Assembly: GCA_963712115.1 (NCBI GenBank) | Contig: CAVQGX010000014.1 | Coordinates: 1-64,000 of the forward strand | Direction: 5' to 3' | Length of the DNA: 64,000 nucleotides | From: an uncultured delta proteobacterium | Lineage (GTDB): Bacteria > Desulfobacterota > Syntrophobacteria > BM002 | In this document: positions 1 to 64,000 of the stretch, one piece after another | How positions within the stretch are numbered: position 1 is the first letter of the stretch | How the letters are laid out: each line of letters starts with the position of its first letter | Translations under genes and position numbers: made by a program | The notes under the pieces: generated by a model | Databases searched by the model: none | What the model saw: only the letters and a program-made list of their open reading frames with translations | What the model was told of the DNA's origin: nothing

Positions 1-31
1 TATGAGAAATTCACTATAGTGAAGTCAAAAT

Positions 32-1853
32 ATGCATATCCTAGGAATTTCCTGCTTTTATCAGTGATAGTGCTGCCTGTCTTGTTCGGGATGGCAGATT
101 TTGGCTGCTGCCCAAGAAGAAGAGCGATTCACAAGGCAGAAACATGATCCCCGCTTTCCCAGAAACGCCATGGAGTACTGCCTGAACGAAGCGGGCATCA
201 CGATTCAAAGATCTCGATTTTGTGGTCTATTACGACAAACCCCTCCTTACATTTGAACGACTGCTGATGAGTTATCTGACAGTCGCTCCTAGAGGACTGA
301 GATCCTGGTTAGAGGCCATGCCGCTGTGGCTGGGACAGAAGCTCTACGTACCGAAGTCATTGAAAAAGAGACCGGCTATGAGGGGGATGTTCTCTACACA
401 GAGCATCATGAAGCCCACGCTGCTTCTGCATTTTATCCCTCGCCCTTCAACGAGGCGGCCATTTTGACCATGGACGGTGTAGGTGAATGGGCCACCGCAA
501 GCTATGGTTATGGTGAGGGTAACGAATTACTCTTTTGAAGGAACTTCATTTCCCCGATTCTGTGGGTTTGCTCTATTCGGCTTTTACCTATTTTACCGGT
601 TTTCGGGTGAACTCCGGTGAGTACAAGCTCATGGGGTTGGCCCCATACTGGTGTTCCCAGGTATAAAGATCTCATCCTTTCAGAGCTGGTAGATCTTAAA
701 GAAGACGGTTCGATCCGGCTTGAATCTCTCTTACTTTGATTTCTTGGGCGGTCTTCGCATGACTAACAAACGTTTTGCTGAACTTTTTGGTGGCCTCACC
801 GGGAGCCTGAGACAGAAATTACCCAGAGAGAGATGGACATTGCTGCAAGTATCCAGGTCGTTACCGAAGAAATCATTCTTAGGATGATCAATCATGTTTA
901 CCAAGAAACGAAACAGAAAAACCTGTGTCTGGCAGGTGGCGTGGCTCTTAATTGTGTGGCCAATGGCCGCATCTTGCGGGAAGGTCCGTTTGAAGATATC
1001 TGGATACAGCCTGCTGCAGGCGATGCCGGTGGGGCTTTAGGGGCGGCCCTGTCGTGTCTGGCACCGTTATCTTGGAAACGAGAGATCCAGATCCCAAGGG
1101 ATACGACAGCCAGCAAGGCTCATATCTTGGCCCTTCTTTTTCCAACGAAGCGGTGAAAACGGTTTTTGAAGAGCAATGGCTATCCCTACGAGGAACTGGA
1201 AAAAGACAGAAGATCCGGGCTTATTGCCGAGCATATTGCAGAAGGAAAGATCGTGGGTTATATGGCTGGGCGTATGGAGTTTGGCCCGAGGGCTCTGGGG
1301 GCCAGGAGTATTCTTGGCGACGCCAGGCGGAGAGATACCCAAACCGTTATGAACCTCAAGATAAAGTACCGGGAATCGTTCAGGCCGTTTGCCCCCTCGG
1401 TATTAGAGGAAAAGGCCTCTGAATACTTTGAAATGGATAGGCCGAGCCCATACATGCTTCTGGTTGCCGATGTACAAAAGGAAAGGTGTCTCCCTCAACC
1501 TTCAGCAGACGGGATGCCCATGCTGGAGCGGCTCAAGGTGAAGCGCAGTGACATCCCTGCGGTAACTCATCTGGACTATTCGGCCCGGCTGCAGACGGTA
1601 AACCGAAAAGATAAGCCCGACTACCACGAGGTGATCTCAGAGTTTGAGAACCTCACGGGTTGTGCTGTGATCGTCAATACCAGCTTCAATGTCCGGGGTG
1701 AGCCTATCATCTGCACCCCCGGAAGATGCCTACCGGTGTTTTATGCGCACCGAGATTGATGTGCTGGTCATGGAAGATTACATCCTTTTCAAAGACAAAC
1801 AACCAGCCTGGCAAGAAGGCGAGGAGTGGCGTGATGGGTTGGAGCTCGACTGA
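32..1853 (+). CDS. Carbamoyltransferase (NodU/CmcH family), broken by several frameshifts
   Basis: ATG at 32 (MHILGISCFY); motifs across frames: HHEAHAASAFY, DGVGEW, GEYKLMGLAPY, LAGGVALNCVANG, QPAAGDAGGALG, GRMEFGPRALG, KYRESFRPFAP, NTSFNVRGEP; ends ..GLELD* at 1853. Indels are probably sequencing errors. Confidence 0.9.
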
Positions 1854-2235
1854 AAACAAAGAAATACGCAAATTTGGCTTCGTTGCTCTTATTTTCTTCG
1901 GGTGCTTGTGCGGTTTGGGGATCTGGAAGCACAAGGTCGTGCCCATCTATCTTTTCGGTTTTCTCTCCGCTTTGGGCCTTGGTTTCATTTTGATCCCCAA
2001 GACTTTGAGTCCTCTCTACAGTGGCTGGCTTAAGATTGCCCACTTTGTGGGGCGCATCATAACTACCCTGGTCCTCGCCCTGGCCTATTACCTGGTGCTC
2101 ACCCCAACGGCTCTTATCAAGCGTTTGTTCACTGGCGCTCCTCTTCCCCTCAAACCTGACGGAGAGGTTGCGACATACTGGGTGACTCGCACTGAACCGA
2201 CACAGCCGAAAGAAAGGTTCCTGAGACGCTTCTGA
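1834..2235 (+). CDS. SxtJ-family membrane protein
   Basis: EIRKFG, two TM segments, W..IAHFVGRI..YYLVLTP, YW..R; usual position after a carbamoyltransferase; probable start ATG 1834 within ORF 1726..2235. Confidence 0.8.
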   Translation: MGWSSTENKEIRKFGFVALIFFGCLCGLGIWKHKVVPIYLFGFLSALGLGFILIPKTLSPLYSGWLKIAHFVGRIITTLVLALAYYLVLTPTALIKRLFTGAPLPLKPDGEVATYWVTRTEPTQPKERFLRRF

Positions 2236-2245
2236 GGAGAAAAAC

Positions 2246-2405
2246 ATGGCCAATCAATCCATCATAGCTGAATTTTTGGGAATTCCTGAGGGACAGAAAA
2301 CGCTATTGGCTGCTTCCCATCGTTCTTGTAATGATATTATTAGGAGCTCTCATTGTGTTCACAGAGACGAGCGTTGTCGCACCTTTCATATATGCTTTGT
2401 TTTAA
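2246..2405 (+). CDS. DUF5989-like small membrane protein (one frameshift)
   Basis: Joining frames gives MANQSIIAEFWEFLRDRKRYWLLPIVLVMILLGALIVFTETSVVAPFIYALF*, with the typical APFIY.LF end. Confidence 0.8.
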
Positions 2406-2615
2406 CAGAAACATCTCTCAGATATAGTTATTGATTGGATATAATATAATTTTTTCTATCGATTACTTGTAATTTTAGACTTTAAGCGCAATCAATACCT
2501 GTGAGACACCAGGAAAATACTCATATATTTAATCTGAATAATCCACTCTTATTTTCAAATTAAGTAAAACTCTAAAAAATTTATTATCCAAGATAGTACT
2601 CCTGTACCTAAAGAC

Positions 2616-3785
2616 ATGAGCCATAGACTTCTGAAGTTCAGTATTTTCTTGACCCTCCTGTCAATAATTGTCCTTGCACTGTCTCGAGTTTATGAATCAT
2701 CGATAATTGTCTCGTTCTTGGGTGAAGTAGGTGTCTTCGTGGGTGGGATTAGCGCAGTTGCGCTTGGTGTTTGCCAACGGTTACTTGGTAAAGATCGTAC
2801 AGACACTCTGCTCACAAATGTATGCGTTTTTCTGACAACGATAGGCGTCTTAGTAATAGTTTGTGAGTTTACGGTTCGTTTTGTTTTTAGAGACATTTCT
2901 ACCACCGCAGATAACACAAGCTACTTCGCGAGGAAATGGAGGAACAGGCATGTTCGCATGAATTCCTTTGGATTTCGCGAAAGAGAATTTGATTTGGTCA
3001 AACCGAATGGTACTTTTCGCATCGTAGTCATAGGCGACTCATTTACTTTCGGTCAAGGTATCGCTGAAAATAAGCGGTTCACCAATTTGTTAGGCAACTA
3101 TCTTAACAAATACGGGAACTACGAGGTCCTCAATTTTGGAAAAGCTGGAACAGAAACGATTGACCATTTACAACTACTGAAAGAATTCATCTTCAAAATA
3201 GAACCTGATTTTGTGCTCCTTCAGTGGTTTGTTAACGATTTTGAAGGAAATGACAAGAAGGGTCGCCCACAATATTCGCCCCTTGCGCCATCCCCCACCG
3301 TGCACTATGTACTTCACCGCCTTTCTGCCTTGTACTACCTGACTAATCGCAAGTGGCTATCTTTGCGAGCTCGGCTTGAACCTCGTCGTACTTATGTCAC
3401 CTATATAAATGAGCGATTCGGTAACCGAACAAGCCCATATTCGTTAAATGCTATTGGTACATTGAGAGAATTCATTCATGAATGTAAGGCTAGGGGAATT
3501 AAGGTTGGTATCGCACTCTTTCCTGCCCTTGGCTACGATCTGGGTATAGGGTATCCCTTTGATTATCTTCACAAACGAGTGGTCCAACTATGCGAACAGG
3601 AGGGGGTAAAGTGCCTTGACCTTCGTATAATCTTTTCCCGCTTTCCTGAAAGGAATAGACTCTGGGTCAATAGGTTTGATTCCCATCCAGGTCCACTGGC
3701 AAATAAGATTGCTACGGACAGTTTAGTTGAAGCGTTTGGTTCGTTCTGGTTATCGAGTGAGTTCTCCGATTTTGTTGAACTTTGA
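2616..3785 (+). CDS. Membrane-anchored SGNH/GDSL hydrolase
   Basis: N-terminal TMs; NSFGFR, IGDSFTFGQG, NFGKAG, ND, DSHP catalytic blocks. Confidence 0.85.
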   Translation: MSHRLLKFSIFLTLLSIIVLALSRVYESSIIVSFLGEVGVFVGGISAVALGVCQRLLGKDRTDTLLTNVCVFLTTIGVLVIVCEFTVRFVFRDISTTADNTSYFARKWRNRHVRMNSFGFREREFDLVKPNGTFRIVVIGDSFTFGQGIAENKRFTNLLGNYLNKYGNYEVLNFGKAGTETIDHLQLLKEFIFKIEPDFVLLQWFVNDFEGNDKKGRPQYSPLAPSPTVHYVLHRLSALYYLTNRKWLSLRARLEPRRTYVTYINERFGNRTSPYSLNAIGTLREFIHECKARGIKVGIALFPALGYDLGIGYPFDYLHKRVVQLCEQEGVKCLDLRIIFSRFPERNRLWVNRFDSHPGPLANKIATDSLVEAFGSFWLSSEFSDFVEL

Positions 3786-3815
3786 AAACTATTCTTAACA
3801 AAGAAGATGACACCC

Positions 3816-5031
3816 ATGTCAATGACCAATTACCTCTTTACCTCCGAGTCAGTTACCGAAGGCCATCCAGACAAGGTGGCCGACCGCATTTCTGACGCCA
3901 TTCTCGACGCAATTATCGCAGAGGACAAGCCAGGCCGTGTTGCCTGCGAGACCCTGGTAACCACCGGTATGGCCATCATTGCAGGTGAGATTACCACAAG
4001 CTGTTGGGTTGATATGCCAGAAATCGTAAGAAATACCATTAAGGAAATTGGCTACAACGACTCATTAATGGGATTCGATTGGGAGACCTGTGCAGTGATG
4101 ACCTCCATAGACAAACAATCCCCAGACATCTTCCAGGGCGTCACGGCGGGTGAGGGTCTGTTTGAAGAGCAGGGCGCCGGAGACCAAGGACTCATGTTCG
4201 GCTACGCCTGCAATGAGACCCCGGTTCTTATGCCGACACCCATCTACTACGCGCACCGGGTCACCAAGCGGCTTGCCGAGGTGCGAAAGAGCGGTGTCTT
4301 GGATTTTCTGCGTCCGGACGGCAAGTCGCAGGTTACGGTGGAGTATGAAAATGGCACACCTCGCAGAGTACACACCGTGGTAGTGGCGGCACAGCATGTC
4401 CCCCAGGTCAAGTATGATATCATCCGCGAGGGGATCATCGAGGAGGTTATCCGCAAGGTTATCCCTGGAGATATGCTGGACGATCAGACCTGAGTACTTC
4501 ATCAATGCCACTGGCCATTTTGTAATCGGGGGTCCCATGTGGGACTGCGGGTTGACGGGTCGCAAGATTATCGTGGACACTTACGGCGGTCAGGGTAGCC
4601 ACGGTGGCGGTTATTTTTCCGGCAAGGACCCCTCCAAGGTTGACCGCAGCGGTTCATACATGGCTCGCTACGTGGCCAAAAACATTGTGGCGGCAGGATT
4701 GGCAGATAAATGTGAGGTGCAGGTCGCCTACTGTATCGGTGTGGCCGAACCTGTGAGCCTGATGATCGATACCTTTGGTACCGGTAAGATTCCCCCGGAT
4801 CGCATTGCCGAGATCGTGCGGGAAACATTTAGTTTCAAGCCGGCTAACATGATCAGTCAGCTCAAGCTCCTGCGGCCCATTTTCAAAAAGACCGCATGTT
4901 ACGGGCACTTTGGCCGTAATGATCTTGATTTCACCTGGGAACTCATCGACAAGGTGGATGAGCTAAGGGAAAAGGCGGGGCTTTCCGTCAGTGTAGATCA
5001 CATACCTTCCGTGGCTTCCTCTGGTTCATAA
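3816..5031 (+). CDS. metK: Methionine adenosyltransferase (frameshift near 4491)
   Basis: [62 protein letters not shown]; ORFs 3807..4493 and 4396..5031 join if one base is removed at acc-t-gag. Confidence 0.95.
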
Positions 5032-5084
5032 GAGGGGTTTCATGTTTCCAAACAGTTGCTAACTTATCGTTCATTTAAATCAGC

Positions 5085-5867
5085 ATGACCTCAGCAGTGG
5101 ATAAATTAAAGGAAGTCGAACAGTACTGGAGTCAGTACACCAACGAGATCCAGACCCAATTCACGGATAAACAGTTGGGAACCCCGGAGTATTTTCAAGA
5201 AATAAAAGTGCATCATGACAAAGCCTATGCTCTGTGCAATGACCTACTAGACCTGCCAAATCTTAAGTCCAAAGACGTACTCGAGATTGGATGTGGAATA
5301 GGACTGGATGCGTTGGAGTATGTGAAAAACGGCGCCAATGTCACTGCCATTGATATTTCCCCAGTTTGTATTGATCTTGCAATGCGATATTTCGCGTATC
5401 ATCATTTACCTGGCAGAGTTGAAATTGCCAATGCTGAAGAGCTGCCTTATTCCGACAACCAATTTGATGTAGTCGTCGCTCGGCAGATTCTCATGTTCAC
5501 TCCAGACACCGAGAGAGCGGTTCATGAAATCTATCGCGTACTCAAACCGGGAGGCAAAGTCCTAGTTCTTCTCCACAATAGACACTCCTGGTATGCCCTT
5601 TTCGCTAAACTCACCGGAACCAACATGATTGCCGAAACAAAAGACCCCCCGGTCAACAAACTTCACTCGCAGAAAGAAGCGAGAAAACTGTTTGAGAGAT
5701 TTTTGGAATTAAGAATATTTTTCGACAGGTTCCCATACAAGACCAATAGGAGAACAGGCGCTCTTTCCAATCTCTACAATTATGTGTTCGTTCCCCTGTC
5801 AACCTTGTTACCGAAAGCCATTATACGGCCTTTCGGTTGGTATATGATTATTTCCGCCTTTAAATAG
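5085..5867 (+). CDS. Class I SAM-dependent methyltransferase
   Basis: VLEIGCGIG, NAEELPY, FDVV, EIYRVLKPGG. Confidence 0.9.
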   Translation: MTSAVDKLKEVEQYWSQYTNEIQTQFTDKQLGTPEYFQEIKVHHDKAYALCNDLLDLPNLKSKDVLEIGCGIGLDALEYVKNGANVTAIDISPVCIDLAMRYFAYHHLPGRVEIANAEELPYSDNQFDVVVARQILMFTPDTERAVHEIYRVLKPGGKVLVLLHNRHSWYALFAKLTGTNMIAETKDPPVNKLHSQKEARKLFERFLELRIFFDRFPYKTNRRTGALSNLYNYVFVPLSTLLPKAIIRPFGWYMIISAFK

Positions 5868-6100
5868 TCATAGATTTACAAAATCATGGGTGCCTCAGGG
5901 GTCGTCGATAAAGATCTTCTTCCCCCTGCAATCGCCGAGGGTGTTCCTGTCAAAGCACTCCCCGCCAGAGAATCCCAAGGTTGTGGCATTTCCCATTCAT
6001 CACAGACCGTCGGCATCTAGCCTATTGTTGGATATCTCGCTTGCCAGACTATCCTCGCAGCAATGTTAACCACCCAGTAGTGAATAGTTTGAGGTGAAAG

Positions 6101-7657
6101 ATGAAAGTAACGTTTGTTTGTCCGGGCGATGAAGTTCTTGGCATTCAGTACATGAGTTCCGTTCTGAAAGAACACGGGATAGATACAGAACTTGTTTTCG
6201 ATCCACGACTTTTTCAAGACAGCCTCTTGGAGAAGACATTTCTTGCAAAAAAATTCATAACTGACACCAGCTCAATCGTTGAAAGGATTTTTGACACAAA
6301 TCCACAGCTGGTAGGAATTACATGTACTACCAATACCTTTCAATGGGGAGTGCAAATAGCTTCCAGAATTAAAGAAAAAGAAAGCACTATACCCATTATT
6401 TTCGGCGGTCCTCATGCCACCGCGGTTCCCGAACGGGTGATTAACAAAAACGTTGTTGATTTCGTCTGTGTTGGGCCGGGAGAACATGCATTATTAGATC
6501 TATGCCGTTCACTTCAAGCCGCTGAAAAGGATTTCGAAATACCTGGAATTTGGTATAAGAATGGCAGACAGATCAAACCTTCTGAACAAGTGTATTCGGT
6601 TGATGACTTGGACAACCTCCCTTTACCAGACAAAGAACTATTCTTCTCCCAGCTACCTTTTTACAAGAATCCCTACACCATTGTCACCTCAAGGGGTTGC
6701 CCGTTCAAATGCTCGTACTGTATGTCGAGCATGTATCACAACCTATACCGCAGCTGTGGGGCAAAACCCTTCCAGAGAAGATCCGTAGAGAATGTAATTT
6801 ACGAATTGGTCGTGGCAAAGGACAAGTGGAACATAAGATCCGTGAAATTTTTTGATGATTTGTTTGCTTTCAATAAGAAATGGTTGAGACCATTTTGTGA
6901 GGAATATAAAGCCAAGATTGACTTGCCTTTTCGCTGTTCAGTGCATCCTGCCGTTTTGGATGATGAGATCGTTGAGTTATTGAAATACGCCGGAGCCTAT
7001 ACCATTACAATGGGTGTTCAGACAGTTAACGGCAGTATTCTTCGTGACGTATTACATAGGAAAACTTCTTTTAATCAAATTAAGTCGAGTATGGAATCCC
7101 TTAAGAGGTCCAAGATATATTTCTCAGTCGATCACATTTTGGGTTTGCCTGATGAATCTGAGGAAGATCATAAGAATGCTGCATTATTGTATTCAGACAT
7201 AAGACCCAGCAATATACTTCTCTACTGGCTCGTATATTACCCCAAGACAGAAATTATTAACCATGCTTTGGAACGGAATCTCATTGATAAGAAGGAAATT
7301 GAACTCGTTGAAGAAGGAATGGGCCAGATATCTTATAAACTAAGAGATAAAGGTTCTTATAAGATCGCCTACCCATACTTCTTATTGCTCAATCTGATAT
7401 CTGTTAGAATAATCCCCAAGTTCGTAATTAAATGGATTGTGAGAAAGAATCTTGTCAAGTTTTTCAAATTACCATTTTTCATTATAGTGATAAAACAGTT
7501 TATCGATAGTCTTGACCCGCGCTCATCACGGTATGAACAGTTAAAGAAGACCTTCTCTTTTATGAGATACGGTCTTTCTTTCAACAGAAGTATGAATTCT
7601 AACAACGAATTTTTTGATCTTCTCACAAAACGAGATTATCGTTCCAAAGAAGGCTAG
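6101..7657 (+). CDS. Cobalamin-binding radical SAM protein (class B methylase-like)
   Basis: B12-binding region (FGGPHAT) plus TSRGCPFKCSYC CxxxCxxC motif. Confidence 0.9.
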   Translation: MKVTFVCPGDEVLGIQYMSSVLKEHGIDTELVFDPRLFQDSLLEKTFLAKKFITDTSSIVERIFDTNPQLVGITCTTNTFQWGVQIASRIKEKESTIPIIFGGPHATAVPERVINKNVVDFVCVGPGEHALLDLCRSLQAAEKDFEIPGIWYKNGRQIKPSEQVYSVDDLDNLPLPDKELFFSQLPFYKNPYTIVTSRGCPFKCSYCMSSMYHNLYRSCGAKPFQRRSVENVIYELVVAKDKWNIRSVKFFDDLFAFNKKWLRPFCEEYKAKIDLPFRCSVHPAVLDDEIVELLKYAGAYTITMGVQTVNGSILRDVLHRKTSFNQIKSSMESLKRSKIYFSVDHILGLPDESEEDHKNAALLYSDIRPSNILLYWLVYYPKTEIINHALERNLIDKKEIELVEEGMGQISYKLRDKGSYKIAYPYFLLLNLISVRIIPKFVIKWIVRKNLVKFFKLPFFIIVIKQFIDSLDPRSSRYEQLKKTFSFMRYGLSFNRSMNSNNEFFDLLTKRDYRSKEG

Positions 7658-7660
7658 TTC

Positions 7661-7891
7661 ATGGAAGCACGAGAGGAGAAATCCTGCCAGACCTACTGCT
7701 ACGCGTATTTGAATGAACTTGATCCAGAGGTCAGTATTACAGAACATGAAGGCTGTTCTATGGGCATGCTTCCGCTGCAAGCGCGACTTCCGGAAAACTG
7801 GGGCTTGCCACCTCTATCAGAAACAGGCATCAGGCTGGCAAAAGTCAAGAAAATAAAACATGAATCACCCGCAAAGAGGTTGAATCAGTGA
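7661..7891 (+). CDS. Hypothetical protein
   Basis: 76-aa ORF filling the gap between neighbours; no recognisable motif. Confidence 0.25.
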   Translation: MEAREEKSCQTYCYAYLNELDPEVSITEHEGCSMGMLPLQARLPENWGLPPLSETGIRLAKVKKIKHESPAKRLNQ

Positions 7892-8436
7892 CCACAGCAA
7901 TTAAAGTCACAGCCATGAAGCCAGAAACGCGTCTCATTTTTTCTGCCCAGGAGATAGCAAGCAAAGTGAGCGATCTCGCCCGGCAAATTTCTGCAGACTA
8001 CAAGGGACGCGATTTGGTCCTTATCGGCGTTCTCAAAGGGGCTTTCATCTTTCTCGCTGACCTTGCTCGCCAGCTCACCATTCCCGTAGAAATAGAATTC
8101 GTCCGTCTTGCCAGCTATGGTGCCAGCACATCCTCCAGTGGACAAGTCCAGATCATCAGCGACCTCAAGCTAGGTCTGCGCGACCGAGATCTACTCATTG
8201 TCGAGGACATCGTTGATTCCGGCCTTAGCATGGCGTTTTTACGCGACCACCTTTTGTCACACCAACCTCGCTCTTTGAAAATTTGCGCGCTGTTGGACAA
8301 AGCGGAACGTCGCAGTATAGCGGTGCGATTGGACTATGTTGTCCTAAAAGTCCCGAAAGGTTTCTTAGTTGGCTATGGCCTAGACTGCAATGAGGCTCAT
8401 CGACACCTTCCGGATATTTGTGAGTTAGTCTTATAA
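7888..8436 (+). CDS. hpt: Hypoxanthine phosphoribosyltransferase
   Basis: GVLKGAFIFLADL, LIVEDIVDSG PRPP-binding motif, LLDK, FLVGYGLD. Confidence 0.92.
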   Translation: MTTAIKVTAMKPETRLIFSAQEIASKVSDLARQISADYKGRDLVLIGVLKGAFIFLADLARQLTIPVEIEFVRLASYGASTSSSGQVQIISDLKLGLRDRDLLIVEDIVDSGLSMAFLRDHLLSHQPRSLKICALLDKAERRSIAVRLDYVVLKVPKGFLVGYGLDCNEAHRHLPDICELVL

Positions 8437-8551
8437 CCTCTGCTTGGGGGAGCGGATTCGCTGCTGCTAACTAAGGCTTTTTTAGCACGTTCTTATTGAG
8501 AGGGTTCCAGGCTTCGGACAACACGAAGATTTCAAGAAGAGGGAATTTACT

Positions 8552-9739
8552 GTGTCTGAAAATCATATTGATTCTAAGCTCAATGTCTTAATTACGACTG
8601 ATAAAGTAGGTTACGAAGGAAAGATTCATGGTCCGGGTCGTTCATTTCTTAATATCGTTTCTAGTATCGATCGAGAACGATCGAGAGTTGTTCCCTGCAT
8701 TTTGAGAAAAGAGGATTCTCTAAAACCGATATTTGAGAGAAGAGGTATTAAGATAAATTACCTGGGGAGAGGAGAGTTTGATCCCTTTGTTTTCTTTTAT
8801 TTAATTAAGCTTATCAAGAATGAGAGAATTCACGTCGTTCATCTCAACGGCTATAGATCGTCAATCTTTGGTCGGTTAGCAAGGATCGTCACAGGGGTCC
8901 CAACAATCATGCACGCCCGGGGTGCGAGCGATTTCTACGGATGGAAAAAGAATAACCGTTACTCATGGTATCAGAAGGTCATTGATCGGTTCCTCGCTAG
9001 ATTTACAGACCTAGTGATTGCTGTATCAGACGAAGTCAAAGAAATATATGTGCAGCAACGAAAAATCGACCCGAAAAAAGTAATTGTAATGCCAAACGCG
9101 ATTGCTTTAGAACGATTTAAGCCTTTGCCTGTAGAAAAAGGTAAAGAATTAAGAAAACAGCTCGGACTAAAACCTGATCACCTGATCGTTGGGACGGTAA
9201 CAAGGTTCATTGAAATCAAAGGCAATAAATATTTCCTAGAAGCCGCGAAAAGGGTTTTGCACGTTTTTCCGAACGCTTACTTCTTGGTTGTGGGCGAAGG
9301 GCCTTTATTCTCTGAACTTAAGCAGCTTTGTCAAAGATTAGGAATCGACAAGAGTGTTATCTTTACAGGCTTTCGTAATGATATTCCCCAACTTCTGTCC
9401 ATATTCGATGTGAAGGTTATACCATCGCTGAGCGAAGGCTCTCCAAACGTACTCCTTGAAGCCCTGGCGGCGGGTAAACCCATTGTTGCAACGGATGTCG
9501 GTGGGATAAGTGACATCCTGAGAGACGGGGAAACAGGACTTCTTGTCCCTCCTCAAGACCCTCACGCGATGAGTGAAAGGATTATTTATTTACTCCAGTG
9601 TAAGGAGGTAAGGGAACGACTTGCCATGAAGGCTCGCAAGGAGAGTCGAAAATACTCTCTCGACACCTATGTCAAGAATTTAGAAAACGTGTACGTAGAC
9701 GTCGCAAGAGGAACAAGATCCTCAAATAGCAAGGCATAA
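8552..9739 (+). CDS. Glycosyltransferase family 4
   Basis: FTGFRNDIP, PSLSEGSPNVLLEALAAGKPIVATDVGG. Confidence 0.92.
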   Translation: MSENHIDSKLNVLITTDKVGYEGKIHGPGRSFLNIVSSIDRERSRVVPCILRKEDSLKPIFERRGIKINYLGRGEFDPFVFFYLIKLIKNERIHVVHLNGYRSSIFGRLARIVTGVPTIMHARGASDFYGWKKNNRYSWYQKVIDRFLARFTDLVIAVSDEVKEIYVQQRKIDPKKVIVMPNAIALERFKPLPVEKGKELRKQLGLKPDHLIVGTVTRFIEIKGNKYFLEAAKRVLHVFPNAYFLVVGEGPLFSELKQLCQRLGIDKSVIFTGFRNDIPQLLSIFDVKVIPSLSEGSPNVLLEALAAGKPIVATDVGGISDILRDGETGLLVPPQDPHAMSERIIYLLQCKEVRERLAMKARKESRKYSLDTYVKNLENVYVDVARGTRSSNSKA

Positions 9740-9766
9740 GGACACCAGTTTTAGGAAAGCTACCGC

Positions 9767-11014
9767 ATGATCAATATAAGCTCACTTCTCTTAAGATTAA
9801 AAAAGAGTTACGAAAGAAATTTACCGGAATTTACTGCCCTTCGAAAGCGACTCTACCCGGCTTTTGTGTTTGATGACCACATGACCGGTCTCAGAGGTGA
9901 AATTCCTGTATTCACATTCCATGATGTGGATCTTTTTCGATTTGAAGAGCAACTCAAATTCCTGGCACTCAATAAATATCAGACCATAACAGCAGATGAT
10001 TTTTATCAATTTCTTACCAAGGAAACCGTTATCCCAAAGAAAACGATATTACTGACATTTGATGACGGTCTGGGAAGTTTATGGTCAATTGCATACCCTC
10101 TGTTGAAAAAGTACGGCTTTGTCGCCACAACATTCATAGTTCCGGGCTGCGTTGAGGACTCTCCTGATTATTTCCCCAATCTAGACGACTATTGGCAAAA
10201 AAAAGCATCACTACAAGACGTTCTTTCGAGAGAGTCTACTTCAGTGCCTTTCTGCACCTGGCAAGAAATAGGAACGATGCATCAGTCCGGGGTCATTGAT
10301 TTTCAATCTCACACTCTCTACCACAATCTAGAATTCACCTCCTCAACTATTGTGGATTACATCCATCCTAATTTCTCTACCTGGCATCATAATTTCCGTG
10401 TTCCGATGCTCAGCGTAAATGGTCGTGATAATGTGGAAAGAACAGCAGAGTTGGGCACACCTATATATGCCTTCGAGCCAAGAATGGCGGGGAACAAAAG
10501 ATATTTCGACGATGAAACGCTGCGAAGAACATGTTTAGATTACGTTCGGCGGAATAACGCCGAGACATTCTTCAAAAATAATCGCTGGCGTATAGAACTC
10601 AGTAATTTCGTTCAGAACTATATTGCTCAAAACGGACTCAACGATCATTATGAGACAGATCAAGAGTTAAGGGATAAGGTCCACAATGATCTCTATACCA
10701 GTAGGTATCTAATAGAAAAAAGACTCTCAGGAAAAATCGTGACACACCTTTGTTATCCCTGGTTCGTCGGTAGTGATCTATCTGTTGAATTATCCAAAAA
10801 CACAGGATACAAGACTAATTTCTGGGGAACATTACCGGACAAACGGACTAACAGACTAGGTGAAGATCCATACAGAGTTGTTCGATTACGTGAGGAATAT
10901 ATACATCGACTTCCAGGTGAAGGAAAGAAACCACTTACAAATGTACTATCTGAGATATTTCACCGATTTCACAGGGGCTTTCTAAGAAAAATGTTCCGAT
11001 ATGACTGGAAGTGA
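9767..11014 (+). CDS. Polysaccharide deacetylase (CE4/NodB-like)
   Basis: PVFTFH, LLTFDDG, FQSHTLYH, CYPW motifs. Confidence 0.85.
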   Translation: MINISSLLLRLKKSYERNLPEFTALRKRLYPAFVFDDHMTGLRGEIPVFTFHDVDLFRFEEQLKFLALNKYQTITADDFYQFLTKETVIPKKTILLTFDDGLGSLWSIAYPLLKKYGFVATTFIVPGCVEDSPDYFPNLDDYWQKKASLQDVLSRESTSVPFCTWQEIGTMHQSGVIDFQSHTLYHNLEFTSSTIVDYIHPNFSTWHHNFRVPMLSVNGRDNVERTAELGTPIYAFEPRMAGNKRYFDDETLRRTCLDYVRRNNAETFFKNNRWRIELSNFVQNYIAQNGLNDHYETDQELRDKVHNDLYTSRYLIEKRLSGKIVTHLCYPWFVGSDLSVELSKNTGYKTNFWGTLPDKRTNRLGEDPYRVVRLREEYIHRLPGEGKKPLTNVLSEIFHRFHRGFLRKMFRYDWK

Positions 11015-11111
11015 CTTGTAAGACAAAACTCCATCTGCAAATCTAGACTTTCATTACCACAAATAGTTTTATGAAGCTAAAAAACAGAAAAATCACTAGA
11101 GGACAATTCTT

Positions 11112-11867
11112 TTGTTAAACTCCATCTCCAAAAGACTGCACAGAGTTTTTCTAGACACACCCTTGAACCAAAAATATATAAGCAGGCACTTTCTCCGAAA
11201 AAACTTGCGAACTACATTATCTTATATTAGTGGGCGCTTACTTGATGTTGGTTGCGGTGAAAAACAGTATTATGATTTAGTTAAATCAAAAACAGATTCC
11301 TACATAGGTCTAGAACATCCAGCATGCTATTTTAACGATATCCAGGTAGAGGTATTCGGCGATGCTCATCATCTTCCTTTTAAAACTGAATCATTCAATA
11401 CAATTCTATGTACACAGGTTCTAATGTATATAAAAGAACCTTCACAGGTCTTTAAGGAATTGAGCCGCGTTCTTAAGAAAGGAGCATATCTCATAGTATC
11501 AGCTGACAAGTCATATCCTAACCATCGTTCTGGATCAGAGTACTTTAGATTTACTCATGAGGGCCTAAGATTCCTTGCAGAGTCTAACGGCCTACACGTA
11601 AACTGTGTAAAGCCAATATGCGGCCTCCCCGCAACCATTGGTTTGTACTTGTCACGCTACATATACGGAACATTCATGGTAAGCAGCAGAAATCAAAGGC
11701 CTAGGATTTGGCTTACGCCACTGATCTTACCCTTCTGTGCATTAGTACAGCTATTCTTTTTACTAATCGACTCCATCACTAACCATGACAGTTCGGAGAC
11801 AGACACAATAACTTATATCCTCATCGCGCAGAAGAGAAGTGACCCAAATCCACCTTCTTGTCTGTGA
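11112..11867 (+). CDS. Class I SAM-dependent methyltransferase
   Basis: LLDVGCG, GDAHHLPF, ELSRVLKKG. Confidence 0.85.
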   Translation: MLNSISKRLHRVFLDTPLNQKYISRHFLRKNLRTTLSYISGRLLDVGCGEKQYYDLVKSKTDSYIGLEHPACYFNDIQVEVFGDAHHLPFKTESFNTILCTQVLMYIKEPSQVFKELSRVLKKGAYLIVSADKSYPNHRSGSEYFRFTHEGLRFLAESNGLHVNCVKPICGLPATIGLYLSRYIYGTFMVSSRNQRPRIWLTPLILPFCALVQLFFLLIDSITNHDSSETDTITYILIAQKRSDPNPPSCL

Positions 11868-11952
11868 ATTACAATCTCAACAGATCTCCCCTTTTTATAA
11901 CACCAAACTTTTTACTCTAGTACTCTTAGTGAGTCCTAAAGGAGACAGACAA

Positions 11953-12732
11953 ATGAACGCCGACAGATGGGAACTGGCCATAAATGAAGAAGAATGCATG
12001 TGGAAAAGAGCTTGTCATGTTGTTTCCAACATTGAGGGACAAAGACGAATTATAGAATATTGGTCAAATGTCCTTGATATGATGCCATTCAAAATAAAGC
12101 CTGACAATCGAATACTAGACATTGGCTGCGGTCCGGCAGGAATTCTTCAAGCTATTAAACATGGAATAAAACGAGGCATTGACCCTCTCATGGAGGAATA
12201 CCAATCAAACTTCTCACTACCAAGCGATTGTCAATGGATATCCTCCAAAATAGAAGATTATCAAGATGACGAAAAGTTTGACATAATATTCGTATGGAAC
12301 AGCTTAGATCACGTTGATGACCTACATAAGGCAGTACAATCAATTAAAAGACTCCTATCAAAAGACGGTTATTTAGTAATCTCCGTGTGGTGCCACACGA
12401 CAAGGATTTTTGAGTATTATTTCAAAGCTTTTAACCGCTACATTGACAAATTTCATCCTCATCAGTTGTCGAAAAAGGACATTTTGGATTTATTTGCAGA
12501 GTATTCTCTAATCAAACACTCTTTTATCCCCAAGGACGGCGGCTGGGATGAGAGTCAGGTCGTCCCTATCCGCACATTCTCAGCCGACGTTCTCCACTTG
12601 GTACGACATCCCCTCAAGACGCTTGTACTGCCAATTAAGCTTTTGGACTTCACACGCCTATTCCCATCAAGAAGCCCCGAAGGAAGGTCGATTTACAAAT
12701 TTAATCTCTTTGTCTTCCACGCCTCACAGTGA
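11953..12732 (+). CDS. Class I SAM-dependent methyltransferase
   Basis: ILDIGCGPAG, GIDPL, NSLDHV; ATG 11953 follows a GGAG RBS. Confidence 0.85.
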   Translation: MNADRWELAINEEECMWKRACHVVSNIEGQRRIIEYWSNVLDMMPFKIKPDNRILDIGCGPAGILQAIKHGIKRGIDPLMEEYQSNFSLPSDCQWISSKIEDYQDDEKFDIIFVWNSLDHVDDLHKAVQSIKRLLSKDGYLVISVWCHTTRIFEYYFKAFNRYIDKFHPHQLSKKDILDLFAEYSLIKHSFIPKDGGWDESQVVPIRTFSADVLHLVRHPLKTLVLPIKLLDFTRLFPSRSPEGRSIYKFNLFVFHASQ

Positions 12733-12747
12733 TCTCGAGATCAAACA

Positions 12748-13758
12748 GTGATGAAACGATTTACAAAGAAATATAATACGCGGCATAAAATATTCTCTTT
12801 CCTAAGATTTTCAATAGGCTTCCTTATTGTCTTCTATTTGATCAGAACTATCGAGATAAATGGCATTGTTAATTTATACAACTCAGTTAATCTAAAATAC
12901 ATCGCAATCGCTGCTTTTCTATACATCTTAGATAGGTTGGTAGCAGACTATAGATGGAATTGTTTGCTGAAATCAAAAGATGTTTCTGTACCATTGTATA
13001 TAATGGTTGAAATATCTCTTGTTGGACAGTTCATTGGTAAATTCTTACCCTCATCTCTCGCTCCGGACGCAGTTAGAGCATATGGTCTTTCAAAAGAGAC
13101 CTTAAATACAACGGAGTCAGTTTCTTCTGTCTTTGTTGACAGGTTTATAAGTTTTTTGTCTTTATTAATTGTGGCATTGTTCGGGGCTTCTTATTCTCTT
13201 AAAATACAAGAAATTGGTGAAAGTAGATTAATTTTTTTTCTTTTTGCGATGTTTATGTCAGTTTTATTTCTTTCCACGCTGGTTATTTTTGCTAATCCAA
13301 TAATACTAAGATTGCTCACCAATTACGGATTAATAAATAGATATAAACTAATCGAGAAAATTGTCGAATTTTATGAATCGATGTATGCCTACAATAACAA
13401 AAAATCGGTAGTTTTCAAGGCCTTTGCTCTATCTTTGTTTACCCAGGTTCTCCGCTGCCTAATTGCTTATGTTAGTGCTCTTGCTCTAGGTGTCTACATT
13501 AACGTTCTTTACTTTTTCGTTTTCATTCCCACCATTAGTCTGATTTTGATGCTCCCCTTAACGATTGGGGGATTGGGCGTAGCTGAAGGAGCGTACATGT
13601 ACTTCTTTTCTCGAGTTGGTATGTTGTCTTATGAAGCTTTTGCCGTTTGCTTATTGCTGCGTGTATTAACCTTAGGTACTATTCTCTTGCCAGGCGGAAT
13701 TATTTTTGTTATGAGGGGGCTCTACTCGAGGAAATTGAGGCCTAAATCCCAATGCTGA
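12748..13758 (+). CDS. UPF0104/lysylphosphatidylglycerol synthase TM-family (flippase-like) membrane protein
   Basis: Multi-TM; RW..LL, FLPSSL..DAVR, SVFVDR, LPLTIGGLGVAEG. Confidence 0.85.
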   Translation: MMKRFTKKYNTRHKIFSFLRFSIGFLIVFYLIRTIEINGIVNLYNSVNLKYIAIAAFLYILDRLVADYRWNCLLKSKDVSVPLYIMVEISLVGQFIGKFLPSSLAPDAVRAYGLSKETLNTTESVSSVFVDRFISFLSLLIVALFGASYSLKIQEIGESRLIFFLFAMFMSVLFLSTLVIFANPIILRLLTNYGLINRYKLIEKIVEFYESMYAYNNKKSVVFKAFALSLFTQVLRCLIAYVSALALGVYINVLYFFVFIPTISLILMLPLTIGGLGVAEGAYMYFFSRVGMLSYEAFAVCLLLRVLTLGTILLPGGIIFVMRGLYSRKLRPKSQC

Positions 13759-14036
13759 CTCAGACCTTTACTACCTTTCGTTCCATACTTCCAGAGCCGG
13801 ATCTTTCTATTATTCTTTTCTCACAGATATCTAGATTGGAAATGGATTTTTCACGTCCACGTTCTCTTTGCTTTGGGCAATTCATACTTTTTTGGTTGGT
13901 GACCGAGACTTTTTTTTAGCCGTATCGTGTACACTAAGCGCTTAAATAGTTAACAAAATGATACACTTTTTGGAATTCACTTATTTAAGTTGGAAATAAG
14001 TCTTGTAATTACGGTTACTTATGGTGTGCTGATCAA

Positions 14037-14052
14037 GGGCACATGCTTTGCA
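14037..14052 (+). promoter_or_regulatory. Sigma54 -24/-12 promoter
   Basis: GGGCACATGCTTTGCA (GG-N10-GC) about 80 nt upstream of 14134. Confidence 0.65.
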
Positions 14053-14133
14053 TTATGACTCAACCTCTAATGGGACTCTTATTCACATTAGTGGCAATGG
14101 TAGACAGAACGGATTGGAGATAGGAGAGTCAAG

Positions 14134-16203
14134 ATGGTCCGCTGCACCATCAAGAGTCGGATTATACTCAACATATTCCTTTGCTATATTTTGATTTTTG
14201 CCTTAAGCGAATCTATCCTTGCATCCGAGATTCCACCTCCACAAGACTGGACCGAACAGGGCATTGTACTCGATAAAGGCCCCCCCGGAGCCTGGGATGA
14301 CAATGGTAATTATGTACGTGTGGGCTCGGTGGTTAAGAAGAATGGAACATATTTCCTGTACTATGCTGGCTCATCAGGCTCAGGATGTAGCGATGGTGGT
14401 GTTGATTATAGGGCTATCGGTGTAGCCACAAGCACAGATGGTATCAACTTCACTAAGTATTCTGGTAACCCTATCATAACATGGGAATCACCTAATCATG
14501 CTACAAATCCATGTGAAGAGGGCGCAGGTTTTCCAGTTGTGGCCTTAGATGATAATGGCGATTTCGTAATGTTTTGGGAAGCAATTTCAGCCACGGGGCC
14601 AACTTCTGTTGATGGTGATGTTCACTACTCAACTTCAAGTGATGGCTTTCACTTTACAGACCAAGGAGGGGTACCGGGTTTAACAGCGAGCGAGAACTGG
14701 CCCGTTGGGGTCTTACATGCTCAGGGAGGGACATCTTCTTTAACTGGTACATGGCATCTCTGGTTTATGTCTGACCAGTTTGGACCGTACAGTGTCCACC
14801 TTGCGACAGGTAACACTCCTGGCAACCTAACCAGACAAGCCACTGGCCCAATAATAAATAGAATATCGAGAGCTGAATGGCCAGTGTTGCATTCGGACGG
14901 AACAGTAAGCCTATTTGATGCATCTGGCGGATGGTCTCCAACCAAACTTGATGTTTTAGAAACAACTGTGAATAATCTGGATACATATTCATCACCGGTG
15001 ATGACCTTTCCTGCTCCTTCGGCTGGATTTTATGCTACAGTGTGTGTGTTGCAAGACAGTGATGACAATCTATTGCGAATGTACTATACGGATGCGGATC
15101 ATTACATTCGTTTGCGAACGGCTCCCATTTCTGTTACAGATTCAACACCTCCCACGATTCCACAAAGCCTTTCTGCTACTGCCATAAGCAATTCACAAAT
15201 TAACATCTCCTGGCAGGCTTCTACTGATTCAGAATCCGGTATTGGCAGCTACAAAATCTATCGAAACGGATCTTTCATTGGACAGTCCACCTCAACCTCA
15301 TTCTCTAATATTGGCTTGACCGAAGGAGCCTTGTATACCTATGAAGTTTCTGCTGTAAACGGCGTGAACTTAGAGTCAAACAAAAGCATTCCAGTTTCAG
15401 CTACAACCCTTGCTGATACTACTCCTCCAACTGTTATTTCTGTTAGCGCAACTGGCGATCCCACCTTGGTGACGGTTGTCTTCAGCGAACCGGTTGAGCA
15501 AACGAGCGCTACCAGTACATCAAATTACAACATCAACAACGGCATGACAATCTCGGGAGCGTCTTTGGATACAAATCTAAAAACCGTCTCACTTACTACG
15601 AGTCCTCACTCGGAGGGCGTCACCTACACTCTGACCGTCAACAACGTCCGGGACCGGGCGACCACTCCCAATACAATCGCTCCCAATACTAAAGCGAACT
15701 ACACCTTTGTAGCTAAATTGATCATCAGCAACCTGAGTGTGGGAAGTGGCAGAGCCTATGAAGTCATTGAAAGCGAGCTTCAAAACGGAGCAATCGTCTA
15801 CACAGACCGCAGCTACACATTCAGTAGTCTCCCAACGTGGCTTCAAGGTACAACATATATCAAGACCGCCAATGATGACAAATCTTCAAGTGGCACGTCC
15901 TTTATTACCTTTAATGTAAATCAAAATGTAACAGTCTACATTGCTCACGATGATCGTATTTTAACGAAGCCCAATTGGTTGCAATCATTTGTCGATATTG
16001 GTGAAGATATTGTCACCTCGCAGCTGAACAATACCACAATGAGTCTGTTTTCAAAGAATTTTTCTCCTGGTACTATAGTGCTAGGCGGCAATGGTGGTAC
16101 CGCTAACGAGAGTATGTATTCAATCATTATCGTCCCACAAGCAGGGACAGATCCCACACCCCCTGCTGCCCCCACTGGCCTCACCATCTTAGAGGTAAAG
16201 TAG
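14134..16203 (+). CDS. Secreted protein: glycoside-hydrolase-like beta-propeller, FN3 and Ig-like domains
   Basis: Signal peptide; GAWD..YYAG..IGVATSTDGINFTKYSGNPI propeller motif; DSTPPTIP..YTYEVSAV FN3; VTVVFSEPV Ig-like domain. Confidence 0.75.
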   Translation: MVRCTIKSRIILNIFLCYILIFALSESILASEIPPPQDWTEQGIVLDKGPPGAWDDNGNYVRVGSVVKKNGTYFLYYAGSSGSGCSDGGVDYRAIGVATSTDGINFTKYSGNPIITWESPNHATNPCEEGAGFPVVALDDNGDFVMFWEAISATGPTSVDGDVHYSTSSDGFHFTDQGGVPGLTASENWPVGVLHAQGGTSSLTGTWHLWFMSDQFGPYSVHLATGNTPGNLTRQATGPIINRISRAEWPVLHSDGTVSLFDASGGWSPTKLDVLETTVNNLDTYSSPVMTFPAPSAGFYATVCVLQDSDDNLLRMYYTDADHYIRLRTAPISVTDSTPPTIPQSLSATAISNSQINISWQASTDSESGIGSYKIYRNGSFIGQSTSTSFSNIGLTEGALYTYEVSAVNGVNLESNKSIPVSATTLADTTPPTVISVSATGDPTLVTVVFSEPVEQTSATSTSNYNINNGMTISGASLDTNLKTVSLTTSPHSEGVTYTLTVNNVRDRATTPNTIAPNTKANYTFVAKLIISNLSVGSGRAYEVIESELQNGAIVYTDRSYTFSSLPTWLQGTTYIKTANDDKSSSGTSFITFNVNQNVTVYIAHDDRILTKPNWLQSFVDIGEDIVTSQLNNTTMSLFSKNFSPGTIVLGGNGGTANESMYSIIIVPQAGTDPTPPAAPTGLTILEVK

Positions 16204-16370
16204 CATTGAGTGAAAGCGCATCTCATATAATAATAGGCTCCCCTGTAAAAACCCTTCCAAAATCTAAAAAGCGCGTCGTCTACTTGACCTATAACCATTC
16301 GATAGGCGCTCCACAAATTAGTGAACCCTTAACTCAGTATAGTGGAATGATGCAAACTTTTTTTATGTAA

Positions 16371-17268
16371 GGTAATTATAAAAAATCTGCCACGGGTATG
16401 GTCAGGTAATTAACGATGGTTTGGATAATATTTTCATCTTTGCGGTGATTGCACCTGAACTCGAGCGCTTTGAGATAGAGGGGGAGGTTCTGTTTGGATC
16501 CGCTGTGAAATTTAATCAACCCCTTTTTAGCATAGCTCCAAAACCCCTCAAGACCATTGATGTTGACCTTGCCTCTGGCAAACCGTTTTCCATGATCCAT
16601 TTTGAGATGTCTAAATTCACAAAATATAAGGCTATCGTCTCCTTTGAATTTGTCAGTGTAGACGATAGAGCCCCTGCCCACCTTTTTCACCGCCTACACC
16701 AGCAGCGTCTCTGCCTTGACGTCAGGGACAACTTCAACGGTAACCTTGCCTGCTCTCGACAGAATACCAAAGACGGGAACTTTCCCTCCAGCACCACGAC
16801 CTCGTTTGCCTTTTCGACGGCCGCCGAAATAAACCTCATCGGCTTTTCCACTTCCCCTTCGAGCAAGTGAGAGTCCCTGTCTTGGGCCAGGATCGCTCTG
16901 CGGTTGATATGGAACCCTTTCACTGCAGTGGGATGGGAAATCCCCATTTCCCTAGCTGTTTTTCTCGCAGACGCCACCAACTCGAACACCTTGATAAGAA
17001 GGAGCCATTTCCTGAACCCGATCCGAAGCGAGCCGAGGTATGTTCGGGTGAAATGAACAACCTCGTAACGACAGCCAACACAAAGAAGACGTTTTCCCAC
17101 TAAGTTAACTACACTTCTAGCATGACATCGTCGGCAGATTTTTCGGTAGTCTTTCCACCGAAACTTGAAAAAAACCTTCTGAATTTTTCCACAGTGCTAA
17201 TAAGCTGTTGAAGAACTACTAAATCCATACCACTAGCTTAATTTAGTGGCAAAACTTTTACAATTACC
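16371..17268 (-). mobile_element. Degenerate IS1595-family element (frameshifted transposase), relative of 48431..49327
   Basis: TIRs GGTAATT(A/G)TAAAA..GCCAC; transposase fragments 16376..16690 and 16687..17100; flanks TTATGTAA/TTAAGTAA (7/8 TSD). Confidence 0.9.
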
Positions 17269-17656
17269 TTAAGTAAAAAAGAGACATAGTATGACTTTTT
17301 CATGTCATTGCCAGCCCCTTCACTTATTCCATCTCATTTCTCATACTTTACCTCATTCGCCGTGACAACTAAGAAGGCCTACAAGAAAACACAAGGCCGC
17401 TCATTCTTTTACAACATGAATAACACTGAAAATAATATAATATGCAACTTTGAAATAACATAATAAGTAATATATACCTCTAGACTTCTTTCGAACTCTT
17501 TTCTCTGTTACAATTATATGAATCCATTTCAACTCCAAATTGACTCCATAGGTCTCTAAGTTTATTCGTTACTAGACACAATATTTTATATTTAGTTAAA
17601 CAACTTTGTCCATTTTTTAACTATTTATTCTATATATAGTCACAATACAATATTCA

Positions 17657-18601
17657 ATGAAGCCTAATAGTAAAAAAATACCTTCCATCTCAATCATTAT
17701 TCCTGTTTATAACGAAGAAGATAATGTAGAGCTTCTCTACAATGAGATTGCAAAATCCATTGAGCCATTAAAAATATACTATGAGGTTGTTTTTATTGAT
17801 GATGGAAGTGTAGATGAAACTTTTAACATTTTAACAAAGATCAAAATGAAAAACCAACAAGAAATCGACGGACTCGCATCTCTACGAATAATAAAATTAT
17901 CACGAAATTTCGGACAAAGTGCAGCTATGCAGGCGGGCTTTGACCACTCTCGCGGAGAGATTATTGTTTCCCTGGATGGAGATTTACAAAATGACCCGGG
18001 GGATATCCCGAAGTTATTGAACATGCTGGGAGAAGGTTATGACCTCGTCTGTGGGTGGAGGAAAGATAGGAAAGACAAAACCTTGACTCGAATTATTCCC
18101 TCGAAAATTGCCAACTGGCTTATTGCGAAGATTACTGGCGTACCGATTCATGACAATGGATGTTCTTTAAAAGCTTACAGAGGATCTATGATTAGGAAGG
18201 TGAGATTGTACTCTGATATGCACCGATTCATTCCGGCGATCACTACCCTCGAAGGAAGTAGAATCACCGAAATCGTCGTTAACCACAGAGCCAGGGAACA
18301 CGGGATATCGAAATACGGTATTTCTAGGATCTGGAAAGTTCTATTTGACATAATCACAATCAAAATGCTCATCCATTTTCACTACAGACCGATTTTGTGG
18401 TTTTCACTTCTTGCCTCTATCTTTTTTGTCCTAGGCCTTGGATTGGGAATACTATCTATTCTTCATATATTACATGGAGACCGATCAATCGTTTATCCAG
18501 CATCATGCTTTCTGTGTTTTTATCTCTTTGGCAGCCTTGTGACCTGGGGCTTTTTGGCGGAATTTTTTATTCGCATTGAGAAAAGTAAGCTACAGTCCTA
18601 A
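17657..18601 (+). CDS. Glycosyltransferase family 2 (ArnC/DPM-synthase-like)
   Basis: IIPVYNEE, DDGS, RNFGQSAA, DGDLQNDP, two C-terminal TMs. Confidence 0.92.
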   Translation: MKPNSKKIPSISIIIPVYNEEDNVELLYNEIAKSIEPLKIYYEVVFIDDGSVDETFNILTKIKMKNQQEIDGLASLRIIKLSRNFGQSAAMQAGFDHSRGEIIVSLDGDLQNDPGDIPKLLNMLGEGYDLVCGWRKDRKDKTLTRIIPSKIANWLIAKITGVPIHDNGCSLKAYRGSMIRKVRLYSDMHRFIPAITTLEGSRITEIVVNHRAREHGISKYGISRIWKVLFDIITIKMLIHFHYRPILWFSLLASIFFVLGLGLGILSILHILHGDRSIVYPASCFLCFYLFGSLVTWGFLAEFFIRIEKSKLQS

Positions 18602-18699
18602 GCTATCTTACATTCAACCGAATAAGCCTTGTAATCTGGCCTATATCCAAAACGCCATAAACCTTTCACCGAGCAAGCATTCTGCACTCCTGTTAGCTT

Positions 18700-18880
18700 A
18701 CCTTAATGTTGCATACCTACACCGGTAAAAACCGCAGCGCTCGCCCGATAGTACGCAATCTGCGGCTGCACGCTCCTGGGACAGGACGTCAAGTAGGGTA
18801 AAACCTTTCCAAGCCTGTGCGCAGCCGCATCCACCCACTCTTGCGCCTTTTCCCTCGACACAGGTATGCAACATTAGGGT
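18700..18880. mobile_element. MITE-like element, TIR CC(C/T)TAATGTTGCA family
   Basis: ACCTTAATGTTGCATACC ... GGTATGCAACATTAGGGT; homologous to 45320..45516 and a truncated copy at 42473. Confidence 0.7.
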
Positions 18881-18959
18881 TAAATAAACGATACCGTCTA
18901 ATGCCCCCTTAATCTTCATAAACTGCACATTAGAGAAGTCTGATGACGGAGGAAAAATT

Positions 18960-19931
18960 TTGGAAAATTCCTCATCCAATCATGACCAAGAAACCATGGC
19001 GCCAGAAGTTACAGTGGTTGTGCCCATTAGCGAACGGCATGGCAGAATAGGAAGACTGTACAAACTCTATGCCGACGAACTACTAAAGATTGGTAAACAG
19101 TTCGAATTCATTTTTATTGTTGATGGGCATTTCTCTCAAGCGTACAGTGACCTGAAGGAACTGAGTAATGCGGGTCATCCTGTAAGAATTATTAAATTTA
19201 CCAAACATTTTGGGGAGTCCGCAGCACTTATGGAAGGATTTCGACAGGCAAAGGGTGCTAAGATTCTGACTCTGGCTTCTTATATCCAAATAGAGCCAGC
19301 TGATTTGACCAAGGTCTTTTCCGCCTATGATGAAGGAAATGATCTCGTTATTACAAGGCGTCATCCACGAAAGGATCCCTGGGTGAATAGATTCCAATCT
19401 TTCATATATCATTTTATAGTAAGGATACTGACCAAGGCGCCTTTCAAGGATATTACTTCAGGAATGAGGTTAATCAACAGTAGAGTTCTCTCTGAATTTG
19501 TCCTTTACGGAGACCTTCATCGCTTTATCCCGATATTTGCCATGCAAAGGGGGATAAAGGTAAAAGAGGTGAACGTAACCCAGAGGAAAGAAGACACCCA
19601 GGTCAGGCTCATGAAGCCTGGTGTTTATTTGCGGAGAGTATTGGATATTTTAACCCTACTCTTCCTGACCAAATTTACGAAAAAACCCCTCAGATTCTTT
19701 GGACTTATCGGAAGTTTTCTGTTTATTGTTGGAGCGGTAATTACGGCGTATCTGGCCATTCTGAAGCTTTTCTTTGAAATGGCATTGAGTAACAGACCTT
19801 TATTGATTCTCGCTATCTTGCTAGTTGTGTTCGGTATTCAGATTTTCTCTTTAGGCCTAGTTGGAGAACTGATTATTTTCAGTCATGCCAAAGAGGTACC
19901 TGATTACAAAATAGAAAAGATAATTCAATAG
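18960..19931 (+). CDS. Glycosyltransferase family 2, divergent paralog
   Basis: VVVP, IVDG, FGESAAL, LYGDLHRFIP, KPLRFFG plus TMs; the DxD motif is not canonical. Confidence 0.85.
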   Translation: MENSSSNHDQETMAPEVTVVVPISERHGRIGRLYKLYADELLKIGKQFEFIFIVDGHFSQAYSDLKELSNAGHPVRIIKFTKHFGESAALMEGFRQAKGAKILTLASYIQIEPADLTKVFSAYDEGNDLVITRRHPRKDPWVNRFQSFIYHFIVRILTKAPFKDITSGMRLINSRVLSEFVLYGDLHRFIPIFAMQRGIKVKEVNVTQRKEDTQVRLMKPGVYLRRVLDILTLLFLTKFTKKPLRFFGLIGSFLFIVGAVITAYLAILKLFFEMALSNRPLLILAILLVVFGIQIFSLGLVGELIIFSHAKEVPDYKIEKIIQ

Positions 19932-20087
19932 AACGTGTTCAGTGCAATAAAATTAAAGAAATGAATAAATGTCTATCATTCCCAGCTGATGATCGGCACC
20001 AAGTGTAAATAGAAATTTTTAGATAATCATGGGATATGAGTAGTTAATTACCCTTATTATATTACCTGTACCTGGAGTGGTACTGAC

Positions 20088-20507
20088 ATGCTAGAGTGCG
20101 TACAAAGTAAACCGAAGATATTTACCCTTATAGTATGCATACTAGTTATATTTTCCACTTCTCTGATCTCGGTTGATCTAGACATTATCGGTTTTGAGTT
20201 TCTTTTCGAGATGAGAACTCATCTTTTCAATCTAATCCACATCCCACTATTTATGGTACTTGCCATAATCTGGCTACAGATAGTGAGAGCTTATAGTCTG
20301 TCAGCATGGAAGAAGATATCGTCAGCTCTGCTTTTTTCAATTTTTATTAGTACTGTATATGAACTCATTCAGATGGCAATTCCAGGGCGCAGTGCCTCCT
20401 CAATGGATATAGGTTACAATTTACTCGGAGTGCTTGCCGGCATTTTTGTATGCTATAAGCTCGAACGCGCTAAGCCAAGTCTTATGAGACGTTTAGTATG
20501 TCAATGA
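20088..20507 (+). CDS. VanZ-family membrane protein
   Basis: H...F, ELIQMAIPGRSASSMDIGYNLLG. Confidence 0.85.
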   Translation: MLECVQSKPKIFTLIVCILVIFSTSLISVDLDIIGFEFLFEMRTHLFNLIHIPLFMVLAIIWLQIVRAYSLSAWKKISSALLFSIFISTVYELIQMAIPGRSASSMDIGYNLLGVLAGIFVCYKLERAKPSLMRRLVCQ

Positions 20508-20889
20508 GGACATTATTTCAGGTCATGCGATCACACTGTGCAAGCTGCGAGGAATCCGCTCACCGGTCAGTTCGAAGAGAGAACACTAAGGAGCCATTAA
20601 TTTCGTCATTTCGCTCTTATTTGTTGCGCTACCCAGCCTACTCTTACCCTGGTCGCTCATTGAGCGAATGAGACTTCTCAGATACACCAATGCGAGGTTC
20701 TCCTAACTGGATGGTCTCAGGCCTATAATGATGGAAAATCTTGGAGGTCTTTTTTCGAAGACTCATTCAGTGAGCTTGATCAATATCGGAATTAGTAAGC
20801 CGATATAACATTGTTTTTCCTATCGGTGACCATGTCAACTACATTCGCCTTTTAGATTCCATTTACGATTCCCAATTGTTAGATTGAAT

Positions 20890-21115
20890 GAAACTCCCTG
20901 CAGCCCCAGAGACGAGATCTCCGCTTCGCTAAGACAAGACCTGTCGACGAGCTCAGGTCGAGTCGCTGCGCGGTATCGGTATTGATTAAGCCTTTTTATT
21001 CCCCCCTCGCCCCCGCCCGCCTCGCCTGAGCGAGCAGGCTCGCGACCCGCCCGCCTCGCCTTGCTCGCATGGCGGGCGTGGTGGCGGGCAGGCTAACCCC
21101 CTCCCGCCGGGGGAG
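20890..21115. repeat. Cluster of nested small palindromic elements
   Basis: 27-nt element at 20938..20964 inside a GAAACTCCC..GCAGC/GCTGC..GTATC palindrome; triple nesting at 21001..21115. Confidence 0.75.
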
Positions 21116-21246
21116 ATGGTAAATTTGGATTCCATTAACAAATTCAGCCTTGCAAACTCATAAAGAGAGTGAAACGGTCTGTGTTGAATGATTCTTGCAC
21201 GGTAACCAAAAGGATTTTGTTCCAAGCGAAGTAGGAAGGAGTATTT

Positions 21247-22110
21247 TTGAGATTGAAACCGGTGGAATACGTAGAAGGGAAAAATGAACGATTGAGCGGA
21301 GCAACCCTTACATTAATACTCCTTTCATTCTTATGTTTTATCTATACTTACCAGAAAACACTCCTCTGGCTTTACGAACGCTATACCAGCCCAGCTTCTT
21401 ATTATTCCCACGGTTTTCTCATTCCTCTCATCAGCGGTTATCTGGTCTGGAGAAAGAAAGACGAGCTACAAGAGGTTGGCCCTGCGAGCTCAGGAGTCGG
21501 CTTGTTCCTTGTTGCCCTGGCTCTTGTTGTGCATATTTTCAGTGTATGGACTCACATTTTTTTTACTTCTGGATTTTCTATTTTGATCCTTGCGGTAGGA
21601 CTCAGCCTTTACCTATTTGGTCCAGAGTTTAGTCGAAAAATAGCCTTCCCCCTGGGATTTCTCGTTTTCATGTTCCCCCTACCCCTTGGGGCAATCTCCG
21701 CCGTGTCATTACCACTGAAGCTCATGGTAGCAAATGTTGCTGCAGATATCGTAGGAGCGCTTGGCGTTCCTCTTTTCCGCGAGGGGGCAATAATCCACCT
21801 GGCAAAGACCAGCCTTGCCATTGGTGATCCCTGTACCGGAATTCGCTCACTGATTTCCCTTTTAGCAGTCGGGGCTTTAATCGCCTACTTCTCCAAAACC
21901 ACCACATTGAGAAGGGTGATCCTCGTGCTGTTTGCCATTCCTGTTGCTATTTTTGCAAACACCCTCAGGGTCTGCGCTCTAATTCTGGCGGCTAACCGGT
22001 TGGGGGGCCAGTGGGCCTCACCAGAACACCTGTTTCACCTTGCTTCAGGGATGACAGTCTTTGTCATCAGTACAATCCTGCTCCTCGCAGCTATGAGGAT
22101 ACTGGAATGA
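21247..22110 (+). CDS. Exosortase (EpsH family)
   Basis: YSHGFLIP, FMFPLP, REG..I, DPCTGIRS (catalytic Cys), NTLR, FH. Confidence 0.92.
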   Translation: MRLKPVEYVEGKNERLSGATLTLILLSFLCFIYTYQKTLLWLYERYTSPASYYSHGFLIPLISGYLVWRKKDELQEVGPASSGVGLFLVALALVVHIFSVWTHIFFTSGFSILILAVGLSLYLFGPEFSRKIAFPLGFLVFMFPLPLGAISAVSLPLKLMVANVAADIVGALGVPLFREGAIIHLAKTSLAIGDPCTGIRSLISLLAVGALIAYFSKTTTLRRVILVLFAIPVAIFANTLRVCALILAANRLGGQWASPEHLFHLASGMTVFVISTILLLAAMRILE

Positions 22111-22752
22111 GAGGAGACCTGAAACGGTACCTGACCGTCTTTCTATTATTTGTTATCACCTCGGGGTTCGTGTTTTGTGGATGATCGTGCTTCCCAAAGT
22201 GCACCGCAGGACCGGATGGCCAAGATCCCAGCAATTGTCGGTGAATGGCGGGGTAGAGATATGCCTGTGGAGGAAAGGATTGAACGCATACTGAACACAA
22301 ATCACCTGCTGTTCCGAGACTACATCAACGGTGAAGGAAAGCATATCTTTCTCTCAGTTGTATATTATGTTGACAACAAGATAGGCTTCCATAACCCGGA
22401 GTCATGTAACACCGGATTAGGCTCATATGTTGTCAGTAGAGACGTGCTGGATTTGCCTCTCGAAAGGTCTCTCAGCAACTCTGAAGTTTTTCCCGTCAAC
22501 AGACTCGTCATGGGAGGGACAAAAACTGACAAAGTGATCCTCTATTTTTATGTGGCTGGTAATTACTTGACCCACGATTATTTGAAATTCAGGCTGCACC
22601 TGCTGAAGCAAAGAATGGCCTTCCAAAGGCCAGGATGCGCGCAAATCCAACTCCACAGTGATGCTGAGCTTGGGACCGATAGTACCACAGCTATTATGGC
22701 AAATTTTCTCAAAGAATTAGTGCCTTACTTTCAGGCAAGATCTTATGATTAG
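22107..22752 (+). CDS. epsI: EpsI-family exosortase-associated protein (frameshift near 22175)
   Basis: ATG 22107 overlaps the exosortase stop; IGFHNPESC..GLG motif. Confidence 0.8.
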
Positions 22753-22771
22753 TGTTTACCCGGAATTCCAA

Positions 22772-22992
22772 ATCCCTCCCCTTATGAAGGTCCCCTCCAG
22801 CAGGGGGAAGAAACATGATCAAGTGAGCATTGACCAATGGTGAGTAGATCACAATGAACCTCCTTGCAGACCCGGAGAATGGTGATCTTTCACCCTCACC
22901 CTGAACCCCCTCCCGTCGAGGGAGGGGGGAAAGTCTAGTAAAGCTTTCCTACTAATTAAGTTAGGTCTTATGCCCTCCGGGGGAGAGGGTAA
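22772..22992. repeat. REP-like CCCTC..CCC/GGGAG(A/G)GGG palindrome cluster
   Basis: e.g. CACCCTCACCCTGAACCCCCTCCCGTCGAGGGAGGGGG; same family at 21001, 25152..25260, 55220..55265, 62291..62330. Confidence 0.65.
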
Positions 22993-23018
22993 ATGAGGTA
23001 AACCTGGTGCTCTGAGAC

Positions 23019-25143
23019 ATGACGCTACCCGTCTTTTTACATTTTAGTGCAGCCCTTTTCTCTCTCGGTCTCGGCGTTTTCTCAATTTACCGAGGCTCGC
23101 GCCATTTCTCCACACTGGGCTTTGGGTGTTGGAATGGCTGTATTCGCCACGGAGTCTTTTTTCTTGGGACTCAGCACCCTGGCCACTTCACCCGAAGAGT
23201 TAATACATTGGCAGAGGTGGAGGTTTGCAGCCGCAGCCTTGTTACCTGCGATTTGGCTCGTATTCAGCCTCAGCCTGCCACATCTCAATTACAAGGCGGT
23301 ATTAGCAAAATGGAAATGGATCATTTTGCTTACTTTTCTCATACCGGTAACCTTCGTGAGTCTTTTTGCCTCCCATTTCTTCCAGGGGCTTCCGCAGTTT
23401 ACCACACCAATGGGATGGCTTCTCCTGCTTGGTTGGTCCGGTAGAGCGTTCCAAATTTCCTTCTTACTAGGCTTTGTTATCACCCTTATGCTTCTCGAAA
23501 GAACACTTCGTAGTTCCAGTGGATTAAAGCGTTGGAAGATTAAACCCCTTATTTTGGGAGTGGGGTGCATTATTGCTTCTGGTGTCTACACAGCGAGCCA
23601 AGAGTTACTTTTCGGACTAGTGAATTTAAAACTTGAAGCCATTAACGCTGCAGCGCTGCTTATGGGAGGCCTTCTGATCTTGTCATCTCTTTTCAGAGCC
23701 AACACTTTACAGTTTGATATCTACTTTTCAAACAGAGTCCTTACCAATTCCATTGTCTTTATTTTTGCGGGCGTACTTTTTTTGGCGGTTGGGATTCTAT
23801 CTGTACTCTTACAGCCCGTAGACAATATGATCAAATTTCAACTCCATGTCTTCCTTATTTTCACAGCGCTCCTGGCGGGCTCGGCTGTAATCCTCTCACA
23901 TAGACTGCGCCATGATTTAAAGCTTATCATTTCGCGACACTTCCGAAGACCTTACTACGACTACCGCGAGGTGTGGACGTCCTTCGTGAGGAATACGATC
24001 TCCCATGCCGAGGTTCGAGGTTTTTGTGATTCAGTTTGCAAACTGGTGTCTGAGATACTCGGTATCCCGTCAGTTAGCATCTGGCTTTTAGACGAGGATC
24101 AGAAGCGGTTGAAGCTCACAGGATCCTCCTCCCTGCCGAGCTCTGAAATCACAGACATATCAGGGGTGCGAGAAAGTGACCTGGCTTCAGCCGGAAGGAC
24201 CGGGGATGTGCAGGTTCTTTATAATGTCAGCACGGCTGAAAGTGTTCTCCCGGAAGGGCTCAGGAAATCCAATACAAACTTCTTTCAGCACATTCAGGCG
24301 CAACACTGCGTCTTGTTGGTGGCATTAGATAGACCCGTCGGGTTAATGGCCTTCGGCGATCGAATTGGAGGAGCATCTTTCTCCCTCGAAGATGAGGAGC
24401 TACTTAAGATCTTAGCCAAACAGACGGCTGGAGGCTTGCTGAACCTGAGACTTCTCGAGCGCATGCGCCAGGCCAAAGAGATGGAAGCTTTTCAGACAGT
24501 CGGGGCCTTTTTTGTGCACGACCTGAAGAACCTGACTTCGACACTTTCACTGCTGTTACAGAATCTGCCGGCTCACTTCGACAATCCGGCATTTAGAGAG
24601 GACGCAGTGCGACTGTTGTCACAGGGTATTGATAGGATCAACGCCCTCTGTGGCTCCATTTCCTCATTGCAGGATCGACTCGAAATCCAACCTGTCGAGA
24701 CAGATTTTAACGGAATTGTCGCCAATGTGCTTGCACAGCTTGACGGTGTATTAGGTGGTTCTGTGGTCAAGAACTTGAATCCCCTACCCAAGATGCGCCT
24801 GGACCCGGAACAGATGCAGAAGGTACTGACCAACTTGCTTCTAAATGCACATGACGCTGCAGGTGAAAGTGGGAAAATAAAGGTCACCACTGAAAGGCGG
24901 GACGGCTGGGTCGAACTGACAGTCAGCGACAACGGCTGCGGCATATCTCCAGAGTTCATCAAGGAATGCCTCTTCAAACCCTTCAAAACTACCAAGAAGC
25001 AGGGAATAGGTATAGGCCTTTTCCAGAGTAAAATCATAGTTGAGAGGCATAATGGCAGAATAGAAGTGGAAAGTCAGGAAGGTGCAGGCAGCACGTTCAG
25101 GCTACTCCTGCCCGTGAAAGACAGCGCGGCAGCTCGCCACTAA
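23019..25143 (+). CDS. prsK: PEP-CTERM system histidine kinase (frameshift near 23110)
   Basis: Multi-TM N-terminus, YDYREVW, GAF, AFFVHDLKN H-box, DNGCG..PFKTTK..GIGLF ATPase; lies upstream of prsR. Confidence 0.9.
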
Positions 25144-25151
25144 TTGTTTTT

Positions 25152-25260
25152 CCCCCTCCCCTGGCGGAAGGGGATAAAGGGGAGGGGGAAGCAATAAGTG
25201 GTTAGGATTTTTATTATTTCAGCACCCCCACCTTTATCCTCCCCCGTCGAGGGGGAGGAA
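25152..25260. repeat. Pair of REP-like CCCCTCCC/GGGGAGGG palindromes
   Basis: CCCCCTCCCCTGGCGGAAGGGGATAAAGGGGAGGGGG and a divergent inverted partner. Confidence 0.6.
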
Positions 25261-25313
25261 TTTAGTGGTTATCGGACACGCACTATTATCCTTTTGAAGA
25301 TTGCCTGAGACTG

Positions 25314-26675
25314 ATGGACAAAGTGAAGCTTCTTATTATTGAAGACGATGAAAACATCCGGAGTCAATTGAAATGGTCCCTGGCGCTGGACTACGAAGTT
25401 CTTATTGCCGAGAACCGACCAGATGCTCTTGAAATCATGAGGACAAGGCGGCCAGGTTTAGCTCTCCTGGACTTAGGACTTCCACCAAAGCCTAACAGTG
25501 TCGACGAGGGCTTTAGCACCCTGGCTGGTCTACTTGCAGCGAATCCCTTCACGAAAATAATCATCATGACCGGACAGCAGGAAGAGGAGCACGCCGTTCG
25601 GGGCATTGCTCAGGGCGCATGTGACTATTTCTCCAAACCGATACAGATCGGTGACCTCAAAGTCGTCCTAAAACGAGCCGAACATGTTTTCCATCTGGAG
25701 GAAGAAAGCAGAAAGTTACTGGAACGCGGATCCGATGTATCCTTTGAAAGTATGTTAGGTGCAAGTCAACCAATGAAGAAGGTCTTCAAGACCATCCGTA
25801 AGGTAGCCTCTACTGATGTTTCTGTTTTGATTACTGGAGAAAGCGGAACAGGCAAGGAACTTACCGGGCTCGCTCTTCACAGGTTGAGCTCGAGATCAGA
25901 AGGTCCTTTCGTAGCTATTAATTGTAGCGCTATTCCCGATACGCTTTTGGAGAGCGAGCTTTTCGGATTCGAGAAAGGAGCTTTCACTGGAGCGGAGAAA
26001 CAGAAAAAAGGGCGGATTGAATTAGCTCAAGGAGGCACGCTTTTTTTGGACGAAATCGGGGATCTGTCAACTTCTCTGCAAGTCAAGTTACTCCGGTTTT
26101 TGGAAGAACGCAAGTTAGTGAGAATAGGAGGCAGAGACAATATTTCGCTGGATGTTCGGATAATCTCTGCTACTAATAGGGATCTTCAGACCGCAGTGGA
26201 GCAGGCAAGATTTCGCAGAGACCTTTATTTTCGGCTTGCAGTTGTCACTATTCCTATGCCTCCTCTAAGAGAACGGGGAGACGACATCCTCCTCCTGGCC
26301 AGGGCTTTTCTGAAAAGGTACGTGGAAGCAACCAATAGGAATATCAATGACTTCACACCTCAAGCCCTTGACAGTCTCGCAACTTACAACTGGCCTGGAA
26401 ATGTTCGGGAACTCCAAAACCGTATCAATCGTGCGGTTATCATGGCGGAAGGGAAAAAACTTACACCAATAGATCTTGAACTCGACACGTCTTTTAGCAA
26501 ATACAGCGGACAGACACTCAAAGAGGCCCGTGAATCACTCGAGAGAGATCTCATCCAGCGCGCACTGACGAGAAATACGGGCAACATTACCAGAGCCGCA
26601 GCCGAGTTGGATATCAGCCGGCCTGCACTTTATGAATTGATGAAGAAGCTGAGCATTACCAAATCGAGAACTTAG
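25314..26675 (+). CDS. prsR: PEP-CTERM system sigma54-dependent response regulator
   Basis: REC with LLDLGLPP, GESGTGKE, GAFTGA, LFLDEIG, WPGNVREL, Fis-type HTH. Confidence 0.92.
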   Translation: MDKVKLLIIEDDENIRSQLKWSLALDYEVLIAENRPDALEIMRTRRPGLALLDLGLPPKPNSVDEGFSTLAGLLAANPFTKIIIMTGQQEEEHAVRGIAQGACDYFSKPIQIGDLKVVLKRAEHVFHLEEESRKLLERGSDVSFESMLGASQPMKKVFKTIRKVASTDVSVLITGESGTGKELTGLALHRLSSRSEGPFVAINCSAIPDTLLESELFGFEKGAFTGAEKQKKGRIELAQGGTLFLDEIGDLSTSLQVKLLRFLEERKLVRIGGRDNISLDVRIISATNRDLQTAVEQARFRRDLYFRLAVVTIPMPPLRERGDDILLLARAFLKRYVEATNRNINDFTPQALDSLATYNWPGNVRELQNRINRAVIMAEGKKLTPIDLELDTSFSKYSGQTLKEARESLERDLIQRALTRNTGNITRAAAELDISRPALYELMKKLSITKSRT

Positions 26676-26857
26676 CTCCGCTAATGGAATGTTGGAATAT
26701 TGGGTCTTAGTTGCAACGACGTAGAATTTTGCGTTTCGAGAGGGTTTTCGACATCAAGAAGGGACAACCTTTCGTTTGGGAATGCCATGATTGCCATGAA
26801 GGATTGGTTATAGAAATTCGAGACAGTTAGTCTGGCTTTTACCGTATCAAGGACCTT

Positions 26858-27072
26858 AATTGAGCGATTCTAGTGGACGGCAAAATACAGGCAACACCAT
26901 ACATGTCATTCTGAGCCATGCGACGGGCTCCCCGAGACAAGCTCGGGACAGGCGGGACAGGCAGGATAAACTCCGCGAATAATCTTATGGGTGGAGCCGC
27001 CTTCGAGATTCTTCGTCGTCCCGCCGCTGGCGGGACTCCTCAGAATGACAGTAAACGGAGAATCGCTCAATT
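26858..27072. repeat. GTCATTCTGAG...CTCAGAATGAC palindromic element with nested inserts, inside a 14-bp outer inverted repeat
   Basis: Core 26904..27050; outer AATTGAGCGATTCT/AGAATCGCTCAATT. Confidence 0.75.
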
Positions 27073-27085
27073 TAGGAAGGGATAG

Positions 27086-27202
27086 TGTCGGAAACCCTTA
27101 CAAAAATCGCTAGATGTTGAAGAACCAACTAAGTAGCTGTGAATTCTGCATTTTTTTGAGAAAACCGTTATCGGACCGAGTAGACTGTCGGTATTCTTTA
27201 CG
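27086..27202 (+). promoter_or_regulatory. Two candidate enhancer sites TGTCGG-N6-TTAC(A/G) (TGT-N11-ACR)
   Basis: TGTCGGAAACCCTTACA (27086) and TGTCGGTATTCTTTACG (27186), 100 bp apart, upstream of a sigma54 promoter and next to prsR. Confidence 0.5.
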
Positions 27203-27334
27203 ATACGTCGCATCTCGTAAGGCTGCTGAAGGCCATTTTTTGATGTAAGATGTGAGCATCTAAAAAAAGGATAATGTATTAAATACAAGCGGTTACAAAA
27301 AATAAAAAGAAGAATCACACGTGTTGTCTCATTT

Positions 27335-27350
27335 TGGTACATTAATTGCC
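27335..27350 (+). promoter_or_regulatory. Sigma54 -24/-12 promoter of the PEP-CTERM gene
   Basis: TGGTACATTAATTGCC (GG-N10-GC) about 55 nt before ATG 27406. Confidence 0.65.
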
Positions 27351-27405
27351 TTCCATAAAGCACGTAGAGAATGGCGTCGAAAATTAACTGAGCGGAGATG
27401 AAACT

Positions 27406-27980
27406 ATGAGAAAAGTTCTTTTCGGAGTGGTAATGTGCCTGGCAATTCTAGCTCTTGCGACCCCAGGTCACTCTTTGCTGACGATTGGTGAGGACATGGA
27501 TGGGAATAGTTGGGGACAGGCTTTTTGAACCGACTATACGACCAAACGTTATTAATCTGTACACCACCTCACCCTATTTTGAGTTTGCGGAAGGGCTGCC
27601 GTCTGGCTGGAATTATCATCAGTCCGCAGATGGGAGTTTTGCCCAGCTCTACACGACCGGAGATTCTGGCCTGAGTAATTTCATATGGACCCAGTGGTGG
27701 TGGGATCCACGGCCAACAAGAGAAAGTCCGCTCTACTTGGACTGGCAGGAAGTACATTATGACTGGACCAGCGGGTGAAATTATGAGTCCTGGACAGGAG
27801 GTCTTGAGATCAGGTCTTGGGAGATAGCTGAGTACGGAAATGCTGTGCGGTCCTGATTCCATAGTGAAACCGATAACGGCGACACCGGAGCCGTCTTCCC
27901 TGGTCTTAATGGGTTCAGCCATGATCTTGATCGGCCTTTATGGAAGAAAGAGATATCAGGCGAAAATAATTGGCCAGTAG
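27406..27980 (+). CDS. PEP-CTERM protein (frameshifted; only partly shown in the ORF track)
   Basis: Signal peptide MRKVLFGVVMCLAILALATPGHS; middle part is ORF 27485..27778; C-terminus TPEPSSLVLMGSAMILIGLYGRKRYQAKIIGQ*. Confidence 0.8.
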
Positions 27981-28093
27981 TAAAATTATCAAGGAAAACT
28001 CGTAAACATTCAACAAGTTCACCCCATCTTTTGTATCGTCCGGACAATTCATGAATTGTCCGGGCTAGACCCTTCCCCTGCAAAAACCAGTAA

Positions 28094-28248
28094 GAGGCTT
28101 TCCGACAACCCACCGAATGCCTGCTGCTGTCATTCTGAGCCCTTCGGCAAGTTCAGGATAAACTCCGCGAAGAATCTCATGGATTTTGGTACTTACACGT
28201 CCGAGATTCTTCGGCTCACGCCTCAGAATGACGTTGTCGGACGGCCTC
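28094..28248. repeat. GTCATTCTGAG...CTCAGAATGAC element inside an outer inverted repeat
   Basis: Core 28129..28232; outer GAGGCTTTCCGACAAC/GTTGTCGGACGGCCTC. Confidence 0.75.
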
Positions 28249-28456
28249 GTAAACCCCGTTAATCACTATATGTGACGTCAGAAATCAGTGCACATTTCCA
28301 ACTGAAGCCCTGAACAACTGGGAAAGGGATGCGCACTTATTTATCACACCACGTATATTAGGAAGCTAGGAAAGCTCGGTTCACAAATTAAGATTGTAAT
28401 CTCTCGCCTCATAATTTCTTCATTATTACTCAGTTTACTTCACTTCTATTAAATAT

Positions 28457-30814
28457 ATGGAGAGCCTGATGAAAATCTTTTCTTTTAGAGTATTTTTTCT
28501 TGTGTTTTTGCTTTTTGTAAGCTTTTCCTGCCACAGCCCAACCGAGAATCGCGTGAAGCACATGAAACGGGGAGATGGCTATTTTGAAAAGCAAGAGTTT
28601 GAGAAAGCCATTCTTGAATATAAGAATGCAATCCAGGCGGAGCCTGATTTTGCTCGGGCGCACTACCAGCTTGCGCTGGCTTATCTCAGAACCTCCCGAC
28701 CCTTTGAGGCTCATCGAGAATTGTCAAAAACAGTGGAACTCGAACCTGACAATGTGGAAGCGCAGCTCAAGCTGGGCCAATTATATTTTCTTGGTAAAGA
28801 CACGGAAAAAGCGCGAGAAAAGGCAAAATTAATCCTCGAGAAAAACCCACAGAACATCCAAGCCCTGCTTCTGCAAGCAGGAGTCTTGATCCAGGAAGGC
28901 AAACCAGATGAAGCAAACCACACACTCGAGAGGGTAATAGCCATCGATGAACAGAATATTAGGGCTTACCTGATGCTTGCGCGAATTGCTGCGACCTCCA
29001 AGGATTTTGATAAGGCCAAAGCTGTTCTTGGTAAAGCAGTGGATGTCAACCCCGAAGATCCCTCCGCAAGGTTGGAGCTTGCGCGGTTTCAAGAACAGCA
29101 TGGCGAATACAAGGTGGCAGAAAGCCAAATTAAGGAAGCCATTTCCAGGAATAGCGGAAATGCAGCACTTCTCGACGCACTGGGAAATTTCTATGTCCGG
29201 CGAGGTAATTTAGAGGCAGCCGAGGATATATATCTCAGCACAACCGAACTCGAGCCCGAGCAAATCCGCCCGAAGATGACCCTGGCGGCGTTGTATGTGT
29301 CCCAAAAGAAATGGGATAAGGCTATACATTGGATAGAGAAGGCGCGAGAATTGCAGCCTGAGAATACTGAAGTTCAGAATGCCCTTGCATCCCTCTATTT
29401 GGAAATGGGAAAAGTTGAAAAGTCCGAAGAGCTGGTCGATCGCATACTGGAAAAAGACAATCGTAACGTAAACGGCCGTTTCCTCAAGGCCCGTATTCTT
29501 CTCCGAGAAGAACAGTTGAGAGAAGCTGCAGGACTACTCGACACGATCTTACAGGACGAGCCACACCATGCCGCTGCCCTTTACTACCGTGGGTTGGTTC
29601 ACCAAGCAGAAAAAAACAATTCTTTAGCGAAGCAATATTTGCTCAAAGCAATTGAATCTAACCCCCACAACTTGAAAGCGAGATTGGCTCTGGCTCAGAT
29701 TCACCTGGCGGAGAGCGCAGCAGATCTTGCCCTCGAGCAGGCAGAAGCAGTGCTTGCCAGAAATCCCGAAAACTATGCTGCATACGTACTCAAAGGAGAT
29801 GCCTATATTCTGAAAAGAGATGCAAAGCGCGCGCGAGAAGCTTACCAGCGTGCAGCTGAAATCGACCCGAACAATCTTGCTGCTTATTATCGACTGTCTC
29901 AGTTAGCCCAGGTCCAAGGCAACTACGAAGGTGCACATGTGTATATAGACAGGGCCCTGGCTTTAAAAAACGATCATTTGCCTGCCATTGAGACAAAGGT
30001 CTCAATTTTTCTTGCTCAGCAGCTACCTGAACAAGCATTATCTTTTTTGCAGAAAGAAATTCAATTGCATGATCAAAACCCGGAATTGTCGGCGGTTCTC
30101 CACGAAATGACAGGTCGCATTTTATTTGCCACAGAAAGTTTCGAACAGAGTGAGGCGGCATTTCAGAAAGCATTGAGTTTGAATCCTAATCTAATGACTT
30201 CCCACCTCTTACTGGCCGGACTCTACAGAGTAAGAGGCGAAAGCGGGAGAGCTATTTCTCAATATCAGACAATCCTAAAAAAACAACCGCAGTATGTTCA
30301 GGCTTACATGGGTTTGGGTGCTATGTACGAAGCCGGTGGGAGAGGCCAGGAGGCTTGCGCACTGTACGAAAAGGCCTTGGAAATCAATCCGGACTTTGCC
30401 CCCGCCGCCAATAACCTTGCTTGGATTATGCTCCAGAATGGTGAGGAGCCTCAGAAAGCCCTGGCCCTGGCCAGGATCGCAAAAAAGGAACTTCCGGAAG
30501 ATCCGCGGGTCGCTGACACCTATGCTCTTGCTCTCCTAGAAAATGGCCTTTACCAGAGTGCAATTATCGAGTTGACAGAGGCAACAAGGAAAATACCTCA
30601 GGAGCCCACTGTGCTATACCATCTCGGTCTGGCACACTGGAAAAGCGGAGATGAAGAAAGAGCGCTCGAGGCACTAAACAAAGCATTGAAATTAAAAGTC
30701 GACTTCCCGGAGAAACAAAAAGCCTCAAAGCTACTGGAGGAAATTGAGGCCCTGGCAGGTCAGAGGTCAGAAGTCGGAGGTCGGAGGACAGTTTCACTAG
30801 GCACTAAGCAGTAA
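28457..30814 (+). CDS. prsT: PEP-CTERM system TPR-repeat lipoprotein (PrsT-like)
   Basis: Lipobox-like SFSC, A.LEYKNA.Q, many TPRs, NNLAW..DT....L..G; follows prsKR. Confidence 0.8.
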   Translation: MESLMKIFSFRVFFLVFLLFVSFSCHSPTENRVKHMKRGDGYFEKQEFEKAILEYKNAIQAEPDFARAHYQLALAYLRTSRPFEAHRELSKTVELEPDNVEAQLKLGQLYFLGKDTEKAREKAKLILEKNPQNIQALLLQAGVLIQEGKPDEANHTLERVIAIDEQNIRAYLMLARIAATSKDFDKAKAVLGKAVDVNPEDPSARLELARFQEQHGEYKVAESQIKEAISRNSGNAALLDALGNFYVRRGNLEAAEDIYLSTTELEPEQIRPKMTLAALYVSQKKWDKAIHWIEKARELQPENTEVQNALASLYLEMGKVEKSEELVDRILEKDNRNVNGRFLKARILLREEQLREAAGLLDTILQDEPHHAAALYYRGLVHQAEKNNSLAKQYLLKAIESNPHNLKARLALAQIHLAESAADLALEQAEAVLARNPENYAAYVLKGDAYILKRDAKRAREAYQRAAEIDPNNLAAYYRLSQLAQVQGNYEGAHVYIDRALALKNDHLPAIETKVSIFLAQQLPEQALSFLQKEIQLHDQNPELSAVLHEMTGRILFATESFEQSEAAFQKALSLNPNLMTSHLLLAGLYRVRGESGRAISQYQTILKKQPQYVQAYMGLGAMYEAGGRGQEACALYEKALEINPDFAPAANNLAWIMLQNGEEPQKALALARIAKKELPEDPRVADTYALALLENGLYQSAIIELTEATRKIPQEPTVLYHLGLAHWKSGDEERALEALNKALKLKVDFPEKQKASKLLEEIEALAGQRSEVGGRRTVSLGTKQ

Positions 30815-31120
30815 GCACTAGGCACTCCCGCTGACGAGGTTGGAGGCAAGAATTCAGAGGACGGAGGTCAGAGGTCGGAGGTCAGTTTCACTAGGCACTA
30901 AGCAGTAAGCACTAGGCACAGCAAGGCGAATCGGGGACGGGGAGAGACGGGAGCGGGGCAAGGTAGAGGACAGAGGCAGGAGGCAGTGACACGGACGAGG
31001 AGAGCAAAAGCAATTTCGGATGCGGATTTGGAACCACTACTGGGTCGCGTAGTGGAATGTTGGAAACGGAGCATAGGGCAGAAAGAAGTTCAAAGTCTCA
31101 AGTTCAAAGTTTAAAGTTAT
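30758..31120 (+). repeat. Composite heptamer-repeat tract (AGAGGTC/GGAGGTC, CACTAGG/CACTAAG, GGAGACG, AGTTCAA)
   Basis: Block CACTAGGCACTAAGCAGTAAGCACTAGGCAC at 30795 and 30889; same block at 32962, 33887, 34806 and 58335. Confidence 0.85.
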
Positions 31121-31226
31121 ACTTGCCTCTCCGGTTCAGAAACCCGGCTTGTGCATCCTGTGCCTCACCGAACCGTGAGTCTGCATTATAATTTCAACTA
31201 CCTTACGGTTACCGTGAAGGAGGAAT

Positions 31227-32924
31227 ATGAAAGTGAGTGAACTTTATTCTGTGAGTCCTGATGGTGAGAAATTTCGACTGCCGGCTCCGAGTGACTATGC
31301 GAAGGAATACGAGCGACTCCAACAATTAGTCGAAGAACAGCGCGCTCTGGGGCGTGAGATTGTGGTGGTCATGGGCGTGGGATTTGTGGGCGCGGTGATG
31401 GCTGCTGTTGTGGCTGACACTGAAGACAAGAAGGGTAATCCCAATAAGTTCGTCATCGGCATGCAGCGTCCCAGCGTTCGCAGTTTCTGGAAGATTCCTC
31501 TGCTCAACCGGGGGTTGCCACCAGTTGAGGCTGAGGATCCTGAAGTTGCCCCAATGATACACCGGTGTGTGAAGGAGAAAAAGACCCTCACAGCGACATT
31601 CACCTACGATGCTCTGAAGCTGGCTGATGTTGTAGTGGTGGACGTTCAGTGTGACTACCTGAAGGAGTCATTTGGAAATGTACGGGACGGGCAAGCAAAT
31701 ATGGCTGCTCTCGAAGAGTCCCTGGGAATTATTGCAGAACACATTTCTCCTGAAACGCTAGTTTTGATCGAGACAACAGTTGCTCCTGGCACAACCGAAC
31801 AGGTGGCCTACCCCATCATGAGAAAAGTGTTTCGTAAGCGAGGCATTCATACTGACCCACTGTTAGCCCACAGCTTTGAGAGGGTGATGCCTGGGAAGAA
31901 ATACGTTGCCAGTATTCGTGATTTCTGGAGGGTTTGCAGCGGTATAAATGATGAAGCTACACGGAGGACGGTTAAGTTTCTTGAAGACGTTATCAATACT
32001 GAAGAGTATCCATTGACAGTATTGGACCGGCCCATTGAATCGGAAACGGCAAAAATCGTGGAAAACAGTTTTCGCGCGACCATTCTGGCCTTTCTTGACG
32101 AGTGGAGTATTTTCGCAGAGCGAAATGGCGTAGATCTTATCAAGGTAATCGAGGCCATCAAAGTTCGGCCCACGCACAGCAACATCATCTTTCCGGGCCC
32201 AGGCATTGGCGGCTATTGTCTGCCGAAAGATGGTGGTCTTGGCTTTTGGGCTTATCGGCACATCCATGGATTTGAGGACGACATTTTTAAGATCACACCT
32301 CTGGCCATTGACATAAATGACACCAGGGCCTTGCATGTTGCTCAGCTCACCCGGGACGCTCTTCGCAATATGGGCCGCCCACTCGCGGCAGCAGAAATAC
32401 TGGTCTTGGGAGCCTCCTATCGGGAAGATGTGGGAGATACCAGGTATAGCGGTTCCGAGTTAATCGTACGTCGGCTCACCGAGATGGGGGCTGAGCTGCG
32501 AGTCCACGACCCTTATGTCAAGCATTGGTGGGAATTCGAGAAACAGGATGTGTACCCATCACCGACCCACAGTCTAAAAAGATTCTTCCGCGGCCAGGAG
32601 AAATTACAGGATCTGCTTGTGGAGCAGGATCTGGCCAAAGCTTTGCGAGGAACTGATTGTGTTATTTTTGCAGTAAGGCACAAGCATTACCTGGACCTTG
32701 ATCCTGATGAGGTTGTGGAAATTGCTGGTGGGCCCATGGCTGTAATTGACTGTTTCGGGATCCTGGATGATGCGAAGATTAAGCGCTACTTCGAGCTGGG
32801 CTGTGAAGTTAAAGGCTTGGGGCGTGGTCACGTGAAGAGGATTAAGGATCAGGTGCGGGCGGAGAGGGAGGAGATGTTGCTGCGGATGAGTGGGGAGACA
32901 AAGGTCAAGCTGGTTGGGAAGTGA
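31227..32924 (+). CDS. Nucleotide-sugar dehydrogenase (UDP-glucose/GDP-mannose dehydrogenase family)
   Basis: GVGFVG Rossmann motif, ETTVAPGTT, ERVMPG, KIVENSFR, PGPGIGGYCLPKD. Confidence 0.92.
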   Translation: MKVSELYSVSPDGEKFRLPAPSDYAKEYERLQQLVEEQRALGREIVVVMGVGFVGAVMAAVVADTEDKKGNPNKFVIGMQRPSVRSFWKIPLLNRGLPPVEAEDPEVAPMIHRCVKEKKTLTATFTYDALKLADVVVVDVQCDYLKESFGNVRDGQANMAALEESLGIIAEHISPETLVLIETTVAPGTTEQVAYPIMRKVFRKRGIHTDPLLAHSFERVMPGKKYVASIRDFWRVCSGINDEATRRTVKFLEDVINTEEYPLTVLDRPIESETAKIVENSFRATILAFLDEWSIFAERNGVDLIKVIEAIKVRPTHSNIIFPGPGIGGYCLPKDGGLGFWAYRHIHGFEDDIFKITPLAIDINDTRALHVAQLTRDALRNMGRPLAAAEILVLGASYREDVGDTRYSGSELIVRRLTEMGAELRVHDPYVKHWWEFEKQDVYPSPTHSLKRFFRGQEKLQDLLVEQDLAKALRGTDCVIFAVRHKHYLDLDPDEVVEIAGGPMAVIDCFGILDDAKIKRYFELGCEVKGLGRGHVKRIKDQVRAEREEMLLRMSGETKVKLVGK

Positions 32925-33330
32925 GATCAGAGGTCGGAGGACGGAGGTCGGAGGACAGTTTCACTAGGCACTAAGCAGTAGGCACTAGGCACTCCCGTTG
33001 ACGCGATTGGAGGCAAGAACTCAGAGGTCGGAGGTCAGGCAGGCGTGGTTCAGCAAGCAGCAAAAGATAATTAACCGCAGAGGGCGCTGAGAGCGCAGAG
33101 AAAAACCTAACCGCAGACGAACACAGACGTTTTATTAGACAGGATTAACAAGATGTACAGGATGAGAACGAAGAGAAAACAGGATCGCTTAGGTGCCCCC
33201 GCTAAGCGGGGCGTCCCGATGGGCACATCGGGACTAATGGGAAGGAGTTTTCAGCAGCCCTTAAGCGATTCAAAAATGGATTCGGTTAATCTTGTCTCTT
33301 TCATCCGGTAGATCCTGTTAATCCTGTCAA
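32925..33330. repeat. Composite heptamer/nonamer tract with a 28-nt inverted pair
   Basis: GACAGGATTAACAAGATGTACAGGATGA (33138) against TCATCCGGTAGATCCTGTTAATCCTGTC (33301). Confidence 0.8.
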
Positions 33331-33439
33331 ATTAACTTAGGAATTTACGTTAACTGGTCGTCGTTTAGCGTCACAATCAAAATAAAATGGTAGAAAGATA
33401 ATTGTCATAGATCAATAATATTAGTAGTGGAGAAATATA

Positions 33440-33649
33440 ATGATTTTGTCATACTGCAAACATTGCGAACATCATTCTACGTTAGAAATAGACGGTCATA
33501 TTCATTCAAGATGTCTGAAGGAAAATTGTCTAGTTATTTATAGTAAATGCTTGACGGAAAAAGCTGTCGAGAAGCTTTTACGCGAGAATGAAGATCACAA
33601 AAAAGAGCTGGAAAATTCTGCACTGGATATATGTTATCCAAAGGCGTAA
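33440..33649 (+). CDS. Small Cys/His-rich hypothetical protein
   Basis: GGAG RBS; CKHC..C..C..C. Confidence 0.55.
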   Translation: MILSYCKHCEHHSTLEIDGHIHSRCLKENCLVIYSKCLTEKAVEKLLRENEDHKKELENSALDICYPKA

Positions 33650-34140
33650 GGCGAAGGGCATAGAGCATGGAGCATAGGGCATGGAGTTAGAGGTCGGAGG
33701 TCGGAGGTCAGAGGAAAGAAGTCAGATTGCGAAGTGCGAATTGAGGAAAGGCGCAAGGCGTAGGGCGCAAGGCGATTTGGGTCATTAGGCTTCGCCGTCA
33801 TTAGGTCACTACGCTACGCTGTCATTTATTGTAAGAGGTAGAGGTCAGAGGTCGGAGGACAGAGGTCGGAAGACGGAGGTCAGTTTCACTAGGCACTAAG
33901 CAGTAAGCACTAGGCACAGCAAGGCGAATCGGGGACGGGGAGAGACGGAGACGCGGGGGAAAAAGGCAGAGGCCAGATGAGGATTTCGGATTGCGAAACT
34001 GGGAACTCGCCCGAAGGGTGGGAGTCCGAAGGACAATTTAAAAGCAAGGAGACAGGAGTCAGCCCTTCGACAGGACCTGTCGACGAGCTCAGGTCGAGTC
34101 GCTCAGGCGAGTCGAGGCCCGCCCTACCAGTTGATAATAC
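33650..34140 (+). repeat. Composite heptamer tract with palindromic inserts and a GTAG-foot REP
   Basis: GAGCAT(A/G), GGCGCAA, GTCATTAG, GGAGGTC and CACTAGG arrays; minus-strand GTAGGGCGGGCCTCGACTCGCC near 34106..34127. Confidence 0.8.
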
Positions 34141-34143
34141 CGG

Positions 34144-34413
34144 TTAGCTTGTTTTATCTATTAGCCCCTTTTCTCGCTGTACTCTCTCGTGTAGCCATAT
34201 TTTGATCAAAGCTCCTCGATCTACCCCGATTGTAGCTCTGATGCGATCGATATCATTGACTAGTTCTTCAGCAATATCAACTGTAATACGGACCTTCTTG
34301 CCATGCCTGATGACCCTGGCCTTGGACGTGTCAATAAGGTCATGAATATCCTCACCGTCATCGAAACGTTGATCAAACTCCTCAGTACTTTTAGCCGATC
34401 TCTTTCTCGCCAT
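34144..34413 (-). CDS. CopG/BrnA-like antitoxin
   Basis: EEFDQRFDDGEDI..LID, RITVD..IDR....GV.RGALIKIWL RHH motif; overlaps the toxin gene. Confidence 0.8.
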   Translation of the reverse strand: MARKRSAKSTEEFDQRFDDGEDIHDLIDTSKARVIRHGKKVRITVDIAEELVNDIDRIRATIGVDRGALIKIWLHERVQREKGLIDKTS

Positions 34414-34663
34414 ATAGCGTAGCCTCCTTTTTCCTGGCGCGTCTCACGGAAATGATTCGGATTGCCTTGCCACGCCAAGTAAATACCGCTGTCCAGAGCT
34501 TCTTTTGGATCTTTCCTATGAGAATGCCTCTGTTCTCAAGTGGATACGGCGGGTGGATTTCCACTCGACTATCATCCTTCCACAATTGTTTGGCGGTATC
34601 AAAATCGATACCATGCTTTATCTTGTTTGTGCGACTCTTGTCTTCGTCCCACTCGAATTCCAT
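34391..34663 (-). CDS. brnT: BrnT-family toxin
   Basis: MEFEWDEDK..NKIKHGIDF ... IRIISVRRARKKE. Confidence 0.9.
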   Translation of the reverse strand: MEFEWDEDKSRTNKIKHGIDFDTAKQLWKDDSRVEIHPPYPLENRGILIGKIQKKLWTAVFTWRGKAIRIISVRRARKKEATLYGEKEIG

Positions 34664-34769
34664 GATGTCACTTTACTTTATTTGTACAAAAAAGCAACAT
34701 ATTTTGTATATATGTTCAAAAAACAACGCTTTCGTCGGTCCGAGTTACAGTGTTGAGATTAAGGGAACA

Positions 34770-35230
34770 GGGATCGGCGGGGAGAGGGAAGTCGGAGGTC
34801 AGTTTCACCAGGCACTAAGCAGTAAGCACTAGGCGCTCCCGCTGACGTGGTTGGAGGCAAGAATTCAGAGGTCTGAGGGCAGAGGTCGGAGGTCGGAGGA
34901 CAGACTTCAGCCGGCAGCGGGCAGCAGGATGACGCGGTGAAGGGGAGAGACGGAGACGCGGCGTTGGGAGTCATTAGGCTTCGCCGTCATTAGGTCACTA
35001 CGCTACGCTGTCATTTATTGTAAGAGGTAGAGGGTCAGAAGATTGCGAATTGAAGGAAGGTGTCAGGTGTCGGGTGTCAGGAGGCAGAAGGCAGAGAGTT
35101 GGAGGTTGGAGGAGCGGCCGAAGAATTTCGGAATGCGGATTGCGGATTGCGGATTTAAAAGCAAGGAGTCAGGAGACAGAGGTTGGTCGTTTAAACCGTT
35201 GAAGTCGTTGAAATCGTTAAGGTCGTAGAC
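34770..35230 (+). repeat. Composite repeat spacer between TA modules
   Basis: GGAGGTC, CACTAGG, GGCAGC, GTCATTAG, GGTGTC(A/G), TTGCGGA and 9-mer GTCGTTGAA arrays. Confidence 0.8.
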
Positions 35231-35233
35231 TGG

Positions 35234-35449
35234 CTAAATGGCATCTCTGGAAAGCTTGTAGTTAACAGGCAACAGTCGGTCTAGATTGACATGCTTGGAG
35301 GCGTCAAGTATTTCGATGCCTATGATTTTATCTCCGTCACCGATGTCTAACACCACATCCTCAGACAGGCGCCTGTTAATAACTTCCTGCTTTCTGTCAT
35401 CCAATCGGATATAAAGAAGGTCGGTTTTATCATTATATGAAACGTGCAT
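35234..35449 (-). CDS. DUF2283-family protein (putative antitoxin)
   Basis: YNDKTDLLYIRL ... IIGIEILDAS. Confidence 0.85.
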   Translation of the reverse strand: MHVSYNDKTDLLYIRLDDRKQEVINRRLSEDVVLDIGDGDKIIGIEILDASKHVNLDRLLPVNYKLSRDAI

Positions 35450-35450
35450 T

Positions 35451-35714
35451 TTATGCCTCCCACTTTCCGTAAAACACATAAACCGTAACAGTTACTATCA
35501 AATCTTCTTCCTTTACATAAAAGACCTCTACCATTTTCTGTTCATAATTTCTACCATGGCGTTCTTTTCTGAATTTATACACTTTAGCTTTCCCAATTCT
35601 GCCGCGCTTTGCGGGTATCTCAAAGCCCGTCTCAATTACATCAGTAATTTCCTCCTCACTCGTTCCACGCTCTTCTGCTGTTTCTAGAGTATGCTGGTCA
35701 ATTTGGATTCGCAT
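35451..35714 (-). CDS. DUF4258-family protein (putative RelE-like toxin)
   Basis: HTLE.AEERG.SEEEI..VI..G ... IVTVTVY; paired with DUF2283. Confidence 0.75.
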   Translation of the reverse strand: MRIQIDQHTLETAEERGTSEEEITDVIETGFEIPAKRGRIGKAKVYKFRKERHGRNYEQKMVEVFYVKEEDLIVTVTVYVFYGKWEA

Positions 35715-36037
35715 CTAACCTCCTCAGCACAACTTTACTATCAGATAAACCCAATAATAGCAATGATAGCAGAGGACAGAAGAGAATTTCGAATTTCGCC
35801 CGCCCGCCTCGCCTGAGCGAGCAGGCTCGCGATGGCGGGCAGGGATTGCGAATTTGCCTTAAGACTTAAGGCTTACGGCGTAAGGCGAAAGGGAATGAGT
35901 CAGGAGAAAAGCAATCAAAATAGAGTTTTTCTCAACTACTGGCTACCGGATTCTATGAATTTGTCTTGGGCCGTGCGCCTTGTGCCTTTTGCCGGATAAG
36001 AAGCGACCTGAGCAACTTTAATTTAGACGGGTAGTTC

Positions 36038-37407
36038 ATGGACAAGCGGTTTGAAAACAACGGAACCAGCATGCGGCTTTCGGCCCATGTTCTCGAGGAT
36101 GTCTGTAAGAAGATGATCAGGATGATCCTCTTCTGTCTCCCAGATACGTTCAGAGGGACGATTTACTCTGTAGGACCTATTCCCGACCTCCGAACGATCC
36201 GTATTGCGAGTGGACGCAGAAATGGACAAACAGACGAGATCATCTGGGGTTTCGCAAATCCGTCAGATTATGATTACCCCGGTAAAGGATGGGAAGACTA
36301 CCGCGATCGTCCAGGTGGTATTTTGGAAGCGATGGCCTGGTGTGTGGAAACACAGAAAAGCTGGACGGCGGACGACCCGGAGAACAACATCAGATGCGTG
36401 CGAAAACAACTGGAGGGCAAGGCCAGCGAAGACTACCACCACATGGAACCTGTGCTAGTTAAGAAAGCAGATCTTTGGGATGAAATGCCACCCTCCGGCT
36501 CGTTTCCTGTGGACAGCTCAGGAAAACCGCTCTGGGTGGATAGCCCTTACGCAACCGTGGCAGTTATTAAAATACATTTCCTGCCGGGAACAATAAAACA
36601 GGGTGACAGGTCCACGAGAGTTATAAAAGAATTGTCTCATTCATTGGGAACCCAGATGCTTTCCCTGCACGCCAGGGAAGTTGCTCTGGAAAAAGGAGAG
36701 AGACTTATAGAAGAAAGAAAGGAAACCTGCGACATACTTGCCCATGAATTCAGGAACCTGGTGCCAAGGATGGGATTTGCCTACCGTGCTATTAATAATG
36801 AGATCTCTTACTTGCGTGAAATGTGGGAGAACTTGCTTCATGAGCACTGCCCTGAGCAGTCAAGCAAAAAGGTGATTTTGGGTCAATTAGTATAGCATTT
36901 TGCTTGATTTGGAAGAAAGACCATGATGATTCAAACTTATTAAATGAAATTGGTAGATTATCACGCTATCAAAAGCAATTGATGGAATCTTGTCTTTTGC
37001 CTCATCAAAATGAGTCGTGGTTGCGTAACAAGATAAGGCCCTTATGGCAGGTGATTCTTTCCAAGACCGACTTAAACTCGGATGTGAAAAGCCAAGTCGA
37101 GGAACTCCTGGAAGATTTAAGAAAGTCGTTTCATCTGGGGCTGGACAAGGAACTTAGAGATAAAATTGACGCTATCCCCGAAGAATTAAAGGAGAAATGG
37201 GTTGAGTTGGCTTACCGGGAGCTGAATGGAAGAAATAATGTAATGCTCAGGGAATACATACAGCTGCTCGACAATGTAGATTTAGACTTGCCGCGTAAGA
37301 GGCACTGTGTGAAGAATTTGGTTTACTTGAAATCGTTGGTGGAATTGATACCGGAGGTGGAGGAGAAGCTAAATCACCGACTGGAGCAGTTGAAAAACTC
37401 GAAGTGA
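36038..37407 (+). CDS. Hypothetical protein with H-box-like LAHEFRN (split near 36890)
   Basis: ORFs 36038..36895 and 36904..37407 abut and are probably one gene. Confidence 0.6.
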
Positions 37408-37418
37408 CCGAGTTTTTT

Positions 37419-37970
37419 AGGCACGGGTCGCCTTACAGAATTCCACGGATCTAAAGGCTTTTATCTCTCACAGAGAGCGCAGAGATCTCAGAGGATAACC
37501 CCTCAGTAGATACAAGAGGATCGCCAAGAGTCCAACGGTGACCCTACAGAGAGGGAAAATAAGCGAGCTTGTTTTCCTCTCTGTAGGGACCCCCTAGTGT
37601 CTCGATGGCTCCCCATCGTGACACCCGCCTGTCGGCGGAAACCCTTGAGCGATCCGAACACATCTCCTCATTTGTTTTCATTTGAGCTCTCGGAGGGCTC
37701 GAGCGAGACCGCAGAGCGGGGGAGTGGGCGAGAGATGCTTATCCGTGTAATTCGTCAAACCTGCCATCACGCCCACCTAGCGGGGTCCTTTAAGCGATCC
37801 GTGCATTCACTCAATTTCTCTTGTTTCTCTCATCCTGCATATCCTGTTAATCCTGTCTCATTATGGCCTTTTCGTTCATTGCAGATTGGAGTGTAGTGTA
37901 TGTTTGTCTGCTAACTCCTGCTGTTAAGTCCCCGCTGTTGTCTTCTTTTTACCCATGCCCTATGCCTAAT
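37419..37970. repeat. Nested inverted nonamer/heptamer arms enclosing a GATCGC-ended palindromic element
   Basis: Opening CACGGA and CACAGAG arms, element 37518..37654, closing arms at 37681, 37741, 37830 and 37951. Confidence 0.65.
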
Positions 37971-38018
37971 TTGGTTGATTTGGGTTAGAAGAATTTTGGA
38001 GAGCCCACACGGAGGCCC

Positions 38019-38372
38019 ATGCTAATGACTAATCGTCGTAGGGAACCAAGGTTTACCATGCGGTTTCCGGTGAGACTCTGCAGGGATCGATTGAACCTGT
38101 GGTTTGAGGGCACGAGTGTGAATATGAGCCAGATGGGGGCCTTTATCAGGACAGAAGACTGGAGCTCTTTCCAGGTTAACGACGAGGCAATCGTCACCTG
38201 TTTTCTCCCACCAGATTTTAGCGGACAGGATGAATTCATAGCCTTGCAAGGGGAGGCGACAATTCGGAGGCTTGATCCAGTGAATAAGTGTGTGGCTGTG
38301 GAGTTTGTGAAGAGTTTTAAGCAGTTTGAGAGGTGCGTTGACGAGTCAACGCGCATGGGGAATGGAGCATAG
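38019..38372 (+). CDS. PilZ-domain protein
   Basis: RRREPR and NMSQMG c-di-GMP motifs. Confidence 0.85.
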   Translation: MLMTNRRREPRFTMRFPVRLCRDRLNLWFEGTSVNMSQMGAFIRTEDWSSFQVNDEAIVTCFLPPDFSGQDEFIALQGEATIRRLDPVNKCVAVEFVKSFKQFERCVDESTRMGNGA

Positions 38373-38598
38373 AGCATGGGGTTAAAAACATTACAGGCGC
38401 ATAATTCAAACTTTTTGGTGGATGAAGGGGGCACAAAACAATGGCAAAATTCAGATTTCAAGATCTACGAATCTGGCAGTTGGCAATTGAAATAGCTAAT
38501 GAACTATTTGATATTGCAGATGAGCTCGAAAGGAAAAAATTATACCGGTTTGCTGACCAGCTCAGAGGCTCCGGAATGTCTATGTCTAACAATACGCG

Positions 38599-38871
38599 GC
38601 CTGTGAAATAAAGAAATGTATTATGTTTACGTTCTAAAATCAGAGCGCGATGGTGGTTTTTACATCGGTTGTTCAAAAGACCTGAGGCAAAGGGTTGAGA
38701 ACCATAAAGCAGGAAGGGTGAAGTCGACGCAGAACAGACTCCCCATTGAGTTGGTTTACTATGAAGCGTGCCTGGACCGGAGCGATGCCTTTCGCAGAGA
38801 GAAGTATTTAAAAACTACTTATGGAAGAAGATACCTGCGAAACCGGCTGAAAGGATATTTCACAGGCTAAA
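38599..38871 (+). mobile_element. Mini-element: inverted repeats enclosing a GIY-YIG gene
   Basis: Perfect 12-bp IR GCCTGTGAAATA (38599..38610) / TATTTCACAGGC (38856..38867) within the four-helix-bundle gene. Confidence 0.75.
38616..38870 (+). CDS. Stand-alone GIY-YIG nuclease (UPF0213/SLX1-like)
   Basis: YYVYVL..FYIG.SKDL..R..H..G.VKST..R.P.ELVYYE..A..RE.YLK. Confidence 0.92.
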   Translation: MYYVYVLKSERDGGFYIGCSKDLRQRVENHKAGRVKSTQNRLPIELVYYEACLDRSDAFRREKYLKTTYGRRYLRNRLKGYFTG

Positions 38872-39158
38872 AAGGTTCAGGATCTTCATCAAAGAAGGAA
38901 TTCAGACGTTTCCTTAGCATCGCACGAAGGTCAACTTTCGAGAACGCTAATATTGTCATTCTATTGGAGATGAGAAAGCTTATAACCAGTAATACTTTGG
39001 ATTCTCTTCTAGATCGGCTCGACAGCCTGTGCCGACAAATTACTAGTTTCCAGAATTCGCTTTGACCTATCAGTCTTTCCCTATGCTCTATGCCCTCTGC
39101 CCTATGCCTCACCTACTGACTACTACATCCAACACCTCGCGCGTCTGAAGTATGGCCT

Positions 39159-40708
39159 ATGTATTTGTCACATTACAATTTAGCTGAGAAGCCGTTTCAG
39201 ATAAGTACTGATCCGAAGTTTCTCTGGCTGGGGGAGAAGCACAGGGAGGCTTTGGCGGTGCTGAAGTACGGCATTATCAACAACCAGGGCTTTGTCCTGC
39301 TCACCGGTGACGTGGGTACCGGCAAGACCACCCTGATCAATGCCCTGGTAAACAGCCTGGACAAAGACACCATTGTTGCGGTTGTGTCTGACCCGAAACT
39401 AGACAGGCTCGAGTTCTTTAACCTCATTGCCAAGGCTTTCAGATTCAAAAAATCATTCAAAGACAAGTTGGATTTCACCATCTATTTCAGCCAGTTTTTG
39501 AAAGCTGCATACAGAGCAAACAAAAAAGTGCTGCTGATTATAGACGAAGCACAGAACATTTCTTTGGATTTGCTGGAAGAGATTCGATTACTATCAAATA
39601 TAGAGATTCCAGAGAGAAAGCTCTTGAATATATTTTTCGTAGGGCAGAATGAATTCAATAATATCTTAATGCGAAACAAGAATGCAGGCCTCTAAGACAG
39701 AGAATTACAGTAACCTATAATATTGAACCTCTGACTGAGACCGAAACAGGAGAATACATTACACATCGATTAAAAGTTGCCGGGGCCACCAGTGAAATAT
39801 TCACTAAAGGGGCAATTGGAAAAGTATACTCCTTCTCCAAAGGTTACCCACGTCTGATCAACATTATGTGTGATCATGCCTTGCTGACTGGTTATGTTAA
39901 GGATCTTACGACAATCACACCTAAAACAATTAAGGAATGTACCAAGGAACTCAGACTTCCTGGTGAAATCAAATCCAGTAAGGCACAAAAAGTAAGACCC
40001 AAACAGAGAGAAGGGAAAATATTCGGGAAAAGAGCTATTCTTTATTCTTGCTTGCTCTTCCTTCTGATCCCTCTTTTTTACCCTCCTGTGTCAACTACAC
40101 TAAAAGGTTATCTCACCAATGTGATCAATTTCTACGACGAGTTATTTCAGCAGCTTGCCGGTCTGGCACACAGCTATAATGCCCAGGAGGTAGGAGTAAA
40201 GGAGTATGAGAGAGCAAGTCAAACTACCACTCCGTCGCTGAATCAATTAAGTAATACAGACAGCAAACCATCTTCCGATGATATTGTTAAAATAGATAAA
40301 TCTCCTGGTGACGAATCATCAAATCTAGGTGAACATAGCTTTAATCTAACTGATTGCCAGCTGACAATCCCATTTGGATACAATTCAAATGAAGTACCAG
40401 AAACTGCTTATGGTCCATTGGACAAATGCGCTTCGATGATGTTGCAGAACCCATCAATTGCCATGATTATCAAGGGCTACAGTGATGGCGCCGGCCCTTA
40501 TGCTTACAATAATAAGCTTTCAGAATTTCGCGCAAACATTGTGAAAAGTTATCTTGTCGGCCAAGGGATAAGCCCCAAGCGAATCAAGACTGTAGGTATG
40601 GGGGAGGAGAGTCCCTTGGAGTCCAACACTACGGCAGCGGGGCGGAGAGCCAATAGGAGAGTAGAAGCGGAGGTAGAGATCAGAGGTCAGAAGTCAGAGG
40701 TCAGATGA
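39159..40708 (+). CDS. ExeA/GspA-type AAA ATPase with C-terminal OmpA-like domain (frameshift near 39685)
   Basis: MYLSHYNL.EKPF, GDVGTGKT, IIDEAQ, GYPRLIN.MCD; GYSD..YNNKLSEFRA..GRRANRRVE. Confidence 0.88.
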
Positions 40709-40758
40709 CAGACTTCAGCTGGCAGCAAAAAGCATATTAACCGCAGACAGGCGAGAGT

Positions 40759-40922
40759 GGGGTACTAAAACCAAATTCATGCATCCTTCCGATTTACGAA
40801 GTCAGTCAGATTGTTCTAAACTAAGAACAGTTCACGTTCCTGCAACCATTCTCCACGAGAGACAATCTTTTGGTTCTGCGCTGATCCGGTCGGATTTCTC
40901 ACACAAGTTTTCACTTACCAGT
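40759..40922 (+). repeat. About 160-bp non-coding element, second copy at 51564..51722
   Basis: Shared GGGGTACTAAA.CCAAA.TCATGCATCCTTCC ... CACGTTCCTGCAACCATTCTCCACGAGAGACAAT ... AAGTTTTC.CTTAC.AGT. Confidence 0.8.
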
Positions 40923-41060
40923 AACGTACTATGATTCTATGCCGTGGCTGGCCCTATTGGCCTCTGCATTGTCAGGCAATGTGGGCATTCCCATAAAACC
41001 TGCTCTACTTGAGATAATTACCAATGGCTCTCACACCCAATCCTGGGAGGTTTACCTGCG

Positions 41061-41246
41061 ATGACCCATACATGCCCTCGCTGCAATAGAAAGTTCTCAG
41101 AGGATAAACCCCCGATGTTTATCGCCGCTGGTAAAGCAATTTATTTTTTCTGTTGCATTCGATGCCGAGACAAATGGGTGTACCCCAGTGATTCAAGATT
41201 GAATTTGGAGCAGAATCAGTCTGATATTCAACGGGATTTTTCGTGA
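41061..41246 (+). CDS. Small Zn-finger (TRASH/YHS-like) protein
   Basis: GGAGG RBS; CPRC ... FFCCIRC. Confidence 0.6.
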   Translation: MTHTCPRCNRKFSEDKPPMFIAAGKAIYFFCCIRCRDKWVYPSDSRLNLEQNQSDIQRDFS

Positions 41247-41264
41247 TTCACCGTGGTTGTCTCT

Positions 41265-41526
41265 TAACCCGGATGTTTCATGAATGGCCTGCTGCGACCG
41301 TGGATACGACCGTCCTTCTCTCCGAGCTGTAGGCTCTACGAGCCGGAAGCCTGGAGTCCTCGGGTGTTCCTTCGATAAGGGAACTTGTCCTGAGCGTAGC
41401 GAAGGAGGACAAGCTCACCCTGCGACGTACTGTTCAAGTACGCCTCGGGTCCAACCCCCTGCGGTTTCCCGGTGGCACAGTCTTCTCCAGGGTCTCGCGA
41501 CGGCAATTCATGAAACAGCCGGGTTA
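41265..41526. mobile_element. MITE-like element carrying nested palindromes
   Basis: TIR TAACCCGGATGTTTCATGAAT / ATTCATGAAACAGCCGGGTTA. Confidence 0.75.
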
Positions 41527-41535
41527 GGCGAAATT

Positions 41536-41790
41536 ATGAATCAACGCCTGAGTGACAAATGTGGAGATTGTGTCTGGTGGTATGAAGGGCCTCTTTTGTG
41601 CGAAGGTTGCCCTAACAATCCAGCATCCGAGACAATGAAACTGCATTGTTCACAGTGTGAAAAGAACCTAGTTGTGGGCGATTCTTGTGAGATAGCCTTC
41701 GAAAATGACCGCTTTCACTTGTTCTGTAGCAAGGGGTGCAAAGAAAAGTGGGAGGAACTTAGGACCTCGAAACAGGAATGTCCGACCTAA
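41536..41790 (+). CDS. Small Cys-rich (TRASH-like) protein
   Basis: CGDC..CEGC, CSQC..FCSKGC; ATG 41536 lies just after the MITE. Confidence 0.55.
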   Translation: MNQRLSDKCGDCVWWYEGPLLCEGCPNNPASETMKLHCSQCEKNLVVGDSCEIAFENDRFHLFCSKGCKEKWEELRTSKQECPT

Positions 41791-41994
41791 GCACTAGTTC
41801 TCTTACTCCCATCTCATGCAAAGGCAGAAAACCGGCACAAAACTTGCTGACTCGATTTATCCGGATACTCACTCTCCTTTTCAAAACCGAAAACATCCAG
41901 TTCAATTTCAGTAGTTTTTTGGCTCAGTAAGGTCGCTTGAGCCTGCTTGAGGACAGAGCTGGGAGCTAACAATTGCAAGCTTAGTGGTAAGCTT

Positions 41995-42345
41995 ATGGAT
42001 ACATCTATGGTAACCTTTAAGCGACAATGCAACAGATTCAATGGTAATTGGCCTGTTGTTGTCCTGACCGCTCACGGTGCTCTAGTAGCAGAGACATCCA
42101 ATATTAGCCCTCAAGGGGCCTATATCGCTTGTGAAAAGCCGCTGCCCTCGAAAACAGAATTGAGACTTTTCATTATGTTTTCCAACGGCCGCTACGTTGA
42201 GATACTCGCCAAGGTGATTTGGTCCTATCCCTACGGATCTACTGTTGACAATAGCCCTTGTGGGATGGGCGTTCAATTTACTAGAGTTGCTGATGCGGAC
42301 CGAGAGTTCATCTCCTCTCTGTCATCGGGGTACCTCAAATTTTAG
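41995..42345 (+). CDS. PilZ-domain protein
   Basis: KRQCNR, NISPQG, GMGVQF. Confidence 0.8.
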   Translation: MDTSMVTFKRQCNRFNGNWPVVVLTAHGALVAETSNISPQGAYIACEKPLPSKTELRLFIMFSNGRYVEILAKVIWSYPYGSTVDNSPCGMGVQFTRVADADREFISSLSSGYLKF

Positions 42346-42472
42346 TCTGCAAACGATTTACTAGTATCTAATAATCCCATTACCTCGATCGAATCTCTCC
42401 TCCCATGATGCGATGCGCATTAGTTCTTAATCCCTGAGGTTGGCATCGCCGAGCTTGAAGTTCAGATACTTT

Positions 42473-42560
42473 ACCCTAATATTGCAAATCCAGACCGGCA
42501 AAACCCGCTGCGCGAGCCCTGTTGAATAAGGTTCCCTTCGGGAAATTCAACAGGGCTCGC
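42473..42560. repeat. Truncated CCCTAAT(A/G)TTGCA MITE end with an inserted CCTGTTGAAT/ATTCAACAGG hairpin
   Basis: Alignment to the 18700 and 45320 copies shows a 43-nt insert at about 42514..42556. Confidence 0.7.
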
Positions 42561-42660
42561 TGGTTCAGTTCAAAATAGGAGTTTTCTTGCATATATTCTC
42601 ATTCTTTTCGATGTGTTCAATAAACTCTAGGTTGTAATCTGTGAAAGGAGGCAGGATGCC

Positions 42661-43647
42661 ATGAAGAAGGGACTTGTAGGATTTATTGTTGTTATTTTTC
42701 TCGTCATTACCATAGCAAGTGTCGGTTTTGCACAAGATATGGGTATCATTACAGGAGGCCAGAAAGGAACTTATTATCAGTTTGGTTTAAATTTGGCAGA
42801 ACTGGTCAAAAGAAATGGAATTAGCCTTAATGTCTACAATTCAAGCGGTTCGGTAGAAAACGTTTATGCGGTTTACAGGAAACCCCGCACCCAGTTAGGA
42901 ATTGTACAGGCGGATGTACTGGCCTTTGTCGCAAAGGTTCAGACCGATCCGGTTTTGAAAAGAATCGCGAAAAAAATCAAAATGGTTTTTCCACTTTACA
43001 ATGAAGAGATACATCTGCTTGGCCGAAGAGAAATAACGGACTTTGATGATTTGGCTGATAAGAGGGTGGCCATTGGGAAAGAAGGAAGCGGCACCTATCT
43101 TACAGTGAGACTCTTATTCGAAATTTCAGATGTAACTCCGCGGGAAATGGTCGCCATTGGAACTGACGACGCCTTGGTGCAACTGAAGGAAGGAAAGATC
43201 GACGCAATGTTCTATGTGGCTGGTTTGCCTGTCAAATTATTTGCAGAAAACGTTTCAGAGGGAGACGGGCTTGGCCTAATCCCAATTATGAACAAAAGCA
43301 TTTTGGAATTTTACCCCAGAACCGAGATTCCGGCGAATACATACACCTGGCAAAATGAATCGGTAAGTACCGTTGCAGTTAAAGCCGTACTTGTTTCGTT
43401 CGATTTTAGGAGAAATCATTGTGAAAATGTGGGGAAACTTGCTCGAATTCTTGACGATAATCTGGACTGGCTTAGAGAGAATGGACATCCAAAATGGAAA
43501 TTCGTCGAGCTAGATTACCCTCTCAAAGGGTGGGAGCAATACGATTGTGTGAAAAAACATCTTAAGCCATCCCAGCGGGCTAGCGGGGAAAAAAACCAAC
43601 TAATCAACCCGGTTTTGGAGGCGATAAAAGAAATGTTCGGTGAGTAG
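42661..43647 (+). CDS. TAXI-family TRAP solute-binding protein
   Basis: Signal peptide; TGGQKGTYY.FG, SGSVEN, LYNEEIH, G..GSGT. Confidence 0.88.
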   Translation: MKKGLVGFIVVIFLVITIASVGFAQDMGIITGGQKGTYYQFGLNLAELVKRNGISLNVYNSSGSVENVYAVYRKPRTQLGIVQADVLAFVAKVQTDPVLKRIAKKIKMVFPLYNEEIHLLGRREITDFDDLADKRVAIGKEGSGTYLTVRLLFEISDVTPREMVAIGTDDALVQLKEGKIDAMFYVAGLPVKLFAENVSEGDGLGLIPIMNKSILEFYPRTEIPANTYTWQNESVSTVAVKAVLVSFDFRRNHCENVGKLARILDDNLDWLRENGHPKWKFVELDYPLKGWEQYDCVKKHLKPSQRASGEKNQLINPVLEAIKEMFGE

Positions 43648-43770
43648 AATTCTTTCCGCTTCCCAGATAAGCGGTAATAATCTTTAAGCCTACAAATCCG
43701 TCATTTCTGTGACGTCGGTCTCTCAGTGTTAGAATATGTCCACTGTCATCCTTTACAGAGATGGGCATAA

Positions 43771-45315
43771 ATGTATCTTTCTCACTATAATTTAAAAGAG
43801 AAACCTTTTCAAATAAGTACAGACCCGAGATTTCTGTGGCTCGGAGAGAAACACAGAGAGGCCTTGGCGGCTCTGAAATACGGAATTTTGTATAATGACG
43901 GTTACATACTTGTAACAGGGGACGTTGGCACAGGAAAAACCACGCTGGCGAACGCCCTAATTGATAGCCTTTCTAATCAAACAGTTTACGCAAAGGTTGC
44001 CGATCCTGGTGTTGAAATTCTCGACTTTTTTAGATTCATCAGTGACGCTTACGGTATAGACAAAGATTTTGATAGCAAAGGCTCCTTCCTTAAACATTTC
44101 AATTCTTTTCTCCGTAATTCTTTTTCTGAAGGAAAAAGAGTAGTACTTATCATCGATGAAGCTCAGAGAATAAGTCCTGAACTTTTAGAAGAATTACGGC
44201 ACCTATCGAACATTGAAGAGAATGGCACAAGGATTCTGAATCTCGTTTTTGTTGGGCAGAATGAATTTAATGATATTTTGTTGGAGGATGCAAACAGAGC
44301 TCTAAGGCAAAGAATAACTATTAATTACGACATTGCACCCCTGACAGAGGATGAGACCAGAGATTATATTTCGCATCGCCTCAAGCTAGCTGGATTAGAA
44401 AAAAATATTTTTTGCTCAGACGCAATTCACGAAATCTTTCTCTTCTCTGACGGTATCCCCCGTTTAATCAATGTGATTTGTGACCTAGCTCTCTTAAGTG
44501 GGTATTTGGATAATGCAGATACAGTAGAAGAAGAGATTATTAAAGAATGTGCAGAACAACTTCGTCTACCTAATGAGAAAACTAAATTGGGTTGGGAAAA
44601 GCGAGAGTCTTTACCTGAAATTGAAAAGGAAAACATAGAGGATACAGAAGAGAAAATCGCATCAAAGTTTGTCAGTGAAAGCAGGACGAAACCTTTGCGC
44701 ACTAAAATAATCTCAGTTGCGCTTCTTGCTCTCATTTTAATTGTCTTTGGGTATGTTTACTTTTTGTATGAAAATCGTGTGCCTCAGAACTCAACTACAC
44801 TTAAGGAATTTAGCGAACAGGCGAAGGAGGAAAGCAGCAGGGATCTGGGTAACAACAATGTTTTCAAATATGACGGTGCAGCAGCCACACCAGTGACCAA
44901 GTCGTCGCTTGCTATTGAAAAACTGGAGCATTTAGAAAGTCAGCTTAAGGATTTAGATTCCTCGTTGGAAAAAAAAGATTCGAGCACGCTACAGCAAATT
45001 AGTAATCCCAATGTGGTAAATGTTACCAGGATGAAATCTGAAACTATGAATGACAATAGCACTGGAAAGTCGCCGGCCTCTCTTAAAAAGGACTTTATAG
45101 AATTTTTGCGAAAGGAAAGCAGATTCCATGAAATAGAAAAAGGAATAGCAGGGGGGGAAAGCACTAATTTGGCCAGTGGAGATGAAAAAGCAATTGAGGC
45201 CAACAAGGACAGCTCTCGAGATTCGCGACAGGAAAATCCGGAAAAAGAAGCAGAATCACCAGATCCCACAGAAGTAATCGACTGGCTTCTTAATGAGCAC
45301 TCAGGAAGTAAATAG
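43771..45315 (+). CDS. ExeA/GspA-type AAA ATPase with TM segment and low-complexity tail
   Basis: Close paralog of 39159; GDVGTGKT, IIDEAQ, LRQRI, GIPRLINVICD. Confidence 0.9.
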   Translation: MYLSHYNLKEKPFQISTDPRFLWLGEKHREALAALKYGILYNDGYILVTGDVGTGKTTLANALIDSLSNQTVYAKVADPGVEILDFFRFISDAYGIDKDFDSKGSFLKHFNSFLRNSFSEGKRVVLIIDEAQRISPELLEELRHLSNIEENGTRILNLVFVGQNEFNDILLEDANRALRQRITINYDIAPLTEDETRDYISHRLKLAGLEKNIFCSDAIHEIFLFSDGIPRLINVICDLALLSGYLDNADTVEEEIIKECAEQLRLPNEKTKLGWEKRESLPEIEKENIEDTEEKIASKFVSESRTKPLRTKIISVALLALILIVFGYVYFLYENRVPQNSTTLKEFSEQAKEESSRDLGNNNVFKYDGAAATPVTKSSLAIEKLEHLESQLKDLDSSLEKKDSSTLQQISNPNVVNVTRMKSETMNDNSTGKSPASLKKDFIEFLRKESRFHEIEKGIAGGESTNLASGDEKAIEANKDSSRDSRQENPEKEAESPDPTEVIDWLLNEHSGSK

Positions 45316-45319
45316 GTAA

Positions 45320-45516
45320 TCCCTAATGTTGCAAACCCACACCAGCAAAAATCGCTTCGCTCGCGTGATAGTCCCGCTTCAGCGGGACGCCCGTGCTCGG
45401 CTCAGACACGATCTCACGTACGGTCAAGTACTGTTCATCTTGTCCGAGCCTGCGCGCGATCACATCTGGATAGCTCTGACGCGTTTTTTCTCGACGTGGG
45501 TCTGCAACATTAGGGT
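45320..45516. mobile_element. MITE-like element, TIR CCCTAATGTTGCA family
   Basis: CCCTAATGTTGCAAACCCAC ... GTGGGTCTGCAACATTAGGG. Confidence 0.75.
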
Positions 45517-45702
45517 AAATTTTAGACAAGTGAGCATTAAGGGATCTCCATTCCGCTCCCACCCCTCCATGCTTTCCATCTAATAGAAAAAATGAAATTT
45601 TTTCCAGTTTCACGGTAAATTTCTACTCACCATCCTAAATTCAATTTCCCGTTGTTTTTGTTAAGCACTTGAGATATCAGAATATATACTCTTTAATCAC
45701 TT

Positions 45703-45812
45703 TGGCATAGCGTTTGCTCTCCTAGTCACCGACCTCCTTTCTGCATATTGTTCCTCGCCACCTCTCCTTAGTCCCCATCGATTATGGCCTCGATCGATGG
45801 GGCTTTTCTTTT
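45703..45812 (+). ncRNA. Candidate sigma54-dependent sRNA 1 (promoter included)
   Basis: TGGCATAGCGTTTGC, then ~85 nt C/U-rich with no ORF, ending in hairpin CCCCATCGAT..ATCGATGGGG plus T-tract. Confidence 0.45.
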
Positions 45813-45907
45813 GTCTCAACTCGCTATCTTCGAAGGTACAGTTTTTGCAGAACTAGAAAGCTCATGAGCTTGTACCCATTATGACCATAATCTAGTAAAG
45901 GGGCGAC

Positions 45908-46078
45908 ATGAAAGAAGACAAACAACTTCCACACTGCCCGCATTGCAAGGGCTTATTGACTTCAGATGTATCAAGGGGGTGGTGTGAGAGAGAATGGTCT
46001 GACTATTACTGCCACTACTGCCAACAGGACTTCTTTGAAGATCATATAGCTGATAGCCAGAGTTCTCCTTCTGTCTAG
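45908..46078 (+). CDS. 56-aa Zn-ribbon protein (below the ORF-track cutoff)
   Basis: AAGGGG RBS; CPHC ... CHYC. Confidence 0.55.
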   Translation: MKEDKQLPHCPHCKGLLTSDVSRGWCEREWSDYYCHYCQQDFFEDHIADSQSSPSV

Positions 46079-46128
46079 TCGGACATTTTTCAAAAAAAGC
46101 TAGGGAGTTTTAGCTCTGCTTTTTTTGT

Positions 46129-46232
46129 TGGCATTGGGTTTGCGTTGGTGATTCCGTGGGGTGAGCGCAGGGTTCATCCCGTTGGTGTGCGGATGCCCCC
46201 ATCGGCATTGGGTCGGTGGGGGCTTTCTTTTT
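46129..46232 (+). ncRNA. Candidate sigma54-dependent sRNA 2 (promoter included)
   Basis: TGGCATTGGGTTTGC, then ~80 nt ending in GCCCCCATCG..CGGTGGGGGC plus T-tract. Confidence 0.4.
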
Positions 46233-46469
46233 CCCCTTACATGCTTTCCGCCTGATATTCTAAATGATGATTCTCCGTTCGATTGACAAAGTATAGCCTT
46301 ATATGAAATAAGACGCTTGCGCTGTTTATTAATCCTTTCAATTGGTATGTCAATTTGGTCAAGATTGCCCCAACTGATTCACCTCTCTTCATTCCCAAAA
46401 CCAACTTGAAGTTAGGCATTATTGCTCTGGGTCGCTTCCAGTGTTTCATTCCGGGTGGGAAGTTAGATT

Positions 46470-46865
46470 ATGCAAAAAGAGAAACGAAAGCATCCAAGAA
46501 TCGAAGTGGGATGGCCCGTTACAATGATGACCACGGAGGGCAATATAAAAAGTCCGAGCCGTTTAGATTTAAAAGCAGCTAAGCGTAGGCCTTTTGATGG
46601 CAAAATAGAGAACATCAGTGCTGACGGTGCTTATATTCGCTGTGAGACGCAGCTATTTCAAAATGCCCTTTTTCTCATGGGTATTTCGGGTTTAGAACGA
46701 AAGCCTTTGTGGATGGGGGCGGAAGTAGTCCGGACAGAAGTCACCTTCACCCCTGATTTGAGGCCAGCCCAAATTGGCATGGGAGTTCGTTTCACTACTA
46801 TCTCTAAAAAAGATCGCCAATTCCTTGCCGATATGGTCTCGGAGCATATCAAGCAAGAGTACTAG
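46470..46865 (+). CDS. PilZ-domain protein with a 16-aa in-frame insertion
   Basis: EKRKHPR, NISADG, GMGVRF. Confidence 0.85.
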   Translation: MQKEKRKHPRIEVGWPVTMMTTEGNIKSPSRLDLKAAKRRPFDGKIENISADGAYIRCETQLFQNALFLMGISGLERKPLWMGAEVVRTEVTFTPDLRPAQIGMGVRFTTISKKDRQFLADMVSEHIKQEY

Positions 46866-46945
46866 AAAGAATCCTCTCCGGCTCTGCTGTTTTTAAATTT
46901 TATTTCCGCATTGGAGAGATCAAAAAATTGCCTCATTGACAAATC

Positions 46946-46961
46946 TGGCATAGGCTTTGCT
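46946..46961 (+). promoter_or_regulatory. Sigma54 -24/-12 promoter
   Basis: TGGCATAGGCTTTGCT, upstream of 47085. Confidence 0.55.
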
Positions 46962-47084
46962 GCAGCCCTGTGATGCCAGGTTCCACTCGAGTTTATTTGG
47001 GTACGGCCCATCTAACCAGGCGTTTTTTTAAATCATCAACATGCAGCAGATAAAACCTGGTAATACTCTCCTAAAGGAATAGTC

Positions 47085-48071
47085 ATGTGGCAGACTTTTG
47101 TGAGAAAGATATCTAAGCCAAACATAAACTTAGCGTCAATAAATTGGGAGCTAGACAAGAGACGGATATGGGCCATTACTCGCTCACTTTTAGAAAATAA
47201 CATCTATAAGTATAAAAGGTTCGGAGGAAAAAGGAAAAGTCATTGGCCTTTATTTGTGCGTCTAGCCCTTGTTTTTGGCTTTATTCTAAAAACATTTAAA
47301 TTGTATAAAAGAGGATGTGATAATGCTAAGAATATTATAGTTAAAAATATTGTTATCAACTTTACTGATCTTCCTAAATCTTTTGATTCATATAGAATTC
47401 TTCATCTTACTGACTTGCACCTCAATTCTATTGAAGGGATTGAAGATATTATCTGTAATAAAATAAAAAAATTGGAATATGATCTCTGCGTGATGACCGG
47501 AGATTACCGGGACAGAATAGATGGTGGTTTTAAACATATCTTAAATCCCATGAAGAAAATTACATCAAAAATAAGAGCTAAGGACGGAATTCTGGCCACC
47601 TTAGGTAATCATGATACTTATTTAATGATACAGCATCTGGAAGAAATGGATGTTAGAATACTTGCGAATGAAACGATCGTGATTCGCAGAAGTAGAGAAA
47701 AGCTAGCTGTGACTGGCATAGACGATCCTCATTATTACTACACCGATCAAGCGGTCAGTTCTCTTGAGGAGGAGATTAATGAATTCAAAATCGTCTTGGC
47801 TCACTCTCCTGAGCTGTACGATTTAGCAGCTGATAATGGATACAAACTATACCTATGCGGACATACCCATGGAGGACAAATTTGTCTTCCCGGGGGGATT
47901 CCAATCTTTACTCATCTTTACAGTAGAAGAAGATTCTATCGGGGTTTATGGTGTTATGCTGATATGAAAGGGTACACCAGTCAGGGGTGTGGAGCTTCGG
48001 CCATCCCAATTAGGTTTAATACTCAGGGTGAGATCGCACTAATTACCTTGAAGAAAAAGTATTCTGAGTAG
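47085..48071 (+). CDS. Metallophosphoesterase (YkuE-like)
   Basis: DLH, TGD, GNHD, LAHSP, GHTHGGQ. Confidence 0.9.
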   Translation: MWQTFVRKISKPNINLASINWELDKRRIWAITRSLLENNIYKYKRFGGKRKSHWPLFVRLALVFGFILKTFKLYKRGCDNAKNIIVKNIVINFTDLPKSFDSYRILHLTDLHLNSIEGIEDIICNKIKKLEYDLCVMTGDYRDRIDGGFKHILNPMKKITSKIRAKDGILATLGNHDTYLMIQHLEEMDVRILANETIVIRRSREKLAVTGIDDPHYYYTDQAVSSLEEEINEFKIVLAHSPELYDLAADNGYKLYLCGHTHGGQICLPGGIPIFTHLYSRRRFYRGLWCYADMKGYTSQGCGASAIPIRFNTQGEIALITLKKKYSE

Positions 48072-48430
48072 TACTGCACCTCAAAATGAAGATCACTCAT
48101 TAGTAAATAAACTCTCTCACCCTATTTAGGGGAGTGTACGTTACATATTTTACACTTTTGCTGTTCAAAATCTACCATAACACCTTGGTTGTGGAGCTAT
48201 GCATTTTTCAAAGAATACTATGGAGCTTCGGTTCCGCTTGTTTATAGTCTCAATATCTTGTGGCAAATTAAATTTGAGCCAAGTGTGAAGGATATGAACT
48301 CTTATATTGAAACTCTGGGAGTTTAAATGTGTCATCACTGTTTGCTTTTTTGCTAATTTCTCTCTTCCTTTTTATCCACGTCACTGTGATCCCATACCGG
48401 TTATTTCTTGCCCGAAAGCACATTATTTTT

Positions 48431-49327
48431 GGTAATTGTAAAAGTTTTGCCACTAGATTAAGCTAGTGGTATGGACTTGGTAGCCATTCAAAAGCTTGTT
48501 ATAACAGAAGAAAAATCCAGGAGATTTTTTCTCAAGTTTCGGTGGAAAAACTACCGAAAAATCTGCCCACGATGCCATGGCAGAAATGTAGTTAACGTAC
48601 GCAGAAAACGTCTTCTTTGTCTTGGCTGTCGTTACGAGTTTGGTCACTTCACCGGAACATACCTCGGCTCGCTTCGGATCGGGTTCAGGAAATGGCTCCT
48701 GCTTATCAAAGTGTTCGAGCTGGAGGCCTCTGCCAGAAGAGCAGCTCGCGAAGTGGGGATTTCCTATCCCACTGCACTTAAAGGGTTTCATACCATCCGC
48801 ACAGCGATCCTGGCCCAAGACAAGGACTCTCACTTGCTCAAAGGGGAAGTGGAAGCTGATGAGGCCTATTTCGGCGGTCGTCGAAAAGGAAAACGAGGTC
48901 GTGGTGCTGCAGGGAAGGTCCCCGTCTTTGGTATTCTGGAGAGGGCAGGCAAGGTTACCGTTGAGGTTGTTCCTGACGTCAAAGCAGAGACGCTGCTGGA
49001 GTTGACGGTGAAGAAGGTGCGCCGGGGCTCTATCGTTTACACTGACAAATTCAAAGGGTACGATAGTCTTATGTTTTGTGGATTTAGACATCTCAAAGTC
49101 GATCATGGAAAACGGTTTGCCAGAGGCAAGGTCTACATCAATGGCCTAGAGGGGTTTTGGAGCTATGCTAAAGAGCGGTTGATCAAATTTCACGGCGTAT
49201 CCAAACACAACTTCCCCCTCTATCTCAAAGAACTCGAGTTCAGGTACAATCACCGCAAAGATGAAAATATTATCCAAACCATCGTTAACTACCTGACTAC
49301 ACCCGTGGCAGATCTTTTATAATTACC
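48431..49327 (+). mobile_element. IS1595-family insertion sequence, intact
   Basis: 23-bp imperfect TIRs GGTAATT(G/A)TAAAAG..TGCCAC; perfect 8-bp TSD TTATTTTT. Confidence 0.95.
48471..49322 (+). CDS. IS1595-family transposase
   Basis: CPRC..CLGC Zn ribbon, EADEAYFGG, YTD, INGLEGFWS, YLKELEFRYN. Confidence 0.95.
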   Translation: MDLVAIQKLVITEEKSRRFFLKFRWKNYRKICPRCHGRNVVNVRRKRLLCLGCRYEFGHFTGTYLGSLRIGFRKWLLLIKVFELEASARRAAREVGISYPTALKGFHTIRTAILAQDKDSHLLKGEVEADEAYFGGRRKGKRGRGAAGKVPVFGILERAGKVTVEVVPDVKAETLLELTVKKVRRGSIVYTDKFKGYDSLMFCGFRHLKVDHGKRFARGKVYINGLEGFWSYAKERLIKFHGVSKHNFPLYLKELEFRYNHRKDENIIQTIVNYLTTPVADLL

Positions 49328-49400
49328 TTATTTTTTATACTTAAGCTTATAGTTTTTGTCTCTCCCGCCGGTCTGGGATTCTAATCTGGGGAAACAAGAC

Positions 49401-50662
49401 TGACCTGACCCCCTTACACCGGTCCAGGTTTTGTGAGAGAATCATAGTGCAGCCTGGAGAAATGCATAAGGAGGTCAGAATGAGCCGGAAACGATTTAAA
49501 ACTGAGCAGATCATCAGAATGCTGCGAGAGGCTGAGGTTGGTCTTTCTCAAGGGATGAAGATCAGAGATATCTGCAGAGGTCTTGGGATATCTGAGCAGA
49601 CTTACTATCGCTGGCGCAGAGAATACGGTGGCTTGAAAGTATCGCAAGTCAAACGGTTTAAGGAACTTGAGAAAGAAAATTCACGTTTGAAGAAAGCTGT
49701 TGCCGAGTTAACCTTAGACAAGTTGATTCTCAAGGAGGCGCTTGAGGGAAACTACTAAGCCCCGCCCGGCGCCGGCGATGCGTTGCATATGTTCAGGGAA
49801 AACTTGGCATATCGGAAAGGCGAGCATGCCGGGTTATCGGGCAGCCGCGGTCAACCCAGAGACACAATCCGGTTGTCAAAGGTGACGAGGAGGCTCTAAC
49901 AGCCGACATTATCAGGCTGGCCAGTCGATATGGTCGCTACGGTTATCGTCGGATCACGGCCCTGTTGAGACGGGAGGGCTGGAGGGTCAATCACAAGCGG
50001 GTACAACGCATCTGGCGGCAGGAGGGGCTTAAGGTTCCACAAAAACAACCTAAACGGGGCAGGTTGTGGCTTCATGATGGGTCCTGCATGAGGCTTCGGC
50101 CTACACACAGAAACCACGTCTGGTCATATGATTTTCTTATGGATCGTACCCATGATGGGCGCTCCATTAAGATACTGACTGTGATCGATGAGTTCAGCCG
50201 TGAGTGTTTGGCTATTTTGGCTGACCGAAACATAAGAGCCGATGATGTACTCCATTGCCTGACGGATCTTTTTATAGAGCATGGAGTACCGGAGCACATA
50301 CGCTCAGATAACGGTCCTGAGTTCACGGCCAAAGCGGTACGCGATTGGCTTGCTCGAATAGGTGTAAAGACTCTTTTCATTGAGCCTGGTAGTCCGTGGG
50401 AGAATGGCTATAATGAAAGCTTTAACGGTAAACTTAGAGATGAGTTACTCAATGGGGAGGTCTTCTACACCCTAAAAGAAGCCCAGGTGCTGATAGAAAA
50501 GTGGCGGCAAGAATACAACACCTTAAGGCCACACAGTGCTTTGCAGTACAAACCACCGGCACCTGAAGCAATAAAACCGCGACTCCTAGATTCAACTTGG
50601 TTGCAGATTAAAACGGATAACACTCTAACTCTAAAGGTGGTACATTAATTGGGGGCAGGTCA
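49401..50662 (+). mobile_element. IS3-family insertion sequence (IS407-like)
   Basis: Ends TGACCTGACCCCC / GGGGGCAGGTCA; orfA/orfB with GGGAAAC slippery site; no TSD visible. Confidence 0.92.
49480..50648 (+). CDS. IS3 transposase OrfAB (programmed -1 frameshift near 49750)
   Basis: OrfA HTH (to 49758); Orf[25 protein letters not shown]. Confidence 0.92.
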
Positions 50663-50743
50663 TGGTTTTATCTCGGTTAATTCATAGCAAATTTTTAATC
50701 ACACCTAACGAATGAATTGCAAATGCTTCTCAGTCTTTCAGCT

Positions 50744-50759
50744 GGGCATTCCAATTGCA
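50744..50759 (+). promoter_or_regulatory. Sigma54 -24/-12 promoter
   Basis: GGGCATTCCAATTGCA about 80 nt upstream of 50839. Confidence 0.55.
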
Positions 50760-50838
50760 ATGGTAATATCTTGAAATATCTCAGCAATGCAACAAAAAGG
50801 GCAGTGGCGAAAATGACTAAGATACTTGGATTAACGCA

Positions 50839-51270
50839 ATGAGATTGTTAACTTTCAAATGCCTGAGAGAGCCCAAAATATTCCATATCCCTCTACCACC
50901 TCCGCTAAACTCTGTGCTTCTAATATTTCTGGGCATACTCATATATACAACGTCTTCTTATGCGACACAGTTGACTCTTGAGTGGGATGCCAATGCGGAG
51001 CAAGACCTTGCTGGCTATATTATCTATTAAGGTACTTCCAGCAGAGATTACGATGCTTCGATGGATGTTGGGAACTGGACAAGCGCGACAATTGCAAATC
51101 TTGAAGACAATGAGACCTACTACTTCGCATTGACAGCTTACGATACTGATGGCAAGGAATCCGGATACTCAAATGAGGTTTGTATAAATTGCCAAACCAT
51201 TAGCAGTGCTTAGAGTGGTGGTGGGTGTTTCATCGACACAGCAGCCTACGGGTTCCGAAGGGTCAGGTAA
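50839..51270 (+). pseudogene. FN3-domain secreted protein with GGGCFIDTAAYG (CFI-box-like) tail; two in-frame stops
   Basis: LTLEWDAN.EQDLAGYIIY*GTSSRDY..DVGN..YYFALTAYD..ESGYSNEV, then *SGGGCFIDTAAYG. Confidence 0.75.
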
Positions 51271-51310
51271 TTCCAAGTTCAAATGTGAACAGTATCAGAT
51301 CATTAGTAAC

Positions 51311-51343
51311 AAAAGGCGGGACTGATTTCCCGCCTTTCTTTTT
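51311..51343 (+). terminator. Intrinsic terminator
   Basis: AAAAGGCGGGA-CTGATT-TCCCGCCTTT followed by a T-tract. Confidence 0.65.
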
Positions 51344-51563
51344 CGTAGCCGAACAATAGATGACTGACTTCATTTAAGTGATTTATCTAAAGCCTTTATC
51401 AGTCTACTGAAAATTTAGATTACTTTAATCTACAGTTTGCCCTTTAAGACCCGCCTCCCACATTTTGTATTGAGTTTTCTGAAGGGAAATTATAGATTAA
51501 GGGAATACAAAGTCAGCTCCCACCGCTCCATGCTGCCCACCTCAGTTTCCCATTGGTATTATA

Positions 51564-51722
51564 GGGGTACTAAAGCCAAAATCATGCATCCTTCCTATTT
51601 ACAAAATCAGTCAGGTTATTGTAAACTAAGACCAACTCACGTTCCTGCAACCATTCTCCACGAGAGACAATAACTTTGTTCTGATCTGGTCGAATTGATC
51701 CTAGAAGTTTTCGCTTACTAGT
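51564..51722 (+). repeat. About 160-bp non-coding element, copy of 40759..40922
   Basis: Direct alignment; lies immediately upstream of a PEP-CTERM gene. Confidence 0.8.
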
Positions 51723-51739
51723 GTCTGAGGAGGATACTC

Positions 51740-52084
51740 ATGAGGCGTTGGTGGTTAACCTTCGTGGTTTTCGGTGTTTTGTTGTTCGGTATTACAAACA
51801 CAAGCTCGGCAATGACAATCACTGATCTCCCAGTGATAAATGCTGATTTGAATCTTAATATTGATTCAGAGATTAGTAGCTTCGCTAACCTTGTCTGGGA
51901 CTTTTTTGCCGATGTACTAAATTCATCTAATCAACTGGAGCCAATGGTCAAAAAAGATAAGGATAAGGATAAAGATAAGGATAAAGACAAGGGTATTCCA
52001 TCTAGTCCCGAACCGGCTACCTGGCTCCTCATTGGAACAGGCGCTGGTGGTTTGATTCTCCTCAGAAAGAAGTTCAAAAAGTGA
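51740..52084 (+). CDS. Small PEP-CTERM protein with (KD)n repeat
   Basis: GAGGAGG RBS, signal peptide, SPEPATWLLIGTGAGGLILLRKKFKK. Confidence 0.9.
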   Translation: MRRWWLTFVVFGVLLFGITNTSSAMTITDLPVINADLNLNIDSEISSFANLVWDFFADVLNSSNQLEPMVKKDKDKDKDKDKDKGIPSSPEPATWLLIGTGAGGLILLRKKFKK

Positions 52085-52125
52085 AGCATTTATAATAGCA
52101 AGTGAGCGCTTGTCATAACCAATCT

Positions 52126-52151
52126 GGCGGAGCATCGACTCCGCTTTTTTT
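52126..52151 (+). terminator. Intrinsic terminator
   Basis: GCGGAG-CATCGA-CTCCGC followed by TTTTTTT. Confidence 0.65.
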
Positions 52152-52268
52152 ATCACTCACTGCTATTCGTAACCCATTACACTTTTCGCTGCTTCATTGG
52201 CTTTCTTCTTGCAGATTGTCCGATGGTCATGATCTCCTTCTCCATAGCGACACCGAAAATCGACGAAA

Positions 52269-53120
52269 ATGAAAAGAGTGTTAAGCATATCTGATTTAAG
52301 AAAGAAGCACCTACTCGTGGGAGGCCTAGCTCTGCTCGCCACGATCTTCCTGTGCTACGGCCAAATCCTCTTCGAAATGGCCAAACGATGGACTGTTGAT
52401 CCCAATTACTCTCATGGATTCCTTATACCTCTCCTATCTGGATATCTTTTATGGAGGAAGAAGGATGCTTTCAGCCTGTCAGCTATTAACCCAGAGCTCA
52501 AGGGCTTGCCCATACTCGTCTTAGGCTTGTTCCTAATGGTTTTGGGAAAAGCCGGCACTATAGACTTTGCGATGCTTTTCTCCTTTCTTATGGTGCTCTT
52601 GGGACTGATAGTATTTTTACTAGGTACAAACATCACTAAATCCGTGCTTTTCCCGCTAAGTTACCTGATTTTCATGATACCTTTGCCTTCTGTCTTTTAC
52701 AACGACCTTACCTTCCGCCTAAAACTCCTAGCCAGCATAATTGCCACTAAACTTCTAGCGCTTATCGGAATGGCAGTCTTTCGGGAGGGCAATATCATCC
52801 ATCTTAATGAAACGTCCTTGCAGGTTATCGATGCTTGCAGTGGCCTACGCTCTCTTATTTCCCTGTTGGCTCTTGCAGTGCTTTTTGCATACTTCACCCA
52901 GAAGTCAATTTGGAAAAGACTTTCTTTAGTCCTTCTAACGATACCCATAACAATATTCTCAAACTCATGTAGGCTAACGGTGACAGCAATCCTCGTAGAT
53001 CACATCGGCCCTCAAGCTACAGAGGGATTTTTCCATATTCTTACGGGTATAATAATGTTTGTTATTGCTTTGGTTCTTCTAATGTTGTGCGGGACTATCC
53101 TGAAACGATTTAGGCAATAG
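52269..53120 (+). CDS. Exosortase (EpsH family), second copy
   Basis: NYSHGFLIP, FMIPLP, REGNII, DACSGLRS, NSCR, FH. Confidence 0.92.
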   Translation: MKRVLSISDLRKKHLLVGGLALLATIFLCYGQILFEMAKRWTVDPNYSHGFLIPLLSGYLLWRKKDAFSLSAINPELKGLPILVLGLFLMVLGKAGTIDFAMLFSFLMVLLGLIVFLLGTNITKSVLFPLSYLIFMIPLPSVFYNDLTFRLKLLASIIATKLLALIGMAVFREGNIIHLNETSLQVIDACSGLRSLISLLALAVLFAYFTQKSIWKRLSLVLLTIPITIFSNSCRLTVTAILVDHIGPQATEGFFHILTGIIMFVIALVLLMLCGTILKRFRQ

Positions 53121-53124
53121 CGGT

Positions 53125-53775
53125 ATGAAAAGACGTTTTTTCACACATCTGACAGTCTCTCTCGCATTACTCATTTCAACCTTTATGCTTCTTCAGTATA
53201 TTGAGGGGGTAAACAGGACACCTATTAGAAAGAAACTGGCTCTCTTTCCCGACCGCTTGGGTGAATGGCAAGGATCGGATACTGCCCTAAGTGCCGAGGA
53301 ACTCCGAGTGCTTGGGATGGAAGACTACATGCTGCGCAGATATTCTAATGGACGGGATCCTGATATCTGGGTCTACGTAGGGTACTACGAAAGTCAGACT
53401 AAGGACGACATAATTCATACTCCCAAGAATTGTCTCCCTGCCTCCGGCTGGATACCTATATCTAGCAGCATGGAAAGGATTCATTTCCCAAAGGGCCCAA
53501 TTAGAATGGCAGGAGTTAAGAGGTATCTAGTGCAAAAGGGCGTGGAGAAAGACATCGTTGTTTATTGGTATCAGTCTAGGGGTCGAGTGTTAGCGAATGA
53601 ATACTTAGCAAGGCTCTATCTTATTTGGGATTCGATCACCAAGAAACGCTCCGATGGCGCCCTGGTTAGAGTATATTGTTCAGTTGATCCAGATGAGATT
53701 AGCGCATGGCGACATTTAGTGAGCTTTATCCAGGAGTTTTTGCCCGTTTTGTATGAGCATTTACCCGATGCATAG
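53125..53775 (+). CDS. epsI: EpsI-family protein
   Basis: GYYESQ..IHTPKNCLPASGW, YWYQSRGR, RSDGALVR. Confidence 0.9.
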   Translation: MKRRFFTHLTVSLALLISTFMLLQYIEGVNRTPIRKKLALFPDRLGEWQGSDTALSAEELRVLGMEDYMLRRYSNGRDPDIWVYVGYYESQTKDDIIHTPKNCLPASGWIPISSSMERIHFPKGPIRMAGVKRYLVQKGVEKDIVVYWYQSRGRVLANEYLARLYLIWDSITKKRSDGALVRVYCSVDPDEISAWRHLVSFIQEFLPVLYEHLPDA

Positions 53776-53781
53776 TGAGAC

Positions 53782-54904
53782 TAGTATTTAGTTGCACAAT
53801 TTAGCGCTATATAGTATATGGGGTTGCATGAGTAGAAAAGCAATCCCCATTAAATTGACAGCAGAGGACAAGCGAACCCTGGAGCAGTGGGTTCGCTCAA
53901 GCAAGACCGAACAGCGGTTGGTATTGCGAGCGCAGATTATTCTCTCGGCTGCGAAAGGAGAAGCTACCAAGGTGATTGCCGAGAACCTTAAAGTGCGGCC
54001 GGCTACCGTGAGCAAATGGCGAACTCGCTTTGCCAAAGACGGTATGGCAGCTCTGCAAGATGCACCGCGTTGTGGTGCTCGCAAGGTCTATGACGATACC
54101 ACCGACAGAAGGATCTTGGAGGCAGTTGACGGTGAACCTCCCGCCGGGCATGCCACCTGGAGTGGGAGCTTATTGGCTAAGACGTTGGGAGATGTCTCCA
54201 AACACCAGGTGTGGCGGGTGCTCAGGCGGCATGGCATCCATTTGCAGCGTCGACGATCGTGGTGTATCAGTACAGACCCTGAATTTGCGCCGAAGGCGGC
54301 AGACATCGTTGGTCTTTACCTGGAGCCCCCTGACAGTGCGGTTGTGATCTGTGTGGATGAAAAGCCTCACATCCAGGCACTGGAGCGAGCCCAGGGGTGG
54401 CTTAGGCTTCCCAATGGCAAAGCCCTTACCGGTTTCAGCCACGGCTATAAGCGACACGGAACCACCACCCTGTTCGCCGCCTTGAATGTGGCCACAGGAC
54501 AGGTCAAAGCCGGCCACTACAAACGGCGGCGACGTCGGGAGTTTCTCGATTTTATGAACGAAGTCATTGCTGACTATCCCGACCAGGAGATTCACGTGAT
54601 CTTGGATAATCTCAACACCCATAAACCAAAGCACGATGTCTGGTTGGCTCGCCACAAAAAAGTGTGCTTTCACTACACGCCAACCCACGCCTCCTGGCTA
54701 AACCAGATTGAGATTTGGTTCAGCATCCTCAGCCGCAGAACGCTCAAAGGTGCTAGTTTCACCTCACCACAACAGGTTCGTAATGCTATCGACCTTTTCG
54801 TTGCCACCTATAACAGAGAGGCTGCCCCTTTCGAGTGGCGAAAGCGAGAAGTTTATCCGAAAAGGCTCAGTAAAAATTACTCTGATTTATGCAACTAGAT
54901 ACTA
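53782..54904 (+). mobile_element. IS630-family insertion sequence
   Basis: TIRs (TA)GTATTTAGTTGCA / TGCAACTAGATAC(TA) with TA target. Confidence 0.93.
53828..54898 (+). CDS. IS630 transposase
   Basis: HTH; CVDEK, YKRHGT, LDNLNTH, ASWLNQIEIWF. Confidence 0.95.
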   Translation: MSRKAIPIKLTAEDKRTLEQWVRSSKTEQRLVLRAQIILSAAKGEATKVIAENLKVRPATVSKWRTRFAKDGMAALQDAPRCGARKVYDDTTDRRILEAVDGEPPAGHATWSGSLLAKTLGDVSKHQVWRVLRRHGIHLQRRRSWCISTDPEFAPKAADIVGLYLEPPDSAVVICVDEKPHIQALERAQGWLRLPNGKALTGFSHGYKRHGTTTLFAALNVATGQVKAGHYKRRRRREFLDFMNEVIADYPDQEIHVILDNLNTHKPKHDVWLARHKKVCFHYTPTHASWLNQIEIWFSILSRRTLKGASFTSPQQVRNAIDLFVATYNREAAPFEWRKREVYPKRLSKNYSDLCN

Positions 54905-55272
54905 GCATCAGGCGGCATGACAAAATGCTTTCCGTACTTCTGGAAGTCTCCACATCGTATTTTAGAGAAAGATGTCCCGCTTTTGACCTATCCCAAGACT
55001 TTGTGCTAGCCTTTTTAGAAGCTGACGTTAGATGGGTAATATTCAGGATCTTTCAGAGATCGAGGTGCGTTTCTATGTCTCGTCATTAAATACAAACAGT
55101 TAGGGGCTTGCCGTCGTAATTTGATGATAAGGCTGTTATCCTTGTCCGACTGGTCTTACTTTCTACCGAGCGCTAGTGTCGTGTCTCACAAATAACATTC
55201 ATAAAAAGCTGAACTCACACCCGCCCAAACCCTCCCCAGCACGGTGAGGGGGAGGTCGAGGGGCTTATAACG

Positions 55273-55407
55273 AGTGCCCATCCGGAAACCGCGTCTATGG
55301 GTGTCATTCTGAGGAGCAAAGCAACGAAGAATCTCATAGTTACTGGATCCCCGCCGAGATTCTTCGCTTCGCTCAGAATGACATGGAGGGGCTTCCGGAT
55401 GGAAACT
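55273..55407. repeat. GTCATTCTGAG...CTCAGAATGAC element inside an outer inverted repeat
   Basis: Core 55302..55383; outer CCATCCGGAA/TTCCGGATGG. Confidence 0.75.
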
Positions 55408-55458
55408 AACTAATGAAAAGTATTTCTGATACGCAAAAATAGGACCACTTAGAATGCT

Positions 55459-57060
55459 TCATTGCGAATCAGCAATGGTAATCTCAAGCGTTGGACGTTG
55501 TGTCTCGTCACCCCAATCCTCGAAGTCCGCGGATTCCACGAATGACTTTCCCGTATGGTATTCAGTGTCTGCCGAACTGAGAGCGAAGCTAATGTGGGTA
55601 TCGGAACTGGCCATCGCCACAGCTCTTGTAACATCCCAAACAGCCTCCGGCAAGTTGTCCCATCCAGTTTCGGTTGCGCCAGTTCGATCTACCCAGGTTC
55701 CAGCGATATTCTCAAAGGGAAAGGGTGCGTTGTTCCAGTTAATGTTGGCCGCTGTCCAAGGTGTCTGGCCGTCGACTAGCGTGTTAGCAACTGGAAATAC
55801 CTGAATGAGAGATCGCTCCCCCTCATCACCACCACTAGTAGGTAACTTGTGGTGGAGAATCAGACGGGCCGATACAACAACCTTGTCCAGCGGTAGCTTC
55901 CATAAAGGAAATTTGACATAAATCTTCGCAAAGCAGGGCCAGTCAGCGTAATCTGCCTGATTTTGGATGTGGAAATAGTTGCGTTCGGTATTGCCCCCCC
56001 AGCTATCGGGACCATCACCAAAATTGTATAGGTCGTCTCCAGAACAGAGTACCTCCGAGGACCCTACCGTGGCATTTTCCACCTCGTCACCGTCTAAGCC
56101 GCGCCGAATGGTTATGATCTGCTCGGTGCCTTCAATATAAGGCCCTGAAGTATGTTGAATGGTGTACGATGGCTGTCCGTTTCCTTCCGTACTGCCACTC
56201 TCGTTCCAGGTTAAAAAATGGGCGTCCAAAAATTGCCATCTACCCCAGGTTAATGGGTCTGTGTCATCAAGAGAGGGCGAAGGCCAATATTGAGGATCTC
56301 CGCCAACGCTTCCATCCATGTTATCACGATCGTGAGAAACAAGCGCCACCCGCCATGTATTGTGGGAATCACCAATAGGCGGCCCGGTTAACCCAAGAGC
56401 ATCAAAGCCAAGATAAAACGTAATTGACCAACCACGGCTTTCGTCCCTTCCCTCGCCGCGATAGCCGTTTTCAAGGTTGATAGCGACCGGTTCAAGTTTC
56501 ACTGAACTGCCAAGCTGAATATCTGACGGAACCCATACTCCCCCATTACCCTGATAAATATAGGTTTGTTCCGTGCCGTGACGGTGAGCCTGAGCATCGA
56601 TTCGAAAAGAACGCTCGTCAATAGTATACTTTTCCTCATCTCCATCGAGATCGATGTACAAACTTATGGAGTCCCATTGAGAGAGTTGGTCCTCTTCCGA
56701 CTCATCGTAGATTTTTTGGTCAAAGACCGCACAGCGGATCATCAGAAACTGATCGTTGTAGCCGACCCGGACATCGGTGTAGTTATTTTGTGAATCGACT
56801 CTTCCAAACCAGAAAATAGTGCTACGTTGCATATATCTCCAGATCTCATTGCTTCCATCATCCGGTACAATACGTGGAATAAACAAATGGTGATATTGAC
56901 TGGGTTCGATTAAAATGGTTGGGTTTTCACTGCCCGAATCATTCGAGTCTCCGGTGCCCGAAGAATCAGTGCCACAGGCAGAAAATGCAACCATAATAAG
57001 AAACATGCCCACGAGTCTAGGCAAGCTAGCCAATATCGACAACAGAGCTTTCTGTTTCAT
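55459..57060 (-). CDS. Lipoprotein with sugar-binding-like and DNRLRE-like domains
   Basis: Lipobox AFSAC; D.ISLYID; VVSARL.L ... W....INWNNAP ... WDVT.AV ... RPTLEI. Confidence 0.6.
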   Translation of the reverse strand: MKQKALLSILASLPRLVGMFLIMVAFSACGTDSSGTGDSNDSGSENPTILIEPSQYHHLFIPRIVPDDGSNEIWRYMQRSTIFWFGRVDSQNNYTDVRVGYNDQFLMIRCAVFDQKIYDESEEDQLSQWDSISLYIDLDGDEEKYTIDERSFRIDAQAHRHGTEQTYIYQGNGGVWVPSDIQLGSSVKLEPVAINLENGYRGEGRDESRGWSITFYLGFDALGLTGPPIGDSHNTWRVALVSHDRDNMDGSVGGDPQYWPSPSLDDTDPLTWGRWQFLDAHFLTWNESGSTEGNGQPSYTIQHTSGPYIEGTEQIITIRRGLDGDEVENATVGSSEVLCSGDDLYNFGDGPDSWGGNTERNYFHIQNQADYADWPCFAKIYVKFPLWKLPLDKVVVSARLILHHKLPTSGGDEGERSLIQVFPVANTLVDGQTPWTAANINWNNAPFPFENIAGTWVDRTGATETGWDNLPEAVWDVTRAVAMASSDTHISFALSSADTEYHTGKSFVESADFEDWGDETQRPTLEITIADSQ

Positions 57061-57399
57061 CACGGGTTCCTTTACAAAGATTTCCGTCAAGATACGAACT
57101 AAAAACGCAGATTTTTTCCATCCTAAATGATCATTCAATCTATTTGGCTTTGGAGCAAAAACTGTGCCTTCATCATTAGTATCTAAAGTGCGCACCGGTC
57201 TTCTGGAAGTTTACATATCACACATGGAAGTCGTTCCCCTCCTTTGACCTACCCTTCCATGACATGTTTTGGTCTTGGGGGGGATGTTCAGATATAGAGA
57301 TCTAAACTTTTACATCAGTCGTGTTGAGTTTAGACTATTCATCAAGATCCTTGTGATTACAAGAATGAAATTCCTTATAACGACAAACTAAACAATAAA

Positions 57400-58017
57400 A
57401 TGACTAATCCCTGTTTTCCCAAAGTGATTCTTTTTGACTTGAATGGTGTCCTGGTGGATTGGGACGGAATAAGTCCGTTGATTGTTCTTGCTAAGGGAAC
57501 TTTAAGTGAGGAGCAAGCTAGGCGTTTTTACCTAGAATCTCCATGGGTAAAGAAGTTTGATATGGGCCTCTGTTCCAAGAATGATTTTGCATCTGGAGTT
57601 GTCGATGAGTTGAAATTAGAGACTTCGCCGGAGGAATTCTTGGAGCAATTCCTAACATGGCACGGCAGTATATTTCCCGGGATATCCAAGCTTTTGGACA
57701 GACTAAAAAATAGGTTTATCTTGGCTTGTCTTAGCAATAATAATAAACTACATTGGAAGTCATTGACTGAAAAAACGGATCTAGCCGAAAAGTTCGATCA
57801 TATTTTTCTCTCTTTTGAAATGGGGCTCATGAAACCTGCAAAGGAGGCATTTGAACACGTCAGTCACATTACCGGCTATCTCGCCGAAGATATTCTGTTT
57901 CTTGATGATAATCAAGAACATGTTACTACAGCAAGAGATCTCGGATTTCAGGCCTATCGGATTTCAGGAGTGGATGGTGTTTTTTCTGTTTTACGAAGTC
58001 TAAAGATTAAAGTATAA
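57400..58017 (+). CDS. HAD-family phosphatase
   Basis: FDLNGVL, LSN, MKP, FLDD. Confidence 0.9.
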   Translation: MTNPCFPKVILFDLNGVLVDWDGISPLIVLAKGTLSEEQARRFYLESPWVKKFDMGLCSKNDFASGVVDELKLETSPEEFLEQFLTWHGSIFPGISKLLDRLKNRFILACLSNNNKLHWKSLTEKTDLAEKFDHIFLSFEMGLMKPAKEAFEHVSHITGYLAEDILFLDDNQEHVTTARDLGFQAYRISGVDGVFSVLRSLKIKV

Positions 58018-58169
58018 AATGCACTGCATAGTGCCACGCTTAAGAGAATTTATACCTATATTCTATTCCTCAAGAATCAATTCGGAGTCACTGGCCCCGC
58101 TTTTCCTCCCTACCCATAGAACCTAAAGTCAGGACCAGTTTACAGGAAGTGTGCATTACATATTAAAGA

Positions 58170-58718
58170 AGACAGGAGTCAGGAGAGAGTAAGGAATTTT
58201 GGAATGATGGAATGGTGTAATGTTGGGCGAAGAGCCCAGAGGTCGGAGACACCCGCCTTCGCTAAAGCTACGGCGCGGCATGGGGCATGGAGCATAGGGC
58301 GTAGGGTTAGAGGTCAGAGGATGGAGGTCGGTTTCACTAGGCACTAAGCAGTAGGCACTAGGCACAGCAAGGCGAATCGGGGACGGGGAGAGATGGAGAC
58401 GCGGAGAGGAAAAGCCAGAGGTCAGAAGTCGGAGTTCAGAGGTCAGACGTCGGAGGTCGGAGGTCAGACTTCAGCTGGCAGCAGACAGCGGGCAGCAGGA
58501 TGACGCGGTGAAGGGGAGAGACGGAGACGCGGGGGAGAAAGGCAGAGGCCAGATGAGGATTTCGGATTGCGAAACTGGGAACCCGCCCGAAGGGTGGGAG
58601 TCCGAAGGACAATTTAAAAGCAAGGAGACAGGAGTCAGCCCTTCGACAGGACCTGTCGCCGAGCTCAGGTCGAGTCGCTCAGGCGAGTCGAGGCCCGCCC
58701 TACCAGTTGATAATACCG
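58170..58718 (+). repeat. Composite heptamer tract, homologous to 33650..34140
   Basis: TGGAATG, GGGCATG/GAGCATA, GGAGGTC, CACTAGG, GGAGACG arrays with palindromic inserts. Confidence 0.85.
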
Positions 58719-58719
58719 G

Positions 58720-58989
58720 TTAGCTTGTTTTATCTATTAGCCCCTTTTCTCGCTGTACTCTTTCGTGTAGCCATACTTTGATCAAAGCTCCTCGATCTAC
58801 CCCGATTGTAGCTCTGATGCGATCGATATCATTGACTAGTTCTTCAGCAATATCAACTGTAATACGGACCTTCTTGCCATGTCTGATGACCCTGGACTTG
58901 GACGTGTCAATAAGGTCATGAATATCCTCACCGTCATCGAAACGTTGATCAAACTCCTCAGTGCTTTTAGCCGATCTCTTTCTGGCCAT
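58720..58989 (-). CDS. CopG/BrnA-like antitoxin (duplicate)
   Basis: Near-identical to 34144..34413. Confidence 0.8.
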   Translation of the reverse strand: MARKRSAKSTEEFDQRFDDGEDIHDLIDTSKSRVIRHGKKVRITVDIAEELVNDIDRIRATIGVDRGALIKVWLHERVQREKGLIDKTS

Positions 58990-59239
58990 ATAGCGTCGCC
59001 TCCTTCTTCCTGGCGCGTCTCACCGAAATGATTCGGATTGCCTTGCCACGCCAAGTAAATACCGCTGTCCAGAGCTTATTTTGGACCTTTCCTATGACGA
59101 TGCCTCTGTTCTCAAGTGGATACGGCGGGTGGATTTCCACTCGACTATCATCTTTCCACAATTGTTTGGCGGTATCAAAATCGATACCATGCTTTGTCTT
59201 GTTTGTGCGACTCTTGTCTTCATCCCACTCGAATTCCAT
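58967..59239 (-). CDS. brnT: BrnT-family toxin (duplicate)
   Basis: Near-identical to 34391..34663. Confidence 0.9.
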   Translation of the reverse strand: MEFEWDEDKSRTNKTKHGIDFDTAKQLWKDDSRVEIHPPYPLENRGIVIGKVQNKLWTAVFTWRGKAIRIISVRRARKKEATLYGQKEIG

Positions 59240-59349
59240 GCTGTCATTTTACTTTTTTTGTACAAAAAAGCAACATATTTTGTATATATATCCCAATAGC
59301 AACGCTATCGTCGGTCCGAGTTACAGTGTTGAGATTAAGGGAACAGGGA

Positions 59350-59890
59350 TCGGCGGGGAGAGGGAGGTAGGAGGGTAGATAATTGCGGATTTGGAATTCA
59401 GATTGCGAAGTTATCGCTTTGCTATTGTCCGTAGTTCCACCTTAGGCTGATCAGTTGCCCGTTGCAAATGAATGGAGCATGGGGAAAGACAGCGGGAGGC
59501 AGGCAGCGGACAGCCCCATTATGTTGGAGGGTGGAGCCAGTCTTAAGAGACGCGGAGATGGGGAGAAACGGAGACGCGGCGTTGGGAGTCATTAGGCTTC
59601 GCCGTCATTAGGTCACTACGCTACGCTGTCATTTATTGTAAGAGGTAGAGGGTCAGAAGATTGCGAATTGAAGGAAGGTGTCAGGTGTCGGGTGTCAGGA
59701 GGCAGAAGGCAGAGAGTTGGAGGTTGGAGGAGCGGCCTTCGACAAGCTGAGGCCTTGAGGTTGGAGGCAAAGCCGAAGGCTGGAATGATGGAATGTTGGG
59801 CAATGAGCATGGGATAAGTAGTCAGGAGCCAGGAGACAGAGGTTGGTCGTTTAAACCGTTGAAGTCGTTGAAATCGTTAAGGTCGTAGAC
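59350..59890 (+). repeat. Composite repeat spacer
   Basis: TTGCGGA, GGCAGC, GTCATTAG, GGTGTC(A/G), TTGGAGG arrays; partly identical to 34945..35230. Confidence 0.8.
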
Positions 59891-59893
59891 TGG

Positions 59894-60109
59894 CTAAATG
59901 GCATCTCTGGAAAGCTTGTAGTTAACAGGCAACAGTCGGTCTAGATTGACATGCTTGGAGGCGTCAAGTATTTCGATGCCTATGATTTTATCTCCGTCAC
60001 CGATGTCTAACACCACATCCTCAGACAGGCGCCTGTTAATAACTTCCTGCTTTCTGTCATCCAATCGGATATAAAGAAGGTCGGTTTTATCATTATATGA
60101 AACGTGCAT
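59894..60109 (-). CDS. DUF2283-family protein (duplicate)
   Basis: Protein identical to 35234..35449. Confidence 0.85.
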   Translation of the reverse strand: MHVSYNDKTDLLYIRLDDRKQEVINRRLSEDVVLDIGDGDKIIGIEILDASKHVNLDRLLPVNYKLSRDAI

Positions 60110-60110
60110 T

Positions 60111-60374
60111 TTATGCCTCCCACTTTCCGTAAAACACATAACCCGTAACAGTTACTATCAAATCTTCTTCCTTTACATAAAAGACCTCTACCATTTTCTG
60201 TTCATAATTTCTACCATGGCGTTCTTTTCTGAATTTATACACTTTAGCTTTCCCAATTCTGCCGCGCTTTGCGGGTATCTCAAAGCCCGTCTCAATTACA
60301 TCAGTAATTTCCTCCTCACTCGTTCCACGCTCTTCTGCTCTTTCTAGAGTATGCTGGTCAATTTGGATTCGCAT
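60111..60374 (-). CDS. DUF4258-family protein (duplicate)
   Basis: Two substitutions relative to 35451..35714. Confidence 0.75.
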   Translation of the reverse strand: MRIQIDQHTLERAEERGTSEEEITDVIETGFEIPAKRGRIGKAKVYKFRKERHGRNYEQKMVEVFYVKEEDLIVTVTGYVFYGKWEA

Positions 60375-60434
60375 CTAACCTCCTCAGCACAACTTTACTA
60401 TCAGATAAACCCAATAATAGCAATGATAGCAGAG

Positions 60435-60600
60435 GACAGACGAGGATTTCGAATTTCGGATTGCGCCCGCCCGCCTCGCCTGAGCGAGCAGGCTCGCGAT
60501 GGCGGGCAGGGATTGCGAATTTTAAAGGCAGGAGTCAGTAGTCAGCCCTTCGATCCATTCGACAGGCTCAGGGCAAGCAGGCTCGGGACAGGAATTCATG
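60435..60600 (+). repeat. Heptamer spacer with nested palindromes
   Basis: 45-nt CCCGCC..GGCGGGCAGG element and nested CCCTTCGACAGGCTC elements. Confidence 0.75.
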
Positions 60601-60611
60601 AAATATACGGG

Positions 60612-61043
60612 CTAGGTATCGACACTTTTTAGAGTGGGCAGAAAGCTTTCCACCTTCAAACTGATATGGGCGGCCATGAGGTCGAAGTGGGCATCGGCAT
60701 GAACAACTGTGGATCCTTTTTTCAAAGCGCATGCAGCAATCAAAATGTCAGTATAGGGCAATGTTATCCCATTTCGTCGTAACTTGAATGCCAGATCATA
60801 TGACTTTTCCCAAAGAGGAGCATCCAGTTCAACACTGTCCAGGGCATCGAGCCTGCGCTTAAGGCGTTGGAATTCAGTTTCAGTTTTTGTTCCCCCCAGA
60901 ATTTCCAGTTTGACCATGCCAGTTGTAATGATGGCGTTCTCTTTGAGCAAATAGTCTATTCGCTCTTTGACTGACGGGACAAAATCCTTTCTCAAAGCAA
61001 GAATCCAGGCAGAGGTATCCACCAGAAAAGAGTTATTCGACAT
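60612..61043 (-). CDS. vapC: PIN-domain (VapC) toxin
   Basis: LVDTSAWI, E.L.G, TDILIAA, DAHF. Confidence 0.88.
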   Translation of the reverse strand: MSNNSFLVDTSAWILALRKDFVPSVKERIDYLLKENAIITTGMVKLEILGGTKTETEFQRLKRRLDALDSVELDAPLWEKSYDLAFKLRRNGITLPYTDILIAACALKKGSTVVHADAHFDLMAAHISLKVESFLPTLKSVDT

Positions 61044-61239
61044 TTCTCAGCCGCTCCAATTCGTCCAGGGTAAGCTCGATATCAAAGGTACCGAGCTCTC
61101 TCCGAAGAGCCTCCCTGTTGTATTCTCTGACCAGAGCTCTGAGCCCAGCCTCAATGGCCTCTTTCTTAGATCTGGCCCCTATGGCTTCTATGGCGTCTTT
61201 CAACAATTTCTCGTCGATTACGACAGTGGTCTTACTCAT
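61033..61239 (-). CDS. vapB: VapB-family antitoxin
   Basis: MSKTTVVIDEKLL..A....SKKEAIEAGL; GGAG RBS; overlaps vapC. Confidence 0.85.
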   Translation of the reverse strand: MSKTTVVIDEKLLKDAIEAIGARSKKEAIEAGLRALVREYNREALRRELGTFDIELTLDELERLRNVE

Positions 61240-61304
61240 AGCCATCTCCATAATACATATTATCTGCACATCAATAATATACATACTGAACTGAAGTGTC
61301 AAGC

Positions 61305-61575
61305 GAGGGCAGAGGTCGGTGGGCAGAGGACAGTTTCACTAGGCACTAGGCACTCCCGCTGACGCGGTTGGAGGCAAGAATGCAGAGGTCGGAGATCAGA
61401 GGACAGACTTCAGCTGGCAGCCCTTCGACGGGCTCAGGGCCTAGCGGCGGACAGCTTCCCGCAAGACAAAGCTCATAGCCCAAAGCGGGAGAGAGTTGAT
61501 TAGAAAATTAGTTGATTGGTCAAAACGTTAGGAGGACGATGGCGGGCAGGCGATTTGAACGACTGGAATGTCGGT
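61305..61575 (+). repeat. Composite repeat spacer
   Basis: GGAGGTC, CACTAGG, TCCCGCTGACGCGGTTGGAGGCAAGAA block, TTAGTTGA. Confidence 0.75.
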
Positions 61576-61589
61576 CAGATTGTTTCTCG

Positions 61590-62009
61590 CTACGTGAGCC
61601 ATTCGACGGTTATTAGACCCTCTTTTTCAAGTGACTTGAACTCAGGGTCTCCAGTCAGCAGAGGACATTTGTTGATCATAGCCATAGCCGCAGCAAAGCA
61701 GTCGGCATAAGAAATAGGATGATTTGCCTTCACGGTGGCAGCCTGCAAAAGTAGTTTTTCATCAATGTATTCAACAATTTTCAGGGGAAGAGCTTTAATT
61801 CTAGAATAAGCAAGATCTGCCAAGGTCTGACCTTGTTCCCTTAGCGTGATATAAAAGACTTCGCCCAAATGAATTGCATGGAAGTATAGCCGAGGGTCTC
61901 CCTTTTTTGCATTGGTAAGGAGCTCTTGAATCCGGCCAGAGAAAGACTCATTCTCGAGGTATCCTATCACAGCATAACTATCCAGCACGAAGCTATTTGG
62001 CCTTTGCAC
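61590..62009 (-). CDS. vapC: PIN-domain (VapC) toxin
   Basis: VLDSYAVI, GEV.Y, ISYADCFA, LTGDPEF. Confidence 0.88.
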   Translation of the reverse strand: MQRPNSFVLDSYAVIGYLENESFSGRIQELLTNAKKGDPRLYFHAIHLGEVFYITLREQGQTLADLAYSRIKALPLKIVEYIDEKLLLQAATVKANHPISYADCFAAAMAMINKCPLLTGDPEFKSLEKEGLITVEWLT

Positions 62010-62253
62010 CTTTTTTCTTCTCCCTCAGCTTTTCCAGTTCTTTTTCCTTCATATAGGCTTTCAATATCCCAGAACCCTCCAACATCCCTCGAGCAGCTTT
62101 AATAGGATCCTCAGATTCAGGCACGATCAAGATTCCTTCCTCACTTTCGATCCACCGTATGGCGGTTGCTGGATGTATCCCATACTTTTCCCGCAACCAT
62201 TTGGGGATTACAACCTGCCCTTTTGACGTAACCTTTGACACGACGGTTTTCAT
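61993..62253 (-). CDS. AbrB/MazE-family antitoxin
   Basis: VTSKGQVVIPKWLREKYGI. Confidence 0.88.
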   Translation of the reverse strand: MKTVVSKVTSKGQVVIPKWLREKYGIHPATAIRWIESEEGILIVPESEDPIKAARGMLEGSGILKAYMKEKELEKLREKKKGAKAK

Positions 62254-62449
62254 ATAAACTCCCTTAAGAGGCTGTACGATAAACTTATACTCCCCCTCCC
62301 CCCTTTATCCCCTCCCGCCAGGGGAGGGGAAAGGTGTCCTCAGAGTAAAGCACTCTTTCGCTAATAGCTAATATCAACGTAGTCTAAAAGTAAGAATTAA
62401 TCAAGTCTTAATTCTTACTTTTTTTAGTCTGTGATTGATGACTGAGACG

Positions 62450-63210
62450 GTTGAAGTCTGAATCAACCGCAGATTCACTCCAGTGGAATAGGATAATTCA
62501 TTCAACAGGGCAGACGCTGACATATTGTTTTTTTTGGCACGGGTCCCGCCCTGCGGGACACACGGATTTCACGGATAACAAGAATTTCTTAACCGCAGAC
62601 GGCCGCAGACCACCGCAGACTTTAAACACTTCATTGTGGACACTTTAACGATCGCTCAAAAGCATAACGGGGACGTCCCGCAGTCACTAATAAGCAAGCT
62701 TATTATCGCCTGCGAGGACTCCCTTTCTCACCGATCTACTCGATCGGCTTCCCGCTGTGCGGGAGCTTTTAAGCGATCAGTGCACTCTTATGTTCCTCCG
62801 GTTCCGACCCATTGAGATTATTGACAAGCGCAGACGAGTTTAGCAGGCAGATGACAGCGGACAGCCCCAATATGTTGGAGGTTGGAGGTGTGAGGTTGGA
62901 GGCAAGAACCCAGAGGTCAGAGGACGGAGGACAGAGGGCAGATGGCAGATTGATTTTCGTCAATTAGTCAATTCGTTGATTAGTTAATTCGTCAAATCGC
63001 CGATTGATCATTTGTTGTATTTGATTGTCTGCGGTCGACAAAAAAGGCGGGCACAGTTCAGCCGGGAGATTGTAGCTGGCAGGTTTTAACTAGGCACTTG
63101 GAACTAAGCACTTGGAACTAAGCACTAGGCACAATCTTTGGCGAGACTGGCGAGACGAGACGAGCGAGACGGGGAAAAAGATAAGGCGGGCACGAAGGCC
63201 CGCCCCATTC
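62450..63210 (+). repeat. Composite repeat region with palindromic inserts and a GATCGC-ended element
   Basis: AACCGCAGA, CACGGAT, TTGGAGG, GGAGGAC, TTAGTCAA, CACTTGG/CTAAG arrays; element about 62648..62779. Confidence 0.7.
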
Positions 63211-63296
63211 ACAGGTAAGGGGTTAGAGGTTATAGGCAAAACCAAACTTGCTCTTGCTTGCTTCTTTTCTTGCCTCAGACCTCCAACCGTGAAATT

Positions 63297-64000
63297 TTAA
63301 ACCTGATATTTTTTCCTTCTATAAATCAGCGCGTAGATACTCAGTACACTGATTATCAGCATAAAACCGAGCAGAATCAACGTCGCGAGAGAACTCCTAA
63401 CCAGGATGTAGCTCACTCCCGCAAGTGGCGTGAGCAGGACACGGACGATGGGTTGTAACCAGTCGTGCTCTTCAATGTAACTCGCTGTGTGCAGCTTCAC
63501 ATGGGGTTCTATGTACGTACCAGAAGCCGCGGTGGCTATAAAGCAACCACCTCCTGCACCTGAATCAGCTGCGACAGACTCCACAACTCCACTTGGATCA
63601 ACAATAACTCCATTCGCTACGCCATCGCTATCACCTTGACCACCGTCCTTAAGTTCAACTGTGACGGACTTCCCATCCGGATTAAAGGTTACGTACTGAG
63701 TGTAGTCCCGCCAACCATTGACGGTATCATAGAGGTAGAAGCTATTGGCCCCTGAAATATCTTCCGAATAGTAGACTGTGACATTTACGGTGTCACCGAC
63801 CTGGTTCAAACGGAGCCGGTAGGCAGCCAGTCCGAACAAGAAGTTTTTCGGCTTATTCTTCTTGTCCAAGATCTCGGAAGGATGAATTGGCTCTAGCAGC
63901 TCAATGCTTTTAATTGAAGCGGAAGCCTTGTTGACACCGAGAGGCTTTTTGCCGGCAACGGCTGAGTGTGCAGATTTAATGACGTCTGGTTGGTCGTTAT
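63297..64000 (-). CDS. Surface protein C-terminus (choice-of-anchor U-like domain plus GGGCFIATA CFI-box-type sorting tail), 5'-partial
   Basis: FGL..YRL, KDGGQGDSDGVANGVIVDPSG, GGGCFIATAA, TM segment and RRKK; the frame stays open to the window edge. Confidence 0.75.
   Translation of the reverse strand, partial: NDQPDVIKSAHSAVAGKKPLGVNKASASIKSIELLEPIHPSEILDKKNKPKNFLFGLAAYRLRLNQVGDTVNVTVYYSEDISGANSFYLYDTVNGWRDYTQYVTFNPDGKSVTVELKDGGQGDSDGVANGVIVDPSGVVESVAADSGAGGGCFIATAASGTYIEPHVKLHTASYIEEHDWLQPIVRVLLTPLAGVSYILVRSSLATLILLGFMLIISVLSIYALIYRRKKYQV

What the first reader, a model, noticed from the sequence alone, without database searches (positions are those of the whole stretch)
38599..38871. 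Minimal mobile element encoding only a GIY-YIG nuclease
Seen: about 270 bp bounded by perfect IRs GCCTGTGAAATA/TATTTCACAGGC plus a short TAAA tail splits the conserved SN(N)IAEG motif of the four-helix-bundle gene, with no TSD. The 84-aa GIY-YIG ORF fills the element: its ATG is 5 nt after the left IR, the right IR encodes its last codons (YFTG*), and the host frame stops at 38609..38611, 4 nt before that ATG, suggesting translational coupling with no promoter of its own. Established: IS elements use DDE, HUH, DEDD or Ser/Tyr enzymes; mobile GIY-YIG proteins are known from homing endonucleases and Penelope elements, while stand-alone UPF0213/SLX1-like proteins are not recognised transposases. 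Inference: a candidate autonomous member of an undescribed class of palindromic elements mobilised by a structure-specific nuclease. Restoring the host motif exactly needs one extra base (ATC), so the left junction is uncertain by 1-2 nt.
Basis: partly seen in the sequence, partly recalled or inferred. Interest (0 to 1): 0.88.

Follow-up and report, generated by a model that had tools for sequence, protein, structure and literature searches.

The report
Tiny nuclease-only mobile element splitting a gene
A 277-base piece of selfish DNA, made only of an 84-codon GIY-YIG nuclease gene between two short inverted repeats, has split a small four-helix-bundle gene here, and relatives with co-varying ends sit at the same codon of that gene family in many bacterial phyla.

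Summary
Perfect 12-nt inverted repeats (38599-38610 / 38856-38867) bracket an intact 84-aa GIY-YIG ORF. That ORF splits a 23S_rRNA_IVP (Avd-like) gene at its NN-I-S/A-E-G motif, with no target duplication. Intact alleles in the same genome and genus show that 277 nt replace 6 nt.

It is one of a family. 76 of 79 related loci from many phyla carry repeats at the same places. The two arms co-vary: 129 double-change cells against 63 in shuffles. 28 of 80 loci sit in IVP genes, nearly all at the same profile position. One pair of elements is about 94% identical from repeat to repeat and unrelated outside.

Most likely this is a site-specific selfish cassette driven by its own nuclease and expressed by coupling to host translation. 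How it moves is not shown.

The closest published system is the Ssn nuclease family with its hairpin repeats (Chenal 2025), whose authors noted an IS-like layout. The published SRM repeat consensus is not met here, and membership of cd10448 could not be tested.

The four paper searches that addressed it turned up no description of this repeat-bounded, gene-splitting form. This scan has noted the same element before on other DNA. I class it as a new variant of a known kind, with a real chance that it is a new class of transposable element.

The parts
38353..38381 (.). Left arm of heptamer-based inverted repeats that frame the whole IVP host gene
   Evidence: 29-nt arms, 79% complementary with 39079-39107; short matches to this stretch recur many times in every genome of the genus.
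38441..38594 (+). N-terminal half of the host four-helix-bundle (23S_rRNA_IVP / Avd-like) gene. Its frame runs on into the element and stops at 38609-38611.
   Evidence: PF05635 profile 1-45, E 8.2e-8; near-identical to intact paralogue C59 and to same-genus alleles up to AACAATA.
38595..38598 (+). CGCG junction bases of uncertain ownership. Relatives have CTTG here, which extends the repeat.
   Evidence: L019, L022, L028, L034, L061, L071 read (C)TTG before GCCTGTGAA.
38599..38610 (+). Left terminal inverted repeat GCCTGTGAAATA. It holds the host-frame stop TAA (38609-38611).
   Evidence: Family-wide covariation with the right arm.
38616..38870 (+). 84-aa GIY-YIG nuclease ORF, the element's only gene
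   Evidence: PF01541, E 3.4e-15. Y3, Y5, G18, H30, R61, E62 invariant; Y16 and R26 at 90% or more in 78 sequences; model pLDDT 93, nearest folds UPF0213 BH0048 and SLX1.
38856..38867 (+). Right terminal inverted repeat TATTTCACAGGC, which encodes the last four residues YFTG
38868..38871 (+). TAAA tail: the nuclease stop codon plus one base. In relatives TAA/CAA pairs with the TTG at the left end.
38872..39065 (+). C-terminal half of the host IVP gene, open from 38871 with stop at 39063-39065, in the same frame as the nuclease ORF
   Evidence: PF05635 profile 49-105, E 2.3e-10..
39079..39108 (.). Right heptamer arm (CCCTATG x 4.3) framing the IVP host gene

Best explanation
It is a genuine insertion of a minimal selfish DNA cassette: terminal inverted repeat, 84-aa GIY-YIG nuclease gene, terminal inverted repeat, about 273-277 bp in all. 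It belongs to a large family that moves between genomes as a repeat-to-repeat unit.

Shown:
- The cassette interrupts an Avd-like/IVP gene exactly at the NI(S/A)|EG motif, and intact alleles exist.
- The ends co-vary across the family.
- Nuclease lineages go with particular targets: IVP genes, YhcG/DUF1016 nuclease genes, and other sites in CPR bacteria.
- In one close pair, sequence similarity stops at the repeats.

Inferred:
- The nuclease is the element's own mobility enzyme.
- It is translated by termination-reinitiation from the host gene, because the host stop lies inside the left repeat a few bases before the ATG.
- By analogy with the published Ssn enzymes, it recognises the stem that the two repeats (or abutted ends) form in single-stranded DNA, cuts at a lineage-specific site, and host repair or replication copies the cassette in without a target duplication.
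- In multi-copy IVP genes, spread by homology-directed repair (homing) would add to this.
For: 1. Anatomy.
2. Empty sites: intact alleles in G010, G015, G016, G019, G021 and own paralogues C59 and C18. Contigs of 4 metagenome runs join 38592/38594 to 38872/38877/38883 with 8-17 bases between.
3. Repeats at the same relative places in 76 of 79 testable loci. Own-pair IR score averages 13.0, against 8.2 for cross-locus pairs and 6.8 for shuffled flanks.
4. On a 78-row alignment, the 16-pair terminal stem has 81.9% of cells paired against 74.2% shuffled (0 of 500 shuffles as high). Cells changed on both sides: 129 against 63. Covariation score: 0.307 against 0.181, and 0.05-0.11 for slid controls.
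5. 28 of 80 loci have IVP halves on the same strand. 22 of 24 N-halves reaching profile position 39 end at profile 41-47.
6. L036 and L037 are about 94% identical from TTTACCC... to ...GGGT(T/G)AA and 26-51% identical per 60-nt window outside.
7. Host context is clustered on the nuclease tree: 6 changes against 30.9 for shuffled labels, 0 of 200 as low. Phyla are mixed within clades.
8. Catalytic residues are conserved and the GIY-YIG fold is confident.
9. The host stop lies within -12..+8 nt of the start in 19 of 24 loci.
10. Eight gene-less mini-copies with the same repeat family lie at unrelated places in this genome; a reversed-arm control gave 0.
11. Published biochemistry of small GIY-YIG Ssn enzymes acting on ssDNA hairpins (PMC11893778; Results part 1, sections 10, 12, 17 read).
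Against: - No direct sign of movement here. The genome holds one copy.
- Only assembled contigs, not raw reads, could be laid, so excision or circle junctions could not be looked for.
- Copies within five other genomes are diverged, not identical.
- GIY-YIG nucleases hydrolyse DNA and form no covalent intermediate (recalled), so the nuclease alone cannot integrate DNA.
- The outermost bases of this copy (CGCG against TAAA) do not pair.
- About 6 host bases are missing, so the insertion is not clean.
- The fold of the whole element is not more stable than shuffles (z -0.8).
- Repeat covariation would also arise if one protein simply binds the same sequence at both ends.
- Many loci come from metagenome bins, so some cross-phylum cases could be binning errors.
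- Y1 transposase genes are present in all 5 genomes checked.
Confidence: 0.55

Rival explanations
1. Classical free-standing homing endonuclease gene. The nuclease makes a double-strand break in intact IVP genes at the NI(S/A)EG-coding site, and the cassette is copied in only by homologous recombination with an occupied allele. The repeats are incidental or regulatory.
For: Same codon-level site in diverged IVP genes in the same orientation. No target duplication. Nuclease clade and target are coupled. IVP genes are multi-copy, with 12 other matches in this genome, which gives homologous templates. GIY-YIG is a known homing-endonuclease fold (I-TevI at low rank).
Against: The protein is 84 aa with no DNA-binding domain. 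Repeats are conserved and co-vary in nearly all relatives. L036/L037 share the element but not the flanks. Gene-less mini-copies sit at unrelated intergenic places. The element destroys its host gene rather than sitting in an intron or intein, and no Rfam family matches 38200-39300.
Confidence: 0.2
2. The GIY-YIG gene is a passenger or accessory. The repeat-bounded unit is moved in trans by another enzyme, for instance a Y1 HUH transposase of the IS200/IS605 or REP-associated (RAYT) kind acting on hairpin ends.
For: Y1_Tnp (PF01797) genes occur in all 5 genomes checked, 4 of them in this genome. Hairpin ends and lack of target duplication are hallmarks of that family (recalled; also the discussion in PMC11893778).
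Against: Y1_Tnp is common anyway (6 of 14 control genomes). The only gene inside the conserved block is the GIY-YIG ORF. Repeat sequence tracks the nuclease lineage. The nuclease ORF is kept intact with invariant catalytic residues, and the right repeat is built into its last codons.
Confidence: 0.1
3. It is no longer, or never was, mobile on its own. On this view it is an old insertion carried along with the IVP unit, and the repeats serve as an RNA stem for processing, stability or translational control.
For: Single copy in this genome. The stem is in the RNA minimum-energy and centroid folds. The IVP unit has its own inverted heptamer arms and looks mobile. Identity between the window and L019 is no higher in the element (56-78%) than in the IVP N-half (70-78%).
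Against: Intact IVP alleles 86-89% identical in the same genus, 74-93% in G016. The element interior is rare (depth 0-4.0) where the IVP flanks are common (depth 5-199) in four metagenomes. The same family sits in unrelated targets.
Confidence: 0.1

Closest known systems
Ssn site-specific ssDNA nucleases with NTS/SRM hairpin repeats (Chenal et al. 2025, Nat Commun, PMC11893778; CDD cd10448)
   Same: Single-domain GIY-YIG protein of about 85-95 aa. The gene is bracketed by cognate palindromic repeats that differ between lineages. Gene-less copies of the repeat occur elsewhere in the genome. The authors themselves note the IS-like repeat-gene-repeat layout. Two relatives here (L054, L058) are flanked by complete hairpins in just that layout.
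   Different: Here each end usually carries one arm only, so the stem closes over the whole gene, and the right arm is part of the coding sequence. The published SRM consensus finds nothing: 0 within 5 kb on either side, 0 of 80 loci, genome density 7.8 per Mb. The repeat copy number is tiny (8) instead of hundreds. The element sits inside genes at a fixed codon. Direct sequence comparison with SsnA or cd10448 could not be run.
Free-standing and intron-borne GIY-YIG homing endonucleases (I-TevI, phage T4 Seg proteins)
   Same: GIY-YIG catalytic fold. A conserved site in a conserved gene is targeted. Intact alleles exist. No target duplication. Nuclease lineage tracks the target.
   Different: No DNA-binding domain (84 aa against about 245 aa for I-TevI, recalled). 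No intron or intein: Rfam finds nothing. Terminal inverted repeats. The host gene is broken. The element is also found with unrelated flanks.
IS200/IS605 insertion sequences and REP/RAYT systems
   Same: Hairpin-forming ends, no target duplication, short palindromic non-autonomous copies, and presumed single-strand intermediates.
   Different: No HUH Y1 transposase in the element. The ends are mutually complementary terminal repeats, not separate subterminal hairpins.
GIY-YIG ORFs in non-intron insertions of CPR rRNA genes (Tsurumaki et al. 2024, J Bacteriol, PMC11270868; passages read)
   Same: Small GIY-YIG ORFs in short insertions that are not introns. Many relatives here are from CPR bacteria. 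23S_rRNA_IVP ORFs occur in the same kind of insertion.
   Different: That paper does not mention inverted repeats (0 occurrences) or protein-gene targets. It judged GIY-YIG to be outside spread by homing.
Rickettsia palindromic elements (in-frame palindromic insertions in protein genes; recalled, with search listing only)
   Same: Relatives and their mini-copies in YhcG/DUF1016 genes are read through in the host frame.
   Different: Those elements carry no gene. In the window the host frame is stopped, not read through.

Membership tests
Ssn family (cd10448, Chenal 2025) | Single-domain GIY-YIG protein of about 90 aa | tested here: met
   84 aa, PF01541 over residues 1-72. One compact domain, pLDDT 93.
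Ssn family (cd10448, Chenal 2025) | Assignment to CDD cd10448, or homology to N. meningitidis SsnA at E < 1e-10 | not testable with these tools
   No CDD library and no SsnA sequence are held. Supplementary Data 4 of the paper marks cd10448-like homologues in Prosthecobacter and Algoriphagus species. Relatives occur in those genera here (L058, L068). This is only a hint.
Ssn family (cd10448, Chenal 2025) | Gene flanked by repeats that fit the published SRM consensus | tested here: not met
   0 matches within 5 kb on either side, 0 of 80 loci, 38 in the whole genome (7.8 per Mb, the level of genomes listed without an ssnA homologue, e.g. 5.2-17.4 per Mb).
Ssn family (cd10448, Chenal 2025) | Gene flanked on both sides by cognate palindromic repeats of any sequence | tested here: met
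   The form is a variant: one arm per side, with complete hairpins in L054 and L058.
Ssn family (cd10448, Chenal 2025) | Site-specific cleavage of single-stranded DNA only | not testable with these tools
   Needs purified protein.
GIY-YIG homing endonucleases (I-TevI / Seg type) | GIY-YIG catalytic residues present | tested here: met
   Y3, Y5, H30, E62 invariant; Y16 and R26 at 90% or more.
GIY-YIG homing endonucleases (I-TevI / Seg type) | Separate DNA-binding domain joined to the nuclease domain | tested here: not met
   84 aa, single domain.
GIY-YIG homing endonucleases (I-TevI / Seg type) | Sits at a conserved site for which uninterrupted alleles exist | tested here: met
GIY-YIG homing endonucleases (I-TevI / Seg type) | Housed in a self-splicing intron or intein, or between genes, so that the host gene survives | tested here: not met
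   The host ORF is split and frame-shifted. No Rfam family matches 38200-39300 at E up to 1.
IS200/IS605-type single-strand transposons | Encodes an HUH Y1 transposase | tested here: not met
   The only ORF with a family match is GIY-YIG. Y1 genes lie elsewhere in the genome.
IS200/IS605-type single-strand transposons | No target-site duplication; structured ends | tested here: met
   The ends are terminal, mutually complementary repeats, not two subterminal hairpins.
UPF0213 / SLX1-like GIY-YIG proteins | Closest solved relatives by sequence and by fold | tested here: met
   1zg2 (UPF0213 BH0048): E 4.5e-9 by profile, top Foldseek match at 1.1e-4, followed by At-HIGLE and Slx1.

The most novel reading that the evidence does not exclude
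This may be the type of a new class of prokaryotic transposable element, and about the smallest autonomous one, under 300 bp. On this reading a lone GIY-YIG nuclease, not a DDE, HUH, DEDD, serine or tyrosine enzyme, acts on the stem formed by its own terminal repeats in single-stranded DNA. It inserts without target duplication at lineage-specific sites inside conserved genes, and it spawns gene-less hairpin mini-copies.
Probability: 0.3. Interest if true: 0.9.

Novelty: new variant of a known kind. Interest (0 to 1): 0.72.

Why it matters
If the nuclease drives the movement, it adds a catalytic class to the known enzymes of bacterial transposition and sets a lower size limit for an autonomous element.

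It would also give a biological role to the thousands of small 'UPF0213-like' GIY-YIG genes: 3,361 clusters at E up to 1e-10.

It links several things:
- the Ssn nucleases and their hairpin repeats;
- the non-intron GIY-YIG insertions of CPR rRNA genes;
- palindromic insertions that are read through inside protein genes.

Each lineage pairs a compact nuclease with its own short recognition stem and target. That is of practical interest for single-strand DNA tools.

For annotation, it explains split or 'pseudogene' Avd-like and YhcG genes, and assembly breaks at these loci.

Tried and rejected
- Excision or circles in reads. No run held more than 0.23 of the sampled words and all are kept as contigs. 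The contigs laid show intact homologues and one 277-nt contig matching 38631-38907 with 3 differences. They cannot show excision, circle junctions or expression.
- Orthologous locus in relatives. G017 has the downstream AAA_22 gene at 82% identity with no IVP match (E < 0.01) in the roughly 640 nt upstream of it held in locus L100. Synteny upstream was not established, so I draw nothing from it.
- Universal target motif. The 12 bases outside the repeats carry at most 0.21 bit per position over 78 elements.
- Overall fold stability of the element, DNA or RNA: z about -0.8, not significant.
- Plasmid vehicle: 1 weak hit in 72,556 plasmids.
- PHROGs: no family. NCBIfam: nothing over a cut-off.
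- Chance reading of the repeats: rejected.
- Group I/II intron or other known RNA: none.
- Co-conversion test for homing. Identity profiles of close pairs cannot separate co-conversion from faster decay of broken host halves.
- Direct comparison with SsnA: left out, because no tool held that sequence.
- An early note gave 31 IVP-hosted loci. A recount gives 28.

Full report
**What is in the window.**
The sequence shows GCCTGTGAAATA at 38599-38610 and its exact complement TATTTCACAGGC at 38856-38867. Between them lies an 84-codon ORF (38616-38870).
- Its ATG is 5 nt after the left arm.
- Its last four codons (Y F T G) are the right arm.
- Its stop is TAA at 38868-38870.

The ORF is a GIY-YIG domain (PF01541, E 3.4e-15). 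The flanks are the two halves of one 23S_rRNA_IVP gene (PF05635). I recall this four-helix-bundle family as including the Avd proteins of diversity-generating retroelements.
- 38441-38608 matches profile 1-45.
- 38871-39062 matches profile 49-105.

The N-half frame runs into the left arm and stops at TAA 38609-38611, 4 nt before the ATG. No direct repeat flanks the element.

**Empty sites.**
The genome (4.9 Mb, 70 contigs) has 12 other IVP matches and only this one copy of the nuclease.
- Own paralogues C59 and C18, and alleles in five genomes of the same genus (G010, G015, G016, G019, G021), are uninterrupted; most are 86-89% identical to the window's halves (G016 74-93%, G019 78-79%). They read AAC AAT ATT TCG GAA GGC (N N I S E G), with synonymous variants.
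- The window keeps AACAATA on the left and AAGGT on the right, so 38595-38871 (277 nt) stands in place of 6 nt. The net change shifts the frame by one.
- Contigs of four sediment or estuary metagenome runs also join 38592/38594 to 38872/38877/38883 with 8-17 bases between, for example TTTCGGAGGGC. That is the intact motif.
- In those runs the element interior has depth 0-4.0 and the IVP flanks have depth 5-199.
- One 277-nt contig matches 38631-38907 with 3 differences.
- These are contigs laid at 85% likeness. They show that intact relatives are common and the element is rare. They do not show excision.

**The element is one of a family.**
- A word-indexed search found 1,111 proteins at E up to 1e-5. 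Most of the best 120 are exactly 84 aa, and many lie on contigs of a few kb or less.
- A profile search of 1.84 billion representatives gave 3,361 clusters at E up to 1e-10 and 29 at E up to 1e-30.
- A scan of GTDB species genomes gave 460 tblastn-confirmed places. The best 80 were kept (L019-L098). They come from Verrucomicrobiota, many CPR phyla, Nitrospirota, Thermodesulfobacteriota, Bacteroidota, Chloroflexota, Ignavibacteriota, Cloacimonadota and others.

**The repeats are conserved in place and co-vary.**
- In 79 loci with enough flank, a free search for the best inverted repeat between the upstream 70 nt and the 3' end of the gene gave a clear pair at the expected places in 76.
- The exceptions are L051 and L083, where an A+T run scored best, and L072, which is ambiguous.
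- The mean score was 13.0, against 8.2 for 300 cross-locus pairs and 6.8 for shuffled left flanks.
- The arms change together: GTGAAATA/TATTTCAC, GTTAAATA/TATTTAAC, GTTAGATA/TATCTAAC.
- In L025 the arms are ATGAAATA/TATTTCAT, so the protein ends in YFMG.
- Some loci have quite different arms, such as CTAGGGCCGTTCCAACTT (L030) and ATCCCGTTAGAGCTA (L087).
- Where the protein tail differs, the right arm lies just after the stop codon (L027, L043, L069 and others). The arm is therefore not a by-product of the protein sequence.

On a MAFFT alignment of 78 elements I scored a 16-pair stem fixed by columns:

| Measure | Observed | Control |
|---|---|---|
| Cells paired (of 1,232) | 81.9% | 74.2% shuffled (0 of 500 as high) |
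| Cells changed on both sides | 129 | 63.1 +/- 9.3 (0 of 500) |
| Covariation score | 0.307 | 0.181 shuffled; 0.05-0.11 slid |

- 55 of 78 rows have at least 10 of the 12 core pairs, and 30 have all 12.
- Most low rows are those whose right arm lies after the stop and is misaligned.
- Caveat: the rows are related, and covariation of two ends also arises when one protein binds both.

**Targets are specific to nuclease lineages.**
- I built an HMM from 11 IVP paralogues of this genome. With it, 28 of 80 loci have IVP halves next to the element, 20 of them on both sides, always on the element's strand.
- 22 of the 24 N-halves that reach profile position 39 end at 41-47. The exceptions are L045 at 66 and L098 at 39.
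- Junctions read NI(A) + (C)TG/TTG + repeat ... repeat + CAA/TAA(A) + GAAGG. The repeat therefore often extends to about 15 nt, and the host motif is kept on both sides in many loci.
- Eight other loci sit in YhcG/DUF1016 PD-(D/E)xK nuclease genes at a GQM..Y|VN motif. There the host frame reads through the whole element in the +1 frame without a stop, and short gene-less copies are read through too.
- On a quick maximum-likelihood tree of the first 78 alignment columns, host context needs 6 changes, against 30.9 for shuffled labels (0 of 200 as low).
- The YhcG-hosted group is a single clade, with support 94 when L046 is included. Phyla are mixed inside clades.
- The tree has few columns and most forks are unresolved.
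- No target motif is common to the whole family (at most 0.21 bit per position).

**The unit that moves.**
- L036 and L037, two CPR genomes, are about 94% identical from TTTACCCTGTTAAATAA to TTATTTAACAGGGT(T/G)AA. They are 26-51% identical per 60-nt window in the 900 nt on either side. The shared block ends at the outer ends of the repeats.
- Several IVP-hosted pairs (L079/L084, L022/L028, L034/L071) are more alike in the element than in the IVP halves. That could also come from decay of the broken host gene.
- This genome holds eight gene-less copies at unrelated places, one of them in the window. Each has GCCCTGT[TG][AG]AAT-type arms around 17-31 nt that form one or two small hairpins. A reversed-arm control gave 0 among 243 arms.
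- Five other genomes hold 2-9 matches to the nuclease, all diverged from each other. There is no sign of a recent burst.

**The protein.**
- Y3, Y5, G18, H30, R61, E62 and others are invariant, and Y16 and R26 are at 90% or more, in 78 sequences.
- The AlphaFold model is confident (pLDDT 93).
- The nearest solved relatives are UPF0213 BH0048 (1zg2; profile E 4.5e-9, Foldseek 1.1e-4), then At-HIGLE and Slx1. I-TevI and UvrC rank lower.

**Expression.**
In 19 of 24 IVP-hosted relatives the host-frame stop lies within -12 to +8 nt of the nuclease start. Three (L042, L066, L071) have overlapping GTGA or ATGA. The window has +4. This fits termination-reinitiation without a promoter of its own. It is an inference.

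**What is in print.**
- Chenal et al. 2025 (PMC11893778; I read the outline, Results part 1, sections 10, 12 and 17, and part of Supplementary Data 4) show that SsnA of Neisseria meningitidis, a 94-aa single-domain GIY-YIG protein of CDD cd10448, binds a hairpin repeat (NTS) in single-stranded DNA and cuts upstream of it.
- The same paper shows that homologues are flanked by lineage-specific hairpins (SRM). Its authors note that the repeat-gene-repeat layout looks like an insertion sequence.
- Their SRM search pattern finds nothing here.
- I could not compare the protein with SsnA or with cd10448, so membership is open.
- Tsurumaki et al. 2024 (PMC11270868; passages read) found GIY-YIG ORFs in non-intron insertions of CPR rRNA genes and do not mention inverted repeats.
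- Four searches combined GIY-YIG with, in turn: 23S intervening sequence; Avd and diversity-generating retroelement; selfish, palindromic element, in-frame insertion and Rickettsia palindromic; and GIY-YIG transposase, new class of transposon and Patescibacteria. None returned a description of a repeat-bounded GIY-YIG cassette that splits IVP or YhcG genes. led only to the Ssn paper.
- The library lacks most subscription journals, and the bioRxiv supplements are closed.
- Earlier notes of this scan report the same element on other genomes. I reached the Ssn paper and the IVP target before reading them. They agree with my reading and are not independent evidence.

**Mechanism.**
- Shown: a discrete repeat-to-repeat unit, lineage-specific targets, no target duplication, paired ends, an intact nuclease.
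- Inferred: the nuclease is the mobility enzyme. It works on the stem that the two arms form in single-stranded DNA. Published Ssn enzymes also cut when each half of the hairpin lies on a separate oligonucleotide. Host repair or replication then completes insertion.
- Classical homing by double-strand-break repair is the main rival. It may operate among IVP paralogues, but it does not explain identical elements in unrelated flanks or the scattered mini-copies.
- Mobilisation in trans by a Y1 transposase is not excluded, since Y1 genes are present in all 5 genomes checked.

**Verdict.**
I class it as a new variant of a known kind (Ssn-like nuclease with cognate repeats, or homing-type selfish nuclease gene). 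I put the chance at about 0.3 that it is a new catalytic class of transposable element.

Noticed in passing
window 38353-38381 and 39079-39108: The host IVP gene is itself framed by inverted arms made of 7-nt repeats (GCATGGG-type on the left, CCCTATG x 4.3 on the right; 29 nt, 79% complementary). Short matches to these arms recur many times in every genome of the genus. Metagenome contigs join 38376/38382 to 39074-39086, which skips the whole IVP gene. The GIY-YIG cassette therefore looks nested inside a second, larger repeat-bounded unit.
   Followed up: partly
window 42511-42561 (arms 42518-42527 and 42545-42554): An intergenic gene-less mini-copy: GAGCCCTGTTGAAT, a 17-nt loop holding a CCCTTCGGG hairpin, then ATTCAACAGGGCTC. 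Seven more lie elsewhere in the genome (C1:33379, C2:177, C12:38030, C32:123173, C42:44729, C51:12606, C69:13087). Most have two small inner hairpins with TTCG or GAAG loops. Their arms match repeat types of other nuclease lineages, for which this genome has no nuclease gene.
   Followed up: partly
L021, L024, L029, L031, L038, L048, L058, L064: In eight relatives the element sits in a YhcG/DUF1016 PD-(D/E)xK nuclease gene. The host reading frame stays open through all of it in the +1 frame (about 95 extra residues: PVRY...SHGVN). Short gene-less copies in the same genes are also read through in frame. PF06250 is split into 2-3 stretches.
   Followed up: partly
L054 and L058, both sides of the nuclease gene: Complete hairpins (right arm + TGAA/TTCA + left arm, for example TATCTCATGGGGTGAACCCCGTGAGATA) stand on each side of the gene. 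This is the repeat-gene-repeat layout published for ssnA. They could be abutted ends of neighbouring or former copies.
   Followed up: partly
L045 (and L023, L025 C-halves): In L045 the IVP gene is broken at profile position 66|67, not at about 46. The insertion site within IVP genes is therefore not absolutely fixed.
   Followed up: no
G000 C59:7316-7630, C3:31748-32062, C42:159487-159780: Three other IVP paralogues carry a single in-frame stop (TGA, TAG and TAA respectively). C59 is the closest intact-length paralogue of the window's host gene.
   Followed up: no
G000 C20:248326-248415: A short GIY-YIG match (profile 1-32 only) in an 83-codon open frame. It may be a remnant of another cassette.
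   Followed up: no
L057:590-805 and L083 just after the gene: Small GIY-YIG genes that end directly against a tRNA gene start.
   Followed up: no
L035 vs L039, about 420-480 nt upstream of the element: A second short block of 91-100% identity lies in otherwise unrelated flanks of two CPR genomes. It may be another small mobile repeat.
   Followed up: no
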